IMG/VR virus record: IMGVR_UViG_3300042549_003657
Span: 1 to 61,807 of that record
Length of the DNA: 61,807 bases
Reading direction: 5' to 3' (one strand)
Source of the DNA: a virus
Lineage: Duplodnaviria > Caudoviricetes
Shown here: positions 1-61,807 of the stretch, in pieces
Numbering within the stretch: the stretch's first letter is position 1
How the letters are laid out: every line of letters begins with the position of its first letter
Position numbers and translations under genes: made by a program
Notes under the pieces: model-generated
Told to the model about the DNA's origin: nothing
Database searches by the model: none
Seen by the model: the letters and a program-made list of their open reading frames with translations, nothing else

Positions 1-2
1 AG

Positions 3-128
3 GAAACTGTCAGCGGTAAGTGGGTGTTTCCTAAGCCGTCGGATGCGGTGATGGTTGGTGTGGTTGGCTTTGTGGTTGAGCCGTTTGATCCTGCGTGGTT
101 TCCGCCAACACCACCGTTGACCTTATGA
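3..128 (+). CDS. 3' end of a truncated hypothetical gene (window edge)
   Basis: Open frame ETVSGKWVFPKPSDAVMVGVVGFVVEPFDPAWFPPTPPLTL ending in TGA at 126-128; same strand as the neighbouring genes. Confidence 0.5.
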   Translation, partial: ETVSGKWVFPKPSDAVMVGVVGFVVEPFDPAWFPPTPPLTL

Positions 129-183
129 AGCACTCCTGCGCACAATCGGGTGGGGGAACATTTCTCCCAAATCTAGGTCAAGG

Positions 184-465
184 ATGGGCATAATGGCAAC
201 AAAACCTGTCTCATTAGCGGTCGGTCGAGGAGAAAAACTCCCGGTCAGCAAAGGCGCAGGTCTCACGGCCAAAGGTCGTGCGAAGTACAACGCGGCCACA
301 GGTTCCAACCTCAAAGCCCCCGCGCCCAATCCCAAGAGCAAGTCCGACGCTGCGCGCAGGAAATCGTTTTGCGCCCGCATGAGCGGGATGCCTGGGCCGA
401 TGAAAGACGAGCAAGGCCGTCCTACACGTAAAGCGGCGAGCCTCAAACGGTGGAATTGCAAATGA
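184..465 (+). CDS. Conserved basic phage protein (DUF6321-like)
   Basis: GLTAKGRAKYN...RRKSFCARM...SLKRWNC motif typical of aquatic phage late regions. Confidence 0.7.
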   Translation: MGIMATKPVSLAVGRGEKLPVSKGAGLTAKGRAKYNAATGSNLKAPAPNPKSKSDAARRKSFCARMSGMPGPMKDEQGRPTRKAASLKRWNCK

Positions 466-662
466 GTACGCATGTCGACGAAACCACAAAGCATGTGGTT
501 GATGTAGTTTCAGTTGTAACCGTTGTGGGGACACTCGTGGATAAACTACCTGCGATTGCTGCCATGTTTACAATTGTTTGGACAGTCATCCGCATTTGGG
601 AGACCGAGACTGTTCAGGCGGTTGTTCGCAGGCTTCGATCAAAAATTTGCTCGAAAGAGTAG
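462..662 (+). CDS. Small membrane protein, holin-like
   Basis: ATGA overlap with the upstream stop; two hydrophobic segments (VVSVVTVVGTL, LPAIAAMFTIVWTVI) and a basic C-terminus. Confidence 0.6.
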   Translation: MSTHVDETTKHVVDVVSVVTVVGTLVDKLPAIAAMFTIVWTVIRIWETETVQAVVRRLRSKICSKE

Positions 663-671
663 GAGAAGCAA

Positions 672-992
672 ATGCCTTCTTCATCAACTAAGCAACACAA
701 ATTCATGGCGGCCATCGCGCACAGCCCCGAATTCGCAAAGAAGGCGGGTGTCCCGATGTCTGTTGGTAAAGATTTCGTCAATGCCGATAAGGCACAGAAA
801 GGCACTACTATGGCTACCAAAGGAAAAATGCCCCCCTTCATGGGTAAAGAGTCCAAGGCTGAAGAAGCCAAGGAAATGAAGATGATGAAGAAAAAGCCTG
901 CTGCCAAGTACGCTCGTGGCGGTGGCATCGAGATCAAGGGCAAGACCAAAGGCAAGATGGTCACGATGGCCAGCGGCGGGCGCTGCAAGTAA
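672..992 (+). CDS. Lys-rich hypothetical virion-associated protein
   Basis: AGGAG RBS; MPSSSTKQHKFMAAIAHSPEFAKKAGVP N-terminus; YARGG and MASGG motifs. Confidence 0.75.
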   Translation: MPSSSTKQHKFMAAIAHSPEFAKKAGVPMSVGKDFVNADKAQKGTTMATKGKMPPFMGKESKAEEAKEMKMMKKKPAAKYARGGGIEIKGKTKGKMVTMASGGRCK

Positions 993-994
993 TC

Positions 995-1237
995 ATGCGT
1001 GCGTCTAGGGGCATGGGGGCTATCGCCCCCAGCAAGATGCCGAAGGCAAAGAAGATCACCCGAACGGATTCTCCCGAGTCGGTGGATTCCTACGCTCAAG
1101 GCGGTCTCTACGAGAACATCAATGCAAAGCGCAAGCGCATTGCGGCGGGTTCTGGTGAGAAGATGCGCAAGCCCGGCACCCCTGGCGCGCCTACCGCAGC
1201 CGCGTTCAAGCAGTCTGCAAAAACCGCAAAGAGATAA
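995..1237 (+). CDS. Basic hypothetical phage protein
   Basis: GLYENINAKRKRIAAGSGEKMRKPG motif; tightly packed in the operon. Confidence 0.75.
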   Translation: MRASRGMGAIAPSKMPKAKKITRTDSPESVDSYAQGGLYENINAKRKRIAAGSGEKMRKPGTPGAPTAAAFKQSAKTAKR

Positions 1238-1239
1238 GC

Positions 1240-1896
1240 ATGGCAACCTCCGGCAAAAGTATTTCGCAGACTCGGTACGAAGCGCTTGTTGCAAAAGCAA
1301 AAGCCCGTACCGACGCGGGTACGTATGTCGAAGCGCACCACATTCTCCCCCGTAGCATGGGGGGAGCCGATACAGCAGATAACCTTGTACGCCTGACGGC
1401 GCGAGAGCATTTTCTAGCGCACTGGCTTTTGTATCGCATCTACAAGACTCCCGCAATGGCGCGATCGTTTAAGCTGATGGTCAACGATCAAGCACGCCGC
1501 CGAGGGCGAGACTACGCTGCCGCGCGAGAGATAATGGCGCAGGACATGCGGGGGGATCGGAATGTGTCCAGGCGTCCTGAAGTCCGAAAAAAGCTACGAG
1601 AACACTGCTACAGCGCATTTGCTGGGAAGAAGCGCCCTGAACATGCGGCGTTAATGCGCGAGAAAGGGTTGATACGCGGGGACAAAAACCCTGGGTATGG
1701 TAAAGGTTCGCTACAAGCGGGGGCGCTAAACCATATGGCGCGGAAAGTGGTCGGCCTGCACCCTTGGTACGGAGTATTTGTTTGGGAGACTGCGACGGCC
1801 GCTGCACAACAGCTTGACGTATCATTACAAGCGGTTGCACAAGCTGTTCGGCGAAGCGCTCGGTCTAAAGGTTGGCGTTTGGAGTACGTAAAATGA
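1240..1896 (+). CDS. Free-standing HNH homing endonuclease with NUMOD-like DNA-binding repeats
   Basis: EAHHILPRSMGGADTADNLVRLTAREHFLAHWLL is an HNH core; GDRN, GKKRPEH and GDKNPGYGK are NUMOD3-like; C-terminal HTH-like segment (ATAAAQQLDVSLQAV). Confidence 0.88.
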   Translation: MATSGKSISQTRYEALVAKAKARTDAGTYVEAHHILPRSMGGADTADNLVRLTAREHFLAHWLLYRIYKTPAMARSFKLMVNDQARRRGRDYAAAREIMAQDMRGDRNVSRRPEVRKKLREHCYSAFAGKKRPEHAALMREKGLIRGDKNPGYGKGSLQAGALNHMARKVVGLHPWYGVFVWETATAAAQQLDVSLQAVAQAVRRSARSKGWRLEYVK

Positions 1897-2591
1897 CGAC
1901 ATCGGGTACGACGACGTTCAACTTAGATTTAACGGAAATCATCGAAGAAGCGTTCGAGCGATGCGGTTCTGAAGCCAGATCGGGATATGACCTGAGAACG
2001 GCGCGCCGTTCTCTAAATCTCCTATTTGCAGACTTCGCCAATCGTGGCGTGAATATGTGGACGATCGAGCAGGGCTCCCAAGTCCTGACTCCTGGTACAG
2101 CCACCTACACGTTGCCAGCAGATACTGTGGACTTGTTAGAGCATGTGATCCGTACAGGGGCAGGCGTAGCATCTACGCAAGCCGACCTGACAATCACGCG
2201 GATCAGCGTCTCCACCTACGCCACCGTGCCTAACAAGCTCCAGCAAGCTCGACCCATCCAGGTCTACATCAACCGGCAGGCTACGCCTACCTTCACTGTG
2301 TGGCCCGTGCCCGATGACAGCCAGACCTACACGTTCGTGTACTGGCGGTTGCGTCGTCTGCAAGACGCTGGTGATGGGGTGAATACGATGGACGTGCCGT
2401 TCAGGTTCTTGCCCTCGATGGTGGCCGGTCTTGCGTACTACTTAGCGCTGAAGGTTCCTGGCGGGGCAGAGCGTTTGCCTATCCTCAAGGCGCAGTACGA
2501 CGAAGCGTGGGAATTGGCAAGTTCGGAAGACCGTGAAAAGGCCGCAGTTCGCTTTGTGCCACGACAGCAGTTCATAGGTGGCGGCTTCTAA
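1893..2591 (+). CDS. Head-to-tail adaptor protein (P22 gp4-like position)
   Basis: ATGA overlap; LTEIIEEAFERCG...ARRSLNLLFADFANRG and VAGLAYYLALK motifs; structural module context. Confidence 0.7.
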   Translation: MTTSGTTTFNLDLTEIIEEAFERCGSEARSGYDLRTARRSLNLLFADFANRGVNMWTIEQGSQVLTPGTATYTLPADTVDLLEHVIRTGAGVASTQADLTITRISVSTYATVPNKLQQARPIQVYINRQATPTFTVWPVPDDSQTYTFVYWRLRRLQDAGDGVNTMDVPFRFLPSMVAGLAYYLALKVPGGAERLPILKAQYDEAWELASSEDREKAAVRFVPRQQFIGGGF

Positions 2592-2980
2592 TGGGGAATC
2601 GGTTTTCCTCGGGCAAGAACTCGATCGCCGAGTGCGATCGGTGCGCATTCCGCTTCAAGCTAAAACTGTTGAGAAGTCTGGTTGTTAAGACCAAGAACAT
2701 CAACATGTTGGTCTGCCGCTCGTGTTATGACCCAGATCATCCGCAGTTGCAGTTGGGGATGTACCCTGTAGATGATCCGCAAGGGGTTCGCAACCCTCGT
2801 CCTGATAGAAGCTACGTCACATCCGGCGTGCTCAGCAACGGTCTCATTGGTGAAGGCAGCCGCATTTTCCAGTGGGGCTGGGCACCAGTCGGTGGCGGCA
2901 ACAGCGCTATCAGCGGCAATACGGCTAATTCCTTGGTTGGTCAAGGAATTGTTGGTACAGTCTCAGTAATCACTACGTGA
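2591..2980 (+). CDS. Zn-finger (2x CxxC) structural-module protein
   Basis: CDRC...CRSC, DPDHPQL and PRPD motifs; TAATG coupling. Confidence 0.7.
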   Translation: MGNRFSSGKNSIAECDRCAFRFKLKLLRSLVVKTKNINMLVCRSCYDPDHPQLQLGMYPVDDPQGVRNPRPDRSYVTSGVLSNGLIGEGSRIFQWGWAPVGGGNSAISGNTANSLVGQGIVGTVSVITT

Positions 2981-2991
2981 AGGAGCCAGTC

Positions 2992-3150
2992 ATGGCAACT
3001 ACTAAACAGCCCTCCGCAAGATCCGGCGACAAGATGGCCCCGCAAGATGGTGGCGTAAAGCGCAGCGGAAACACGGGCAAGAGCAACATGGACATGCTCA
3101 AGATGGGACGCGGTTTGGCGAAAGTCGCAGCTCAGAAACGCGGAGGCTGA
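2992..3150 (+). CDS. 52-aa basic hypothetical protein (absent from the ORF track)
   Basis: AAGGAG RBS; MATTKQPSARSGDK...MLKMGRGLAKVAAQKRGG fills the gap between neighbours. Confidence 0.7.
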   Translation: MATTKQPSARSGDKMAPQDGGVKRSGNTGKSNMDMLKMGRGLAKVAAQKRGG

Positions 3151-3151
3151 T

Positions 3152-3352
3152 ATGGCCACCTACCGTACCCCTAAAGCATCAACCCCTGCGGTTGTTGAGA
3201 ACAAGCCCGTCAAGCAAGTCTTGCGGGATACGCCAATTTCCGTTGCGAGCAACCGAAGCGCTGAGTACAAAGCCACCAAGACTGATGGCATTCAGATTCG
3301 CGGATGCGGCGCAGCCACCAAAGGCAAGATGGCACGCGGCCCTATGGCTTGA
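3152..3352 (+). CDS. Small basic hypothetical protein
   Basis: GGAGG RBS; GIQIRGCGAATKGKMARGPMA C-terminus. Confidence 0.75.
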   Translation: MATYRTPKASTPAVVENKPVKQVLRDTPISVASNRSAEYKATKTDGIQIRGCGAATKGKMARGPMA

Positions 3353-3358
3353 TAACCT

Positions 3359-4015
3359 ATGAACTACGCTACGCTGTCTGCGACCATTAGTAGCTATTTG
3401 CAGAACTACGAGACAGACTTCGTAGCGAACATTCCTACGTTTGTTAGACAAGCGGAACAGCGCATCTACAACTCGGTGCAGTTCCCTTCGCTGCGTAAGT
3501 ATTTTTCGGGCAATCTGACGGGCGGGAGTCCGTACCTCAATGCGCCGAATGACTTCTTGGCGCCCTACGCGCTTGCTGTTGTGGATGACACTGGTCGGTA
3601 TAACTTCCTGCTCAACAAGGACGTTAACTTCATTCGTGAGGCTTACCCGACGGTATCAAGCACGGGGCTGCCGAAGTACTACGCGCTGTACGGGCCACAG
3701 ACCGTGGCCACTACGGAGTTGCAGTTGATCATTGGCCCGACACCGACCTCGGCCTACGCCATCGAGCTTAACTACTTCTTCTACCCAGATTCGATCGTCA
3801 CGGCCTCTACAACGTGGCTTGGGGATAACTTCGACACGGTGCTGCTGTACGGATGTCTGGTCGAAGCGTACACGTTCCTCAAGGGTGAGGCTGACTTGCT
3901 GGCGCTCTACGACGGCAAGTACAAGGAAGCTCTGGCATTGGCCAAACGCCTGGGGGACGGTATGGAGCGTCAAGACGCCTACCGTTCTGGGCAGTATCGA
4001 CAGCCGGTAAACTGA
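3359..4015 (+). CDS. Tail tubular/adaptor protein
   Basis: MNYATL...IPTFVRQAEQRI and TTWLGDNFDTVLLYGCLVEAYTFLKG motifs typical of podovirus adaptor proteins. Confidence 0.72.
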   Translation: MNYATLSATISSYLQNYETDFVANIPTFVRQAEQRIYNSVQFPSLRKYFSGNLTGGSPYLNAPNDFLAPYALAVVDDTGRYNFLLNKDVNFIREAYPTVSSTGLPKYYALYGPQTVATTELQLIIGPTPTSAYAIELNYFFYPDSIVTASTTWLGDNFDTVLLYGCLVEAYTFLKGEADLLALYDGKYKEALALAKRLGDGMERQDAYRSGQYRQPVN

Positions 4016-4016
4016 C

Positions 4017-4433
4017 ATGGCGCTTACGCAAACCCTCGTCACCAGCTTCAAAAAAGAGAGCTGGCAAGCCATTCACAACCTGGAAACAGACGTCCTCAAG
4101 ATCGCCTTGTATACGGGCGCGGCCACACTTAGTGCGAGCACAACGGCGTACACCGTGACGGGCGAGACGACAGGGCCTGGATACACCGCAGGCGGCAATA
4201 CGCTGACAGGAGTTACGCTCACGACGGACGGGACAACCGCCTACGTTGACTTTGCGGATACGGCCTGGACTGGGGCTAACTTCACGGCTCGCGGCGCGCT
4301 GATTTACAACTCCAGCAAGGCCAACCGCGCAATTGCCGTTCTGGACTTCGGCGCCGACAAGACCGCGATCAACACATTCACGATTCAGATGCCGGCAAAC
4401 GGTGCTAGTACGGCGCTGTTGCGGTTTGCTTAA
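4017..4433 (+). CDS. Virion structural protein (beta-rich tail accessory)
   Basis: LKIALYT, GYTAGG, TARGALIYN and VLDFGADK motifs. Confidence 0.72.
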   Translation: MALTQTLVTSFKKESWQAIHNLETDVLKIALYTGAATLSASTTAYTVTGETTGPGYTAGGNTLTGVTLTTDGTTAYVDFADTAWTGANFTARGALIYNSSKANRAIAVLDFGADKTAINTFTIQMPANGASTALLRFA

Positions 4434-4466
4434 TAAGCCTGCGTACCGGGCACACAAGGAGGCGTC

Positions 4467-7091
4467 ATGCCTAGTTCATACACACCATCGCTACGCTTGA
4501 CGCTGCCCGTTACGGGCGAGCTTGCCGGTTCCTGGGGGTCTACGGTCAACACGGGTGTGACGTCTCTGGCTGAAGCGGCGATTGCGGGCACTTCTGCGGT
4601 GGCCATGACAGACGCCAACTACACGTTGACTGTCGCTAACGGCACGACCGACCAAGCTCGGAACATGTTCATCACGCTGACGGGCACTCTGACGGTCTCG
4701 CGCAACGTGATCTGCCCCTCGGTGTCTAAGCTGTATGTGGTGACGAACAGCACGACGGGTAGCCAGTCGATCGTCTTTAAGACTGCGGCGGGCTCAGGCA
4801 TTACGGTCGGTAATGGGCAGCGCAAGATGTTGTACTGCGACGGCACGAACGTGCTGGATGCAACGACGGGCTTCACGTCTCTGCTGTTTGATGCGGGCTC
4901 GGTCAGCGCTCCTTCGATTTCGTTCGTCGGCAACACAACTACAGGTTTCTGGCTTCCGACTACGTCTACCGTTGCCTTGAGCACTGCGGGCGTTGAGCGC
5001 CTTCGTGTAACGTCTGCCGGTAGGCTTGGGATTGCTACGACAGCACCTGCGCAATTGCTGCATGTTGCCGAAGTTCCTGCAGGTTCCGGGATACGTGTTA
5101 GCGGCCCATCTGGCGACAACGCTTGGGGCGGCGGTATCGAGCTCTATTCCAACAACGCGACGACGGTCACTAGCTCTATCCTTGCTTCGTCGGGTGGCAT
5201 GCTGTTCACCTACGGCGGCTCCGAACAAATGCGCCTGACCTCCACAGGACTGGGTATTGGGACGAGTTCGCCCCGAGGGTTGCTTGATCTCAACACAACT
5301 CGTGGCGTCAAGGCCTACTTTGGTACGGCTGGAACGCTTGGTGAAACACAGCAGAACGCTGGCGATTACGTTGCCAACAACCTGTTTGTCTCGGCGGAGT
5401 CTGCCGGGACAATGACCTACACCAAGACAACCAACGACAACGGCAACGCAATCATCCAAGACTTCAGCCGTGGCATTACGTTCTACACGGGCGTAACAGG
5501 GGCAAACACAACCACGGGTACGCTGAACACCTTTGAGTGGATGCGCCTCGACTCCTCCGGCAACCTTGGGATTGGTACGACTTCGCCGGGAGCGAAGCTG
5601 GATGTAACAGGAACTGCTGCAATCTCTGGTGCTGTCACCTTGTCCGGCGGCACAGCCAACGGCGTGGCCTACCTCAACGGCAGCAAAGTCCTGACCACTG
5701 GGTCTGCGCTGACGTTTGATGGGACGAATTTAGCAACTACTGGCACATCAACGGGTCTTCGTCTAATTGCATCGTCTACTGACGCCGGAGGATCAGTTCT
5801 TCAGGTAGACACCACGGCAACCGCCTATGGTCGTGTCGGCGGCTCTACGACGATGGGCTATGTCGCTGGTACGCAGTCGCTTTGGACGATTGGCGGCTCC
5901 GAACAAATGCGCCTGACCTCCACAGGACTGGGTATTGGGACGAGTTCGCCGGGGGCGAGGTTGGATGTTGTTGGCTCTATAAGGGCGCTTGTAAACACTG
6001 GCTACAACTCATCTTCTGATGTTCGCTTTGATATTGGTGCAAGTAATTCTGACAGTGTTAATTCTTCCGCGACGTATGCGTGGAGAGTTCAAACCTCAGG
6101 CGATGCTAACGGACAGTCTTTAACTTTTAGCTCGTATAGGCGCGGTGACACAATGCTCGAACGCGCCCGCATCGACTCCTCCGGCAACCTCGGTCTGGGG
6201 GTGACGCCGAGTGCGTGGGATAGCACATACAAAGCGTTCCAAACCACATACGGTAGTCTTACTGGCGCATCTACAAGTATTCGTCTTTCTGGCAATGCGT
6301 ATGTAGCAGCAGGCACAGGTTCCACATACACCGCAACGGGAGCGGCCACAACTTACATTCAAACCGCTGGACAACACCAGTGGTACACCGCCCCCTCCGG
6401 CACCGCAGGCAACGCGATCAGCTTCACGCAGGCGATGACGCTGGATGCGAGTGGGACGCTGACCGTCAAGGGAATCGGGAGTGGTAACGGCAACCTGATC
6501 TTTGACGACCCCGGCACGGCGATTGTGTCGGCTCAGGGCACGGGAGCGTCATTTTTGACGCTAAACGGTAGAAACGCCATCACGTTTACTACTGGCGGCA
6601 CCCCGGCAGGGACCGAGCGCATGCGCCTCGACTCCTCCGGCAACCTCGGTTTGGGGGTGACGCCGAGTGCTTGGAGTGCCGCAGGCGGCATTGATTTCCC
6701 CGGTGGCGGAGGCGTTGGTAACTGGGGTCTTTCTGGTAATGCGACATGGCTGAACAGTAACACCTACTACGCCAGTGGTAGCTACAGATACAAAGACACA
6801 AACACCGCCGCGCAATACATTGTTGGCAACGGTCAACACCAGTGGTTGACCGCCCCCTCCGGCACCGCAGGCAACGCGATCAGCTTCACGCAGGCGATGA
6901 CGCTGGATGCCTCCGGCAACCTCTTAGTCGGTGTAACCGCAGCAGGGACTACGGCCGCCAAAGTCATCGGCATGGCCAACGCAACGGCCCCAACAACGAG
7001 CCCAGCGGGTATGGGTCAGCTCTACGTTGAAGGCGGCGCTCTCAAGTTCCGAGGCTCATCGGGCACCGTCACAACCATTGCTCCGGCTTAA
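4467..7091 (+). CDS. Tail fibre / receptor-binding protein with repeated modules
   Basis: GGAGG RBS; N-terminal anchor ([12 protein letters not shown]); repeated [15 protein letters not shown]-type units and two [23 protein letters not shown] units; G/T/S-rich. Confidence 0.9.
5214..5950 (+). repeat. Identical 59-bp direct repeat in the tail fibre (5214-5272 and 5892-5950)
   Basis: ggcggctccgaacaaatgcgcctgacctccacaggactgggtattgggacgagttcgcc occurs twice. Confidence 0.95.
6172..6670 (+). repeat. 43-bp direct repeat with 1 mismatch (6172-6214 and 6628-6670); partial third copy at 5541-5566
   Basis: tcgactcctccggcaacctcggtYtgggggtgacgccgagtgc. Confidence 0.92.
6387..6910 (+). repeat. Identical 62-bp direct repeat in the tail fibre (6387-6448 and 6849-6910)
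   Basis: accgccccctccggcaccgcaggcaacgcgatcagcttcacgcaggcgatgacgctggatgc occurs twice. Confidence 0.95.
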
Positions 7092-7100
7092 GGAACACGC

Positions 7101-7346
7101 ATGAACCTCCCACAACCCCCACAACTCCCCCAAGACAAAGCCAACCACCTGATCTACGGGTTGGTGATCTTCATCCTCGTGCATTTTTTCTTCGGCGTGG
7201 TTGCGGGCTTGCTGGCGGGCACCGTGGCGGCTGTGGCTAAAGAGGTCTACGACAAGGTATCAAACAAGGGCAACCCAGAACTGCTGGACGCTTTGGCGAC
7301 AATTGCAGGCGCCGTCCTCGGCGCTCTTGCAACCGCACGGATTTAA
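7101..7346 (+). CDS. Small membrane protein (VanZ-like)
   Basis: AAGGA RBS; DKANH...AKEVYD...DALAT pattern with 2-3 hydrophobic helices. Confidence 0.7.
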   Translation: MNLPQPPQLPQDKANHLIYGLVIFILVHFFFGVVAGLLAGTVAAVAKEVYDKVSNKGNPELLDALATIAGAVLGALATARI

Positions 7347-7357
7347 CGAAGGCACCT

Positions 7358-7717
7358 ATGGGTCACGAAATCATCGCCATCCTCTTCCTCTCGCGGGACA
7401 TCGCGCACCGGGAACACTTAAGGACAACGTCCTACGCTGCGCACATCGCGCTGCAAGAGTTCTATGAGGGCATCATCGAGGCCGCCGATAGGCTGGCAGA
7501 AGTCTGCCAAGTTCGTCACGGGATGATGAAGCCCATTCCATATCTGGAGCCTGAAGGCGAGCCCAACGTGGCCGACGAACTTGAGTACCAGATGGGCGAG
7601 ATCGAGAGCGCTCGGTACAAAGCCTTCGACAAGACCGACACGCCGATCCAGAACATTGTGGACGAGCTCGTGGCCCTGTACCTGCACACGCTCTTCAAAC
7701 TCCGCCGGTTTAAGTAG
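7358..7717 (+). CDS. Ferritin/Dps-like four-helix protein (DUF5856-like)
   Basis: HREHLRTTSYAAHIALQEFYE..ADRLAE and QNIVDE..TLFKLRRFK resemble Dps-like helices with His/Glu ligands. Confidence 0.65.
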   Translation: MGHEIIAILFLSRDIAHREHLRTTSYAAHIALQEFYEGIIEAADRLAEVCQVRHGMMKPIPYLEPEGEPNVADELEYQMGEIESARYKAFDKTDTPIQNIVDELVALYLHTLFKLRRFK

Positions 7718-7725
7718 GAGGCCCT

Positions 7726-8193
7726 ATGCTCAGTGCCCTGATTTCATTCCTTGGCGGCTCAGTTTTTCGCATGCTGTGGGGCGAAATCTCGTCCTTCATC
7801 AACAAGCGCCAAGACAACGCACACGAGTTGGAAATGCTGCGCTTGCAAAGCGATATCGACGACCGCGCTCACGCACGCAACCAAGAGACGTTGCAACTGC
7901 AAGCCCAGCTTGGCATCAAAGTCATCGAAGCGCAGTCCCAGGCGATGGTGGATAAAACCGATGCTGATGCGTTTGGCGCGGCGATGGCCCGTGCTTTTGC
8001 ACCGACCGGCTACTCTGTAGTGGACATCTGGAACGGCGTTGTGCGGCCCGCAGCCGCTACGATCGCGCTGACCCTGTGGGTGTGTAAGCTGGTCTCACAG
8101 AACTTCCAGATGGGTGACTGGGACATGGAGCTGGTAGGCGCCATCCTCGGGTTCTTCTTCGCTGACCGGAGCTTGGGAAAACGTGGAAAATGA
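7726..8193 (+). CDS. Putative holin
   Basis: AGGAGG RBS; N-terminal hydrophobic segment, coiled coil, VVRP followed by TM segments and GFFFADRSLGK; directly upstream of the lysozyme. Confidence 0.65.
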   Translation: MLSALISFLGGSVFRMLWGEISSFINKRQDNAHELEMLRLQSDIDDRAHARNQETLQLQAQLGIKVIEAQSQAMVDKTDADAFGAAMARAFAPTGYSVVDIWNGVVRPAAATIALTLWVCKLVSQNFQMGDWDMELVGAILGFFFADRSLGKRGK

Positions 8194-8638
8194 GCCGCAA
8201 CTGATCATTGCTGCGGGCCTGTGCAGGCGCTTTGAAGGGCTGTTTTTGAAGCCTTATTTGTGCCCGGCCAATGTGGCGACGATCGGTTATGGCTCCACTC
8301 GATATGAGAACGGGGCACGGGTTACGCTGAGTGACCCGGCAATTACCAAGCAACGCGCAGAAGAACTGCTGATGCACGAGCTTCGCGCTGTACAGCCGAG
8401 GGTGTTGAGTCTTTGCCCAGTCCTTAAAGACTGGGGGCCTGGGGCGATTGCTGCGATATTGGATTTTGCTTTCAACCTCGGTACTGGTAACCTGCAATCA
8501 TCCACGCTGCGCAAGAAAATCAACGCAAACGATCCAGAAGCCGCAAAACAAGAACTGCGTAAATGGGTTCGAGGCGGTGGTCGGGTGCTTCCAGGATTGG
8601 TTAGTCGCCGGGCTGCAGAAGCCGCACTATTGGGGTAG
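8183..8638 (+). CDS. Endolysin, GH24 lysozyme
   Basis: FEG..PYLCPANVATIGYGST, DFAFNLG, LPGLVSRRAAE. Confidence 0.93.
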   Translation: MENEPQLIIAAGLCRRFEGLFLKPYLCPANVATIGYGSTRYENGARVTLSDPAITKQRAEELLMHELRAVQPRVLSLCPVLKDWGPGAIAAILDFAFNLGTGNLQSSTLRKKINANDPEAAKQELRKWVRGGGRVLPGLVSRRAAEAALLG

Positions 8639-8643
8639 AAACA

Positions 8644-10800
8644 GTGACCATTCAAAAACTGCTATTCAAGCCGGGCATCAACCGCGACAACACGGCGCTC
8701 ACTGCTAAGGGCGGGTGGTTTGAGTGCGACAAGATCCGCTTCCGATCAGGCGTGCCCGAGAAGATCGGCGGCTGGACACGCGACTTCACCGTTACCGAAG
8801 AGCCCCTCAAACCGACTAACAACGGGTCGTTCTGGGGCGTCGGGCGCTGGATGTTCACATGGCAGACGCTGGCCGGTACCACGCCAATTGTCTATGGTAC
8901 CAACTCCAAGCTGTACCTGCAGACCGGCACGGGTGGGGCAATCACCGACATCACGCCCCTGCGTTACACCACCAAGGCAGGCGACGTCACATTCACGGCT
9001 AACACGATCGGCCTGACGGCCATCGTCACGGTCAACTGCACGAACCACGGCTGTATCGTGGGCGACTTCGTGACCTTCTCAGGCGCTGTTGGGTTGGGGG
9101 GTGCGATCACGGCCACGGTGCTGAACTCCGAGTTCCTCGTAACGACAATCACCACCAACACGTTCACCATCAACGTGGGCGTCAATGCGACGGTGGCCGA
9201 TACGGGCACAGGCGGAGCGGGCGTTATTGGGTACTTTCAGGTACATGCAGGCCCGACCTACACCCTCCCCGTTGCCGGCTGGGGTACGAATGCTTGGGGC
9301 GACGGCGCTTGGGGCAACACTGCGTCCAACTACGCCAGCTCAAACGCGCAACTGTGGAGCGGGTGCAACTATGGCGAAGCACTGATCTCGAACCCCCGGT
9401 ACTCGGGGCTGTATATCTGGTCACCGGATCCGGGTAACCCCGCGCTTATCAACCGCGCCACGCTGCTTACGCAGCAAGCGTTTACCGTTACGAACGCTAA
9501 CCCCGGCGTCATCACGCTGACGACGGCGCTCGAAGAAAACACGACATTCGTTGCAACAACCAACGGGGCGCTGCCGACCAATTTGGTTCCCGGCACTACG
9601 TACTACTTAGTTAACGTGTCTGGGTTGACGGCGAACTTTGCAGCGACATTTGCTGGCGCCCCGATAAACACTACTGCGGGTACCCAAACGGGTACTCACG
9701 CACTGACCGTTGCCGATTGCCCGACCGTGTGTACACACGCCACTGTGTCTGATGGTTCGCGGTTCATTCTGACTTTTGGCGTCAACGACTACAACGCGAG
9801 TGTGCGTGACCCCATGCTGGTGCGGTGGTCAGACCAAGAGAACTACAACATCTGGACTCCGGCCATCACTAATCAGGCTGGCAGCTTCCGACTCAGCCGG
9901 GGTAGCGAGATCCAGACATCGCAACAAACACGTCAAGAAGTCTTGGTGTGGACGGATGCCGCGCTGTACTCCATGCAGTACCTTGGCCCGCCGTATGTCT
10001 GGAAGTTCGACATCCTGGCCGACAACATCTCAATCGCCTCGCCCAACTCGACGGCAGTGGCCAACAACATCACGTACTGGATGGGCGTAGACAAGTTCTA
10101 CATCTACTCGGGCCGGGTGGAGTCCTTGAGCTGCACGCTTCGGCAGTACATCTTTGGCGATCTGAATCTGAGCCAGCGCTACCAGTTCTTTGCCGGTACC
10201 AATGAAGGGTTCCACGAAATCTGGTGGTTCTACTGCTCTGCGAACTCCACCACGATCGACCGCTACGCCATTTACAACTACCTCGAAGGCGTGTGGGCGT
10301 ATGGCAATCTAGCTCGTACTGCTTGGCTTGACTCGCCGTATCTCGCTGCGCCTATTGCGCTGAACTACGATGGCCAGATCCTGTACCACGAGAACGGCAA
10401 CGACGACGGATCGACGAACCCACCCTCCCCACTGGCGGCCTACGTGCAATCCGCCGACTTTGACATCGGTGAGGGCGACCACTACGCATACGTTGATTCA
10501 CTCATTCCGGACGTTTGTTTTGACGGCTCAACCGCCGTGTCTCCGGAGATAACGCTGACTGTTAAACCTCGGCAGAACCCAGGCGCTGCTTACAACGCTG
10601 CGCCGTCAAACCCCGATGTGGCCAGCGTCAACGACTACTCTGTGCAGAACAACTACCTCGTGCAGCGGTTCACTGAGTTCGTTTACGTTCGGGTTCGCGG
10701 TCGGCAGATGGCGTTCAAGGTGGAGTCCACCGCGCTGGGCACAACGTGGCAGATGGGTGCGACGCGCATAAACATCCGTCCTGATGGGCGCAGGAGATAA
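8644..10800 (+). CDS. Tail nozzle / packaged-DNA stabilisation protein (P22 gp10-like)
   Basis: KPGINRD, RFRSGVPEKIGGW, DPMLVRWSDQE, RVRGRQ and RPDGRR motifs; beta-propeller-like composition. Confidence 0.75.
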   Translation: MTIQKLLFKPGINRDNTALTAKGGWFECDKIRFRSGVPEKIGGWTRDFTVTEEPLKPTNNGSFWGVGRWMFTWQTLAGTTPIVYGTNSKLYLQTGTGGAITDITPLRYTTKAGDVTFTANTIGLTAIVTVNCTNHGCIVGDFVTFSGAVGLGGAITATVLNSEFLVTTITTNTFTINVGVNATVADTGTGGAGVIGYFQVHAGPTYTLPVAGWGTNAWGDGAWGNTASNYASSNAQLWSGCNYGEALISNPRYSGLYIWSPDPGNPALINRATLLTQQAFTVTNANPGVITLTTALEENTTFVATTNGALPTNLVPGTTYYLVNVSGLTANFAATFAGAPINTTAGTQTGTHALTVADCPTVCTHATVSDGSRFILTFGVNDYNASVRDPMLVRWSDQENYNIWTPAITNQAGSFRLSRGSEIQTSQQTRQEVLVWTDAALYSMQYLGPPYVWKFDILADNISIASPNSTAVANNITYWMGVDKFYIYSGRVESLSCTLRQYIFGDLNLSQRYQFFAGTNEGFHEIWWFYCSANSTTIDRYAIYNYLEGVWAYGNLARTAWLDSPYLAAPIALNYDGQILYHENGNDDGSTNPPSPLAAYVQSADFDIGEGDHYAYVDSLIPDVCFDGSTAVSPEITLTVKPRQNPGAAYNAAPSNPDVASVNDYSVQNNYLVQRFTEFVYVRVRGRQMAFKVESTALGTTWQMGATRINIRPDGRRR

Positions 10801-10802
10801 CT

Positions 10803-12176
10803 ATGACGTCTCTAATCGTCACGTCGGAGTACCCCATCAACCAAGTGGTGGCGCCTCGGCTGCCCTCCGCCCCAGGCGAGTACGACTCGCGCTATCAAGA
10901 GCAGTTCGCCAATGTTTTGCGGCTGTACTTCAGGCAACTCGACAACATCTTAGGACAACTCGTGGCTGCTAACACGTCTATACCCATCACTTTCAAAAGC
11001 ACGAGTCTTGATGCTTTCGGGCGGCTCCAAGTCAGCCAGCCATACACGCTCTTTGATAGTCAGAATCGGTACGCAATCGACAATCAGTTCGACACCACAC
11101 TGACCACGGGTGGCACGACGACATACCTACCAAACGAGTCGTCAGTTCAGCTAAATGTAATCACGTCGTCTGGATCCTCGGTTGTGCGGCAGACCTTCCG
11201 CAGCTTCCCGTATCAGCCTGGAAAAGGGTTGATGTTGATGGCCACCTTCGCCATGAATGCGGCCAAGACGGGGTTGCGGCAGCGCGTGGGTTACTTCAAC
11301 ACGCAGAACGGCGTGTTCTTCCAGCAGGCGGATTCCACCAAGTCGTTCGTACTGCGTTCCTACATTAGCGGCGCCACTTCCGATGCGCGCACGGTTACTC
11401 AGGCGAACTGGAACGGCGACAAGCTAGACGGCACGGGTGACAGTGGGCTCGTGCTCGATGCGTCCAAGGCCCAGATTCTGTGGATGGATTTTGAGTGGCT
11501 TGGCGTTGGCTCTGTGCGCTGCGGCTTCATCATCGACGGCCAGTTCATCCTGTGCCATACGTTCCATAACGCCAACAGCATCGCTACGGTCTATATGACC
11601 ACGGCCATCCTTCCCGTCCGGTACGAGATCACCAACACCGCCGCTACTACGACCGCATCCAGCATGCGCCAGATTTGCTCAACCGTGATTTCTGACGGGG
11701 GCTATGAGCAGACATCTATCGAGCATATGGCTCGAAGAACTAGCATCCCTGGCGGCAACTTCATCACAACCGCGTTCTACCCGTTGGCGTCTATCCGAAT
11801 TGCCTCGACCGCTTTGGGCGCTGTCGTTATCCCCATCAGCTATGATTTCTTGCCGACAACTACGGATAGCTACGAAGTCGCGTTGCTCAAGAACACCACG
11901 CTTACGGGCGCAGCTTGGGTAGCGTCAGACACTGACGCAAACGTCGAGGTGGACTACACCGCCACGGCAACAACTGGCGGCACGATAGTTTCTAGTGGAT
12001 ACACCTCGGGCAAGTCCGGGAGAATCCCGCTAAACAGCACGAGCCCGTACAACTGGGATTTGCAACTCGGCGTTTCCTTAGCGGGTGTAAGCGACACTTA
12101 CACCTTATGCGCACGGACACTTGCCAGTACTGGTGGCGGATGGGGCGCAATGTCGTTCTACGACCTCACACAGTAA
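10803..12176 (+). CDS. Tail-associated protein: N-terminal anchor fused to a beta-sandwich (lectin-like) domain
   Basis: RLPSAPGEYD...VLRLYFRQLDN anchor followed by DAFGRLQVS..YQPGKG..FEWLGVGSVRCGF domain. Confidence 0.65.
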   Translation: MTSLIVTSEYPINQVVAPRLPSAPGEYDSRYQEQFANVLRLYFRQLDNILGQLVAANTSIPITFKSTSLDAFGRLQVSQPYTLFDSQNRYAIDNQFDTTLTTGGTTTYLPNESSVQLNVITSSGSSVVRQTFRSFPYQPGKGLMLMATFAMNAAKTGLRQRVGYFNTQNGVFFQQADSTKSFVLRSYISGATSDARTVTQANWNGDKLDGTGDSGLVLDASKAQILWMDFEWLGVGSVRCGFIIDGQFILCHTFHNANSIATVYMTTAILPVRYEITNTAATTTASSMRQICSTVISDGGYEQTSIEHMARRTSIPGGNFITTAFYPLASIRIASTALGAVVIPISYDFLPTTTDSYEVALLKNTTLTGAAWVASDTDANVEVDYTATATTGGTIVSSGYTSGKSGRIPLNSTSPYNWDLQLGVSLAGVSDTYTLCARTLASTGGGWGAMSFYDLTQ

Positions 12177-12178
12177 CT

Positions 12179-12206
12179 TTGCCCTTGACACCCGACATGC
12201 TAAACT
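12179..12206 (+). promoter_or_regulatory. Putative sigma70 promoter for the ejection-protein genes
   Basis: TTGCCC...TGcTAAACT (extended -10), with a TTGACA also at 12185-12190, in the intergenic gap. Confidence 0.45.
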
Positions 12207-12234
12207 TTAACAACCCCTTTTCTGCGAGGCACCA

Positions 12235-14340
12235 ATGAGCCTTCAAGCTGCTGCACAACATCTTGCGTCTAGAGGGAGGGGTGAAGACTCGTTGCTCGTC
12301 CACATGACCCCCGGCGAAGTCAGCGGGTTGCAATCTCTTGCAATGGCTCATGGCGGCTCTCTCACACGCAATCCTGACACAGGATTGCCTGAAGCCGGGT
12401 TCCTGAAGAACATCCTCCCCACGCTGATTGGGATTGGCGCGAACTTTATCGTTCCAGGTATTACGGCAGCAGGCGCGGCGGCTCTCGGCGCAGGTGTCGG
12501 TGCCCTATCCAATAAAGAGAACCCCCTGATGGGCGCTATCGCTGGCGGCCTGGGTGCATATGGTGGTGCCAATATTGGTGCTGGCTTGCAAGCGGCGGGC
12601 ACGGCTGCGGTTACCCCGCCCGTAGTACCCTTCCAGGAGACATTGAGTTCTGAATGGACGCAGGCTGCTGCCGATGCTGCTGCGGCTGCGCCGCCAGTTA
12701 CACCTTCGTTACCAACCGCAGAGCTAGGGCAAGGTCAAGAGTTTTGGCCGCAAACAGCCACCTCGCCCGTTGCGAAGCCGACGTTCTTGCAGAGCGTTGA
12801 TGCTGCCGCGCAAAACCCAGCGGAGTTCATGAAGAGCGTGGGTAATACGTCCGGCCTTATCAGAAGTGCGTCTATGGCTGCGGCTCCGGTCGTCATGGCT
12901 CCGCCCGAGCCGTTCAGTAACCCTGAAGACGAGTACGGCGACGCGCCGCGCTACCGCTATGACGCGGGCTATACCGGCGGAGAGTACTTGCCCGGTTCTG
13001 CTTACACGGGCGAGAAGCGCTATTTCCGGCCCACCTACACGCGATTGGCTGAAGGCGGGCTCGTAAGTTTGGCCGGCGGCGGGCGCGTTGTCATGGAGCA
13101 AATAGCAGCAAAAGAGGCAGCAAACAAGGCTGCGTACAATGCGGCCTTCGCGCAAGCAGGACAGCCTGTTCCCACGGGACGCCAAGTACAAGCTCCAGTA
13201 CAAGCTCCAGTACAAGCTCCAGTACAAGCTCCTGTGCGTATACCTACGCCTGTGCAAGCTCCAGTACAAGCTCCAGTACAAGCTCCAGTACAAGCTCCAG
13301 TACAAGCTCCAGTACAAGCTCCAGTACAAGCTCCAGTACAAGCTCCAGTACAATCTCCAGTACAAGCTCCAGTACAAGCTCCAGTACAAGCACCAGTACG
13401 TACACCTACGCCCGTACAAGCTCCAGTACAAGCTCCTGTGCAAGCAAACGCACCCGCATACTACCCCGGCGCAATGGGGCGTTACGCACGCGGCCCTGCG
13501 CAAGGAATGAGCGGCCCTAGTGCCGACGCCATGATGTATTTGTACGGGCAGTTACCGTCTTCTAGTTCACGCACGAACGCAGGTTACGCACAGCGGTACG
13601 GAGTGCCTGAAAGTAGTGATCGTGTTACTGCGATGCCAGTCAATCCTGCCGGGCCCGGTACGACCGCCCCCTCTCGCAAGCCGTTGACGCTGGACGAGAT
13701 GGTGCAGGCCAACGCTCCAAAAGCTGCGGAGACCGCAAAGGCGGCATCGTCAAGCTGGCTTGATGAGCAGGCGCAACGGTTTACGATATCGCCCGCTGCC
13801 CGTGCGTACTTGATGTCAAAGCCCGACGTACTTGCTGCCGCAGAAGAAAGCGGCATGGATCCGGAGATGTTTGCGTGGAGTCACTACGTCAATTACGGTC
13901 GAAGTGAAAAGAGTCCCGAAGGTCTGGCGTTTGAGCAGGCAAAGGAAGAAGCCCGGATCCGCCAAGAGCGTGAGCGTGACTACGGCGGTGGCAACAAGGC
14001 TGGCGGCATGCTGCGCACAGGTGGGTTCGTTATTCCTGCGGACGTTGTCTCTGCACTTGGTAACGGCAGCACAGATGCAGGGCTGGAAGCCCTCATGCGC
14101 AAGTACAACGCGCAGCCTATCGACGGCCCTGGTGACGGCATGAGCGACTCGATCCCAACCACGATCGAGGGTAAGCAGAAGGCGCGTGTCGCACGCGGCG
14201 AAGCGTACCTCTCTCCAGAGCAAGTTAAACAGGCTGGCGGAACGAAGAAGTTGTACGCCATGCTTGACCGCATTCGCCAGAACGCGCACGGCAAGACTTC
14301 TCAACAGCGCCAGATCAATCCCAATAAGGCGATGGGATGA
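12235..14340 (+). CDS. Internal virion / DNA ejection protein with a PVQA repeat tract
   Basis: GRGEDSLLVHMTPGEV, NPDTGLPEAG, hydrophobic Gly/Ala segment, DGPGDGMSDSIP..ARVARGE motifs. Confidence 0.7.
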   Translation: MSLQAAAQHLASRGRGEDSLLVHMTPGEVSGLQSLAMAHGGSLTRNPDTGLPEAGFLKNILPTLIGIGANFIVPGITAAGAAALGAGVGALSNKENPLMGAIAGGLGAYGGANIGAGLQAAGTAAVTPPVVPFQETLSSEWTQAAADAAAAAPPVTPSLPTAELGQGQEFWPQTATSPVAKPTFLQSVDAAAQNPAEFMKSVGNTSGLIRSASMAAAPVVMAPPEPFSNPEDEYGDAPRYRYDAGYTGGEYLPGSAYTGEKRYFRPTYTRLAEGGLVSLAGGGRVVMEQIAAKEAANKAAYNAAFAQAGQPVPTGRQVQAPVQAPVQAPVQAPVRIPTPVQAPVQAPVQAPVQAPVQAPVQAPVQAPVQAPVQSPVQAPVQAPVQAPVRTPTPVQAPVQAPVQANAPAYYPGAMGRYARGPAQGMSGPSADAMMYLYGQLPSSSSRTNAGYAQRYGVPESSDRVTAMPVNPAGPGTTAPSRKPLTLDEMVQANAPKAAETAKAASSSWLDEQAQRFTISPAARAYLMSKPDVLAAAEESGMDPEMFAWSHYVNYGRSEKSPEGLAFEQAKEEARIRQERERDYGGGNKAGGMLRTGGFVIPADVVSALGNGSTDAGLEALMRKYNAQPIDGPGDGMSDSIPTTIEGKQKARVARGEAYLSPEQVKQAGGTKKLYAMLDRIRQNAHGKTSQQRQINPNKAMG
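13186..13446 (+). repeat. 12-bp tandem repeat (gtacaagctcca), about 19 units, encoding (VQAP)n
   Basis: Read directly; interrupted twice by VR(I/T)PTP. Confidence 0.97.
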
Positions 14341-14999
14341 ACGACTACGAGATCGAAACAGCGGAGTATTTGGAGCACGGGCTAAACCTGTTCCAGTGCA
14401 CCCTGTTTGGGTCTTCAGAAGACGCGCACGTTCACTTCTACAACGAACACTTTAAGCCCCGTGGGTTCGTGATCGACATGGGCGCTGGTATTGGCACTAT
14501 GTGCGCGGGGCTTAAAGCAGTGTCGCCAGAGATCACCCGCACGCTGAACATTACTAGCAGCCCAACGCAAGCAGGAATCATGCGCTACTTAGGGCGCGAC
14601 TGCATCTTGTCGGACTATCACCATGTCGAGGACATTCCTGACGCAGTGGCTGACTACGTAATGTTCAACGAGTCGTTGGGCTATGGTGACCTCACGGCGT
14701 TGATGATCGAATCTGCACGGCTGCTTCGTTCTGGCGGTCGGCTGGTAATAAAAGATTTTGCGTCTAGAAAGCAGTTGCTCAAAGACGTGTACGTTCCAGA
14801 GTGGGAGTACCGTGCGCACCCCATGCACAGTGTGCTGTTCTCGGCAGCCAATGCCGGCCTACGCTGCGAAGCTCTGGTGCACCCCGAAGTATTTACGCAG
14901 CACTGGAGCGAGTTCATGCAAAAATCGCGTATGGGTTCTTGGCACGGTCACGAAACGCCGGACACGAGAACGATCGTTTTTGTGTTCACTAAAGGATAG
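14337..14999 (+). CDS. Class I SAM-dependent methyltransferase (small-molecule type)
   Basis: ATGA overlap; motif I VIDMGAGIG; ADYVMFNESLGY and RLLRSGGRLVIKDF; no DNA MTase DPPY/PC motif. Confidence 0.85.
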   Translation: MNDYEIETAEYLEHGLNLFQCTLFGSSEDAHVHFYNEHFKPRGFVIDMGAGIGTMCAGLKAVSPEITRTLNITSSPTQAGIMRYLGRDCILSDYHHVEDIPDAVADYVMFNESLGYGDLTALMIESARLLRSGGRLVIKDFASRKQLLKDVYVPEWEYRAHPMHSVLFSAANAGLRCEALVHPEVFTQHWSEFMQKSRMGSWHGHETPDTRTIVFVFTKG

Positions 15000-15002
15000 C
15001 CC

Positions 15003-15458
15003 GTGTACAGCAACGAAGGCAAACTGGAGTGGTTCGGCGGGAACCAAGACGCACTGGCCATGTACCGCATGTTTGTCGATCTGGCGCACACATGGGACGA
15101 CCTAGTAGACAAGGACAAAGATGTGGCCGCAGACGCTATCAACAATGCGTTTCTCATTTGTCTTGTCTATTTACCGCTGAACCCGTTCTATCAAAAAATC
15201 CAGTCGCAGATAATGCCAATGTGGTTGATGGTAGTTTCTGCGTATCAAACGGCTAATAAGTTCGAGCAAGACAAAGACCCGCACGGAATCGAGATTTCGC
15301 ACAATTTGCGTTACGCTGCTGGCCATATTGTTGCGTATGCCGTGCACGTGTGTCTTGGGCCGCAAGAAGCACAGAAATTTTTACCAGACGTATGGAAAAG
15401 CGTAGTGCATGAACGCTTTGACGACTATCGCAAGGAGCATTTAGATGAGCGTAATTAA
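15003..15458 (+). CDS. All-helical protein with a DDxxD motif (isoprenoid-synthase/prenyltransferase-like)
   Basis: LAHTWDDLVDKD aspartate-rich motif, LPLNPFY, predicted helical throughout. Confidence 0.6.
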   Translation: MYSNEGKLEWFGGNQDALAMYRMFVDLAHTWDDLVDKDKDVAADAINNAFLICLVYLPLNPFYQKIQSQIMPMWLMVVSAYQTANKFEQDKDPHGIEISHNLRYAAGHIVAYAVHVCLGPQEAQKFLPDVWKSVVHERFDDYRKEHLDERN

Positions 15459-17607
15459 GTTTCTTTTAGGCTGCCTTAAAGAGTCTGGCGTATTTGGCGT
15501 TTTCTTGGGCGATGGCGGTGGCAGTAGTAGCAGCGGGTCAACAGCGACGTCTTATCAGACCAATATTCCTGAGTACGCAAAAAAACCGTACATGGAGTTG
15601 GTGGGGCAAGCGCAAGCTGTCGCTAATGCACCCTATCAAGAGTACACAGGAGAGCGGGCTGCACAGTTCACCCCTATGCAGCAGCAGGCATTCCAGTCCG
15701 CGCAGAACCAGCAAGTCGCACCCCAGCTTACGGATGCTTCAAATATTGCATACGGCGCTGCTTCGCGTGCGATGGGGCAACAGTACCAACCGAACCAGTT
15801 CTTTGCACAGCAGATTCGTCCTGGGCAGATTGGCGCACAGCAGGTCGGCGCAGGTCAGTTCGGTTTTGAGCGTGTAGGCGCTGGGCCGCAGGTGTACGCA
15901 CCGCAAGTAGGCGCAAGTGGGTTCGGGTTTGAGCGCGTAGGCGGTGGCCCACAAGTCCAGGCGGATCGCATTGCAGCAGGCCAGATGGGTTTTGAGCGCG
16001 TAGGCGGTGGCCCACAAGTTAGCGCCCAACAAATTAGTGCAGGAAATCTAGGTTTTGAGCGCGTAGGCGGTGGCCCACAAGTCCAGGCGGATCGCATTTC
16101 TGGGGGCCAAATCGGTTTTGAGCGGGTTGGAGCTGGGCAGGTCGGTACGCAAGGGTTCACTGCCCCAGGCGCTGCTGAAGCGTACATGTCTCCGTACATG
16201 CAGAACGTGGTCAATACCCAGCAACGCGAAGCACAGCGTCAGGCAGATATTGCGCGTACGCAGCGTGGTGCCCAGGCTGTAGGCGCTGGTGCTTTTGGCG
16301 GGTCTCGCCAAGCCATCATGGAGGCCGAAGCCGCACGTAATCTGGCGATGCAGAAGGGTGATATCCAGTCCCAAGGTCTTCAGTCGGCGTATCAGCAAGC
16401 GCAGAGCATGTTCACGTCCGATCAGGCGCGAGCGCTGCAAGCACAGCAAGCCAACCAGCAAGCGATGATGCAGGCTCAGCAAGCCAACCAGCAGGCTGGA
16501 CTCACTACGGGTCAAGTTGGATTGCAGTCCTATATGCAAGCGCAACAAGCCAACCAGCAATACGGCATGCAGGCGCAGCTTGCTAACCAGCAAGAAGCCC
16601 AACGCGCAGCACTAGCCAATCAGCAGGCTGGACTCACTGCGGGTCAAGCGGGGTTGGGCGCATTTATGCAAGCGCAACAAGCCAACCAGCAGACGGATAT
16701 TCAAGCGCAGCTTGCTAACCAGCAAGAAGCACAGCGTGCGGCTCTGGCCAACCAGCAGGCTGGACTTACTACGGGGCAAACAAACCTGCAGACCATGATG
16801 CAGGCGCAGCAGGCCAATCAGCAGTACGGCATGCAAGCTCAGCTCGCTAACCAACAAGAAGCGCAACGCGCAGCGCTGGCTAATCAGCAAGCAGGTTTGA
16901 CGACCGGACAGGCGGGGTTGCAGTCGTATATGCAGGCGGGGTTGGCCAATCAGCAAGCAAGCATGCAAGCGCAACAGGCTAACCAACAAGAAGCGCAGCG
17001 CGCTGCGCTGGCCAATCAGCAGGCGGGTCTTACCACAGGTCAAGCCGGGCTTGGCGCATACATGCAGGCGCAACAGCTTAACCAGCAGGCCGGATTGACG
17101 GCGGGGCAGGCAAACCTGCAAGCCATGATGCAGGCCCAGCAGCAGAACCAGCAAGCCGGTCTTGAAGCACAGCGGTTGTCTGAGCAGTCTCGGCAGTACG
17201 GCGCAGGGTTCGGGCAGCAAGGGTTACAGACGGCGCTGCAAGGCGCGGGGCAACTTGGGCAGCTCGGCCAGCAACAGTTTGGTCAAGAGCAGGCCATCAC
17301 GGGCCAGCAAGCCGGATTCGGCGGGTTCCAACAGCAGCAGATCCAGGACATCCTCAACCGGCAATACGCTGACTTCTCTGCGGCTCGGAACTACCCAACG
17401 CAGCAGCTCGGGTTCTTGTCCGACATTTTGCGCGGTACGCAAGGCACCACCCGCTCAATTTACGAAGCACCGCCAACCACCGCGCAGAATCTTATCGGGC
17501 TTGGTTCGGCAGCTTACGGTGTCAGCAAGATGGCAGGCATGGCCAAAGGCGGTAGAGTTAAGGCGGCTGGCCTTAATGAGTTGGCATTGTCTCGGATGAA
17601 GGGTTGA
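15445..17607 (+). CDS. Gln-rich DNA ejection/pilot protein
   Basis: Leader followed by GGGSSSSG, IPEYAK, YMSPYMQNVV, GAFGGSRQA; long Q/A/N coiled-coil repeats; C-terminal MAKGG. Confidence 0.75.
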   Translation: MSVIKFLLGCLKESGVFGVFLGDGGGSSSSGSTATSYQTNIPEYAKKPYMELVGQAQAVANAPYQEYTGERAAQFTPMQQQAFQSAQNQQVAPQLTDASNIAYGAASRAMGQQYQPNQFFAQQIRPGQIGAQQVGAGQFGFERVGAGPQVYAPQVGASGFGFERVGGGPQVQADRIAAGQMGFERVGGGPQVSAQQISAGNLGFERVGGGPQVQADRISGGQIGFERVGAGQVGTQGFTAPGAAEAYMSPYMQNVVNTQQREAQRQADIARTQRGAQAVGAGAFGGSRQAIMEAEAARNLAMQKGDIQSQGLQSAYQQAQSMFTSDQARALQAQQANQQAMMQAQQANQQAGLTTGQVGLQSYMQAQQANQQYGMQAQLANQQEAQRAALANQQAGLTAGQAGLGAFMQAQQANQQTDIQAQLANQQEAQRAALANQQAGLTTGQTNLQTMMQAQQANQQYGMQAQLANQQEAQRAALANQQAGLTTGQAGLQSYMQAGLANQQASMQAQQANQQEAQRAALANQQAGLTTGQAGLGAYMQAQQLNQQAGLTAGQANLQAMMQAQQQNQQAGLEAQRLSEQSRQYGAGFGQQGLQTALQGAGQLGQLGQQQFGQEQAITGQQAGFGGFQQQQIQDILNRQYADFSAARNYPTQQLGFLSDILRGTQGTTRSIYEAPPTTAQNLIGLGSAAYGVSKMAGMAKGGRVKAAGLNELALSRMKG
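15862..16135 (+). repeat. 63-bp (21-aa) tandem repeat GFERVG..PQV, 5 units
   Basis: GFERVG codons begin at 15862, 15925, 15988, 16051 and 16114. Confidence 0.93.
16483..17110 (+). repeat. 132-bp (44-aa) tandem repeat ANQQAGLT...EAQRAAL, 4 full units plus a partial one
   Basis: ANQQAGLT begins at 16483, 16615, 16747, 16879 and 17011. Confidence 0.92.
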
Positions 17608-17609
17608 AA

Positions 17610-19220
17610 ATGATTAACGCGAACCAGATCACGTCCCGTCTTCGGATGATGAGCGACCAGGAACTGCAGCGCTTCGCTGAGATGCACAAGCAGGATCCGT
17701 ACATGTTCCCCTTGGCGTTCAACGAGAGCAACATGCGCAAAGAGCTGCGCTCTGCTCCGCAAGGGCAAGGCGCGGCTCCCCAGGCGCCAGTGAACCAGCA
17801 AGCCTTGGCTGCAATGCAGCCCGCTCAGTTGCCAGAAGACCAGGGTATTGGTGCGCTGAACCCCAACATGCAGTTTGCTGATGGCGGCTTGGTCGCGTTT
17901 GCAGGCGGTGGTGAGTCCACAGCCGGCCCGTATGCCCACGCCGATGATCGCGATTTCGGCACTGGCGGTGTTGCCTACGCAGATGGCGGAGCGATTCGGT
18001 TTCAGAACCGAGGCAGCGTACCGGGTTCCGAGTATTGGCCAGAAGGCGTGTTCGCGCCCACTAAACGCCGGCACTGGACAGCACCGAACCCGGTTCGAGA
18101 CACGCCGCTAATTGGCGAAGAAGATATTAGAAATATCCCTCTCGTGCGTTCCGTGCAGACGTCTGCTGAGATGCAAAAAGCTAACGAGGGGAACCCCGAA
18201 GGGGATTGGACATACGCAAAACTTAAGAATCGTACTGCACCCCCCGTTAGCCCCGTTAGCCCCCTTCCAACCGACTACGCAACACGTACTGGCGGTGGTG
18301 CATCCATGCCCCCTCTCCCAACTTCACCCGGAGGCCCTGGAGCAGCACAACCTAGCGCAGGGCTAGGTGCAATCCCTCGCGCTCCTGCCGGAGCCGCACC
18401 CGTGGCGGCGGATGACAGCTTCATAAAAAGCATACGCAAAGTGTATGCAGACGCTGAAGAAGCGCAAGCAAAGCGCGATGCGCAGCGGGAGATGGAATAT
18501 CTCGCAAACCGCCCTGAGTCCGAGTCGTTCAAAGAACGCAAGGCCGCGCTCGAAGAAGACCGTGCCGATGTAGAGAAAGAGCAGCGAACAAACGAAGGCT
18601 TGGCTTGGCTGACGTTCGCATCCAAGGTTGTGCAGCCCGGTAAGAACGCCATTCAAGCGATTGTTGAAGGGGCGTCTGCTGGAGGCGAGCAGTACTCGCG
18701 CGCGCAGAAAGACCTCAAGAAAGCCGAGAAAGAACGCAAGATGGGCTTGGCCGCGCTTGCCGAAGCGGAACGCTCAGCAAAAGCCGGAGACTTCGAGAAG
18801 GCGCAAGCGCGTAGAGACGCTATGGCTGCCCGTAGCGAGAACAGCATGAAGGCCCAGGTTGATGCTGTTGCAGCCGCTTATGGAATAACGCATAAAGAAG
18901 CGCACGACATGTTGCTTGCGCAAATGCAGATAACGTCTCAAAAAGAAATTGCTGCAGCGGGGAACGCAACGACGCTTCAGGCTACTCAGATGCGTCTGCA
19001 AGCGGAAGAGCGTGCCGATAATTTACGTTACGCAGCAGCACAAGCAAAGCTTGGTGCGGAGGATGTAGAGGGGCTCATGAAGTTTGCGCAGGCAAACCCA
19101 CTGCTAAAACCTCAAGAAGCGGTTGAACAGTACAGAGCGATGCGGGCAACCTTTGCCGCAATGAACAAGGCGTCGGTTTCAGAAACGCCTCCTCCGGTTA
19201 TTCGTCCCCCAAAACCTTAA
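17610..19220 (+). CDS. Internal virion / ejection protein
   Basis: FADGGLVAFAGGG and YADGG motifs, Pro-rich linker, long coiled coil; lies between the pilot protein and the giant protein. Confidence 0.65.
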   Translation: MINANQITSRLRMMSDQELQRFAEMHKQDPYMFPLAFNESNMRKELRSAPQGQGAAPQAPVNQQALAAMQPAQLPEDQGIGALNPNMQFADGGLVAFAGGGESTAGPYAHADDRDFGTGGVAYADGGAIRFQNRGSVPGSEYWPEGVFAPTKRRHWTAPNPVRDTPLIGEEDIRNIPLVRSVQTSAEMQKANEGNPEGDWTYAKLKNRTAPPVSPVSPLPTDYATRTGGGASMPPLPTSPGGPGAAQPSAGLGAIPRAPAGAAPVAADDSFIKSIRKVYADAEEAQAKRDAQREMEYLANRPESESFKERKAALEEDRADVEKEQRTNEGLAWLTFASKVVQPGKNAIQAIVEGASAGGEQYSRAQKDLKKAEKERKMGLAALAEAERSAKAGDFEKAQARRDAMAARSENSMKAQVDAVAAAYGITHKEAHDMLLAQMQITSQKEIAAAGNATTLQATQMRLQAEERADNLRYAAAQAKLGAEDVEGLMKFAQANPLLKPQEAVEQYRAMRATFAAMNKASVSETPPPVIRPPKP

Positions 19221-19251
19221 ACAGGGGTTTTTTGCCCACGAACGTTTAAAC

Positions 19252-19281
19252 TAAAAACGCCGGTACGTACCGGCGTTTTTA
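19252..19281. terminator. Perfect 30-bp palindrome (bidirectional terminator-like or binding site)
   Basis: taaaaacgccggtacgtaccggcgttttta is its own reverse complement, with a GC core flanked by A5 and T5. Confidence 0.6.
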
Positions 19282-19302
19282 CACCTAACAGACACCACAG
19301 CT

Positions 19303-22300
19303 ATGGCCTACGTAATTCTTCCTGACGGTTCTGGATATCCTATTCAAGAAGGGCAGTCACCGCAGGAGGCTATGTCGGCTGCGCTGCGGCAGTACCCCGA
19401 AGCCTTCGGTTTTGCCCCGTCGAAACCTAAAGAAGACACCTCCGGCGGGATTGCTGCTGCAAGCGCAGGGCTCAAGCGCCTGAAGGGTGAAGGGGCGCTG
19501 ACTCTAGGCAAGATGGGCTTGATGGGCCTGCCCGAAGCGGAGAAGTACTACAAGGAGCAGGAAGCCGCTGCTGCACAGCGGTTCACCCCAACGCAAGATG
19601 ACTGGTCTACGTCTCCTTGGCTGAAGTTCAAAGAGACGCTAGGCGGCTCGTTGCCCTATATGGCGGCACCACTAGCGGCGGGGTTTGCGGCAACCACACT
19701 GCCGGTGTCTGGAGCTTTGTCGGCGGCAGCGCTGGGTGCTTTGGGTGCTGGCGCAGTGTCTACCGGACAGTTCACAGGCTCGAACTTGGCCGCGCAAATG
19801 GAGACGGGCAAGACGCTGGAAGAAGCCGATCTCGGTAAAGCCGCGTTAACTGCCGTTCCGCAGGCAGCGCTTGATACAGCCGCTATGTTCTTGGCTCCTG
19901 GGCTCGGGAAACTGCTGGGCGCAGCAGGCCGGGAAGTCACGGAAGCGGGCGCTAAAGCGCTGGCTAACCAGACGCTGAAACAGATTGCCTGGGACTACAC
20001 AAAAGCCACCAGTCAGGCTATGACCGCCGAAGGGCTTACCGAAGCAGCACAGCAGCTTCTGGAACGCGCTCAAGCCGGGTTGGACATCAGCGACCCCGAA
20101 GCCCGTAAAGAGTACCTTGAGAGCCTCCAAGGCGGCGCCGCGTTGGCCTTTGTCTTAGGCCCCTTTGGTCGCGCTGTTGATCGCGGAAGTATCAAAGCCC
20201 AGGGCAAGAAGCTAGAAGAAAAACGGCTAGGCGAAGAGCGTGCGGTTGCCGAGGCTAAGCAAGCCGAGGAACGTACTGCGGCCCAAGCCGCTCAAGCCGA
20301 GGCTGACGCAGCGGAAGCGGAGCGCAAGCAGCAGCCTGAGTACCTTCGGGAACTAAACACGCAGTACCAAGCGCTGGAGCGGGAAAAGCAGACGCTGCCG
20401 AAGATAGAAAAGCCCAAGAAGGTCAAGGACGCCTCTGCTGAACAGGAACTCGCGTACGAAGACGCGCTGAAGACTTACGAAGCCGCCGTAGCTGCCAAAA
20501 AGGATTTTATTGAGCGGTACAAACCTGTCAAGCAAGAGTACAAAGAACGGTTCAATGACATCCAGGCGCTGCAAGTAGCAGACCAGACGCAAGAGGCGTT
20601 GCAAGGCGGTGCTGGCCCGATGGCGCAGCCCATGCTGCCTGGGTTTGAGCTTGGCGCTGCACAACCCGGTGCTGCTGAACAACTTGCGGCTGAACAAGAG
20701 AATCAGCAGTACTTCCAACAGCCTGCGGAAGTTACCCCAGCCCCGGCCACCTTGACGCCTACACAGCAGCGCGTAGAGCTAATGCAGCAACGGGACACGC
20801 TCGCTAAAGCCTACACCGAAATCTCTGGGCGGGCGATGAAGAGTGCCGTCCCTGAAGAGCAACGCGCCCTGTTCAATCAGGCGGTGCAGGTCAAGACCGC
20901 GCTGACAGAAGCCGATGCCCAGCTCAAGAATCTTGGCGGTAAATTGCCTACGCTTGAGGCGCTGCAAAAGAAAGAGGTGGAACTCACCAATCTCGCAGAA
21001 AAAGCCAAGACAGCGCCACAGAAACAGGCGGTGTTGGGCAAGCTCGTAGAGGTTCGTCAGCAGATCGCTACCTTTGCAGCGCCTACCGTTGAAGGCCAAG
21101 GCACGCTGGCGTTTAAGCCCACAGCTCAGGAGATTGCGGCTGACAAAACGGCGCGTGCTGAACGCCAGAAACAAGAAGCGCTGGAAGGCGGCGCCGGGCC
21201 GATGCAGCAGACGCTTATTCCTGGTTTAACGGAGCCCGTGCTCCCCACGCGCAAGTTTGATGTTGAGGCCGAGGCTGAACCAACAGCGTTTGATACACAG
21301 GAAGAAGCCCGCAAGCTGTCGATAATGGCGGATCGCAAAGAGGCGCTTTTTAAAAAGCAAGAAGCGGTTGTTGCCGACCTCGACGATAAGGCGTCTACGG
21401 CACCGTTTGCGTCGTATGCAGGGGTGCGCAAAGCCGCCGATGCCGAGCGGAAAAAAGCGGATGAAATGCGTCAAGAAGTTGATGCGATGCGCAAGCAGGT
21501 GGAAGATCTAAAAGCCCAGGCCGCCGTTATTCCGGAAAAAACGGAAGACATGCAGAGGGCCGGTATCGAAAAGAAAATGATGCAGGCCCAGCGCCGGTTT
21601 GAAAGAGCGCAAGCCGTCGGCGATCGAGAAATGGCGGACGCTGAGTACGCCAAGGTCTTAAAACTCCAAGAAAAACTTGCAGAGTTTCCACAGGTCAATC
21701 TTGAACAAGGCGCAGCCGTGCTGCAGGCATACGAAACGGCACTGGCGGAAAAGATTGCCGCAGGTCGTGAGCAGTCGGTTGAAGGTCAACGGGCAGCCAA
21801 TGTTGCGCTGGCAAAGGCCAAGGCCGACATCCAAGCACTGATGGGCACGTCCGAGACCGCCCCGTTGGTTCAAGAAGCCCGTGTTGGTAAGCAGCAAGAC
21901 ATCACGCAACAGCAGCGTGAGCTTGCGCAGTTCGAGGCCGAAGGCCCAGGCGCTGTGACGCCGAAGATGCCTGCAGCCAAGCAAACGGAAGATCTTCGGC
22001 AGGCCCTTCGAGACATTGATCGGTTTGAAGACGAGAGCCCGTCGGTATTCACATCTGCCGCCGATGATGCCAGAGCCGAAGCGCTGCTCAAGTCGATCAC
22101 ACAGTCTCGCAACGTTATGAAGCAACGCACGGCTGCAGCGAATGCCGCCACAAGAGGTCTCCGGCCATTAAACACTGCGGTTGAGCGCGCCGCTAAAGCA
22201 GCCAAGACGGCTCCTGTAAAAGAGAAAGCGGCTCCTACAGCAGCGCCTGCACCCGCACCAAAAACGCCTCAGACACCTGTAGAAAAACGGGAAGAAGCCA

Positions 22301-25300
22301 AGCAAGCTGCGGTAGAGAAACAAGCGGCGGCAAAAAAAGCCGTTGAAGAAAAACGTGCTGCGGCAAAGCGGGCGCAATCGGAAAAAGCAAAGCCTAAAGC
22401 AGAGCCTAAAGCCGCGCCTAAAGCAGAAACCAAGGCTGAAGAAGTAGCCAAAGCTGAGACCGAGACTAGAAGGCTCATGGAAGAGCAGCCGGATCTGTTC
22501 TCAGATGACAAGTTCGACTCGGATACGGACACAGACAACGACGTTGCCTTGCGCGAGAACAATGACCTCTACGACGCTTTCCCGACCAACCTGATAAACC
22601 CTGATGGGGTATCGGCAGCGGAAGACGGGAACTTGATGGGGTTGCTTGAAGCTATCGGGGAGAGTTCTACGCCTTTCAACAGGGCGTTGGTAAAGAACCT
22701 CCAAGATACGCTTAGGGCAGTGGGGCGTCGTCCTAAGCTGATCCTTGTTGAGAACCTCAAAGATAAGGGCGTGAACGTAGCGGGTCTCTACGACCCTGTT
22801 AAGAACCGTATCTACATCGACAATCGCTCGATGCACGAGGAGACAGTACTGCACGAGGCGGTTCACGCAGTGACCCTGGGCGTGCTTCGCGCAGACCCAA
22901 ACACCCTCACCGCAGAGCAACGCGCTGCCCGCTCTGAGCTGGAGTCCCTGTACGCCAAGCTCAAAGACGATCCCGCCTTTGCCAGAGAATACGGCAAGAA
23001 GAACGTCGAAGAGTTCGTCGCTGAACTCATGACAAACGCGAATCTGCGAGAAAAAATCGACGCTGTTAAGCCGGGCTTCTTGCAGCGCTTCTATCAAGCC
23101 ATCATGCGCATGCTGGGCATGGAGCCAAAGAGCCTGTCTGAACAAGCGATGGCTTCAGCGCTCAAGATTTTCCAGCCGCCCAGCCCTATGGCCAAAGACT
23201 CGGTGATGCTGCCGTCGATCATGCGCGGCGTGTTCTCAGGTACCAAGGCCGTTGCAGCAGCAAACGTCGATCCAGGTGCCGTCGCCACGGTCAACGCGTT
23301 GGTGGGTAGATCCGCTTCTCTAGGAGACAAGATCACCGCCTCCGCGATGGGGCTGCGCATGCGCACAATAGCTGCCGACAACTGGGCACCGAGCGAAGCA
23401 CTGATCAAACTCGGCGTATCAAAAGGAAAACTGTCGGAAGCCCAGGCGCTGCAAATGCGGCTCCTGATGCGTGTTTACGACGACACCAGCCGCCTGGCCC
23501 AACGATCGCTTAGTGATGGCCCGCCGAAAATCACACGCAACGCCGATGGCGTGAAAGTCATCGAGGGGCAGACAGATGGCCCCAGCGCAAAGAAGATGGC
23601 CCAGGCGTTGAGCGGATCCAAGCTCGGCAATGCGCACTTTGTGGAAGACTTGTGGACAAGTTGGATGGCTATCCTTCGCGCGGAGCGTGACGGCATCGGC
23701 TACGACAAGCTGAACTACGGCAACGACAAGCAAGGCAACCCGATCCTTAACGCCGAGAAAGCCAAGGCGGTCAAAGCGATTGTCGAGTCTGACGCTGACA
23801 CTAAAAAGGCCTTCGAAGACGCGCGCGCCATCTATCGCCAGTACAACAAAGACTTGCTGCAGTTTTTTGTTGACTCCGGCAGCATGACGCAAGAGAAGGC
23901 CAACGCGCTGACCGCCGGCGACTACGTGCCGTACTACCGCATTACCAAAGGGCTTGTGCAACTATATGTTGGCAGCAGCAAACCTATTACTATTGGCAGC
24001 ATCATTGACCAGCCCCAGCTTAAAGAGCTTGTCGGCGGTGAAGACAAGATCCTGCCCGTCTTCTCCGGCATGGTGCAGAACACGTCGCTCATCGTCCGCT
24101 CGGCTGTGCGAAACATGCAAATGCGTGACGTCGGAAACATGCTGCAAGACATGGGCCTGGCCAAGATCATCCAGGGCGAAGGGCCTCGGGATGTGTTTAC
24201 CGCACGGTTCAGTTCCAAAGGCGAGAAGTACTATGTTCGCTTAGACGAGACCGCGTTCCCACCAGACATCCCCGCCGATGTCGTCATCATGGGGCTGCAA
24301 GGCATCAAGACGGCTATCCCCGCAACCGTGAAGCTGATGGGGCTCCCGGCCAACATTTTGCGCAAGGGCATTACGCGCCTGCCGACCTACGCTTATCGTC
24401 AGCTTATTCGCGACCCGATCCATGCGTACATGACCACTGGCGGTGACTTCTCGGCGGTGATTGATACGTACCGTGAATTCGCCAAGTCTCTCAAAGGCGA
24501 TACGCCTGCAGGTCTGAGCCTTAAGCAGGCCGGGGCGATCAGCAGCGACATCTATCCGGGCAGCCAAGAAGAAATGGCCAACGCGCTGCGCGACGTTACG
24601 AGCGGCAAGAACGGCTGGAATATCAACGGCGTCTTGGCCAAGCTAGACGCGCTGGGGTTGAAGGCCGACACGGCCACACGCGCTGCGCTGTACAACAACT
24701 TCCGCAAGAAAGGTATGTCGCACCTCGAAGCGGTGCTCGGCGCTGCAGAGTCCATGAACTTCTCGCGTCGTGGGACATCCGCCAGCCTGCACTGGCTCTC
24801 CACGATGATCCCGTTCTTCAACTCGCAGATCCAGGGTCTGGATGCGGTCTACCGTGCGGCTATTACTGGCGACACCGCGTTCCAAGCAAAGCTGGATGCG
24901 CGTGCCAAGCTCTGGAAACGTGGCGCACTGATGTTCGGCATGACGTTCGCGTATGCGGCGCTGATGCAGGATGATGAGGCATACAAGACCGCTACACCGC
25001 TGGAGCGTGCGCAGTACTGGTTCTTGCGTATTCCAGGCGTTGATGAGCCGCTGCGCATCCCGATCCCATTCGAGCCGGGGCTTATGTTCAAAGTCATCCC
25101 CGAGATGATCTTCAACACAGCGGCTGGTGACACTAAGGCGCGCGATGCCATGGATGCCTTCGGCAAGATGCTCGCAATGTCGCAACCAATCGGACTCCCA
25201 GCAGGCGTCAAACCGCTCATTGAGCTGGCGGCCAACTACAACTTCTACACCGACGCACCCATCATTTCCGAGCGAGAGTCAGGACTGACAACGGCGCAGC

Positions 25301-25845
25301 AGTTCCGCAATAACACCACGGAGATTGCCAAGATTCTGGGCAAGACGGGCGCTATCTCTCCCGTTAGCGTTGACCACTTGATTCGCGGCTACACAGGCGG
25401 CCTGGGGATATTGCTTGCCAGCATGGCCAACTACCCTCTGCGCCCATTGGTCAGCCCCAACGCGACAGATAAACCTGCACGGGCGCTCAGTGAGATGCCG
25501 GCTATCGGGTCGTTGTTCCAGCCTGCTACGGGCCGGGGCATTGTGGACGCAGCATTCAAGGACGTCGAGGAGTTCCGCAAAGCGGCAGGGACGTATCAAA
25601 GCCTACTCAAATCAGGCAACCGCGCAGATGCCGCAGCTTTCGCTGACAAGTACGCCCGTGAGATTGCGCTGAACTCGACAGGTGGAGCATTCCGGCAGCA
25701 GATGGGTGAGTTGGCGGCTCTCCGACGCCAGATCGAAATGGCGCCTGGGATGTCTTCAGAGCAGAAGCAAGCGCAGATCAAGCGCGTCAAGGAAATGCAG
25801 ATCCAGCTAGCAACGATGATCCGGCAGATGTCTAGCGCACCCTGA
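19303..25845 (+). CDS. Large polyvalent (ejected) protein with a zincin-like HExxH domain and an LPD38-like C-terminal domain
   Basis: AGLYDP..IYI..TVLHEAVH..EEFVAE metallopeptidase-like region; IPFFNSQIQG..YWFLRIPG..RIPIPFEPG..KPLIELAANYNFYT LPD38-like region; coiled-coil N-half. Confidence 0.8.
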   Translation: MAYVILPDGSGYPIQEGQSPQEAMSAALRQYPEAFGFAPSKPKEDTSGGIAAASAGLKRLKGEGALTLGKMGLMGLPEAEKYYKEQEAAAAQRFTPTQDDWSTSPWLKFKETLGGSLPYMAAPLAAGFAATTLPVSGALSAAALGALGAGAVSTGQFTGSNLAAQMETGKTLEEADLGKAALTAVPQAALDTAAMFLAPGLGKLLGAAGREVTEAGAKALANQTLKQIAWDYTKATSQAMTAEGLTEAAQQLLERAQAGLDISDPEARKEYLESLQGGAALAFVLGPFGRAVDRGSIKAQGKKLEEKRLGEERAVAEAKQAEERTAAQAAQAEADAAEAERKQQPEYLRELNTQYQALEREKQTLPKIEKPKKVKDASAEQELAYEDALKTYEAAVAAKKDFIERYKPVKQEYKERFNDIQALQVADQTQEALQGGAGPMAQPMLPGFELGAAQPGAAEQLAAEQENQQYFQQPAEVTPAPATLTPTQQRVELMQQRDTLAKAYTEISGRAMKSAVPEEQRALFNQAVQVKTALTEADAQLKNLGGKLPTLEALQKKEVELTNLAEKAKTAPQKQAVLGKLVEVRQQIATFAAPTVEGQGTLAFKPTAQEIAADKTARAERQKQEALEGGAGPMQQTLIPGLTEPVLPTRKFDVEAEAEPTAFDTQEEARKLSIMADRKEALFKKQEAVVADLDDKASTAPFASYAGVRKAADAERKKADEMRQEVDAMRKQVEDLKAQAAVIPEKTEDMQRAGIEKKMMQAQRRFERAQAVGDREMADAEYAKVLKLQEKLAEFPQVNLEQGAAVLQAYETALAEKIAAGREQSVEGQRAANVALAKAKADIQALMGTSETAPLVQEARVGKQQDITQQQRELAQFEAEGPGAVTPKMPAAKQTEDLRQALRDIDRFEDESPSVFTSAADDARAEALLKSITQSRNVMKQRTAAANAATRGLRPLNTAVERAAKAAKTAPVKEKAAPTAAPAPAPKTPQTPVEKREEAKQAAVEKQAAAKKAVEEKRAAAKRAQSEKAKPKAEPKAAPKAETKAEEVAKAETETRRLMEEQPDLFSDDKFDSDTDTDNDVALRENNDLYDAFPTNLINPDGVSAAEDGNLMGLLEAIGESSTPFNRALVKNLQDTLRAVGRRPKLILVENLKDKGVNVAGLYDPVKNRIYIDNRSMHEETVLHEAVHAVTLGVLRADPNTLTAEQRAARSELESLYAKLKDDPAFAREYGKKNVEEFVAELMTNANLREKIDAVKPGFLQRFYQAIMRMLGMEPKSLSEQAMASALKIFQPPSPMAKDSVMLPSIMRGVFSGTKAVAAANVDPGAVATVNALVGRSASLGDKITASAMGLRMRTIAADNWAPSEALIKLGVSKGKLSEAQALQMRLLMRVYDDTSRLAQRSLSDGPPKITRNADGVKVIEGQTDGPSAKKMAQALSGSKLGNAHFVEDLWTSWMAILRAERDGIGYDKLNYGNDKQGNPILNAEKAKAVKAIVESDADTKKAFEDARAIYRQYNKDLLQFFVDSGSMTQEKANALTAGDYVPYYRITKGLVQLYVGSSKPITIGSIIDQPQLKELVGGEDKILPVFSGMVQNTSLIVRSAVRNMQMRDVGNMLQDMGLAKIIQGEGPRDVFTARFSSKGEKYYVRLDETAFPPDIPADVVIMGLQGIKTAIPATVKLMGLPANILRKGITRLPTYAYRQLIRDPIHAYMTTGGDFSAVIDTYREFAKSLKGDTPAGLSLKQAGAISSDIYPGSQEEMANALRDVTSGKNGWNINGVLAKLDALGLKADTATRAALYNNFRKKGMSHLEAVLGAAESMNFSRRGTSASLHWLSTMIPFFNSQIQGLDAVYRAAITGDTAFQAKLDARAKLWKRGALMFGMTFAYAALMQDDEAYKTATPLERAQYWFLRIPGVDEPLRIPIPFEPGLMFKVIPEMIFNTAAGDTKARDAMDAFGKMLAMSQPIGLPAGVKPLIELAANYNFYTDAPIISERESGLTTAQQFRNNTTEIAKILGKTGAISPVSVDHLIRGYTGGLGILLASMANYPLRPLVSPNATDKPARALSEMPAIGSLFQPATGRGIVDAAFKDVEEFRKAAGTYQSLLKSGNRADAAAFADKYAREIALNSTGGAFRQQMGELAALRRQIEMAPGMSSEQKQAQIKRVKEMQIQLATMIRQMSSAP

Positions 25846-26017
25846 AGAACCACAGACCGAACCGGCCACCGCATACCCCTGCGGTGGCCTCGGCCTCAAC
25901 ACCGTGGTGAAGCGCTGCTCGTAACCCGAGCAAGCGCATCTTTTCTGTGTCCAGGCAGGGTACGAAAAACCCCTGCCCGGGCAACACTTCACTCCACGGA
26001 AATCGTACCCTCTCCAT
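25832..26017 (-). CDS. Small conserved phage protein
   Basis: FPWSEVLPGQGFFVPCLD...GLWFFRVR; GGAG upstream of the ATG at 26017; last gene of the leftward operon. Confidence 0.65.
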   Translation of the reverse strand: MERVRFPWSEVLPGQGFFVPCLDTEKMRLLGLRAALHHGVEAEATAGVCGGRFGLWFFRVR

Positions 26018-29012
26018 CAAGCAGCTCCTTCGGGACACTGATCTGCATCACCTTCACGCGCATCGCGGGGCCGTCCGTCTTGGCCAGCATGTCTTTGCGC
26101 AGGTACTGAATGCGGAACTGCTGTGGGCCTTTCTGCATGTTCTCCAACTGACGCTTGAAGTCCGTGTAGCCAAAGCTCATAGACGAACAGTGCCGACGCA
26201 GCAGTGACTCCTCCACAAAGTACTCGACGTAGTTGCTGTGGTGCGTCCCATGCTCAATACGGCCCATCACCGTGTTCTTGGTGCTGGTCTTGCCCTGCAG
26301 GTCTTTGCCCAGGTCAGCGATAAGCTGGCCCATCGTGTCGAAGCGCAGCACAACGAACTTGCCGTAGAACTCACGGGTGTACTCGTTGAGCACATCCTCA
26401 GCCGTGCGCACAGACTTCTTGTGCGAAGAACGTGCAAGAGTCACAAGATCCTTCAGTGCGTCCATCACCGCCGCCACAGGCGACTCAATGATGTTGGCGT
26501 ACTTCGGCCCCAGCAGGATAGCGGCGGTCACAGTGGACGTGCAGCCAGCATGCCAGAAGCGCTCCTCATCGGCGAAGTCCATCGCCACGCGCAGCCGCTC
26601 GTGAACCTTGCTCCACATCTCCTTGGCCACGTCATAGTTACGCACAAGCCACCGCACCCAGGCTTCACCCGCCACGCCGTAATTCAGGCTCAACTCACGC
26701 AGGATCTCGCGCTCAGCCTTGTCGAACGACAGTTCTCGCGTTGGGTTCCACTCCAGCATACGCATCAGCTCACCGTGAGAGGAGTGCTTGCGCCCACCCA
26801 CCAACAGGTCAACCATGTGCGTGTTAGCCGTCATCGTGCAGGTCAGCGCCCAGGTGCTGTTGTTGACCCGTTCCCGGTTCGTGCCAGCCTCCATGCGCTC
26901 CTTGCCCTGGCCCTCAGAGATATCGAAAATCAGCTCAGGCGCCCACTCCGTGTCGTTACGAGTCTTGGTGGTGATCTCGTCGATCAACAAAGGCAGGCTG
27001 TTGAGCAGACCCGCACGCTGCTGCAGTGCCACGAACGAGGTGCCCTTACCTGTGCGGTAATGCACAGGATGTCCCCAGACTCCGGCCTTCAAACTCAGGG
27101 ACAGCGACTTGCCCGTGCCGCTCGATGTCGAGCCGATGTGCCACACAAACCCCTTGTGGTCGGAGAAGTGCATGAGCGCAGACCCGAACGAGTCCATGCA
27201 GAGCGCCAGCATCGTGTTCATGCCTCGGCCAATCAACAACTCCCAAGGCTTGCGCCAGTTATCAAGGGATCCTTTGCTGTTGGTGTTGCGGTTGATGTTC
27301 TCCATGCCGGGCATAGGCACCACGATCTCTGAGCCGTTAGGCTTGAAGACACGGTTGTTGTAGACGAAGGACTTGTCCTTCTGCCACCCGAACTGCAGCG
27401 GTACGTCCACCACCTTGCGCTCTTGCGCAGCGCTCTCTACACAGGCCCGAACGTAAGCGTACAGATGCGGGTCTGTCGCCTGTCCAAACGATGCGTAGAT
27501 GTTGTTCGACGCAAGGCACTTGAGCAGCTCATCCTTGGACACCACCGCCTTGCTGGGCATGATGACCTGACGATGCTCCATCGTTGCTGCACGACCTTCA
27601 GGCGCTGGGCCTACGGGGCGGATGGCAATCAGATGCACTTGGTGCTCTTGCTCTTGGCGCAGCATGTCCACCACAAACAGGTCGTGCGGCAGGATCTGAA
27701 TCTGCGTCTTGATCTCTACGCCTGTAGCATCTTTCTCCTTGACGTTGCGGTACACACCCCCGTGCTTGCCGTAGTCGAACCCGCGTGGGGGTGGTGGGCG
27801 CAGAACCGTGCAGGTCTTAAGGTTCTCAGGCAACCCGTCATCGACGTGGAACTCATCCTCAATATGGGTTTTGCTTTGCTCAGGCGCGTCGTCTGTGCTG
27901 TTGTGGATCGGGATCACCAGTTCCTTGGCCCGGTTGTCGGTGATGACTTCCCGCCCCAGCGCCAGGGCGTTAGTGATGGTGCCCCAGAACGGGCACTTCG
28001 GGCAGATACCGGGGTTCTCGCTGTCCATCTTGATGCAGGCGTAGGGGCCTTTGATCTCAGCGAGCTTCTGGTTCATACGCTCAGGCGTATACGGGTGCAG
28101 CTCGGAGAGCTTGTGGGTGAACTGCCCGGCATCCGTACACACCTTGGCCCAGGACAGCAGCCCACGCCACAGCGGCTCCATACCGTCTTGTTTGGCGTTG
28201 TTCTGGTAGAACTCCAACTGACCGCAGCCCACGCCCTTCTCAGACTTGAGCCAGATCGTCTCGAATCGCGTAGCGCTGTTGTTCAGCAAAGCCTCTGCCG
28301 CAGCCGATCGCTTAGCCGCAGCCTTACTAGGCCGTGTGCCCGCCAGATCAACACTGGTCGCTACGAAGTTGTTGCTGATCGGAGCGTTCTCCGCCTTAAG
28401 CACCCCTCGAATAGCCGCCCCAAAATGGCGGATGTCTACCTTGGCCGTACCCTCAAACAGCACCTTGACCGCACGGGGTGTCTCGTACTTGGCCTTGTTG
28501 TTGAACGTACCCGGTATGCGCAAGACTCGCGCAGCGTCAGCCGTCACCGTCATGTCGATCTCCAGCCCCTCCTGCTTGCACAGGCGCTTGAAGTTCTCGG
28601 CGATGGGCTTCCAACTGGTGATGTCGACTTCCTCAGTCAATGGCCAGTAGCAATGCAGACCGCCACCAGAACTGACCATCCACGGAACGCCAAAAGAGTC
28701 GAGGCCCGTCTTCTCAAGGAACGTCCCCAGCGCAACGGCGGCATCACGCTTGGTCGTGTACCCATCCATGTCGATAAAAATCGACTTGATGAACTGAGCG
28801 TTCTCTGCCTTGCGGCTTTTGTTTTCTTTGAACGTAGACAGGGCGAAGTAGATGTCCCTGGATGCGCCTAGCCACGCCTTAACCTTGGGGCGGATGTCGG
28901 GCAGGTCACTTACAAAAGCGTGCTCTTTTTTAGCTGAGCTGAGTTCCGCAACGCAGTAATACCCATGACCGGGCGACGGAAGCACCTCCGCTAGAAACTC
29001 AAGCGGTTTCAT
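25989..29012 (-). CDS. Primase-helicase (N-terminal primase, Cys cluster, DUF927 and P-loop helicase)
   Basis: FIDMD, SSGGGLHCYW and ARVLRIPGT primase motifs; C..CPKC; GSTSSGTGKS Walker A; LLIDE Walker B; GQGKER. Confidence 0.88.
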   Translation of the reverse strand: MKPLEFLAEVLPSPGHGYYCVAELSSAKKEHAFVSDLPDIRPKVKAWLGASRDIYFALSTFKENKSRKAENAQFIKSIFIDMDGYTTKRDAAVALGTFLEKTGLDSFGVPWMVSSGGGLHCYWPLTEEVDITSWKPIAENFKRLCKQEGLEIDMTVTADAARVLRIPGTFNNKAKYETPRAVKVLFEGTAKVDIRHFGAAIRGVLKAENAPISNNFVATSVDLAGTRPSKAAAKRSAAAEALLNNSATRFETIWLKSEKGVGCGQLEFYQNNAKQDGMEPLWRGLLSWAKVCTDAGQFTHKLSELHPYTPERMNQKLAEIKGPYACIKMDSENPGICPKCPFWGTITNALALGREVITDNRAKELVIPIHNSTDDAPEQSKTHIEDEFHVDDGLPENLKTCTVLRPPPPRGFDYGKHGGVYRNVKEKDATGVEIKTQIQILPHDLFVVDMLRQEQEHQVHLIAIRPVGPAPEGRAATMEHRQVIMPSKAVVSKDELLKCLASNNIYASFGQATDPHLYAYVRACVESAAQERKVVDVPLQFGWQKDKSFVYNNRVFKPNGSEIVVPMPGMENINRNTNSKGSLDNWRKPWELLIGRGMNTMLALCMDSFGSALMHFSDHKGFVWHIGSTSSGTGKSLSLSLKAGVWGHPVHYRTGKGTSFVALQQRAGLLNSLPLLIDEITTKTRNDTEWAPELIFDISEGQGKERMEAGTNRERVNNSTWALTCTMTANTHMVDLLVGGRKHSSHGELMRMLEWNPTRELSFDKAEREILRELSLNYGVAGEAWVRWLVRNYDVAKEMWSKVHERLRVAMDFADEERFWHAGCTSTVTAAILLGPKYANIIESPVAAVMDALKDLVTLARSSHKKSVRTAEDVLNEYTREFYGKFVVLRFDTMGQLIADLGKDLQGKTSTKNTVMGRIEHGTHHSNYVEYFVEESLLRRHCSSMSFGYTDFKRQLENMQKGPQQFRIQYLRKDMLAKTDGPAMRVKVMQISVPKELLDGEGTISVE

Positions 29013-29033
29013 GTACGGGCCTTTTCTTTTGGG

Positions 29034-29192
29034 TTATTCGGAGGCGGCGTCTCTGGCTTCAGCGTCGACGTACTCCTCTAGTCGGAGCATCAGCTCCGAT
29101 ACCCACTGCGCAGAAAGTTTGTCGGCGCCGGTTAGCCAACTGTACTTAAGCAATTCTTCGTTACTCAGGGATGTAGGTTGAATGCCTTGCAT
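29034..29192 (-). CDS. 52-aa hypothetical protein (absent from the ORF track)
   Basis: GGAG RBS; MQGIQPTSLSNEELLKYSWL...; fills the operon gap. Confidence 0.65.
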   Translation of the reverse strand: MQGIQPTSLSNEELLKYSWLTGADKLSAQWVSELMLRLEEYVDAEARDAASE

Positions 29193-29440
29193 ATCTTGCT
29201 CCACGCTTCTTCAGACGTTTTCGACGTCTGTAATATTTCAACGATCCGCTCTACCGCAGGGCGGTAGGCGACGAATACTTCACCGCCTTTCATCCAGTTG
29301 TAGACCGACTGGCGCGTAGATCCTACGGCTCGTGCGATCTTGGCGACTGGTACATCCAGGAATATGGCCCACTTTGCTAGGCGTGTTCCGAGTGAAAGCG
29401 GCTGATCCTTTATCTGGATAACAAACTTGGGGTGATACAT
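29165..29440 (-). CDS. Cro/Xre-like HTH protein
   Basis: VAKIARAVGSTRQSVYNWMKG helix-turn-helix. Confidence 0.8.
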   Translation of the reverse strand: MYHPKFVIQIKDQPLSLGTRLAKWAIFLDVPVAKIARAVGSTRQSVYNWMKGGEVFVAYRPAVERIVEILQTSKTSEEAWSKICKAFNLHP

Positions 29441-29521
29441 GGCAGCACTCGTGGCGGGGGGCGTTCGTGTGTTTGAAGCGTTTAAAAGTGAGGGCCATAA
29501 GTCCTCCTTCCCCCCAAAACC

Positions 29522-30508
29522 TTACTCGTCGTCCCAGTCACTCACCATGTCAGCAAGGGTACTCTTGCCTTCCACAGCGGGCTTCTTAGGCGCTTCTTTA
29601 CGCACGGCAGGTTCTTCGACTTCTTCCGGCTCCTCAACTACCGGAGCAGGTGCTGCCTTGGCCTTACGTGCTTTCGGCGCTGCAACTGCGGCAACTTCTT
29701 CATCCTCTTCCTCAACTGCAGGAGCGGGTGCAGGGGCAGGCTTGACCTTAGCAGGCGGTTTACCAGCCAGAGCTGCAGGAGCCTCGGGCGCTGCGTCCAT
29801 CTTAGCCACGGTCATCGTGATGGCCTTGAGGGCGTCGTCAGAAGCGGCTTGCTGCTCAACGATCTCGTACTCCTCATCGCTCAACCAACGCATCGCCTTG
29901 AAGTGCAGCTTGGGCGACTCGGACTTGGTGTCGAACTTCATACGGGTAACGACTGCCTCTGGGTTGATGCCTTGGGCCACCAGCCACCGAGCATACTCTT
30001 GCAGTGGGCGGTTATCCCCCTCGGCTTTCCCGAATATCGACGTAGCGGGCAGGGCCAACTGCAACACATCACCACTGATGTCGTTCTCAAGCACCACAGC
30101 CAGACGCTGTTGATAGCGGCAAGCGCGGCTGTTACCTTGGCCAGAGCCTGCGATGTTCTTGGGGCACTCAGCGCAGCGGGATGCCTGGGGGCTGGCTGCC
30201 TCGGAGCTAGGCTTGTCGCCGTCTGCTGACCAGCAGTCAGGGCCGGACACGGACTCAGCGTCATAGCTCTTCATGTAGAACACGCGGCTGACCTTGGAGG
30301 CTGCCTTGACCATGACGATGTCCAGGTGCCTGTCCTCGATGTTGGCAACCTCCTTGCCGCCAGACATCAAGCGGAACACGCCGCCTTTAATAGAGACACG
30401 CTTGCCACCGGCAGCGCCGCCAGCGAGTGCCTTGGCCATGTCCGACAGTTCACCCTTACGGGCGAAGGCTGGGACGTTGGATGGGTTGAAAACGGTTACG
30501 TTGCTCAT
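29522..30508 (-). CDS. Putative single-stranded DNA-binding protein
   Basis: RVSIKGGVF, PDCWS, CAECPKNIAGSG..RAC motifs; acidic/aromatic C-terminus (DWDDE); replication context; GGAGG RBS. Confidence 0.7.
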   Translation of the reverse strand: MSNVTVFNPSNVPAFARKGELSDMAKALAGGAAGGKRVSIKGGVFRLMSGGKEVANIEDRHLDIVMVKAASKVSRVFYMKSYDAESVSGPDCWSADGDKPSSEAASPQASRCAECPKNIAGSGQGNSRACRYQQRLAVVLENDISGDVLQLALPATSIFGKAEGDNRPLQEYARWLVAQGINPEAVVTRMKFDTKSESPKLHFKAMRWLSDEEYEIVEQQAASDDALKAITMTVAKMDAAPEAPAALAGKPPAKVKPAPAPAPAVEEEDEEVAAVAAPKARKAKAAPAPVVEEPEEVEEPAVRKEAPKKPAVEGKSTLADMVSDWDDE

Positions 30509-30660
30509 TGTTGTTCCTCCTTAGTGTTTGCTGCGGCTTCTTCTTGTGTACGGGCTTGTGCGATAAGCGTCTCGATCAGGCCGCTGACTTCAGCGTAAGG
30601 GCGCTGTGCCAAAGCGTTAAGCAAGACCTGGGCTTGCTGCTGGGTGAATGTGAAGTTCAT
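30505..30660 (-). CDS. 51-aa hypothetical protein (absent from the ORF track)
   Basis: MNFTFTQQQAQVLLNALAQRPYAEVSGLIETL...; stop overlaps the SSB start (ATGA). Confidence 0.7.
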   Translation of the reverse strand: MNFTFTQQQAQVLLNALAQRPYAEVSGLIETLIAQARTQEEAAANTKEEQQ

Positions 30661-30662
30661 GT

Positions 30663-31079
30663 TCATTTTGTGGGCTTTCTTACGCTGATCGCGTACTCAG
30701 AGTTACTGTTAAGTCCGGGTGGAACTACCCCGGGGTTATCTCTCAGGAAGGACGCCATGTTGGTCTGCGCGATGCGCTTTTCCAACAAGTCAATCGCATC
30801 GTTCTCAATCATGAACTGCCCAAGCGCTTCCCAGTCCTGGGTCGAGTAGCGCGTCTTGGTTGATAGGATGACGACCCCCTCCGCCGTGTTAACTGACTTG
30901 AGCCCAAGAGCCAGCATTTGGTCTTTGAGCGCCGTCTTCACAGCTTCTTGCTGTGCTTTGAGCGTCTCGACCTCGGTCTCGTAAGCCGTCGTCAGTTCTT
31001 GAATCCGGGCCTGCATCTTGCGATACACCCGGGCCAGCTTGTCCATAGGGATGCTGGCGGATTCGATGTCTTGCGTCAT
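30663..31079 (-). CDS. Coiled-coil protein, Mu Gam/gp157-like
   Basis: AGGAG RBS; N-terminal coiled coil, then DW..FM..DLLEKRI..PPGL motif. Confidence 0.65.
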   Translation of the reverse strand: MTQDIESASIPMDKLARVYRKMQARIQELTTAYETEVETLKAQQEAVKTALKDQMLALGLKSVNTAEGVVILSTKTRYSTQDWEALGQFMIENDAIDLLEKRIAQTNMASFLRDNPGVVPPGLNSNSEYAISVRKPTK

Positions 31080-31160
31080 TTTTCTCTCCTGTCCTTAGTC
31101 TTTATTTGTCTAACCTTTGACAATCATAGCCGTAATTTTGCGGCCTGTATGCCCTCTTTT

Positions 31161-33593
31161 TCAACTATTTTTAACCTCGCTATCGAACATGTCGACGAGT
31201 AGTGCGTGGTCACTTACCTTGGACGCCATAGCCTTGAACATCTTTTGCTCGATGGGGCTACTTTGTATATGCACCACAGTCACTTTGTCGGAGTTCTGCC
31301 CCTTGCGGTCGGCTCGCGCAATACATTGCAGGTACATCTCAACGCTCATCAGCGGGCCATAAAACACTACCGTGTCGGCAGCAGTCAGCGTGATCCCGTG
31401 TGCCGTCGCCTGGGGCTGCATGACCAAGACCTGAACATTGGGCGTGTGCTGGAAGTCGTTGATGATCGCCCCTCGCTTTGTCGCGCTCACGTCGCCGTGA
31501 ATCTGCGCAGTCTTGACGTTATTCTTCTCCAGGTACGTGGTGATCGTGTCGATACTAGAGCGGAACATTGCGAAGATGATGACCTTGCGGTTGGTCTCCT
31601 CGATGACCTCCATCAAGACTTTAAGCCGTGCTGAGGCATCGAATTCCACAATCTCCTTGTCGTCTGTGATCGCCGATCCGCACGACACCTGCAAGAGCTT
31701 GCTGACCATCACGCCCGCATTCACTGCGCTGATCGTCTCGCCGGCAGCCTGCACCAGCATCTGTTCCTTGAGCAGCTTGTAGTACTTCGTCTGCTGCGGT
31801 GAGAGCGCGACTTCGCGGGTGACTGTCGTGACGGGTGGGAGATCCAGGCACTGCTCCTTGGTGAACCGGATGGCGGGCTGCAAGACCTCGTGCACCAGCT
31901 TCTTGGACTCTGGCTTGGGTGCCCACTTGAACTGCGTGATCTTGTTCATCACTTTGTCCCGCCATGCCGTGTAGAACTTCGGCACACCGTTGGGGTTCAC
32001 CAGCTTGGCCAGACCGTAAGCGTCCACAGGCGACTGCGATGCAGGTGTTCCCGTCATCATCCACAGGTAGGTGTGCGGATGAATGATCGACTGCAGGGAC
32101 TTCCAGCGCTGTGTCGTGGGGTTCTTGTATGCGTTGCAGTTGTGGACTAGCCAATGATTCCCAACAAAGTAGTTAGGTGTTCCTTCAACTTCGAGGTTGT
32201 ATACAGGCTCCCCGTTTGGGCATTCGATATACGAAACACTTTCCACCCAAGCTCCGCCAGCTTGGCTTCCTTCTTCCGATCCTGCGCTTGCCGCGCTAAC
32301 AGGGTGTGACTGCCCCCGTCCACTTCCAGCCCCACTTTGAGGTGCGGCCACGCAAAGTCGAGCTTGTAGTTCGTAGGAAAGCCTTGCTGCCTCTTGCCCA
32401 ACGCTACTGGGTAGTTCCATGCCCACCCCACAGGTAAGACCTCGGAAATCAACTGTTCCATCGGCGTCATGCCCGTACCGTTCCCCCCGCGCACAATCGG
32501 CTTGTACCCGTTGGCTTTCGCTACTGCTGACAACTTCGCCCGATGTTCTGGCGTCTTCGGCCCCGACGTTTTCCCCCGTTGATCCGGCAAAATATGGTTG
32601 AAGTAGCTGGCTCCGGGATTCATTAGATGCCACCTCTTCCGTGCGCAAGATCTGGAACAGGTAACCCCAGTCGGAATCCCCTTCGATAGAAACCAAAGCA
32701 TCTGCGCTTTTTTGCGGCGGTATTCCGTCCCGCAAACGGGACAGCTCAGCGCCAGATATAAGCCGTCTTCCCGCAAGATTTTTGGCGCATACCCAACCGA
32801 CATCAGTAAAGAAGGGATGCTCAGGGGTACACCGGACGATTTTGCCGTTTCCAAGTTTGACCTCAACCAATTGCGTAGCAGTGTTGCGTACAAGTCTTTT
32901 TATACGCATTACTCCGTCAGAAGTCAAGACCGCGTCCCCGGCTTCTAGCTGTTCAATCGGGCGTCGCCCCTGCGGGGTGGACACTAGCGTCCCTGCTACA
33001 AAGCACTCATCAACAATGATCAGATCGAACCGGCCATCGTTGAGCACCTCGCGGTTGATAAGGTTCAGCCCTTCATAGTTGGTGATGACGAACTCATAGT
33101 CCCCCTGCACCAGTTCTATTCTGCGCGAGGCTTGCGCATGGTGGGCTACGACAGCGCTGCGGTGCATCACCGAGTTCATGATGTCCCCCATCCAGGCACT
33201 GTGCATGATCGACAGCGGGCACAGTATGAGCACGCGACGCACTTCACCCCGCGTCATCAGGTAGTCAGCCGCCCACAGCGCTGAGAGGGTCTTCCCGGTC
33301 CCAGGTTCGTTGAAACAGAAGGCTCGGCGGTGCAGCGTCAGGAACGACGCGGTGTCTACTTGGTGCTCCATCGGGCGGTAGCGCCCGGGCCAGTTGTACT
33401 TGCGCGTGATCGGCGAGAGTACCTTCTTGACGCCCAGGTTCTTGAGCACCCGCATCTCGTCGAGGCCGAAGAAAACAGCGACGGTGTAGCCGCCATTGCC
33501 GTGATCCTCAACGATGCGGCTCTTGGGTATTACGGTGTACTTCGCAGGGTTGCGCGTCTTGATGAGCACAGCCTTGTTGTCCAGAATCTCCAT
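31161..33593 (-). CDS. SNF2-family helicase precursor containing an intein (521 aa after splicing)
   Basis: NEPGTGKT motif I; IIVDE|CN motif II split by the intein; MTGTP motif III; HGITLT and QCIARADRKGQ motifs V/VI. Confidence 0.93.
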   Translation of the reverse strand: MEILDNKAVLIKTRNPAKYTVIPKSRIVEDHGNGGYTVAVFFGLDEMRVLKNLGVKKVLSPITRKYNWPGRYRPMEHQVDTASFLTLHRRAFCFNEPGTGKTLSALWAADYLMTRGEVRRVLILCPLSIMHSAWMGDIMNSVMHRSAVVAHHAQASRRIELVQGDYEFVITNYEGLNLINREVLNDGRFDLIIVDECFVAGTLVSTPQGRRPIEQLEAGDAVLTSDGVMRIKRLVRNTATQLVEVKLGNGKIVRCTPEHPFFTDVGWVCAKNLAGRRLISGAELSRLRDGIPPQKSADALVSIEGDSDWGYLFQILRTEEVASNESRSQLLQPYFAGSTGENVGAEDARTSGEVVSSSESQRVQADCARGERYGHDADGTVDFRGLTCGVGMELPSSVGQEAARLSYELQARLCVAAPQSGAGSGRGQSHPVSAASAGSEEGSQAGGAWVESVSYIECPNGEPVYNLEVEGTPNYFVGNHWLVHNCNAYKNPTTQRWKSLQSIIHPHTYLWMMTGTPASQSPVDAYGLAKLVNPNGVPKFYTAWRDKVMNKITQFKWAPKPESKKLVHEVLQPAIRFTKEQCLDLPPVTTVTREVALSPQQTKYYKLLKEQMLVQAAGETISAVNAGVMVSKLLQVSCGSAITDDKEIVEFDASARLKVLMEVIEETNRKVIIFAMFRSSIDTITTYLEKNNVKTAQIHGDVSATKRGAIINDFQHTPNVQVLVMQPQATAHGITLTAADTVVFYGPLMSVEMYLQCIARADRKGQNSDKVTVVHIQSSPIEQKMFKAMASKVSDHALLVDMFDSEVKNS
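32139..33005 (-). mobile_element. Intein (289 aa) in helicase motif II
   Basis: Block A CFVAGTLVST; block B CTPEHPFFT; block F VYNLEVEGTPNYFV; block G LVHN followed by +1 Cys. Confidence 0.95.
32147..32803 (-). CDS. Vsr/DUF559-like endonuclease with Zn finger and NUMOD3-like motif, nested in the +1 frame of the intein
   Basis: CPVC..TCSRSC; KTPEHRAKLS; MTPMEQ..YKLDFAW..GLEVDGGSH..QDRKKEAKLAELGWKVFRISN; frame open from 32893, first ATG at 32803. Confidence 0.88.
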   Translation of the reverse strand: MSVGYAPKILREDGLYLALSCPVCGTEYRRKKAQMLWFLSKGIPTGVTCSRSCARKRWHLMNPGASYFNHILPDQRGKTSGPKTPEHRAKLSAVAKANGYKPIVRGGNGTGMTPMEQLISEVLPVGWAWNYPVALGKRQQGFPTNYKLDFAWPHLKVGLEVDGGSHTLLARQAQDRKKEAKLAELGWKVFRISNAQTGSLYTTSKLKEHLTTLLGIIG

Positions 33594-33594
33594 C

Positions 33595-33834
33595 TTATTT
33601 CCCGTTATCGCTCACGTTAGCTTTCGGACTGCGCAGGCGCAGGTTGCCCTTGGTTGTCTTGCCCCCAGCGCGCAGCGGCTTGATGTGGTCGATGTGCTTG
33701 CCCGTGCGGTCTATGCCGGCCTTGTCGTAAGCTTGTCGAGCCTTCTGGCGCTCAAGCTGATCCTTGGTCTCGCCACTGGCCTTCTGCAAGGCGTAGGCAT
33801 GCTTGAAGTCGCGCTTACCATTCTTCTGGGTCAT
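33595..33834 (-). CDS. Small HNH-like protein
   Basis: HIDHIKPLRAGG...NLRLRSPKAN. Confidence 0.75.
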   Translation of the reverse strand: MTQKNGKRDFKHAYALQKASGETKDQLERQKARQAYDKAGIDRTGKHIDHIKPLRAGGKTTKGNLRLRSPKANVSDNGK

Positions 33835-34057
33835 CTTTCAATCCTTTACTTACGTGTGCCAAGTTGTTGAGGGTCTCGATGTCAGGAGCGAATCGCGTTA
33901 GCAAATGCTGCAGAAATAAAACACGCTCTGCTTCAGCGGCCGCTAACATCTGGCTAATATCCTTTGCGTCTAGCGTCACGCACGAAATGCGGTAGCCCAG
34001 CATGCTGCCGCTAACATTCAGGTCTAGCTGTGTTCCGTCTGTCAGGTGAAAACGCAT
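33815..34057 (-). CDS. Hypothetical protein
   Basis: 80-aa ORF filling the operon gap on the coding strand. Confidence 0.55.
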   Translation of the reverse strand: MRFHLTDGTQLDLNVSGSMLGYRISCVTLDAKDISQMLAAAEAERVLFLQHLLTRFAPDIETLNNLAHVSKGLKDDPEEW

Positions 34058-34066
34058 TTGCTGCCC

Positions 34067-34738
34067 CTAATGTCTAGGGTTAAATTCACACCCCGTCACT
34101 TGGCACCAGCGGCACAGCGGCGTCTGTGTGGGGTTCCATACATTGTTTGCAAAGCTGTTCTCAAGGCGGGCGGTTCGTTCGCGGTATTTCCACCACGCGG
34201 CATCGGCCTGCTCACGCATCATCTGCATCTTCACCATCGTCTCTTTGACGATGAACAACAGAGCGCTGTTCACTTTGCGGATGTGCGGGAAGTGTGCGAA
34301 CACCATGATCGACATGAGCACCAACTGATCTCTGTCGGGGTAGCGGTCATTGCCCGTCTTCCAGTCACCCACCCAGGCCACAAGCCCGTCATCATCCACG
34401 ATCAAGATGTCGGCAATGCCGCGCACCCACACATCTGGAGCCTTCCAATCGCAGGACTGTAGCTGTTTGTTCAGCGCCATCTCATGCTCGGCCAGCTTGC
34501 GCCCAGGCTTCTTGAGAATCGCGTCCACCACCGCCTGGAACTGCGCGTAGGCGGGCGGTATTGGCTTGTTGTCCTTGATGTACTCCTCCAGGGCCTTGTG
34601 CACCTCCACGCCGTAGCGTGTGGCATCGGTCTCTTGGAACGGGTACTTGCCCAGCACCTTGACCTCGTGATACCGCCGCGCACAGCCTTCGTAGTCCTTC
34701 AGCGCGCTGTGCGACCACCGGATGATTTTTTCAGACAT
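34067..34738 (-). CDS. PD-(D/E)XK exonuclease, Cas4/RecB-like
   Basis: WSHSALKDYEGC, RGIAD, DWKTG, QL, C-terminal CRWC...C. Confidence 0.87.
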   Translation of the reverse strand: MSEKIIRWSHSALKDYEGCARRYHEVKVLGKYPFQETDATRYGVEVHKALEEYIKDNKPIPPAYAQFQAVVDAILKKPGRKLAEHEMALNKQLQSCDWKAPDVWVRGIADILIVDDDGLVAWVGDWKTGNDRYPDRDQLVLMSIMVFAHFPHIRKVNSALLFIVKETMVKMQMMREQADAAWWKYRERTARLENSFANNVWNPTQTPLCRWCQVTGCEFNPRH

Positions 34739-34862
34739 TGGCCGTCTCCCTCGATGCGAGCCAGCAGTTCCACAACATCTTCACCAGCGTGCTGTCCCAG
34801 GCTACGCCGTGCGGGACACCGCTCTCGATACTGCACACCCACTGCTTGAACTCGTCGCTCAT
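34731..34862 (-). CDS. 43-aa hypothetical protein (absent from the ORF track)
   Basis: MSDEFKQWVCSIESG...MLWNCWLAS; fills the gap between two genes and overlaps the downstream start. Confidence 0.55.
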   Translation of the reverse strand: MSDEFKQWVCSIESGVPHGVAWDSTLVKMLWNCWLASRETANV

Positions 34863-34863
34863 G

Positions 34864-35145
34864 TCATTCCCTCGCGCTGTTGATTGCTTCGTTGAGGAGC
34901 TTTGCAAACTGCGTCACAAACTTCTCGTCGTTGTACAGCTTGTGCTGCATCTCATGCAGAACAGCGTGGGTCATCTCATGCCAGAACGTCTCGGATACGC
35001 TCTCTTCAGCGCGGTTCTTTGTGTAGATGACGATGGCCTTGGTGCCGTAATAGATCGCCCCGTACTCGCGGCCCCTGTCCTCATTGACGTAATGCACTTT
35101 GTACGGCGAGGCACCTACTTTGAAACTGCTTGGTTTGTATTGCAT
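34864..35145 (-). CDS. Small zincin-like HExxH protein
   Basis: GGAG RBS; ETFWHEMTHAVL..DEKFV. Confidence 0.72.
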   Translation of the reverse strand: MQYKPSSFKVGASPYKVHYVNEDRGREYGAIYYGTKAIVIYTKNRAEESVSETFWHEMTHAVLHEMQHKLYNDEKFVTQFAKLLNEAINSARE

Positions 35146-35155
35146 GTGAACTCCA

Positions 35156-37141
35156 CTAGCCTTTTGCAAGGCCATAACGACGGTGAACGCCACCTTCAGC
35201 GGCCAGGGGGATCCCCGGCATGTACTTCGGCTCCATAGTCATCTGCTCCAGCACCCACGGCAGAGCGTCCTGACCCTCTTGTTCAGGTACTACAACAATC
35301 TGTTCATCATGTACGGTGCCTGCCACAGGGTAGCGTTTAGCTGTCCTGAGCATGCCGTCCGTCATCACAATGCGTGCAGTCGCCTGCGTCACATTGTTCG
35401 TAATCTTTCCTGCGTATAGCTTCGTGGCGTCTGAGCCGTACACCCACTGCGGCCTCCCACTAGCATCTTTCTGCTGACGAAGGTTAGGATACAACAGGCT
35501 CATGCCGTTGGGAAGAACAATCTCTTCTTTGCGGAAGACCAAACACTTGTGGCGATACTCTTCGCCATCTGCCAGTGAGCGCTGGATAAGACCGCTGCAA
35601 AGCTCCCAGAAGCCGACAACCGGGTACGCGGTCGAACGATAGATATCAATGATCTTCTTCGCTGCGACGCAGTGGACGAGAAGCTCTTTCGCAGTGCATA
35701 CATGCGGAATCTCCTGCATGCGGAGGATGTTCTCGTCCCACTCCAGAAACCGTTCCACGTAGTCCGCCGTAACGCCCAGCCTCCTGGCGAAGTCCTTGTC
35801 GTACCGAACAGGCGGCGCACCGAGGAAGCCGACCAATAACTGAGCTGCAAAGCTGGCCCAGCCCAGCCCATACCCCGCGCCAAGCAACGCGCTCTTTGCA
35901 GACTGGCGTAAGTCGGGATGGCTTTCTTTCGAGAGCCCCGGTATATTGAACATCTGAGCACCGAACTGCGCATAGGGGTCTCCTTTTGCTCTAAAAATGT
36001 CGAGCATCTCGTCATAGTCAGACAGCCATGCCAGCACACGCGGCTCGATCTGAGACAGGTCACCGACCACCAGCACATGCCCTTCGGGCGCCATGATGGC
36101 CTTGCGCAGGAAGCTCTTACGCTTGAGGTTCTGCATGTTGATCGCAGACCCCTTCGATGCCGTCCACCTGCCAGACAGCGCGCCGTAATAAGACAGCGGC
36201 ACAGGCAGCCGCCCACGCTTCGATATCTCCAGGAACCGCTGTGCCCGTGTGCGCTCAGTCGTTGACTTCACCTTCAGCCGGGCCTCGCACAGCAGCGCCA
36301 CATCCTCGTTAGCGCCGTTGAGCAGCGCCTGGAACATCGCGTCGTTTTTTGCAAAAGCAAAGGTCTTGCCTTCTGGGTTAGGCGTCTTCACTGTCGGGCG
36401 CTTGTTCTTCATCGGGGGATCCACCCCGAGAGTGCGCAGCAGCTCTGCGAACTGTGGGTTACTGGCCAGCGCGCCGTCTGTAATGTTCAGCCGCTTGAGC
36501 AGGGCTTCGCGTTGTTCACGCTCTGCATACAGCGCATCGGTCAGCATGTCCGAGTCCAGCTCCAACAGCGGGCGGGTGTACATCTTGAGCGTCATGTCGA
36601 TGAGGCGCAGCTCGCTCTTGGGGTAGCCCTTGCCCAGGCGCTCGAAGACGTGCTCGCACAGATACACATCATGGGCGCAGTACTCTGCAAGCTCCCGCTC
36701 AACCCGTGGTGACAACTCGATCAGCCCGTCCGTGCTGTTGATGGCATTGCCCTTGGCGGGGAGGCCGAAGTCTTCGGCCAGCTTAGCCAGACTGTTGCCG
36801 ACCTCCACCCCACGCAGCGCCCTGGCCATCGAGAGCGTGTCAAAGATGAACGCGGGGTGTACGTTGTAATGCCAGCCCAGGATCGCCACATCGAACTGCG
36901 CGTTATGGGCCAGCACCGCTGTGCGGTTCCAGTCGATGGTGGCTGCCCAGTCTGAGATGTCCCGGCCCTTGATCCACACAACGGGATCGTTGCTGCCCAG
37001 CTCATGCACGCACAGGCCGAAGGCTTTGAACCGGTTGTCGCGGATGTATTCTTCCGTGGTGAGCTTGCGCAGCGTGTAGTCTTTACTGTCATACACCGTC
37101 TCGAAGTCGATGGCCAGAATTCTGTCGAAGGGTGCGCTCAT
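35156..37141 (-). CDS. polA: DNA polymerase, family A (3'-5' exonuclease plus polymerase)
   Basis: Exo motifs IDFET, HNAQFD and YCAHD; motif A DLSQIEPR; motif B RQSAKSALLGAGYG; motif C TVHDE. Confidence 0.95.
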   Translation of the reverse strand: MSAPFDRILAIDFETVYDSKDYTLRKLTTEEYIRDNRFKAFGLCVHELGSNDPVVWIKGRDISDWAATIDWNRTAVLAHNAQFDVAILGWHYNVHPAFIFDTLSMARALRGVEVGNSLAKLAEDFGLPAKGNAINSTDGLIELSPRVERELAEYCAHDVYLCEHVFERLGKGYPKSELRLIDMTLKMYTRPLLELDSDMLTDALYAEREQREALLKRLNITDGALASNPQFAELLRTLGVDPPMKNKRPTVKTPNPEGKTFAFAKNDAMFQALLNGANEDVALLCEARLKVKSTTERTRAQRFLEISKRGRLPVPLSYYGALSGRWTASKGSAINMQNLKRKSFLRKAIMAPEGHVLVVGDLSQIEPRVLAWLSDYDEMLDIFRAKGDPYAQFGAQMFNIPGLSKESHPDLRQSAKSALLGAGYGLGWASFAAQLLVGFLGAPPVRYDKDFARRLGVTADYVERFLEWDENILRMQEIPHVCTAKELLVHCVAAKKIIDIYRSTAYPVVGFWELCSGLIQRSLADGEEYRHKCLVFRKEEIVLPNGMSLLYPNLRQQKDASGRPQWVYGSDATKLYAGKITNNVTQATARIVMTDGMLRTAKRYPVAGTVHDEQIVVVPEQEGQDALPWVLEQMTMEPKYMPGIPLAAEGGVHRRYGLAKG

Positions 37142-37149
37142 GGTGGGCT

Positions 37150-37437
37150 TCAGTTAAACATCTCTTTGGGCGGTGCGTCTTCCAGCAACACGTCCCCCAT
37201 TGCATCAATAGCGCTCATGAGGATCTCGGTCATGGCCAAATCGTTCGCGTTTACGGACATCACAGCTATGCGCTCTTTGTCTCGCACGAGCAGCACTCCG
37301 GAGGCTTCTGCGCCTTGGCCGTAACAGCTTGATAGCAGACGCACGAGCATCTTGAAGTGTTCCTGTTCTTTCTCGGGCAAGGATGCGAGGTGGGCGAGCA
37401 GCTTCGCGTCGCTCTCAGTGGATTTATGCTCCCTCAT
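37150..37437 (-). CDS. Hypothetical protein
   Basis: 95-aa ORF overlapping the upstream stop; DAPPKEMFN C-terminus. Confidence 0.65.
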   Translation of the reverse strand: MREHKSTESDAKLLAHLASLPEKEQEHFKMLVRLLSSCYGQGAEASGVLLVRDKERIAVMSVNANDLAMTEILMSAIDAMGDVLLEDAPPKEMFN

Positions 37438-37720
37438 TGAAGATCCCCTTCAGGTAGTCCAGATCGTTCTCGTTGATGATCAGCGACACGCCGCCGGCTT
37501 GCACAATTTCGGCAAGCTCTCTGTCCTGCAGCGCGGTTGTCGTGCCTCTACCTGCCTTGGCCTCGATGCCGATAAACTTTCCCCGGTAACACACGAGGAA
37601 GTCGGGGACACCGTGGCGTCCCATACCGTTACTGACCGGCATGCAGAAATACGCGCCTGCATCTTTGAGGATCTTCTTGATGTGCTGCTTAACCATTCCC
37701 TCAGGAGTAGTTGATGTCAT
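37424..37720 (-). CDS. VRR-NUC family nuclease / resolvase
   Basis: TPEG..GVPDFL..FIGIEAKAG..TALQ..GG motifs; GGAG RBS. Confidence 0.88.
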   Translation of the reverse strand: MTSTTPEGMVKQHIKKILKDAGAYFCMPVSNGMGRHGVPDFLVCYRGKFIGIEAKAGRGTTTALQDRELAEIVQAGGVSLIINENDLDYLKGIFNEGA

Positions 37721-37757
37721 AGATGTTGCTCCGAGCAAGTTGTAAGTCACAAGTTAT

Positions 37758-37901
37758 GGGGTGAGGGGGGATGTAGATTCCGCGCCCCCTCGTTTCGCGG
37801 TACGTGGAGTCGGCACGCGAACAGAGTTCATCGGGTACGTGCCGATCAGATCTGCGGGTCACATCTACAAGGCTTGCCGCGTTCTGTCATCTACACCCGA
37901 C
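37758..37901 (-). ncRNA. Putative structured RNA element between the DUF3310 and VRR-NUC genes
   Basis: Several complementary pairs: GAGGGGG/CCCCCTC, TCGGCACG/CGTGCCGA, TGTAGAT/ATCTACA, CCGCG/CGCGG. Confidence 0.45.
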
Positions 37902-38210
37902 CTAGAACTTGAAACCTTTACGCAACTCTTCGGCCAGCTTTTTGGCGTAGTGCTTGGCCTTGTTGGCGTCATCCGAGTCTTTCTTACCCTGGCGCATGCC
38001 GTACTTGATGACGTTGCCTTTGAGGTAGCCGATCCACTCGTCGTGCGTCAGCACCGCCTGCATCACAGCCCACGGCTGGATGCCCATGTCCTTGTAGTGC
38101 GAGCCGCCGATCTGTTGCTTGTCGGCGGGGGCTTCTATGTCTAGCTGCACCGAGTGGTTGCCTAAGTCCGGTACTTCAAAATCAAAAATCGAGTCTTTAA
38201 AAGTCGTCAC
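37902..38210 (-). CDS. DUF3310 (SaV-like) protein
   Basis: QIGGSHYK..IQPW..GYLKGNVIKYGMRQGKK..DANKAKHY. Confidence 0.85.
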   Translation of the reverse strand: MTTFKDSIFDFEVPDLGNHSVQLDIEAPADKQQIGGSHYKDMGIQPWAVMQAVLTHDEWIGYLKGNVIKYGMRQGKKDSDDANKAKHYAKKLAEELRKGFKF

Positions 38211-38533
38211 GATCCGTTCTCCTTTAGCTTCTGTCGTTGCCTATACCGCTGAGATACCTCAGCACGGGTGAACCGCCTGCGCGGCTCGTCTTTGTCAGCC
38301 CCCAGCTCGTACACGGGGATAGCGTCTCTCCCGAGGCTGTCTGGCAGCCAACTGCCTATGTGCACGGTGTTCTCCGCCTTCAATGCGCGGAGCCAATCCT
38401 GTGCCGTTACAACGTGAACCCCGGTCTCGTTTGCCAGCGTCTGTGCTGTCACAGGCCCCGCCTGCAGCATCCTAAAGGTCTGCGCTAAAACTAAGTGGTT
38501 AACCTTTATCGCTTTAGAACCTTTAGCACTCAT
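38207..38533 (-). CDS. Winged-HTH-like protein
   Basis: VTAQTLANETGVHVVTAQDWLRAL. Confidence 0.6.
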   Translation of the reverse strand: MSAKGSKAIKVNHLVLAQTFRMLQAGPVTAQTLANETGVHVVTAQDWLRALKAENTVHIGSWLPDSLGRDAIPVYELGADKDEPRRRFTRAEVSQRYRQRQKLKENGS

Positions 38534-39039
38534 CCTGTACTCCCTATCTCTAGCTTTTCGTCCACCTTCGGCAAGCGGATCGCATCAGGCTGGCGGATCA
38601 ACTTTCTGACCAACGCCAGTGCGTTGTCCAGTTCCTTGATAGTGATCACATTCATCTGCTGGTCGTGCAGCTCCAGCAGTTCCTGAATGGCTTTGACCTC
38701 GACCCCCATCGGAACGAAACGCAGCTTGTCCACAGCACGGAAGATGATGCGCAGGATCGCTTCTCGGCCGTCCACGGACACTTTCAGATACTCGCTGCCG
38801 AACCCCATGCTGCACAGAACCTCGACCATGTTGCTCAGGGCCACGAGCGTGTTCATGTCCATCTTTGTCGCGGTTCCCTGCATCAGCGCCACAATTGCGC
38901 CACTGTTGCGGATCTTGAGCGTGCGTAAAAATGACTCGTGGGACTTAACGGATCCCATCCCCTCCATGACATGCCCGATAGCGTTAAGGATCTGCGGCTT
39001 GGGTCGGTACTTCTTGCGGGTCTTCGCGTTTGATGGCAT
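38530..39039 (-). CDS. Hypothetical phage protein
   Basis: RKKYRPK N-terminus, ELHDQQ motif; ATGA coupling. Confidence 0.7.
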   Translation of the reverse strand: MPSNAKTRKKYRPKPQILNAIGHVMEGMGSVKSHESFLRTLKIRNSGAIVALMQGTATKMDMNTLVALSNMVEVLCSMGFGSEYLKVSVDGREAILRIIFRAVDKLRFVPMGVEVKAIQELLELHDQQMNVITIKELDNALALVRKLIRQPDAIRLPKVDEKLEIGSTG

Positions 39040-39052
39040 GGCAGGGGCGGGC

Positions 39053-39205
39053 TTAGTAGCAGTTTGTGGTGCAGTTGCCGCCGTAGCAGCATGTGGTGCA
39101 TGTCACGGATCTGCCGTTGTACCAAGTGGTGTGCGTGGAGCACGTTGCCCAGGCCGCGACGGATGTGAGTGCGGCGATAGCGGCAATGATGATTTTCTTT
39201 CGCAT
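39053..39205 (-). CDS. Secreted Cys-rich miniprotein, 50 aa (absent from the ORF track)
   Basis: GGAG RBS; MRKKIIIAAIAALTSVAAWA signal peptide followed by TCSTHTTWYNGRSVTCTTCCYGGNCTTNCY. Confidence 0.8.
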   Translation of the reverse strand: MRKKIIIAAIAALTSVAAWATCSTHTTWYNGRSVTCTTCCYGGNCTTNCY

Positions 39206-39233
39206 GATTTTCTCCAATGAAAGGATGTGTTAA

Positions 39234-39428
39234 CTAAGGGGTACGTTTTTGTGCCAGTGCATAAAACCTGTCTAAAAGAGCCCAAGTTTTGTACACGGTG
39301 TGTGTGTCTACGTGAGGGGCGAGCCCCACCTCCAGTGCCAGCGCGTGCAGCGCCTTCATGGTCTCTGTGTATGACGGCAGGTTAGCGTCGAGGAGTACAG
39401 CATCAACGGTCTCTACAGGTTTCGTCAT
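39234..39428 (-). CDS. Hypothetical protein
   Basis: 64 aa; DANLPSYT motif; in the early gene array. Confidence 0.6.
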   Translation of the reverse strand: MTKPVETVDAVLLDANLPSYTETMKALHALALEVGLAPHVDTHTVYKTWALLDRFYALAQKRTP

Positions 39429-39440
39429 GCTGCGCCCCTT

Positions 39441-39668
39441 TTAGGCTTCGTCTTCGTCTTCTTCTACTTCGGTCTGAACATCTCGCCACTCACCAGGGAC
39501 GATCCCCGCGTAGCGGTGATGCGGCTCGAACCACTGCTGCAGGATCTTGGCGTTTTTATGCTCGTAGCCGTTCGTGCTTATGTCGAATTCGGTGACTCCG
39601 CGAACTACAAACCGCAGGTGCGTTGTAGGCGTCAACAACATCAGTGCGTCATCAGCATCAAAGGTCAC
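39441..39668 (-). CDS. Hypothetical protein
   Basis: LRFVVR..ILQQWF..GEWRDV motif common in small phage genes; GGAG RBS. Confidence 0.68.
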   Translation of the reverse strand: MTFDADDALMLLTPTTHLRFVVRGVTEFDISTNGYEHKNAKILQQWFEPHHRYAGIVPGEWRDVQTEVEEDEDEA

Positions 39669-39891
39669 GGTAGCGCTCCTTGCGTTCTCTCATGCGTTGG
39701 GAAATGACGGACTCGTGTACGCCGCTGAGCTTGCCGCACGTATCGCATTTGAAGCCCATCATGAGCCGCTCGTTGTTGGAGTCGCCCTCCCACCACGTTG
39801 TGATGGTGCCTGAGTTGTTCCCCAGTCGGTGCTGCATCGCGTGCCCCCATCGCCTGAGTGTGCGCTTAAGCCGCCATAGAAAACCCCTCAT
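39658..39891 (-). CDS. Hypothetical protein with CxxC
   Basis: GAGGAG RBS; ATGA overlap; GFKCDTCGK. Confidence 0.55.
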   Translation of the reverse strand: MRGFLWRLKRTLRRWGHAMQHRLGNNSGTITTWWEGDSNNERLMMGFKCDTCGKLSGVHESVISQRMRERKERYRDL

Positions 39892-40085
39892 CTTTGTTGC
39901 TCCTCTTTGATGAACACCGACAAGCGGCGCATGGATGCGATGCAGTACTCGCTCATGCGAGCGTGGTAGTCAGACGCGGCTTGATGTCGAAGGAGGTCTT
40001 TCTTGGCTGCCTCCAACTCTTTGGCCGCCAGCGTGACAGCCGTCGGCGCTCGAAACAACTTGGTCAGATTAAACACTGGTTGCAT
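39888..40085 (-). CDS. Hypothetical protein
   Basis: GGAG RBS before the ATG at 40085; LFRAPTA..AAKELEAAK. Confidence 0.65.
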   Translation of the reverse strand: MQPVFNLTKLFRAPTAVTLAAKELEAAKKDLLRHQAASDYHARMSEYCIASMRRLSVFIKEEQQR

Positions 40086-40184
40086 AAAGTGATCTCCGAC
40101 TTGTTTAAAGGTTGCTTGACGGTAACGGATTATGCGCCAACGGCTGACCGTGTGCAACAGTTGGCGTTGTTCTATTGTCTCGTT

Positions 40185-40436
40185 TTAGTCTGTTTGAGCG
40201 GGCTCGTCCGGATCCCACGGCAGCGGCGTGCCGTTGGCCCTGTATGCCTCGTGTCGCCAGCGTTTCGCTCTGCCTTTGTTGTATTCGCAAGAGGGGCACT
40301 TGCCTCCGTCGATCTGGGCGTCCATCACCAGGGCTGCGAATGCTTCCAGGGAGTTCAGATAAATGCCGTCCTCGTGTGGGTTGGCTCCGATGAGTTGGCA
40401 CTTCTGCGCCAGGGCGATTACTTCGTCTCGTGTCAT
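40185..40436 (-). CDS. Hypothetical protein (MTRDEVI family)
   Basis: GGAG RBS; LEAFAALV; CPSC. Confidence 0.65.
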   Translation of the reverse strand: MTRDEVIALAQKCQLIGANPHEDGIYLNSLEAFAALVMDAQIDGGKCPSCEYNKGRAKRWRHEAYRANGTPLPWDPDEPAQTD

Positions 40437-40439
40437 TCT

Positions 40440-40682
40440 TTATCTCCAAAACCTAAAAGACTCTGTTAACTGCATCCTGATGACGTCGTCTACATGTGCC
40501 GGTAATCCGTCCGTCATCTTATTAACGAGCGCGTGGACGGCTTCCCATATGGCCTCTTTAACTTCGTGTGCTGTATCCCCTTCTTCTTCCGTCAATACGG
40601 GTTCCGCTTCAGCGGATGGCTTCGCGGGTAGTAGCCATGACAGTTCCGTAGCGGCTACCTTCTTGCCTTTCTTTTTAGTCAT
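40440..40682 (-). CDS. Hypothetical protein
   Basis: 80 aa; ATGA coupling. Confidence 0.6.
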   Translation of the reverse strand: MTKKKGKKVAATELSWLLPAKPSAEAEPVLTEEEGDTAHEVKEAIWEAVHALVNKMTDGLPAHVDDVIRMQLTESFRFWR

Positions 40683-40999
40683 TCCTTCCCCCTTGCTTTA
40701 ATTTCGTCAACTATGTACTTGACTACATACCAGTCCAAATCCCCGGCGTAGCAGTCTTCTTTATACGCTTCTGCCACTTTTGCGCAGGCTTCTCGTTCAG
40801 CGGCGACAGCCGCCTCAATGTGGTCGGAAATTTGGCTATCGGTTAACCGTTGAGCTTCCCACAAACCGTTGCAGGCTTCGCGTTCAGCAGCGGCGACTAA
40901 GTCGGCGAACTTCTTAATCCGTTCGCCAAACCCATCTTCTAAATCAACAGCATCCCAGCCAGCCAAATTTACGAGTTCAATAACTTTTGAATCTGTCAT
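40679..40999 (-). CDS. Hypothetical protein with a duplicated AAAEREAC motif
   Basis: AGGAG RBS; FADLVAAAEREAC...VAAEREACAKVAE..IKARG. Confidence 0.72.
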   Translation of the reverse strand: MTDSKVIELVNLAGWDAVDLEDGFGERIKKFADLVAAAEREACNGLWEAQRLTDSQISDHIEAAVAAEREACAKVAEAYKEDCYAGDLDWYVVKYIVDEIKARGKE

Positions 41000-41010
41000 A
41001 TCTTCTTCTC

Positions 41011-41511
41011 CTATTTCATAAGACCCGCGAAGGGGTTTGCGGATACTGCGCGGTGTGCTTTACCGGCACGGATCAGACACACTAGACCTTTGCTGACACC
41101 GTGCTCTGCTGCGACGGCTCGTGAGGGGCGGGGGTCACTGCGTATCTGTTGTACTTGCTCGTCGGTCAGCTTGCGCCTCCCTCTAGACACTTGCTGTAGC
41201 TTGATGATGCGCAGCATCCCGTTGGGATCCGCGTTCTGGTTCATGATCTTGTGATGCGCTTTTTTTGTTCGAGCAATGGCGTGATCTGGGTTGACGCATC
41301 GGAAATTACCGCATCTTGGCGCGATGTAATAGCCATCCACGTCTTTGCCTTGAAGCTCGAACATCAGGCGCCTTACGGTCATCATCTTGCCGCCATGCGA
41401 CACCTGGGGGGTGTCGTTCGCGATATACCCCAGCCACTCGCGGCATTCGCCGATTTCTACCGTGCGGGCCATCAGCGTTTCGAGCGTGTGCTGCGTGATG
41501 ACACGCCTCAT
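41011..41511 (-). CDS. His-Me finger (HNH-like) protein with a C-terminal HTH
   Basis: GECREWLG..CGNFRCVNPDH; KLTDEQVQQIR..SRAVAAEHGVSKG. Confidence 0.75.
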   Translation of the reverse strand: MRRVITQHTLETLMARTVEIGECREWLGYIANDTPQVSHGGKMMTVRRLMFELQGKDVDGYYIAPRCGNFRCVNPDHAIARTKKAHHKIMNQNADPNGMLRIIKLQQVSRGRRKLTDEQVQQIRSDPRPSRAVAAEHGVSKGLVCLIRAGKAHRAVSANPFAGLMK

Positions 41512-41675
41512 TCCTTCTTCTCCTCTTCGGGGTCGTAAACGACGGGCATTCCCGCCATTGAGTTCAACATCGCAACAGCAACCTTTGCCCGTCGTTCTGG
41601 GGGGATTGTTTCGAGCGCGTCGTTTATGCTTTTCAGGATTCTTTCAATCACTTCTTTGCGTGTAAGTACCGTCAT
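41508..41675 (-). CDS. 55-aa hypothetical protein (absent from the ORF track)
   Basis: MTVLTRKEVIERILKSINDALE...; ATGA overlaps at both ends; AAGGA RBS. Confidence 0.65.
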   Translation of the reverse strand: MTVLTRKEVIERILKSINDALETIPPERRAKVAVAMLNSMAGMPVVYDPEEEKKE

Positions 41676-42052
41676 TCCTTCTCTCCGATCCCGTGTGCAC
41701 GCTCGATGGCGCGGGCAAATTCGTACTTAGTAGTAAACGGATTGCCTTCAAAAGGTTTCCATGCCTCAAGAATCTCCTCATCCGTCAGCGGCTTGCGCTG
41801 GGGTGGGGTGGTGTAGAAAGCCACACCTTTGTTGTTGATTCGGTTCTGAACCCATGCGTCAAGTTGTATCGAATATTGGAAATAACCAAAAGGCTGATCG
41901 TTGTCCAGTGCTTCGCGTAGTGCGTCGTAACTCTCAAGCCACTCGTCAGACGCATCAATACAAGAGCGGAACTCCATCTCTTCTGTCCACACCTTGATAG
42001 CGTCTTCCAAAGATTTCAGCGCCCGCTCTGCGGCTTCTCGTAGTGTGGTCAT
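41672..42052 (-). CDS. Hypothetical protein (MTTLREA...PLTDE...AHGIG family)
   Basis: Paralogous termini shared with 42539-43096. Confidence 0.75.
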   Translation of the reverse strand: MTTLREAAERALKSLEDAIKVWTEEMEFRSCIDASDEWLESYDALREALDNDQPFGYFQYSIQLDAWVQNRINNKGVAFYTTPPQRKPLTDEEILEAWKPFEGNPFTTKYEFARAIERAHGIGEKE

Positions 42053-42249
42053 TGCTTGTTTCCTCTTAATCTGAGTTCTTCTTTTGCTTGTCTGATAAGT
42101 TCGTGCATGTCAGGAGTTTCGGCGTCTTTGAGCTTTATGCCAGCCACGGTTTCGAGCAGGTCGTCTGACGCATGGCGCCAGACAAACCAGCGACCATTCA
42201 CCACGCCCCAGATCGCCCGTGTGGCCTCGATGATGGAACGAAACATCAT
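42049..42249 (-). CDS. Hypothetical protein
   Basis: 66 aa; ATGA overlaps at both ends. Confidence 0.6.
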   Translation of the reverse strand: MMFRSIIEATRAIWGVVNGRWFVWRHASDDLLETVAGIKLKDAETPDMHELIRQAKEELRLRGNKQ

Positions 42250-42542
42250 TCCCCACCCCTTTCATCGCGCAGTCTGTACACGTCAAAGCGCAGATCGGAA
42301 ATCACGCTGCTCAACCATTCGATCTCTCTGCGCAGATCGGCGATCTCTTCCTTCAACGTCTGACTCGATGTCAGATAGCCGGATACCAAATCCGCGCAGG
42401 CTGTACGCTCGGCTTTTGCAACAAGGTCGGCGAAGCGCTCAAGTTCCTCCTGCGTGATCGTCCAAAATCCGTTATGCCACGCGGGTTTCTTGTCGGGGTC
42501 GCAGGCTTGCTGCATTAGCTTGATGATGTCGTCTTGTGTCAT
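42246..42542 (-). CDS. Hypothetical protein (MTQDDII family)
   Basis: LERFADLVAKAERTAC plus coiled coil; ATGA overlap. Confidence 0.7.
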   Translation of the reverse strand: MTQDDIIKLMQQACDPDKKPAWHNGFWTITQEELERFADLVAKAERTACADLVSGYLTSSQTLKEEIADLRREIEWLSSVISDLRFDVYRLRDERGGE

Positions 42543-43096
42543 TCCTTATCTCCTATCCCGTGGGCGGCTTCGATGGCGGCTCGCATACGCTTTTCAAATG
42601 GACGGCCTCCGACGACAGTTTCGGTCGCAAACCAAGCAGCAACCCCTGCATCAATCTGCTCATCCGTCAGCGGCTTGCGCTGGGGTGGGGCGGACACCGG
42701 CTTAGTCTTTGTCGCCCCGCAGTTGCATTCGCTCTTCGGATACGCGGGTTCATTGTGGACATCGCAGTCGCTTGCGTGAAGCACTACCTTGCACTCTGGG
42801 CATTTGCAACCACTCAAGGATTCGTTGTGCATTCTGCGCAGGCAGTCTGCTGCTTTGCCGTGTAGCGGCCACTGCATGGTTTTCTCTAGCATGGCAGCAA
42901 GCCGCAAAGGTTCTGGCATTGCTCCGATGCGAAGTAGTTCTTCGGCGTCGGCTTCACTGCCGTACTCAGCCGGGTGCTGGGGTGGCTCGCTGCTTAGCAA
43001 TTCAAGCGCTTCTGCATAATTTGCATAATCATCGTCGTAAAGATTGTTGCGTAAAAAGCGATCAATCATGTCGTAGGCTTCTCGTAGTGTTGTCAT
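42539..43096 (-). CDS. Hypothetical protein (MTTLREA...PLTDE...AHGIG family) with a Cys/His cassette
   Basis: AGGAG RBS; CKCPEC..HASDCDVHNEPAYP..CNCG. Confidence 0.72.
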   Translation of the reverse strand: MTTLREAYDMIDRFLRNNLYDDDYANYAEALELLSSEPPQHPAEYGSEADAEELLRIGAMPEPLRLAAMLEKTMQWPLHGKAADCLRRMHNESLSGCKCPECKVVLHASDCDVHNEPAYPKSECNCGATKTKPVSAPPQRKPLTDEQIDAGVAAWFATETVVGGRPFEKRMRAAIEAAHGIGDKE

Positions 43097-43186
43097 CTCT
43101 TCTCTCCTGTTTTTAAGTGAGGCACAGCAGCGCACAGCGTATCAATGCGCTTACTGCTTTAACTGCCCCTCAGAGGGGGCTTGGGC

Positions 43187-43420
43187 TCAGGCTTTTGGGG
43201 GTACTGCAACGGGTGCAGGGAGTGCGTTACGTCTTGAGGCTTCTTCCAAGGCGCGGTCGAGCATGGCCGGCTTGCCGATGGTGCCTACGCGCTGCGCTTC
43301 CAACGTCTCGCGGTGGATCACACACCAGTACATCCCCACGCTACTCACACCCCACGGGCCAGCGCGGGAGTCATCGGGGAACCGATCAGGCCTCGGTCTT
43401 GGGTCAGTCATGTCAGGCAT
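43187..43420 (-). CDS. Hypothetical protein
   Basis: AGGAGG RBS; GPWGV..RALEEASRRN. Confidence 0.65.
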   Translation of the reverse strand: MPDMTDPRPRPDRFPDDSRAGPWGVSSVGMYWCVIHRETLEAQRVGTIGKPAMLDRALEEASRRNALPAPVAVPPKA

Positions 43421-43474
43421 AGTGCCTCCTTTGTTACGGTGTACCAGTAAACCGACTGGATTACGGTAACTATA

Positions 43475-43702
43475 TTACCACCGGGTTTCGGGGTCGTCTA
43501 GTCCGTGTGCAGTTTGGCGGAAGTCGAACACGAGCGCGCATATTTGTGCTGCGGCCAGGGCTCCGCCCGATAGCAGTGCCATTGTTGTGATGAGGGGGGT
43601 GTCGGTAACGCTGATGCCGATGAGTAGTAGGTTCCCCCATCCGAGCAGCATGAAAAGGTGGGTCGCGACGTAGATGTAGATGTGTTTTTGGTGGGTGCTC
43701 AT
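43475..43702 (-). CDS. Small membrane protein with 2 TM segments
   Basis: AGGA RBS; two hydrophobic segments; ATGA overlap. Confidence 0.6.
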   Translation of the reverse strand: MSTHQKHIYIYVATHLFMLLGWGNLLLIGISVTDTPLITTMALLSGGALAAAQICALVFDFRQTAHGLDDPETRW

Positions 43703-43971
43703 GGTTGGGTTCCTTTGGTTGCTTTGTTGATAGCGGCGGTTGCTGCTTTGTGCTCGTCCAAGTCGGGGTGGGTGATGTTCACCAGCGCTTGCAGTGCGGC
43801 CAGAAGGTCGGCGCTTGCGTCGTGTAGTCGCTTGCTCTGTATGTGGTTGATGTACACCTGACAGGGGCGTGCTTTACCTCGGTCTATGCGTGGGTCATCC
43901 CCGCAGTCGTTCAGGCAGTCGCACTGAGGGAGGGGTTTGGTGGGTTGTGTGGTTTTGTTTGTGGTTGTCAT
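43699..43971 (-). CDS. Hypothetical protein
   Basis: GAGG RBS; CDCLNDCGDDP; ASADLLAALQAL..ATAAINKA motif. Confidence 0.68.
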   Translation of the reverse strand: MTTTNKTTQPTKPLPQCDCLNDCGDDPRIDRGKARPCQVYINHIQSKRLHDASADLLAALQALVNITHPDLDEHKAATAAINKATKGTQP

Positions 43972-44666
43972 GCTGGTACCTCGTAATCGTGAAAGACAAC
44001 GCCTTTGGTGGCGTCGCCCACTTTGCAAGCCTTAACCCAGCAAGTTTTTCCACTCGGCAATCGTCTCATGTGACCACGGCGATCATGCAACCTGGGGCTT
44101 GCGTGAGTGCCGCCTTGATAGTCGGCCTTTGGCTTTGTTGGTTCAACCTTAACAGTCACCCAGTCGAACGTCGGCGATTTGCCTTCGGCAATCTTGCGTC
44201 GGTTTGTGAAGCTCATCTTCACGCTGGGTTTGTATGCGTCGCTGCCTTGGTTCAGTGTCCCGTACCATAGAGCCACCAATCGCAGCATCACCTCTTTGTC
44301 TGTTGGCTCGATGTGCTCACCGTCTGAATTCCCAGCGTGCAGCACGCCATCCTTTACAACGTATTTGAGCAAGGGAAACCTACGGGGTCTCTGTCCATTT
44401 TTTCCGACCCAAGCCGAAACCACAATGCCATCTTCCGGATCGGTTCCGACTACGCTTAAGAACACATCGTGTTTGCCGCTGTTGTTCTTCCCCTGCGCAA
44501 CCACCGCGCACTTATCAAACGGTGGCCGAGCATGGCTGAGTGTGAGTTGTAGCGCCTGCACATCGTCACGAGCAAACGCCCCGGATATATCGAACCACAT
44601 CAGCTCGGTCGGGTCTATATCGGCCATAGAGCAATACTTCACCCAGTCACGGATTAGAGGCGTCAT
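43968..44666 (-). CDS. Conserved hypothetical phage protein
   Basis: GGAG RBS; GGTHASPRLHDRRGHMRRL..WVK..VG..HDY C-terminal motif. Confidence 0.8.
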   Translation of the reverse strand: MTPLIRDWVKYCSMADIDPTELMWFDISGAFARDDVQALQLTLSHARPPFDKCAVVAQGKNNSGKHDVFLSVVGTDPEDGIVVSAWVGKNGQRPRRFPLLKYVVKDGVLHAGNSDGEHIEPTDKEVMLRLVALWYGTLNQGSDAYKPSVKMSFTNRRKIAEGKSPTFDWVTVKVEPTKPKADYQGGTHASPRLHDRRGHMRRLPSGKTCWVKACKVGDATKGVVFHDYEVPA

Positions 44667-44680
44667 GTTTTTCTCCAGTC

Positions 44681-45601
44681 TTATATAGAGGGTGTGCGGC
44701 CACGTACAAACTCTTCGCGGCGGTCGGCGGTCATGGTTACGTGTGCGGTCTGGATGGTGGTCAGTTCCTCGGGGGTCAAGAAAAGTGTCCAGTGGGGTGC
44801 GGGCACGATGTAAGGGGCGAGTTGTCCGGCATCGGCTGCGATGTCGAAGCGTTCCTGAGCGAGCGTGAGGAGGGTTACCTTGGTGTCGTAGAACGCGAGC
44901 GTCGAGGCGTGGATGGTCGTGCTGCTGGCCACTTTCTGCCGGGCTAGCTGGGTGCTGCGCGCTGCGGTCTTGAACACTGTCTGCCAGTAGTCGAACACTT
45001 TGGTGAGCATTGCGGGGTCGTTCACAGCGGTGCTCAAGACGCCATTCTTTACAGCCTTCTCGAACGCGGCGCGGGCTTGCTTGGCCAGGGCTCGGTCACT
45101 CTTACGGGCAGCGCTCTGCTGTGCTTTGCTGCGGCAGGTGTTGCAGGTCTTGGCCTTGGTCTTACGCACGGCCTGCGGGTTGTTCCACCCCCAGAGGCGG
45201 CGTTGCGCGGCGCTCACGGTCTTAAGGAACTCGGTCACGGGCTTGATCTCTCGACACTTCGGGCAGCGGTACATCCCCGGGCTACCCTCGACAGGCTGCG
45301 CACATGCTGCGCGTTGCTTCTCGCCCAGGTCAGGGCACCAGTCAGCGGCTAGGGCGCTCTTGCATAAGAGCTTGTGCAGCTTGGGGCCAGGGAACGCCTC
45401 CACCCCCTGGTGGTGGCTGAGGTGGGCGAGTGCTTCTAGTGCTAGCGTGAGGGCTTTGAACCGGGCGGGGTTGTCATTTTCTGGCGCTTGCTTTCGCATA
45501 CGAGCGAACAGGTCTCGTGCAGCTTCATAGGTGTGCACCTCGGTCGGGTAGGCCCATACGTACTTTCGTCGGGCGGGGTAGGGGATCTTTTCGGGGGTCA
45601 T
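44681..45601 (-). CDS. Hypothetical protein with a Zn finger
   Basis: CPKCREIKP..EF...CNTCR. Confidence 0.7.
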   Translation of the reverse strand: MTPEKIPYPARRKYVWAYPTEVHTYEAARDLFARMRKQAPENDNPARFKALTLALEALAHLSHHQGVEAFPGPKLHKLLCKSALAADWCPDLGEKQRAACAQPVEGSPGMYRCPKCREIKPVTEFLKTVSAAQRRLWGWNNPQAVRKTKAKTCNTCRSKAQQSAARKSDRALAKQARAAFEKAVKNGVLSTAVNDPAMLTKVFDYWQTVFKTAARSTQLARQKVASSTTIHASTLAFYDTKVTLLTLAQERFDIAADAGQLAPYIVPAPHWTLFLTPEELTTIQTAHVTMTADRREEFVRGRTPSI

Positions 45602-45615
45602 GTTATGCCTTCTGT

Positions 45616-46233
45616 TTATATCGTGATGGTTGCGTCTACTAGGACGTTGCGCACCTGCTCTGTCAGGTCGATGTCTGCTAGTGCCTCATCTATGCGGGTG
45701 TCTACTAGATCCCTGAGGACGTCTTCACGTTCCTGATCCCGGCTTGCGTTGGCGTGCTGCAGGCGGCCTACTTCATCTTCTAGGACTTGTATGCGAGCGT
45801 TCAGCGCGTCTTCCTGTGCTGTGTTTATCAAGCTGAGGGTGTCTAGGCGCTTCTCTAGTTTGTTGATGCGGTCGCGTAGCTCCAGCTCGACGGCTTCCCG
45901 CTCCGCGAGGGCTGTTACACATCGTTTCTCTAGGAGGCGTATTTGCTCGTGGCATCGCACTACAACGGACTCCACCTCTTTGCGACTGTTGTTGACGTGA
46001 CTCGCGGCAGCTTTTAAATCGTCGAGCCCTTCTTCTATCGCGGCATGCTGCGCATCCGCCTGGGCACGGTTCGTCAGCATGTGCTGTGCGATACCGGCTA
46101 AGTCAGCGTCAAGGGTCGCAATCCTGTCTTCTATCGCGGCCTGAACAGCCGCCTGTATTGTTTGCTTCAGGGCCAGCGTGATGAGGGCGTTCAGGCTGGA
46201 AGTGTCAGTCGTATTGATGATCATTGCATCCAT
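45616..46233 (-). CDS. Coiled-coil protein
   Basis: Heptad-rich 205-aa ORF on the coding strand. Confidence 0.7.
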   Translation of the reverse strand: MDAMIINTTDTSSLNALITLALKQTIQAAVQAAIEDRIATLDADLAGIAQHMLTNRAQADAQHAAIEEGLDDLKAAASHVNNSRKEVESVVVRCHEQIRLLEKRCVTALAEREAVELELRDRINKLEKRLDTLSLINTAQEDALNARIQVLEDEVGRLQHANASRDQEREDVLRDLVDTRIDEALADIDLTEQVRNVLVDATITI

Positions 46234-46278
46234 GAGGTGTTCTCGATTAAATGGTTGGTTGGGTTAAGAGTTTATTCC

Positions 46279-46305
46279 AGAAGTGTGACATGGTGTCACA
46301 CTTCT
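46279..46305. promoter_or_regulatory. Palindromic element, copy 1
   Basis: agaagtgtgac-atggt-gtcacacttct, intergenic. Confidence 0.75.
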
Positions 46306-46318
46306 TATTTTGTGTTGC

Positions 46319-46984
46319 TTAGATTGTCCAGGCTGGTGAGCTTGGCATCCCTTCCATCGGCCCGTTGATCGGGCTGACCCATGCGCAGGTGGTGCCGTGC
46401 ATATCGAGCCATGCGAAGCCGCACGTCCCCAGCGTACCGGGGCGCACCAGCGTGCCGACGTGTTCCTTTCTGTTGCCTTTGATGATGTGCGCAGCGTTGT
46501 CGATGAGTGCGAGGTATCGGGGATCGTATGCCACGGGCTCGTGGCTGTATTCGTGACGTGCGACACGGCGCCAGTTAACGTACTTCCAGTCCATCTCGGC
46601 TACGCGTTGCTCGTGAATGCCGGTCGAGGTCACGGTGTGGATGCTGGCTATGCGTTGGGTGCCTCCGCCGTATTGGCCGGGCTGATCGGGCAGCGTGATG
46701 CTGAATGCGGCGGTTTTCGTTTTGGCCAGTTTGACAAGATCCGCCACTACATCAGGCGGGAGAATGAACTGCGTCTCGGTTGCCGGGAGAGTGCCGACGA
46801 TGTCGCCGGCGCCCACCTTCGACACGGCCAGCGCGTGGCCATTGGTTGCGATGATGTAAGCCCCCTTAGGGCCTGTCTCAATACACACCCCCGTGAGGTA
46901 CATGCGTATATCTATAGCAGCGCGGATTGAGGCAACAGCCGCGAAGTGCTTAGCGTTGATTGTCAGATTGAGGTGGGTTGTCAT
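46319..46984 (-). CDS. DNA polymerase III beta-clamp-like protein (truncated, about 2 domains)
   Basis: GGAG RBS; DIRMYLTGVCIE..IIATNGHALAV resembles the DnaN central-domain motif; KYVNWRRV and YDPRYL. Confidence 0.7.
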   Translation of the reverse strand: MTTHLNLTINAKHFAAVASIRAAIDIRMYLTGVCIETGPKGAYIIATNGHALAVSKVGAGDIVGTLPATETQFILPPDVVADLVKLAKTKTAAFSITLPDQPGQYGGGTQRIASIHTVTSTGIHEQRVAEMDWKYVNWRRVARHEYSHEPVAYDPRYLALIDNAAHIIKGNRKEHVGTLVRPGTLGTCGFAWLDMHGTTCAWVSPINGPMEGMPSSPAWTI

Positions 46985-47074
46985 GGTGTAGGTTCTCCGT
47001 GGGTGGTTGTGTGCGCTGCGTAGCAGCAGCGCGGGGGATTAACACTGGTCGGGCTTGGCCCGATATGGGCGCGG

Positions 47075-47431
47075 TTACCCGCCACAGGCGCGGTCTTCGC
47101 GTTGTGCCTTTGCGTCAATGTCGTTCTGATAGTCGCGCTCCGACTCGCGTAGCTCTTCGTCGCTGAACACCTGATCGGGGCGGTAGCGTATGAAATGCTC
47201 GATAGCGCGGGTGATGTCGGCGCGGGTTGTGTTGCGGTCGGCTAACCATTGCTCGCAAAGATTCCACCCTTCGAGGCATTCGTCCGTTAACTCTTCGGCT
47301 GTGTAGCGTTTGAGAAGGATCGACACGTCCTCGGGGTCGTTGTGCCCGTCTGATGTTATGTAGACGTATGCGATATGGGCGCATAGTTGTGCGGGGGTGG
47401 TGTGAGCCGTGTTTTGGAATTCGAATGTCAT
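47075..47431 (-). CDS. Hypothetical protein
   Basis: AAGGA RBS; 118 aa. Confidence 0.65.
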   Translation of the reverse strand: MTFEFQNTAHTTPAQLCAHIAYVYITSDGHNDPEDVSILLKRYTAEELTDECLEGWNLCEQWLADRNTTRADITRAIEHFIRYRPDQVFSDEELRESERDYQNDIDAKAQREDRACGG

Positions 47432-47449
47432 GGTGTGGTTCCTTTGAGT

Positions 47450-47647
47450 TTATTTAGTGGGGAGCTTTATCGGCTTTGACCTTGTCGCAACGTCGCGTGC
47501 GCCAACACTGGGGACGGGGTTACCCATAGCGCGGCGGCGCATGGCCCAGCAAAACTGCCAATAGTGTTCGGGGATTTCTTTCGGCACGCGCCCGTCGGGC
47601 GTGGTCAGTCTCAAAATGTCGGCGAACGCGTTGGTTTGATAGCGCAT
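47450..47647 (-). CDS. Hypothetical protein
   Basis: AAGGA RBS; 65 aa. Confidence 0.6.
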   Translation of the reverse strand: MRYQTNAFADILRLTTPDGRVPKEIPEHYWQFCWAMRRRAMGNPVPSVGARDVATRSKPIKLPTK

Positions 47648-47693
47648 GGTGCGGGTTCCTTGTGGGTGAGTGAAGGTGGTTGAGGTTGTCTAG

Positions 47694-47720
47694 AAAAGTG
47701 TGACGTGGTGTCACACTTTT
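47694..47720. promoter_or_regulatory. Palindromic element, copy 2
   Basis: aaaagtgtgac-gtggt-gtcacactttt, intergenic. Confidence 0.75.
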
Positions 47721-47735
47721 TATTTGTTGATCGAA

Positions 47736-48068
47736 CTAGCGGCAATTCCAGAGTTCTTCGAGCGCAGCATCAAGGCCGATGTTGTCGGTAAAAGGCGCTG
47801 TCGCGCGCTCACCCCACCAAGCCCCCTCAACAGTGTTTGTGCGCGTGTTTATCCAGATATCAGGCCCGCCGAAGGCAACAAGGACTCTCGCGCCCAGGTA
47901 TTCAGCCTTGGCATTGACGACGTATTCGATATCGAGCGCACCTTGCAGGTAGTCAAATGCGCTGAACTCACCCTCTGATTCGACGTCGCGGCCTTCATTC
48001 CACTCAGCGGGGGGGCTGGTCAGATTTTCGGCGATAGACTGGACGTGGCTCTTGAGTTCGTTAATCAT
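47736..48068 (-). CDS. Conserved acidic hypothetical protein
   Basis: AAGGA RBS; DYL..ALDIEY..YLGARVLVAFGGPDIWINT..VEGAWW. Confidence 0.75.
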   Translation of the reverse strand: MINELKSHVQSIAENLTSPPAEWNEGRDVESEGEFSAFDYLQGALDIEYVVNAKAEYLGARVLVAFGGPDIWINTRTNTVEGAWWGERATAPFTDNIGLDAALEELWNCR

Positions 48069-48098
48069 GATGTTTTCCTTTGGGTTGGTGGGTGGTTG

Positions 48099-48125
48099 AA
48101 AAGTGTGACGTGGTGTCACACTTTT
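48099..48125. promoter_or_regulatory. Palindromic element, copy 3
   Basis: aaaagtgtgac-gtggt-gtcacactttt, intergenic. Confidence 0.75.
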
Positions 48126-48128
48126 TAT

Positions 48129-48368
48129 TTACAGGGGTTGATAGGCTTTTGCTGCTTTGTGGGCGCCGGAATAACTGCCCCATGTGCGCACACCCCCGGC
48201 GGTGGTGTGCAGGTAGCCGTACTCGGTGCCGCACACTGCATAGCGTACTTCTGGGGCGGGAGCCCATGAAAACTGACTTGTGGGGGTTCTAAAGCGCACA
48301 ACCGTAGGCTTTGCGTACGAGCGGGGGTGGATGTCGGCCCAAAGGGGGATGGTTTTGGTGGGGGTCAT
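48129..48368 (-). CDS. Hypothetical protein
   Basis: AAGGA RBS; YGYLHTTAGGVRTW.SYSGA. Confidence 0.7.
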   Translation of the reverse strand: MTPTKTIPLWADIHPRSYAKPTVVRFRTPTSQFSWAPAPEVRYAVCGTEYGYLHTTAGGVRTWGSYSGAHKAAKAYQPL

Positions 48369-48405
48369 AGTGTGTTTTCCTTCGCTTTGTTGATCCGATG
48401 ACTAG

Positions 48406-48434
48406 ATTGTGCCACAGAATAAATTGCTAGGCAA
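48406..48434 (-). promoter_or_regulatory. Putative sigma70 early promoter
   Basis: TTGCCT-17 bp-CACAAT with extended TG, upstream of the leftward gene array. Confidence 0.6.
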
Positions 48435-48514
48435 GAGTTTATTTCACTTTTTTGTGTTGTATTTTAGCAACATAAAAGGTTCTGTCCGAATGAAAAGGTT
48501 GTGAGCAAAATTGA

Positions 48515-48741
48515 GGAGAGCAAGCGTTCATGCGGGTTTGCGGGGGTTCTGGCTTTATAGACTCGTTTGACATCGAAAACACACGGAATTCTGAGCGTGA
48601 GGATCCACGCGGGTTGGCGGGGAGGTCATAAAAAGAGGGGGGGGGGTACTGGCCTAATATTTCAATTTCGGGCATTCTAAAGATTGGCAAGGAATGGCTG
48701 GAGAGTAAGCGTTCATGCGGGTTTGGGGGGGTTCTGGCTTT
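48515..48741. repeat. 42-bp direct repeat (48515-48556 and 48700-48741; 40/42 identical) in an AT-rich non-coding region
   Basis: ggagagYaagcgttcatgcgggtttgSgggggttctggcttt; partial third copy near 48928-48943. Confidence 0.9.
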
Positions 48742-49253
48742 CCGACGGACTTTTTCCCCACATTAAAATCAATCCAAAATTTTCTTTCTTTTTTTCTTTT
48801 TCAAACAAACAAACAAACGAGCGCAAAGGAAAAAAAACGAAAAAAGAGGAAAAAGTGGGGCTTATATATAAATCTCTTTTAATAGATATATGTAGATAGG
48901 TAGGAAAGCCAGTTCCCATCGAACACTAGCATCCATGCGGGTTACAGGCCGACGCTTGCCAATCTTTAATTGGGATTGTTGAAAAATGAAAACTCTAAAG
49001 TGTATGTAACAGTTTATTTTGTGTAAGATTGGCATTTTAGCCTTAAGGGGCTGGGCGTTTCCGACCAGTGTCATTTTCCGCGGTAGAAAATTCGTTCGAC
49101 GACGTGGGGATGGGTGCGAAAGTGTGCCGCAGTTATGCGCAGAGCGTCGCGATAGGGGGTGCGCTGAATGTTAAGTAAAAACGTGAGGTAGCTATTTATT
49201 TGAGTGTACATAGTGTGAAAATTCAGACACTTGTCTGAAAAATTTGTGGACAC

Positions 49254-49283
49254 AAAAAAGCCCTCACGGGTTGCGTGAGGGCT
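49254..49283 (-). terminator. Rho-independent terminator
   Basis: Minus strand agccctcacg-caacc-cgtgagggct followed by a U tract. Confidence 0.85.
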
Positions 49284-49301
49284 GATGGGGGATGGGTAAG
49301 G

Positions 49302-49376
49302 CTAGAGGTACTGAGCGAAAACGTACCCGGCGACTGCGCCTAGAAATAGCGCAAAGAGAACATCGGCGCGGCTCAT
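49302..49376 (-). CDS. Possible 24-aa single-TM peptide
   Basis: MSRADVLFALFLGAVAGYVFAQYL; ATGA overlap with the upstream gene; ends just before the terminator. Confidence 0.45.
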   Translation of the reverse strand: MSRADVLFALFLGAVAGYVFAQYL

Positions 49377-49648
49377 GCTACGCCATCCTCGCCGTAGGCT
49401 GAAGGGATGGATCGGCCCGAGTGTGCACACTCTATCGGCGCACCCTCCCAATAGATGAACACTTCGCGTGGCTCCCATGCCCTATCACTGCCGGGGCTTT
49501 GCATAGCACGCCGCACAAGGCGGTAATTCTCCCGCGTGCTCTGTGCGTCTATACACGCACCATCGGCCATGAGTAGGGCCATTTGATAGCCCCCCGGCCA
49601 TGCGATACCGCCTGAGCGGACGAAGTTTTGGATCTGTTCTAGTGTCAT
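49373..49648 (-). CDS. Conserved hypothetical protein
   Basis: GGAG RBS; AWPGGY..DGAC..YWEG..CAH...IPSAYG. Confidence 0.75.
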   Translation of the reverse strand: MTLEQIQNFVRSGGIAWPGGYQMALLMADGACIDAQSTRENYRLVRRAMQSPGSDRAWEPREVFIYWEGAPIECAHSGRSIPSAYGEDGVA

Positions 49649-49698
49649 GTTGTGATTCTCCGATGGTTTAAGAGGGGGGCATTCGCCCCCGGGGGTGT

Positions 49699-50259
49699 TT
49701 ACTTCGAAGCTTTGATAGTCGCGAAAGCCTTTGAGAGGGCCTTATTCGCAAGCTTACGATCCATGCCATATGCTTGGATCAACTGCAACATAGCAGCGAC
49801 TTGCTCGGGGGATGCCTCGGGGGTAGCTTCTGCCTCGGCTTCGCCCTCTGTGGTCTCTTCGGAGGCTTCCGCAACAGCTGCGGCATGATCGTTCTGTTCC
49901 CCGACAATGACGTTAACCAAACGATCTAAGGCCTTGCCCGCCCGCATGCTGGAGGGCGCAGAAGAAGAGAGCATTTTTTTGCCGCTACTCTTCGCTGTTT
50001 TCCACGGACAGCCATAGTACGCAGCGACCTCGGGGAGGAGCATATCGCGCACAGCCTCGGGAGTCTGACCGACAAAGAACCCTGCGAGTTTATCTCGCAC
50101 AAGGTCGGCGGTGTCCATGCATTCCAGCGCCCGCTTAACGGTCGCTTTGTAGTCCCATTTCCCCTCCTCGAGGGTTGTCATGTGCTTATCGTGGCCACAG
50201 GTGCGCAGGGCTTTGGGGGTGTTGTTTTCAACGGCAGGGAATAGGACGGGCTTAGTCAT
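49699..50259 (-). CDS. Hypothetical protein (first early gene)
   Basis: GGAG RBS; directly downstream of a strong promoter. Confidence 0.72.
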   Translation of the reverse strand: MTKPVLFPAVENNTPKALRTCGHDKHMTTLEEGKWDYKATVKRALECMDTADLVRDKLAGFFVGQTPEAVRDMLLPEVAAYYGCPWKTAKSSGKKMLSSSAPSSMRAGKALDRLVNVIVGEQNDHAAAVAEASEETTEGEAEAEATPEASPEQVAAMLQLIQAYGMDRKLANKALSKAFATIKASK

Positions 50260-50393
50260 AGTGAAGTCTCCACAAAGTTAAGTTTTCAGACAATTGTCGG
50301 AATTTTCGTTTTGCTTCGCGTGGTGTGGTGTCGAACCCCTGACACCCCCGAACATCCACGCGTCGCTCCGAAAACCCTTACAGCGTGGAATAG

Positions 50394-50422
50394 ATCATAC
50401 GCCTAATAAAAGGATCGGTCAA
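50394..50422 (-). promoter_or_regulatory. Strong sigma70-type early promoter
   Basis: TTGACC-17 bp-TATGAT with an AT-rich UP-like tract upstream. Confidence 0.75.
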
Positions 50423-50547
50423 CAGTTTATTTGTAACAGTGAATAAATTGTTCGTTAACTATTTAACGTCGGGGGTTCGGGGTGGATCGGCTTGCGTGGC
50501 CCTACCCTATTGCCTAATTAGCTACTCAGCTAAATGCCTATGCTGCA

Positions 50548-50622
50548 CCAAGCCAAGCCAAGCCAAGCCAAGCCAAGCCAAGCCAAGCCAAGCCAAGCCA
50601 AGCCAAGCCAAGCCAAGCCAAG
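50548..50622. repeat. Microsatellite (CCAAG)15
   Basis: Perfect 5-bp tandem repeat, 75 bp. Confidence 0.97.
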
Positions 50623-50740
50623 CGACCGCACAGCGATTCCAGCCAATCGGCCCAGGCGCGACCCCACCGTACCGGCACCCCCCGCTGTATGACGATGGCA
50701 GGGGCGCTTAGCAGGAACAGTATTTCACAACCACGCTATA

Positions 50741-50855
50741 CAGTTATGCCAATTTAAGTAAGATAGAAGCCAGGCGCAGTTATGCCAATTTAAGTAAGAG
50801 CTGCGCAATGCGTGTTATGCCTTTTTAGCTAATGCCCTTGTGGTTCGCGTTATGC
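50741..50855. repeat. 23-bp direct repeat (2 copies) plus GTTATGC cores phased at 35-36 bp
   Basis: cagttatgccaatttaagtaaga at 50741 and 50777; GTTATGC at 50743, 50779, 50814 and 50849. Confidence 0.88.
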
Positions 50856-50944
50856 TCTTGAGGTTGCATTTTGAATAATTAGACCCCCCACCCCCACTGC
50901 AAAAATTTTGCACAACCTTTTGTAAAACTTTAGACAAGCACAAG

Positions 50945-50973
50945 AAAAAAAGCCCGCTTGAAACCAAGCGGGC
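50945..50973 (-). terminator. Rho-independent terminator oriented against the late operon
   Basis: Minus strand gcccgcttg-gttt-caagcgggc-ttttttt. Confidence 0.8.
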
Positions 50974-51023
50974 AACGGAGGAGTATGAAACAGACTAACA
51001 GGAGAGAGATGTGCGCAAAGCGC
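50945..51023 (-). ncRNA. Putative ~80-nt antisense small RNA
   Basis: TTGCCT-17-TACATT promoter (51058-51030), terminator at 50945-50973, UCUCCU and ACUCCUCC motifs in between, no minus-strand ORF. Confidence 0.45.
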
Positions 51024-51081
51024 AAAGTAAATGTACACTGCGGTCAACGAGAAGGCAAATATGTCATCTACGCATACGCAA

Positions 51082-51699
51082 ATGTTTGAGAACTTGGTGC
51101 AATTCGAGCCTGAAATATCACCGGCAGGCAACTTCACTCCTATTGAACAGATAGGCGCTTCTACTATGCTCGACGCTCAATTAGAGACGGCGGCATGGCT
51201 GGAAGACCTCGGAGTCCCCTCAGACAAAGACGTAGACGACAAGCAGCAAACCAAAGCCGCACGGACAGCCTTCACCGCGCTTAATTTCGATCTCAGCAGC
51301 GCAACGCAGAAGCAAGCCCTTGCCGCTATAAAGACGCCTGCCGCAGTGCAGCACCTCACAGGAATGCTGACGGCCTATGATTGGGACTTCATCCATCAGG
51401 CCAAGGAACTGCGCGGCTACGCTGTAGCAAAGATTGTCGAAGAGACAACCAACCCCAACGCTAACATCAGGCTGAAAGCCTTGCAGATGCTTGGCAACGT
51501 GACGGAGGTTGCACTCTTTACTGAGCGCGTGGAAGTCACCAAGAAGGACGCCAGCGAAGAAGAGATCGAGAAGCGCCTGCGCGAGCGCTTGGCTAAGTTC
51601 ATCACCAACATCCCGTCCAGCGCCACGCCGGCAGAAGTTATCGACGTGAAGTCCATCGACGCTGAGATCGGTCAAGTCGTAGAGCGCCGGGATGCTTGA
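51082..51699 (+). CDS. terS: Terminase small subunit (putative; start uncertain among 51031, 51061 and 51082)
   Basis: Immediately upstream of and overlapping TerL; IRLKALQMLG..VALFTERVEV helical C-terminal motif. Confidence 0.6.
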   Translation: MFENLVQFEPEISPAGNFTPIEQIGASTMLDAQLETAAWLEDLGVPSDKDVDDKQQTKAARTAFTALNFDLSSATQKQALAAIKTPAAVQHLTGMLTAYDWDFIHQAKELRGYAVAKIVEETTNPNANIRLKALQMLGNVTEVALFTERVEVTKKDASEEEIEKRLRERLAKFITNIPSSATPAEVIDVKSIDAEIGQVVERRDA

Positions 51700-53221
51700 G
51701 GAACTCTCATCAGAGGCGATAGCCGCTTTGGTGGCAAACCTGCCCAGCATGCCGCTGGCAGAGAAGGAAGCCTTGCTGAGCGAGTTGGAAACGCTTGAGC
51801 ACAAGAAGCTCTTAAAGCGCTGCCGTGACGATTTTCTGACGTTCTGCGCCCACCTATACCCTGAGTGGAAAGAAGGCCCCCATCACCGCTATATGAAGCC
51901 GTTGCTGCACAAAGTGCGGGACGGTGAAGAGACGCGGCTGACGGTCAGCATGCCCCCACGCTTCGGTAAGTCGGAGACGATCGCCTATATGTTTGTGGCG
52001 TGGTACTTGGGGCACTTGCCTAGTCATCACATTATGATGGCCACCCACACGGCAGCGCTCTCCGCTGACTTTGGGCGTAAGGTGCGCAACCTGCTCGACA
52101 CAAAAGCGTACCGGGAGATATTCCCCAACACCACCGTCTCTAAAGATAAGAGCGCGGCAGACAACTGGACAACGACCGCAGGCGGCAAGTATCTGGCCAT
52201 CGGTATCGGCGCTAACGTAGCTGGGCACGGCGCCCACCTTCTGGTGGTCGATGACTTGGTCTCGGAACAGTCGGTCTTGGCCAACCCCGATCATGCGTTC
52301 TCCGTGGCGTGGGAGTACATGCAGGTTGGCCCTATACAGCGCTTGATGCCCGGCGGGCGCATTATTATGATCGGCACACGCTGGGGTAAGAAGGATCCGA
52401 TCGGCAGGGCGCTGGCCTGGGCAGAGAACAACCCCAACAGCACGCCTTGGACTGAAGTGCGGTTCCCAGCCATCCTGCCGTCTGGCAAGAGCTTGTGGCC
52501 TGAGCAGTGGCCCGTGGATCAGTTGCTGGCAAAGAAGGCCGGTATGCAGCCCCAGTTCTGGGCCGCTCAGTACATGCAGGAGCCCACCTCGGAAGAAGGC
52601 GCCATCCTCAAGCGCGAGTGGTGGCAGATATGGGAGAAGGACGACCCGCCCGATGTGGAGTTTGTGATCCAGGTTTGGGATACGGCGCACGACACGAAGA
52701 GTCATAATGACTTTAGCGCCTGTATTACATGGGGTGTGTGGTTCAACGAAGAAACCAACCGCCATGAGATCATCATGCTCAACGCGGTCAAGGGGCGTTG
52801 GGAGTTCCCACAGCTCAAGCAAAAGGCGATGGACGAGTACAAGGAGTGGCAGCCCGAGTGTCTGCTGATCGAGAAGAAGGCCGCCGGTGCCCCGCTCATC
52901 CAGGAGCTTCGTCAGATGGAGCTGATTGTTGAAGACTACAGCCCGTCACGCGCAGGCGCAGGTGTGTCCAACGACAAGAGAGCGCGAGTTAACTCGGTAG
53001 CACCCATGCTGTTCGATAAAGTTGTCTGGGCGCCAGACCACCGCTGGGCGTTCGAGGTGATAAATGAATGCGCGGAGTTTCCTCACGGCGAGCACGATGA
53101 CTTCGTAGACTGTGTTTCAATGGCCCTGGCGCGCTATAGACGCGGGGGCTTTGTGTCGCTATCGTCTGACCGCAAAGATGAGCCGCAGTTATTTCGCCGG
53201 CGCTCTGCTGCCTACTATTAA
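51692..53221 (+). CDS. terL: Terminase large subunit
   Basis: MPPRFGKS Walker A; LLVVDD Walker B; GTRW; YMQEP; nuclease motifs WDTA, IEKKAAG and HDDFVD. Confidence 0.95.
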   Translation: MLEELSSEAIAALVANLPSMPLAEKEALLSELETLEHKKLLKRCRDDFLTFCAHLYPEWKEGPHHRYMKPLLHKVRDGEETRLTVSMPPRFGKSETIAYMFVAWYLGHLPSHHIMMATHTAALSADFGRKVRNLLDTKAYREIFPNTTVSKDKSAADNWTTTAGGKYLAIGIGANVAGHGAHLLVVDDLVSEQSVLANPDHAFSVAWEYMQVGPIQRLMPGGRIIMIGTRWGKKDPIGRALAWAENNPNSTPWTEVRFPAILPSGKSLWPEQWPVDQLLAKKAGMQPQFWAAQYMQEPTSEEGAILKREWWQIWEKDDPPDVEFVIQVWDTAHDTKSHNDFSACITWGVWFNEETNRHEIIMLNAVKGRWEFPQLKQKAMDEYKEWQPECLLIEKKAAGAPLIQELRQMELIVEDYSPSRAGAGVSNDKRARVNSVAPMLFDKVVWAPDHRWAFEVINECAEFPHGEHDDFVDCVSMALARYRRGGFVSLSSDRKDEPQLFRRRSAAYY

Positions 53222-53229
53222 GGATCCTT

Positions 53230-55716
53230 ATGGCTACCAATTTCATGGACAAGGGCCTGTACCAAGCCCCCCAAGGTCTAGAGCAAGAAGAAGCGGAACC
53301 GATCGAGATTGAGATCGTTGATCCCGAAGAAGTCTCCATCCACGCTGGAGGTCTAGACCTCACCATTACGCCCAAAGAGCCCAGTGCGGAAGACTTCAAC
53401 GCCAACCTCGCCGAGTATATGGACGCGGGCAAGATGCAGGCGCTGGCCTCTGAGTTGGACTCAGACATTCAGAACGACCGCAGCAGCCGCAAGGACTGGG
53501 AACAAGCCTACGTCGACGGCTTGAAGCTGCTGGGCCTCAAGTATGAGGAGCGCACAGAGCCCTGGAACGGTGCCTGCGGCGTGTTCCACCCCATGATCAC
53601 TGAGGCAGTGGTGCGGTTCCAAAGCGAGATGATCACCGAGACGTTCCCGGCAGCAGGCCCAGTCAAGGCCAAAATCATCGGTAAAGAAACGCCTGCGAAG
53701 AAAGAGTCTGCCACACGTGTCGTCGACGACATGAACTACCAGTTGACCGAGCGCATGCAGGAGTTCAGGCCAGAGCACGAGAGAATGCTGTGGAACCTGC
53801 CGGCAGCAGGCAGCGCGTTCAAGAAAGTGTACTTTGACCCCAGTTTAGACCGTCAAAGCTCGATTTTTATCCCCGCAGAAGACATTTTGCTGCCCTACGG
53901 CGTCACTGATGCACGCTCGTCGTACCGCGTAACGCACGTTATGCGCAAGACAAAAAACGAGATTTTGAAGCTCCAGCAGGCCGGTTTCTACTGCGAAACC
54001 GATATTGGCGAGCCAGAACACACCAAAGACGACATCCAGAAGGCCAAAGACAGCGAGACCGGCTTCAGCGACATCAACGACGAGCGGTTTGTTCTATATG
54101 AGTGCTGCGTTGACCTCGACCTGCCCGGATTCGAGGACGAGGAAGACGGCGAGCCTACCGGCATCGCACTGCCGTACGTCATCACGCTCATCCGTGGCAC
54201 GAACACCGTGCTGGCCATCCGCCGGAACTGGAAAGAAGAAGACGAACTCAAGCTCAAGCGTCAACACTTCGTCCAGTACAACTACATCCCCGGCTTTGGC
54301 CCCTACGGCTTCGGCTTGTTCCACCTGATCGGTGGCTTCGCCAAGTCGGCAACCTCCATCATGCGCCAGTTGGTGGACGCAGGAACACTGTCTAACCTGC
54401 CCGGCGGTCTGAAGTCTCGCGGTCTGCGCATCAAGGGTGACGACACCCCGATCGCTCCAGGCGAGTGGCGCGACGTGGACGTCGGCTCTGGCGCCATGCG
54501 CGACAGCATCCTGCCCCTGCCGTATAAAGAACCAAGCGGCACGCTGTACAACCTGCTCAACACCATCGTTGAAGAAGGCCGTCGCTTCGCAGCTACCGCC
54601 GACATGCAGGTCAGCGACATGTCAGCCCAGGCGCCGGTGGGCACCACCCTGGCACTGCTGGAGCGCCAGCTCAAGGTCATGACGGCTGTGCAGGCACGGG
54701 TTCACTATGCACTCAAGCAAGAACTGGGCCTGATCAAAGACATCATCGCCGACTACGCCGATGAGGACTACAGCTACGAGCCTGAGACCGGTCGCCAGAG
54801 CGCTCGCAAAGAGGACTTCAAGCATGTCGATATCATCCCGGTGTCCGACCCGAACGCGTCCACGCTGGCACAGCGCGTCGTACAGTACCAAGCAGTCATC
54901 CAGCTCGCCCAGAGCGCGCCACAGATCTACGACCTGCCCCAGTTGCACCGAGGCATGCTGGAGGTTCTGGGCATCAAGAACCCCGAGAAGCTAGTCGCGC
55001 TGCCGGACGATCAGAAGCCCGTCGACCCCGTGACCGAGAACATGTTCGTGCTCAAGGGCAAGCCCCTCAAGGCGTTCATTCACCAGGATCACGAGGCCCA
55101 CATCCAGGTACACACCGCGATGATGCAGGATCCCGTGGTTCAGAAGCTGATGGGGCAGAACCCCCAGGCGCAGGCCATGTTTGGAGCCATCCAAGCACAC
55201 ATCGCCGAGCACGTTGGCTATGGCTACCGTCAGAAGATCGAGCAACAGCTCGGTATGGCCCTGCCGCCAGAAGACGAGAAGCTGCCACCAGAAGTTGAGA
55301 TCGCCATGTCCGGCATGATGGCCCAGGCTGCCCAGCAGGTGCTGCAGCAGAACCAAGCAATGGCTGCACAACAGCAAGCCCAGCAACAAGCCCAGGATCC
55401 TGTGCTGCAGATGCAGCAGCAAGAACTGCAGCTTCGCTCCCGCGAGCTGGACATCAAGGAAAAGCAGATGCAGGTCAACGCGGCTGCCGAGTCCGATCGC
55501 ATCGACATCGAGCGCGAAAAGATGGAGAACACGTCCGAACTCAACATGCTCAAGATCAGCAAGGACGTCGAGTACAAGCAGCAGAGTCGCCAAGACCAGC
55601 AACAACGCGAAGGCGTGCGCATGGGCATCGACATCGCCAAGAGCAAACAGCAAGCCGCTATGCAGGCGCGTCAAGCCGCCATGCAGAGCCAACAGAAGAA
55701 AACGACTAAGGAGTAA
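53230..55716 (+). CDS. Portal protein (P22-like, long C-terminal coiled coil)
   Basis: Follows TerL; 828 aa; GSAFKKVYFD, GFGPYGFGL, LVDAGTLSNLPGG; Q-rich barrel-like tail. Confidence 0.9.
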   Translation: MATNFMDKGLYQAPQGLEQEEAEPIEIEIVDPEEVSIHAGGLDLTITPKEPSAEDFNANLAEYMDAGKMQALASELDSDIQNDRSSRKDWEQAYVDGLKLLGLKYEERTEPWNGACGVFHPMITEAVVRFQSEMITETFPAAGPVKAKIIGKETPAKKESATRVVDDMNYQLTERMQEFRPEHERMLWNLPAAGSAFKKVYFDPSLDRQSSIFIPAEDILLPYGVTDARSSYRVTHVMRKTKNEILKLQQAGFYCETDIGEPEHTKDDIQKAKDSETGFSDINDERFVLYECCVDLDLPGFEDEEDGEPTGIALPYVITLIRGTNTVLAIRRNWKEEDELKLKRQHFVQYNYIPGFGPYGFGLFHLIGGFAKSATSIMRQLVDAGTLSNLPGGLKSRGLRIKGDDTPIAPGEWRDVDVGSGAMRDSILPLPYKEPSGTLYNLLNTIVEEGRRFAATADMQVSDMSAQAPVGTTLALLERQLKVMTAVQARVHYALKQELGLIKDIIADYADEDYSYEPETGRQSARKEDFKHVDIIPVSDPNASTLAQRVVQYQAVIQLAQSAPQIYDLPQLHRGMLEVLGIKNPEKLVALPDDQKPVDPVTENMFVLKGKPLKAFIHQDHEAHIQVHTAMMQDPVVQKLMGQNPQAQAMFGAIQAHIAEHVGYGYRQKIEQQLGMALPPEDEKLPPEVEIAMSGMMAQAAQQVLQQNQAMAAQQQAQQQAQDPVLQMQQQELQLRSRELDIKEKQMQVNAAAESDRIDIEREKMENTSELNMLKISKDVEYKQQSRQDQQQREGVRMGIDIAKSKQQAAMQARQAAMQSQQKKTTKE

Positions 55717-55919
55717 TGTCCGTCATGATGAAAGACTTCGCACGCGTACTGCGCGATAAGCTACGCACGGACATGAATAACTACGCTGACGACCTCTCGG
55801 GAGGGGGTTGTCGGTCGTTTGACGAGTATCAGAAACTCTGCGGCGTGATTCAAGGTCTAGCGATCGCCGAGTCCCACCTTTTGACCTTGCTAGAGAAAGT
55901 CGAACAATCAGATGAGTAA
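55716..55919 (+). CDS. Small conserved head-module protein
   Basis: AAGGAG RBS; EYQKLCGVIQGL motif. Confidence 0.75.
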   Translation: MSVMMKDFARVLRDKLRTDMNNYADDLSGGGCRSFDEYQKLCGVIQGLAIAESHLLTLLEKVEQSDE

Positions 55920-56340
55920 CCTCATTTTGCCCCCAGGTGTCAGCCTGCCCGAACCGATTCAACCCATCGACAAGCCGGAAGATGCTCCGCAAGAGCAAAA
56001 GGCCACGCAGGTTCCCCAACCTACGGGCTACAAACTTCTGTGCGTAGTTCCTGATGTTTCAGACAAGTTTGAAAATTCCTCGATCGTTAAGGCCGAGTCT
56101 TTCATGAAGTCTGAAGAGCATGCGACGACCGTGATGTTCGTGTTGAAGGTAGGCCCCGACGCATATAAGGATGCAGCCAAGTTCCCTTCCGGCGCGTGGT
56201 GTAAGGAAGGCGACTTCGTACTTGTTCGTACCTACTCTGGCACCCGGTTCAAGATCTACGGCAAAGAGTTCCGGCTGCTCAACGATGACCAGATCGACGC
56301 TGTTGTGGACGACCCCCGTGGCATTAGCCGCGCTGCATAA
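55912..56340 (+). CDS. groES: GroES-like co-chaperonin
   Basis: PTGYKLL, VLKVGPDAY, CKEGDFVL..YSG..RLLNDDQIDAVV. Confidence 0.85.
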   Translation: MSNLILPPGVSLPEPIQPIDKPEDAPQEQKATQVPQPTGYKLLCVVPDVSDKFENSSIVKAESFMKSEEHATTVMFVLKVGPDAYKDAAKFPSGAWCKEGDFVLVRTYSGTRFKIYGKEFRLLNDDQIDAVVDDPRGISRAA

Positions 56341-56349
56341 GGAGCTACC

Positions 56350-57288
56350 ATGACTGAAGAATACAAGTTCCCGGATGAAGAAGACAAGAAGGTCTCCGTT
56401 GAAGCGGATGACGCCTTTGAAGTCGAGATCGTTGACGACACTCCTGCAAAAGACCGTGGCCGCAAGCCGCTGGATCGTGAAGTTAGCGACCCGTCTGATG
56501 ATGAGCTGGAGGCGTACTCCGACGGCGTCAAGAAGCGTATCAAAGAGCTTACTCATGCACGACACGATGAGCGCCGCGCCAAAGAAACGACGCTGCGCGA
56601 GAAGCAAGAACTCGAACGGATCGCCCAAGCGCTGATCGACGAGAACCGCCGACTCAAGAATCAGTACAACGAAGGCGCCAAGCAGTACGCCGAGACCGCC
56701 AGCTCTGCCGCAGAGATGGAGTTGGATAACGCACGTAAGAAATTGAAGGCCGCGCACGAGGCTTTTGATACTGATGCGATTATTTCGGCTCAAGAAGAAA
56801 TGGCGGATGCCAAACTACGTCTTCAACAGGCTAAGTACGCAAAGCAGGTCGCTTTACAGCCTCAAGAAGAAGTGGTACAAATCCCTCAACAAGTGCAACA
56901 GGCACCCCAAGTCGATGACAAGACTCTGCGCTGGCAGGCAAAAAACCAGTGGTTTGGGGCTGCGGGGCACGAGGAAATGACCAGCTTCTCACTAGGGCTG
57001 CATCAAAAACTAGTGAATTCGGGGGTTGACCCTCGCTCTGATGAGTACTTCGAGCAAATTGATGCTCGCATGCGTTCGGTGTTTTCGGATTTCTTTGGCT
57101 CGGACAATACTCAAAAGTCCGGTGATGGATCCAAGCGGCCAGCAACCGTCGTGGCGCCGGGGACTCGCTCCACTGGTGCAAGAAAGATTCAGCTTACGTC
57201 TACGCAAGTCGCGTTGGCACGCAAGTTCGGTCTTACCCCACAGCAATACGCGGCTGAAATCGCAAAAATGGAGAAATCAAATGGCTGA
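56350..57288 (+). CDS. Capsid scaffolding protein
   Basis: AAGGAG RBS; acidic N-terminus, coiled coil, C-terminal LTSTQVALARKFGLTPQQYA. Confidence 0.8.
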   Translation: MTEEYKFPDEEDKKVSVEADDAFEVEIVDDTPAKDRGRKPLDREVSDPSDDELEAYSDGVKKRIKELTHARHDERRAKETTLREKQELERIAQALIDENRRLKNQYNEGAKQYAETASSAAEMELDNARKKLKAAHEAFDTDAIISAQEEMADAKLRLQQAKYAKQVALQPQEEVVQIPQQVQQAPQVDDKTLRWQAKNQWFGAAGHEEMTSFSLGLHQKLVNSGVDPRSDEYFEQIDARMRSVFSDFFGSDNTQKSGDGSKRPATVVAPGTRSTGARKIQLTSTQVALARKFGLTPQQYAAEIAKMEKSNG

Positions 57289-57736
57289 AGCAACTTCCCG
57301 CACACCCCGTGATCTGGCATCACGCGAAAAAACTGCTCGTATGGTGTACACACCCCCGAGTACCTTGCCTGACCCTACTCCTGAGCCTGGGTATGTGTAT
57401 CGCTGGGTAGCGACGCACGTTCTGGGACAGTCTGATCCTACCAACGTGTCTAAGAAGTTGCGCGAAGGTTGGGAACCGGTCAAGGCGTCTGACCACCCTG
57501 AACTGATGTTGCTTGGTAGCAAGACAGGAAACGTCGAAATCGGCGGCCTCATGCTCTGCAAGATGGCCAAAGAACGTGCGCAAGCCCGTGACGCTTACTA
57601 CGCCAACCAAGCACAAGCGCAGGTGGACTCAGTCGACAACAACTTTATGCGAAACAACGACCCCCGTATGCCGCTGTTCTCGGAGAAGAAATCTTCGACC
57701 AGTCGTGGCGGCGGGAGTTTTGGTTCTGGTACTTAA
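57281..57736 (+). CDS. Conserved head-module protein
   Basis: GGAG RBS before the ATG at 57281; GYVYRWV..REGWEPV..GGLMLCK. Confidence 0.75.
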   Translation: MAEATSRTPRDLASREKTARMVYTPPSTLPDPTPEPGYVYRWVATHVLGQSDPTNVSKKLREGWEPVKASDHPELMLLGSKTGNVEIGGLMLCKMAKERAQARDAYYANQAQAQVDSVDNNFMRNNDPRMPLFSEKKSSTSRGGGSFGSGT

Positions 57737-57749
57737 CTAGGAGTCTTAT

Positions 57750-58373
57750 ATGGCCGCAACGCTCTCTCCCTACGGGCTTAAGCCCGTAAACTTGATTGGT
57801 GGGCAGTCTTACGCGGGTTCTACTCGCGAAATCAAGCTGTCTACCAACAACTCCGCCGCTATTTTCAATGGTGACGTGGTTCAACTGTCTTCGGCAGGTA
57901 ATCCGGCAGCTTTGGCTGCGACCCCCACTGCCGGCACCACCGCCGGTATCGTCGGTGTTTGCCTGGGTGTTCGGTACGTTAACCCCGCCACCAAGCAGCC
58001 CACCTTCGCTCAGTTCTTGCCTGCTAACGCGATCACCAACGGCTACACAGACGTGTTTCTCGTTGTTGCGGACGATCCTGATCTGGTGTTCCAAGTGCAA
58101 GGCACTGCCGCTTTCGGCACTCTGACCAACGGCGCTGCTGGCGCAGTCGGCAAGAACGCTGCTCTGGGCTTCTCCACTGCCGGTAGCACGTCCACCGGTA
58201 ACTCTGGCGTCAATTTGGTTGTTGGCGTTAACGGCGCTTCTTTGGCGCTGACCGCTACCTTGGCAATGCGCGTTGTTGGCGTGGTTGCTGGCACTGAGAC
58301 TGATGCTTTCCCAGAACTCCTGGTGAAGTTCAATCACAGCACGCATTCGTACTACCTCGCCACCGGCGTCTAA
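57750..58373 (+). CDS. Capsid decoration/cement protein
   Basis: AGGAG RBS; PYGLKPV, IFNGDVV, VADDPDLVFQVQ; directly upstream of the MCP. Confidence 0.7.
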   Translation: MAATLSPYGLKPVNLIGGQSYAGSTREIKLSTNNSAAIFNGDVVQLSSAGNPAALAATPTAGTTAGIVGVCLGVRYVNPATKQPTFAQFLPANAITNGYTDVFLVVADDPDLVFQVQGTAAFGTLTNGAAGAVGKNAALGFSTAGSTSTGNSGVNLVVGVNGASLALTATLAMRVVGVVAGTETDAFPELLVKFNHSTHSYYLATGV

Positions 58374-58383
58374 GGAGTAAATA

Positions 58384-59316
58384 ATGGCTATTTCACGCGC
58401 ACAACTGCTTAAGGAACTCCTGCCCGGCTTGAACGCACTGTTCGGCTTGGAGTACGCTCGCTACGGCGAAGAGCACAAGGAAATCTACGACATCGAGAAA
58501 TCGGAACGTAGCTTTGAAGAAGAAACCAAGCTGGCCGGTTTCGGCGCAGCCCCGGTGAAGAACGAAGGCGCTGCCATTGCTTATGACAATGCGCAAGAAG
58601 CTTTCACTTCCCGCTACACCCACGAAACCATCGCCCTGGGCTTCTCCATCACTGAAGAAGCTGTGGAAGACAACCTGTATGACAGTCTGTCTGCCCGCTA
58701 CACCAAGGCTCTGGCTCGCGGTATGGCTTACACCAAGCAAGTCAAGGGCGCTTCCGTTCTGAACAATGCGTTCAGCGGCAGCTTCCTTGGCGGCGACGGT
58801 GTCTCCCTGTGCGGCGTCAATTCCGGCGGCTCCCGTGTCGGCCACCCCCTGGTCAACGGCTCTGTTAACTACAACAGCCCCGCCACTGGCGTCGACTTGA
58901 ACGAGACTTCCCTGGAAGCCGCGATCATTCAAATCGCTGCCTGGACTGACGAGCGTGGTCTGCTGATCGCTGCCAAGCCACGTAAGCTGGTCATTCCCCC
59001 AGCGTACATGTTCGTTGCCAAGCGTCTGATGGACACGGAACTGCGCGTCTCGACCACTGATAACGATATCAACGCTATCAAACAGTTGGGCGCCATTCCT
59101 GAAGGCTACTGCGTCAACCACTTCTTGACCGACGTGAACGGCTGGTTCTTGCTGACCGACGTGCCCAACGGCCTGAAGCACTTTGAGCGTTCGCCTATGG
59201 CAACCTCCATGGACGGTGATTTTGATACCGGTAACGTGCGTTACAAAGCTCGTGAACGGTACAGCTTTGGCTGGAGTGATGCGTTGGGGCTGTGGGGCTC
59301 CTCTGGTTCTACCTGA
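58384..59316 (+). CDS. Major capsid protein (HK97 fold, Mu gpT-like)
   Basis: AAGGAG RBS; KELLPGLNALFG, KNEG, PRKLVIPP, RYKARERYSFGWSD; biased codon usage; followed by a terminator. Confidence 0.92.
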   Translation: MAISRAQLLKELLPGLNALFGLEYARYGEEHKEIYDIEKSERSFEEETKLAGFGAAPVKNEGAAIAYDNAQEAFTSRYTHETIALGFSITEEAVEDNLYDSLSARYTKALARGMAYTKQVKGASVLNNAFSGSFLGGDGVSLCGVNSGGSRVGHPLVNGSVNYNSPATGVDLNETSLEAAIIQIAAWTDERGLLIAAKPRKLVIPPAYMFVAKRLMDTELRVSTTDNDINAIKQLGAIPEGYCVNHFLTDVNGWFLLTDVPNGLKHFERSPMATSMDGDFDTGNVRYKARERYSFGWSDALGLWGSSGST

Positions 59317-59353
59317 TGAAACCCCAGTAAAATCAAGCACTTAGCTAGATTTT

Positions 59354-59380
59354 AAGCCCCCTTGCGGGGGCTTTTTCTTT
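59354..59380 (+). terminator. Rho-independent terminator after the MCP
   Basis: aagccccc-ttgc-gggggctt-tttcttt. Confidence 0.87.
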
Positions 59381-59464
59381 GCCTGATAGGTATAAAACCA
59401 GCGAGCGTTACAGATCAAAACAATACCTGTAACTAAGTTTGTAACGTACGTTTTTAGCGGTTGC

Positions 59465-59493
59465 TTGCCCCATCTTCGCCAAAGTGATATAAC
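59465..59493 (+). promoter_or_regulatory. Putative sigma70 promoter
   Basis: TTGCCC-17 bp-TATAAC with extended TG. Confidence 0.6.
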
Positions 59494-59500
59494 CGTGTAA

Positions 59501-59575
59501 CCCCGGGAACCCCGGCGAGTCTGACAGTCCCGGCTGACGACATGCAGACAGGCTCGCTTAACTCGCATGTGAGAT
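59501..59575 (+). ncRNA. Putative pseudoknotted 5' leader RNA
   Basis: GCGAGTCTG/CAGGCTCGC, ACATGC/GCATGT and CCGGGA/TCCCGG pairings. Confidence 0.5.
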
Positions 59576-59579
59576 CACC

Positions 59580-60053
59580 ATGAGTTTTTCTACATTTTCC
59601 GGCCCGATCCGTTCTGGCACCGTGCGCGAAGGTGCTGGCCGCAATACCGGATTGGTCAACTTGAGCCAATCCTACGACACGGGTGACCTGACCGGTTCCA
59701 TCGTTGGTAACATCGACGTTGTTCCTTTTATCGTCCCCAAAGGCACCCAGATCATCAACATCTTTGTTGATCAAGTTGTTGCTGCCACTGCGGGTACGAC
59801 GACGATTTCTGCCGGTACGACTGCGGGCGGCGCTGAGTTGATGGCGGCTGTTGCTACGACCGCTGGTGGCCGTTTCACGGGCACTGCTACTGCTGCGACC
59901 CAACTGGCTTGGCAAACCTCCACCACGGCTGACACGACGATCTACGTGCGTATCGCTGTTGGTACGGCTACGTTGACTGCTGGTCGTGCAATCGTCACGG
60001 TCGCTTACGCTCAACGTGCAGACAACGGTGCTCAGAACCCCCCTAGCGCTTAA
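59580..60053 (+). CDS. Virion structural protein (head decoration-like)
   Basis: STFSGPIRSG N-terminus; T/A/G-rich beta protein. Confidence 0.75.
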   Translation: MSFSTFSGPIRSGTVREGAGRNTGLVNLSQSYDTGDLTGSIVGNIDVVPFIVPKGTQIINIFVDQVVAATAGTTTISAGTTAGGAELMAAVATTAGGRFTGTATAATQLAWQTSTTADTTIYVRIAVGTATLTAGRAIVTVAYAQRADNGAQNPPSA

Positions 60054-60066
60054 TTAGGAGCCGGTA

Positions 60067-60321
60067 ATGGCAAAGACTAACTACAGCCCGACGTTCCCTA
60101 TGTACCCGGGCGGGGCAGTCGCTATTACGCCAAGTGACACCGTCAATCTGACCAACCCGGCGGTTGTCTACGCCGGTGTTGCGGGGAATGTGCGTGTGTT
60201 GACAGCGCAGGGCGACGATGTGACGTTTGTTGGCGTTTTGGCGGGTGTCGTGATTCCTGTGCAGGTCATTCGGGTTTTTGCAACAAGCACTACGGCGACG
60301 TCGTTAGTGGGGATTTACTAA
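60067..60321 (+). CDS. Head spike base protein (RcGTA Rcc01079-like)
   Basis: AGGAG RBS; AVAITPSD..VYAGVAGNVRV..VTF..G.VIPVQVIRVFAT.TTA. Confidence 0.78.
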   Translation: MAKTNYSPTFPMYPGGAVAITPSDTVNLTNPAVVYAGVAGNVRVLTAQGDDVTFVGVLAGVVIPVQVIRVFATSTTATSLVGIY

Positions 60322-60322
60322 A

Positions 60323-61672
60323 ATGTCCTTTGGCTTTGGGTTTGGTTTTCCCAGACGGGTTGGAGCAGCGCTGCGTGCGGCACTGGACTTCAACTTTCTT
60401 AGCGGATTACTTGACCCGAGGATTACGTTCACGCGGGCCAGCACCGGCACCTACGTCAACAGTTCCGGCGTGCTTACGAGTGCGGCAATCGACACCCCAC
60501 GGTTTGACTACGACCCTGTAACGATTGCACCCAAGGGGCTGCTGATTGAGGAGCAGCGGACGAACAGCATTCGTAACAATACGATGCAGGGGGCTGTGGC
60601 GGGGGCGCCGGGGACGTTGCCTACGAACTGGTCAACATCTACTGCGTTGACGGGTTTGACTCGTGAAGTTGTTGGCACAGGCACAGAAACCGGGGTCAGC
60701 TACATTGACATTCGCCTTAGCGGCACACCAAGCGCAGCAGGCACATATTTGCTTTTAGACGAAGCCAATAATGGAGTTGCCGCAATTACAGGGCAGGCGT
60801 GGACGCACTCTTTATTTGTTGCATTGGCGGCAGGATCAACAACAGGCGTAAGTTCAATTGCAACAGTTTTTGAAGAGCGAACAAGCGCAAACGCTTTTGT
60901 TTCGGAACAAGTTTCTACTGCATACACAGTAACGACAACAGCTTTGGGTGGGACGCGCCAAAGTAAAACAGCTACAACAAACGGCGGAGCAACGACGGCT
61001 TTTCTAAATGCGTACTTTAGAATTACGTTAACTGGTGCAGCAATAGACTTTACCATCCGCATTGGCCTACCCCAGCTAGAGCTAGGCGCCTTTGCCACCA
61101 GCGTAATCCCCACCACTACAACCGCAGCAACCCGCGCAGCGGATGTGGCGTCTGTTACGGGAACAAACTTCTCTAGTTGGTATAACCAGACGGAGGGGAC
61201 TGTTTTTGTGGAGCCTACGCTAACGGGGGCGCGCACTTTAGATGTGGCTTTCTTTAGACTTGACGACGGGACAAACGATAACCGTATTCAAAGCGGTACT
61301 GGCGCGGCATTTACGCTAATCAACTCGTTTCTTATCTTTGGCGGTGTCTCTCAAGGCAATAACGTCGTCGCTGTTTTGCCAACCGTTTTAGGTAAGTCGG
61401 CATTCGCTTTTGCAACAAACAGTTCTGTGACGGCGGCCAACGGGATAGTCGGAACAGCCGACACCACAGTCACAGTTCCGACAGGGCTAAACAGATTGCT
61501 TTTAGGTAGAGACGATACAACAGGCTACCTCAACGGACACCTCCGCTCCTTCAAATACTACGCCAGTCGCCTGAACAACGCCCAATTGCAAAGTCTAACG
61601 TATGTGGCAGCACCACAGCCAGGACTGGCACACACGCTACTGCAGATCGGTTTGACTGTACAAACAACGTAA
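60323..61672 (+). CDS. Head spike/fibre protein with a lectin-like domain
   Basis: ITFTRAS, PRFDYDP..GLLIEEQRTN, QLELGAFATSVIPT..TRAAD, LNGHLRSFKYY..RL. Confidence 0.8.
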   Translation: MSFGFGFGFPRRVGAALRAALDFNFLSGLLDPRITFTRASTGTYVNSSGVLTSAAIDTPRFDYDPVTIAPKGLLIEEQRTNSIRNNTMQGAVAGAPGTLPTNWSTSTALTGLTREVVGTGTETGVSYIDIRLSGTPSAAGTYLLLDEANNGVAAITGQAWTHSLFVALAAGSTTGVSSIATVFEERTSANAFVSEQVSTAYTVTTTALGGTRQSKTATTNGGATTAFLNAYFRITLTGAAIDFTIRIGLPQLELGAFATSVIPTTTTAATRAADVASVTGTNFSSWYNQTEGTVFVEPTLTGARTLDVAFFRLDDGTNDNRIQSGTGAAFTLINSFLIFGGVSQGNNVVAVLPTVLGKSAFAFATNSSVTAANGIVGTADTTVTVPTGLNRLLLGRDDTTGYLNGHLRSFKYYASRLNNAQLQSLTYVAAPQPGLAHTLLQIGLTVQTT

Positions 61673-61681
61673 GGAAATAGC

Positions 61682-61807
61682 ATGGCAGATAACATTCAAG
61701 TAAGTCAGGGCTCTGGCACGACGATGGCGACGGACGATATTTCCGGAGTCCAGTACCCGCGTGTGAAGGTGTCTTGGGGGGTTGATGGATCGGCGGTAGA
61801 TGCGTCT
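61682..61807 (+). CDS. 5' part of a structural gene (truncated by the window edge)
   Basis: AAGGA RBS; MADNIQVSQGSGTTMATDDISGVQYPRVK...; open to the end of the window. Confidence 0.7.
   Translation, partial: MADNIQVSQGSGTTMATDDISGVQYPRVKVSWGVDGSAVDAS

What the first reader, a model, noticed from the sequence alone, without database searches (positions are those of the whole stretch)
32139..33005. Intact intein whose homing endonuclease is encoded in an overlapping +1 reading frame
Seen: the SNF2 helicase is interrupted in motif II (IIVDE|C...HN|CNAYKN) by a 289-aa intein with blocks A, B, F and G. Its central ~170 aa look like a motif-free S/G/A/E-rich linker. The same DNA read in the +1 frame on the same strand (32893 or 32803 to 32147) encodes a coherent protein: CxxC/CSxxC Zn finger, NUMOD3-like KTPEHRAKLS, and a Vsr/DUF559-type nuclease (LDFAW..LEVDGGSH..QD..L...GWKVFRI). 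Both frames stay open for more than 650 nt. The nuclease ORF overlaps the end of block B and all of block F, and stops 8 nt before the intein end. Established: intein endonucleases are normally in-frame LAGLIDADG or HNH domains, and Vsr-like homing endonucleases are known as free-standing genes between split-intein halves. I recall separate-frame endonucleases in intact inteins only from a recent actinobacteriophage survey, so novelty needs a literature check. Inference: this is a dual-coding selfish element and a plausible intermediate towards split inteins, since one stop in the linker plus a restart would fracture it. The nuclease could be expressed from the ATG at 32803 (no clear SD) or by a +1 slip, for example at GCC-AAA-AAT near 32780.
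Basis: partly seen in the sequence, partly recalled or inferred. Interest (0 to 1): 0.9.

Follow-up and report, generated by a model that had tools for sequence, protein, structure and literature searches.

The report
Helicase intein with overlapping-frame homing nuclease
A phage helicase gene carries a self-splicing intein whose middle encodes, in a shifted reading frame, a separate well-conserved DNA-cutting enzyme, and the same two-in-one arrangement turns up in every related phage locus examined.

Summary
The window is a 97%-complete phage genome. Its 810-aa SNF2 helicase (31161-33593, minus strand) holds a 289-aa class-1 intein (32139-33005) in motif II. The same DNA read in frame +1 encodes a Cys4 zinc-finger plus Vsr/DUF559 (EDxHD-type) nuclease.

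Selection switches frame. dN/dS is 0.16-0.39 in frame 0 over the exteins and splicing blocks. It is 0.16-0.30 in frame +1 over the nuclease core, where frame 0 looks neutral (1.08-1.47) yet carries no stops. Frame 0 folds as a mini-intein with a disordered loop of about 158 aa.

The +1 arrangement recurs in 28 of 28 close loci, 80 of 80 distant viral loci, 19 of 19 cellular-assembly loci and 7 of 7 named phages. Intein-free alleles are common and occur in the same sample. No indels appear in independent runs.

The ATG at 32803 is not conserved. Independent initiation is favoured over a +1 slip. The element looks ancient and stable, not a passing step towards split inteins. Out-of-frame intein nucleases are already in print, so this is a new variant of a known kind.

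The parts
31161..33593 (-). SNF2-family helicase gene, one uninterrupted 810-aa ORF (frame 0)
   Evidence: ORF list. Pfam SNF2-rel_dom 1.3e-20 and Helicase_C 4.4e-17. PHROG 62 DNA helicase 1.7e-101.
33006..33593 (-). N-extein (196 aa), ending in motif II ...IIVDE
   Evidence: Alignment with 28 relatives and with intein-free alleles. dN/dS in frame 0 is 0.20.
32139..33005 (-). Intein, 289 aa in frame 0 (Cys1 ... His-Asn)
   Evidence: Invariant C1, T60, H63, H288 and N289 in 23 sequences. Pfam Intein_splicing and Hint_2. Hint fold: Z 16.3 to 2lwy and Z 15.2 to the gp41-1 intein.
32742..33005 (-). N-terminal splicing subdomain (intein residues 1-88, blocks A and B)
   Evidence: Block means of pLDDT 81-94. 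Frame-0 dN/dS 0.16 over helicase residues 197-263.
32259..32732 (-). Frame-0 'linker' (intein residues 92-249): kept stop-free but otherwise unconstrained, predicted disordered
   Evidence: Low-confidence (pLDDT below 50) segments 92-118, 121-196, 203-205 and 212-249. Frame-0 dN/dS 1.08-1.47. No stops where 2.3-8.6 are expected. 47% S+G+A+E.
32139..32258 (-). C-terminal splicing subdomain (intein residues 250-289, blocks F and G)
   Evidence: Block means of pLDDT 79-93. Frame-0 dN/dS 0.39 against 1.30 in +1.
32136..32138 (-). Cys+1 codon (TGC), first residue of the C-extein; Ala (GCN) in intein-free alleles
   Evidence: An X4 contig replaces 32136-33005 with 3 letters that read GCG on the coding strand.
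31161..32138 (-). C-extein (325 aa plus stop)
   Evidence: Frame-0 dN/dS 0.20.
32147..32803 (-). Homing-endonuclease gene in frame +1. It codes 218 aa if started at ATG 32803, or 209 aa from TTG 32776; stop TAG at 32147-32149. The start is not settled.
   Evidence: +1 dN/dS 0.30 and 0.16 over the core. AF2 mean pLDDT 88.5. DUF559 hit in 44 of 44 family members. Start candidates scored.
32645..32743 (-). Cys4 zinc finger of the nuclease (C21, C24, C49, C53 in the 218-aa numbering)
   Evidence: All four Cys are invariant in 44 sequences. Profile similarity to eL24-type zinc ribbons, E 1.4e-3.
32150..32482 (-). Vsr-like / EDxHD / DUF559 catalytic domain (nuclease residues 108-218). Its last ~25 residues overlap intein block F/G and are a passenger tail.
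   Evidence: VIA-align: 3r3p_B Z 10.9 (rmsd 2.9, 91 aligned), 3hrl_A Z 10.8, 1cw0_A Z 10.4. Invariant D149, E160, D162, H166, D175. Pfam DUF559 at 32216-32389.
32743..32893 (-). Upstream part of the open +1 frame that is probably not nuclease coding (it overlaps block B and the end of the N-terminal Hint subdomain)
   Evidence: +1 dN/dS 1.77 (helicase residues 197-263) and 0.76 (264-287).

Best explanation
This is a mobile intein built as two overlapping genes. Read in the helicase frame, the 867-nt insert gives a mini-intein. Its two Hint half-domains (about 88 and 40 residues) are joined by a disordered loop of about 158 residues, whose only requirement is to contain no stop codon. The precursor helicase is made as one chain, and the intein splices itself out. 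That restores motif II as ...VDE-C-NAYKN..., with Cys in place of the Ala of empty alleles.

Read one base further on, the loop DNA is a separate gene for a protein of about 210 residues. It has an N-terminal Cys4 zinc finger, a short helical and GNG segment, and a Vsr-like (EDxHD/DUF559) nuclease domain. Ribosomes most likely start this protein internally on the helicase mRNA, just after the N-terminal Hint half-domain. In the window the candidates are TTG 32776, ATG 32803 or a CTG next to the first Cys.

The nuclease would cut intein-free helicase alleles of co-infecting phages at or near the ...GAC GAG|GCN AAC... site. Recombinational repair from the occupied allele would then copy in the whole intein-plus-nuclease unit (homing).

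Shown here: the overlap, frame-specific purifying selection, stop avoidance in frame 0, both folds, the invariant splicing and catalytic residues, scattered presence among near-identical helicase alleles, and both alleles in one sample.

Inferred, not shown: splicing activity, nuclease activity and target, the start codon, and that homing rather than loss explains the scatter.
For: Overlap and domains:
- Two same-strand ORFs at +1 offset.
- Pfam intein and DUF559 hits above cut-off.

Selection by frame, from 23 non-redundant sequences and all pairs:
- dN/dS for frames 0 / +1 / +2 is 0.20 / 1.16 / 1.93 in the N-extein.
- It is 0.16 / 1.77 / 1.80 over blocks A-B.
- It is 1.08 / 0.30 / 1.25 over nuclease residues 288-400.
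- It is 1.47 / 0.16 / 1.36 over the Vsr core.
- It is 0.39 / 1.30 / 0.77 over blocks F-G.
- It is 0.20 / 1.20 / 1.95 in the C-extein.
- The most variable codon position moves from frame-0 position 3 to frame-0 position 1, which is the +1 wobble position.
- Frame 0 has no stops in 23 of 23 sequences, where 2.3-8.6 are expected.

Folds and residues:
- The nuclease model has pLDDT 88.5. It matches I-Bth0305I, DUF559 3hrl and Vsr at Z 10.4-10.9.
- C21, C24, C49, C53, D149, E160, D162, H166 and D175 are invariant. The H166-D175 spacing of 9 equals H213-D222 of I-Bth0305I.
- The frame-0 model has an ordered Hint core and a low-confidence loop. Its Z is 16.3 to a BIL domain, with about 30 intein or Hint entries at Z above 8.
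- C1, T60, H63, H288 and N289 are invariant.

Conservation of the arrangement:
- 28 of 28 close IMG/VR loci.
- 80 of 80 distant IMG/VR loci, the best 80 of 249.
- 19 of 19 cellular-assembly loci.
- 7 of 7 fetched named phages, out of 41 hit records.
- In the distant set the +1 frame keeps 43.4% mean identity and 14 invariant columns. Frame 0 of the same nucleotides keeps 21.6% and 1.

Mobility:
- Of the 80 closest C-extein relatives (kept from at least 592), 4 are occupied and 76 are empty.
- The extein tree (27 occupied, 76 empty) needs at least 5 state changes, all 5 forced by well-supported branches. For example L008 (occupied) is sister to L043 (empty) at 100% support.
- An empty-allele contig and the occupied allele occur in the same run, X4. 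Loose ends in X4 and X6 read the empty junction.

Initiation:
- Of 87 distinct distant nuclease ORFs, 73 have an ATG within 15 codons of the first CxxC.
- The median anti-SD duplex at the chosen start is -6.9 kcal/mol, against -3.0 at random positions.
- The +1 frame opens no more than 15 codons upstream in 48 of 87.
Against: - No experiment shows splicing, cleavage or translation of the +1 frame.
- The window's own copy lacks the ATG/GTG/TTG found 2-3 codons before the first Cys in 19 of 23 relatives; it has CTG there. Its remaining candidates have weak SD matches: TTG 32776 at -3.8 kcal/mol and ATG 32803 at -1.9. This particular copy may therefore be poorly expressed.
- dN/dS in overlapping frames is biased, because a synonymous change in one frame is usually non-synonymous in the other. 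Only the contrast between frames is meaningful.
- Synonymous sites are near saturation for many pairs (pS 0.58-0.68).
- The occupied and empty sets were collected by different searches, so 4 of 80 is not a prevalence.
- A rootless tree cannot tell gain from loss.
- The sequence match to I-Bth0305I itself is weak (E 0.11).
- The empty-allele joint rests on one contig with 30 letters on its shorter side.
- The RNA-library contigs (X15) are 90-95% alike and do not prove transcription.
Confidence: 0.85

Rival explanations
1. The nuclease is made by a programmed +1 ribosomal frameshift from the helicase frame, for example at GCC-AAA-AAT near 32780. That would give a fusion of N-extein, N-terminal Hint half and nuclease, rather than a product of internal initiation.
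For: - The window lacks a strong canonical start next to the first Cys.
- The A-rich stretch and the AGA/CGG Arg codons sit just upstream.
- One database protein, P0170, is exactly such a fusion in a single frame.
Against: - Of 87 distinct distant relatives, 73 have their own ATG, with SD-like sequences (median -6.9 kcal/mol against -3.0 for controls).
- In 48 of 87 the +1 frame is closed until 15 or fewer codons before the first CxxC. In CP-T1 it is closed until 3 codons before.
- The A-run lies in a stretch where frame 0 is itself constrained as the end of the Hint half-domain (frame-0 dN/dS 0.29), so its conservation needs no slip.
- P0170 is 1 of the 150 best representatives and may be an indel.
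Confidence: 0.06
2. The +1 protein is a working nuclease kept for another purpose than homing. It could be a weapon against competing phages or host DNA, or a repair or recombination helper, with the intein merely providing a safe place to encode it.
For: - Strong purifying selection shows function but not which function.
- DUF559/Vsr-like domains occur in many non-homing contexts: 19611 representatives at E up to 0.001.
- The element is always linked to SF2 helicases in the sample examined (8 of 9 hosts).
Against: - The nuclease was never found outside an intein in 134 fetched loci.
- Occupied and empty alleles are interleaved among near-identical helicases and occur in the same sample.
- The nearest solved fold relative is a demonstrated homing endonuclease that cuts the element-free allele.
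Confidence: 0.07
3. Artefact: two compensating assembly indels hide an ordinary in-frame nuclease domain.
For: None found.
Against: - The same +1 offset is present in 28 of 28 independent metagenome assemblies and in 7 of 7 isolate phage genomes.
- No insertions or deletions appear in contigs of three other DNA runs, covering 27-30 of 30 bins.
- The nuclease frame overlaps block F/G and ends in its own stop 8 nt before the intein end.
Confidence: 0.01
4. The family is as described, but the window's own copy is a recently silenced nuclease on the way to becoming a mini-intein, which is the post-fixation stage of the homing cycle.
For: - The window has CTG where 19 of 23 relatives have ATG, GTG or TTG 2-3 codons before the first Cys.
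- Its remaining start candidates have weak SD matches.
Against: - The window keeps every residue that is invariant in the 44-sequence alignment. Those invariants are numbered on the window's own sequence, which is the alignment's first row.
- Its ORF is intact.
- Its closest relative, L008, is 94% identical in the nuclease.
- TTG at -11 is shared with 18 of 23 sequences.
Confidence: 0.12

Closest known systems
Actinobacteriophage inteins with an endonuclease VII-like nuclease in 'frame 3' on the same strand (Gosselin, Arsenault and Gogarten, bioRxiv 10.1101/2025.01.02.630785; abstract, sections 8 and 15 and searched passages read)
   Same: An intact intein with a homing nuclease in a second frame of the same strand, placed between the splicing blocks. 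The proposed origin is invasion of an intein by a free-standing nuclease gene.
   Different: - The nuclease fold differs: Vsr-like/EDxHD with a Cys4 finger here, endonuclease VII-like there.
- The frame differs: +1 here.
- The host protein differs: SF2 helicase motif II here. The preprint lists DNA polymerase, minor capsid, terminase and thymidylate synthase for its non-canonical cases.
- The hosts here reach far beyond actinophages.
Actinobacteriophage inteins with an ANTISENSE Vsr-like nuclease (same preprint)
   Same: A Vsr-like/EDxHD-type nuclease inside an intact intein, with an extra helical N-terminal region. The preprint also reports an HHpred link to 3R3P.
   Different: It is encoded on the opposite strand there and on the same strand at +1 here. 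My tblastn of the phage collection found only Corynebacterium phage phi673 among actinophages.
Cyanobacterial dnaX intein with an out-of-frame LAGLIDADG nuclease (Phillips, DeSimone and Gogarten, bioRxiv 10.64898/2026.09.14.751524; abstract, section 17 and passages read). Gorbalenya 1998 is known to me only as cited there.
   Same: - The frame-dependent selection pattern is the same: low dN/dS in the nuclease frame and raised dN/dS in the host frame.
- Distribution is sporadic.
- Empty and occupied alleles occur in the same populations.
   Different: The nuclease there is LAGLIDADG, in dnaX of cellular cyanobacteria, at +2. Here it is Vsr-like, in phage helicases, at +1.
Fractured genes: split inteins with a free-standing Vsr-like or GIY-YIG nuclease gene between the halves (Dassa et al. 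2009, PMC2677866; sections 13 and 16 and passages read)
   Same: - The nuclease superfamily is the same, including an invariant Glu before the catalytic Asp, and both are phage replication genes.
- In those loci the nuclease 3' end overlaps the downstream gene by 6-69 bp.
- The window's Hint domain is closest in sequence to a BIL domain and to their gp41-1 and NrdJ-1 inteins (E 1.9e-12, 2.1e-9 and 6.3e-4).
   Different: - The host gene is in two ORFs there and in one uninterrupted ORF here.
- Their model offers fracture or in-frame insertion; a stable out-of-frame overlap is not among its outcomes.
- Their nucleases were judged unlikely to bind structural zinc. This family has an invariant Cys4 finger.
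I-Bth0305I, prototype EDxHD homing endonuclease in a recA group I intron of a Bacillus phage (Taylor et al. 2011, PMC3239194; searched passages read)
   Same: The catalytic-domain fold matches (Z 10.9, rmsd 2.9, 91 residues). The His-to-Asp spacing of 9 matches. Both have a two-part design with an N-terminal DNA-binding region.
   Different: It is intron-encoded with NUMOD-type motifs there. Here it is intein-embedded, in an overlapping frame, with a zinc finger. Sequence similarity is marginal (E 0.11).
ShiLan insertion: an out-of-frame HNH nuclease hidden in a phage methylase gene (Arsenault et al. 2025, PMC11855218; abstract and outline read)
   Same: A nuclease gene in an alternative frame of an insert that stays open in the host frame.
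   Different: That insert has no detectable splicing domain and carries an HNH nuclease. This one is a complete intein.

Membership tests
Intein (class 1, Hint-fold protein-splicing element) | Nucleophile (Cys/Ser) at position 1 | tested here: met
   C1 is invariant in 23 of 23 sequences.
Intein (class 1, Hint-fold protein-splicing element) | Block B Thr-x-x-His | tested here: met
   T60 and H63 are invariant. The motif names are from general knowledge.
Intein (class 1, Hint-fold protein-splicing element) | C-terminal His-Asn followed by Cys/Ser/Thr at +1 | tested here: met
   H288 and N289 are invariant. Cys+1 is present in all 29 aligned helicases.
Intein (class 1, Hint-fold protein-splicing element) | Hint fold | tested here: met
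   Z 16.3 (rmsd 1.4, 126 aligned) to 2lwy and Z 15.2 to the gp41-1 intein. Pfam Intein_splicing scores 41.4 bits against a cut-off of 35.8.
Intein (class 1, Hint-fold protein-splicing element) | Homologous host genes exist without the insert, collinear across the site | tested here: met
   76 of the 80 closest alleles are empty. Cultured-phage homologues are 462-527 aa, against 521 aa here after splicing. An empty-allele contig is seen in run X4.
Intein (class 1, Hint-fold protein-splicing element) | Protein splicing occurs | not testable with these tools
   Inferred from conserved residues and from selection that keeps frame 0 open.
EDxHD / Vsr-like homing endonucleases | Vsr-like nuclease fold | tested here: met
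   3r3p_B Z 10.9, 3hrl_A Z 10.8, 1cw0_A Z 10.4 over model residues 105-218.
EDxHD / Vsr-like homing endonucleases | Conserved Glu, Asp, His, Asp catalytic set | tested here: met
   E160, D162, H166 and D175 (and D149) are invariant in 44 sequences. The H-to-D spacing of 9 is as in I-Bth0305I H213/D222. The residue-to-residue mapping is by spacing and fold, not by a printed structural alignment.
EDxHD / Vsr-like homing endonucleases | N-terminal modular DNA-binding region (NUMOD motifs) | tested here: inconclusive
   Pfam NUMOD3 hits 1 of 44 members, and not the window's copy. An invariant Cys4 finger is present instead.
EDxHD / Vsr-like homing endonucleases | Cleaves the element-free allele near the insertion point | not testable with these tools
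   Only distribution evidence is available.
Pfam DUF559 (PF04480) | Score above the curated cut-off | tested here: met
   29.7-30.9 bits against a cut-off of 20.6. 44 of 44 family members match.
Non-canonical inteins with the nuclease in another reading frame | Nuclease ORF lies inside the intein, in a frame other than the intein's, and both frames are open | tested here: met
Non-canonical inteins with the nuclease in another reading frame | Purifying selection on the nuclease frame | tested here: met
   +1 dN/dS is 0.16-0.30, against 1.08-1.47 in frame 0. Identity is 43.4% against 21.6% in the distant set.
Split intein / fractured gene (Dassa type) | Host gene divided into two ORFs with the nuclease gene between them | tested here: not met
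   A single ORF is present in the window and in all 134 fetched loci.
Programmed +1 ribosomal frameshift gene | Conserved slip site, with the downstream frame closed to independent initiation | tested here: not met
   No shared slip site across the family. 73 of 87 distant ORFs have their own ATG with an SD-like sequence.

The most novel reading that the evidence does not exclude
This is not a one-off. It is one member of a large, old and so far unannotated clade of 'two-frame' inteins at motif II of SF2 helicases, found in phages of Proteobacteria, Actinobacteria and cyanobacteria and in assemblies from many other phyla. In this clade a zinc-finger/Vsr-like homing nuclease is always read at +1 of the splicing domain.

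The overlap would be a third, evolutionarily stable outcome of a nuclease gene invading an intein, beside fracture and in-frame fusion. The host frame is held only to 'no stops', and the nuclease module can be swapped between inteins. The window and L010 illustrate the swap: 96-100% identity in the flanks and intein ends, 59-77% in the nuclease core.

If so, many phage 'helicase' annotations hide a second gene. The family would also be a natural model for how two proteins share one DNA stretch over long times.
Probability: 0.6. Interest if true: 0.75.

Novelty: new variant of a known kind. Interest (0 to 1): 0.66.

Why it matters
- It extends the recently recognised class of inteins with out-of-frame nucleases to a new nuclease family, a new host protein and a much wider range of phages.
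- The comparative evidence is unusually clean: a phase switch of selection at both borders of the overlap, and active stop avoidance in the unconstrained frame.
- It shows that an out-of-frame nuclease inside an intact intein can persist over deep divergence. That bears on models of how inteins acquire nucleases and how split inteins arise.
- Practically, the nuclease gene is missed by annotation in the named phage records I fetched. The gene tables of L001-L007 list no CDS over it other than the helicase.
- The family offers candidate site-specific nucleases aimed at a conserved helicase motif, and mini-inteins that tolerate a loop of about 160 residues.

Tried and rejected
- Nucleotide search of the phage collection with the intein region found nothing. 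Protein-level searches were needed.
- Foldseek on the whole two-domain nuclease model gave no match at E up to 0.001. Only domain-level rows pointed to 3r3p, 3hrl and 1cw0. The second aligner settled it.
- The TTG at 32893, which begins the listed 248-aa ORF, was rejected as the start, because the +1 frame is unconstrained there. ATG 32803 was rejected as a conserved start (8 of 23).
- I looked for in-frame or free-standing forms of this nuclease. There were none among 127 loci from the collection scans. The 150 best of 19611 representatives are 117-310 aa except P0170. That library has no genomic context, so I cannot say how many of those proteins are embedded.
- The N-terminal zinc-finger domain was not searched as a separate fold.
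- The NUMOD3 reading was largely rejected (1 of 44).
- RNA-library contigs (X15) are reported only as presence, not as expression. The joint 32069-33063 in X3 has 20 letters on its shorter side, and I draw nothing from it.
- I did not run complex prediction, because no binding claim is made.
Supplemental Table 1 of Gosselin et al. may list Vsr-like intein sequences that bear on novelty.
- The statement that this specific arrangement is not in print rests on the searches, within the held library only.

Full report
**What is there.** The window is a whole IMG/VR virus record of 61,807 bp, estimated 97% complete, with 56.3% G+C. Near-identical sequence occurs in lake and freshwater metagenome runs from several studies. 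On the minus strand, ORF 31161-33593 encodes an 810-aa SNF2-type helicase. It sits in a replication module with a PD-(D/E)XK nuclease and a family-A DNA polymerase. Motif II is interrupted after ...IIVDE by a 289-aa insert (32139-33005). The insert begins with Cys and ends with His-Asn, and it is followed by Cys. A second ORF on the same strand, 32147-32893, lies at +1 relative to the helicase. It matches Pfam DUF559 above the curated cut-off (29.7 bits against 20.6).

**Both frames are real genes, in different places.** I collected 28 related loci from IMG/VR using the +1 protein (51-94% identity).

- In 28 of 28, the nuclease frame (236-254 aa) and the helicase frame are both open across the overlap, while the third frame is closed (13-51 aa).
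- On 23 non-redundant sequences I computed Nei-Gojobori dN/dS in each frame. Frame 0 is constrained in the exteins (0.20) and in the splicing blocks (0.16 for A-B, 0.39 for F-G).
- The +1 frame is constrained only between helicase residues 288 and 449 (0.30 and 0.16). There frame 0 looks neutral (1.08 and 1.47).
- The most variable codon position moves from frame-0 position 3 to frame-0 position 1, which is the wobble position of the +1 frame.
- Frame 0 nevertheless has no stop in 23 of 23 sequences. Synonymous resampling of the nuclease predicts 2.3-8.6 stops, and the third frame carries 5-11 as predicted.

So frame 0 is selected in the middle only to stay open. These dN/dS values are biased by the overlap and by saturation, so only the contrast between frames is informative.

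**Folds.**

- The +1 protein, folded with a 44-sequence alignment, gives mean pLDDT 88.5. Residues about 108-218 match the catalytic domain of the homing endonuclease I-Bth0305I (Z 10.9), the DUF559 structure 3hrl (Z 10.8) and Vsr (Z 10.4).
- Four Cys (CxxC...CxxxC), a GNG motif, and D149, E160, D162, H166 and D175 are invariant. The His-to-Asp spacing of 9 is that of the I-Bth0305I residues mutated by Taylor et al. 2011 (passages read).
- The frame-0 intein gives mean pLDDT 56.5. Residues 1-88 and 250-289 have block means of 79-94, and almost all of 92-249 is below 50. The ordered part is a Hint fold (Z 16.3 to a bacterial intein-like domain, Z 15.2 to the gp41-1 intein).
- C1, T60, H63, H288 and N289 are invariant.

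In frame 0 the element is therefore a mini-intein with a loop of about 158 residues that is rich in Ser, Gly, Ala and Glu (47%).

**The arrangement is general and old.**

- tblastn of the +1 protein against 50,697 phage records hit 41 records (31-35% identity). All 40 listed rows lie under features annotated as helicase, 'P-loop', 'coil containing' or hypothetical protein.
- In the 7 records I fetched, the nuclease is again at +1 of an uninterrupted helicase, with a ...DE|C ... HN|C intein. They are Pseudomonas phage MR14; Vibrio phages 104E43.1, 159E43-1b, CP-T1, K391 and 1.194.O; and Corynebacterium phage phi673.
- A profile search of IMG/VR found 249 relatives. The best 80 (34-55% identical to the MR14 nuclease) are all +1 inside a long ORF. 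None is free-standing or in frame, and 78 of the 80 show an ...HN|C/S junction by a simple pattern.
- Nineteen of 19 loci from bacterial and archaeal assemblies are built the same way.
- In the distant set the +1 frame keeps 43.4% mean identity and 14 invariant columns. The same nucleotides in frame 0 give 21.6% and 1, with no stops.
- Eight of nine sampled hosts are SF2 helicases of the ResIII/DEAD or SNF2 type.

Two of the seven named records are also among the 80 (CP-T1 and phi673).

**Mobility.**

- Among the 80 closest C-extein relatives (79-97% identity, kept from at least 592), 4 carry the intein and 76 are empty. The empty alleles read ...VDE|A-N-x-Y-K-N..., and one has Cys at +1.
- An extein DNA tree of 27 occupied and 76 empty alleles needs at least 5 changes of state, all 5 forced by well-supported branches. 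None of 500 label shuffles is as low. Occupied alleles sit next to near-identical empty ones.
- In contigs of an independent run (X4), one contig replaces 32136-33005 with three letters that read GCG (Ala) on the coding strand. Loose ends in X4 and X6 read the empty junction, so both alleles occur in the same samples. The same call shows no insertions or deletions in three DNA runs.
- The window and L010 are 96-100% identical in the flanking exteins and the intein ends, but only 59-77% identical in the nuclease core. This points to exchange of the nuclease module.
- The tree is unrooted and the two sets were sampled differently, so gain and loss cannot be separated.

**How the nuclease is made.**

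- The stretch 32803-32893 is not nuclease coding (+1 dN/dS 1.77).
- In the window's subgroup, 19 of 23 sequences have ATG, GTG or TTG 2-3 codons before the first Cys. A TTG at -11 is present in 18 of 23, and the ATG at -20 (32803) in 8 of 23. The window has CTG at -2 and -4, the TTG at 32776 and the ATG at 32803, all with weak SD matches.
- In the distant set, 73 of 87 distinct ORFs have an ATG within 15 codons of the first CxxC. The median anti-SD duplex is -6.9 kcal/mol, against -3.0 at random positions. The +1 frame opens no more than 15 codons upstream in 48 of 87. I picked the best candidate per sequence, which favours low energies somewhat.
- Independent internal initiation is therefore the family's likely mechanism, and a +1 slip is unlikely. 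The window's own start remains open.

**Comparison with what is known.**

- Out-of-frame and antisense nucleases in intact inteins are described for actinobacteriophages: antisense LAGLIDADG, antisense Vsr-like and same-strand endonuclease VII-like (Gosselin et al. 2025).
- They are also described for the cyanobacterial dnaX intein (Phillips et al. 2026). Both preprints cite Gorbalenya 1998.
- Vsr-like nucleases are known as free-standing genes between split-intein halves (Dassa et al. 2009) and in a group I intron (Taylor et al. 2011).
- A hidden out-of-frame HNH in a non-intein insert is also known (Arsenault et al. 2025).
- I found no report of a same-strand +1 Vsr-like nuclease in helicase inteins. 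The supplements were not seen.
- The window's Hint domain is closest in sequence to a BIL domain and to the gp41-1 and NrdJ-1 inteins of the fractured genes, which suggests kinship with those systems.
The single fused form, P0170, could not be examined at the DNA level.

**Verdict.** This is a real, functional-looking dual-coding mobile intein.

Noticed in passing
window 33595-33834 (-): A 79-aa ORF with an HNH endonuclease motif (Pfam HNH 22.2 bits, cut-off 21.4) ends one base before the helicase start codon. This may be a second, free-standing nuclease gene beside the invaded helicase.
   Followed up: partly
L127:745-4380 and L166:766-4161: These helicases carry two inteins. One is an ordinary in-frame LAGLIDADG intein near the N-terminus (Hom_end_hint, Hom_end). 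The other is the two-frame Vsr-type intein further on.
   Followed up: partly
L045 (match starts at 3001): An intein-free helicase allele has Cys (TGT) instead of Ala at the +1 position (...VDE|CSAYAN). Its sister L046 has Ala. This may be a footprint of precise intein loss.
   Followed up: no
P0170 (496 aa): A database protein reads from a ResIII helicase N-extein and the N-terminal Hint half straight into the nuclease in one frame. It is the only such form among the 150 best representatives. It could be a natural fusion or fracture, or an indel. Its DNA could not be fetched.
   Followed up: partly
window 32139-33005 versus L010:2790-3656: The pair is a mosaic: 96-100% nucleotide identity in the exteins and both intein ends, but 59-77% in the nuclease core. 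This suggests the nuclease module recombines between inteins.
   Followed up: partly
L005:2357-3103 and L006:2255-3022: The nucleases of Vibrio phages CP-T1 and K391 have an extra N-terminal copy of the CxxC...CSxxC zinc-finger module.
   Followed up: no
L201:1564-4755: A host ORF combines the intein-bearing helicase with a C-terminal N6/N4 DNA methylase domain.
   Followed up: no
L185:1549-4245; also L210, L212, L213, L214: Some hosts or junctions differ from the DE|C motif-II site. Examples are ...TG|C......DEGH|C..., and one extein with no Pfam hit. My pattern took the first block-A-like match in each ORF, so the exact flanks of these inteins were not verified.
   Followed up: no
window 32050-33100, run X15: Contigs from an estuary metatranscriptome library, 90-95% alike, cover parts of the intein region of a relative. 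This shows presence in an RNA library only; transcription is not shown.
   Followed up: no
L001-L007 (named phage records): In none of the 7 fetched gene tables is the +1 nuclease ORF annotated. Only the helicase (or a 'hypothetical' or 'coil containing' protein) is listed over it.
   Followed up: yes
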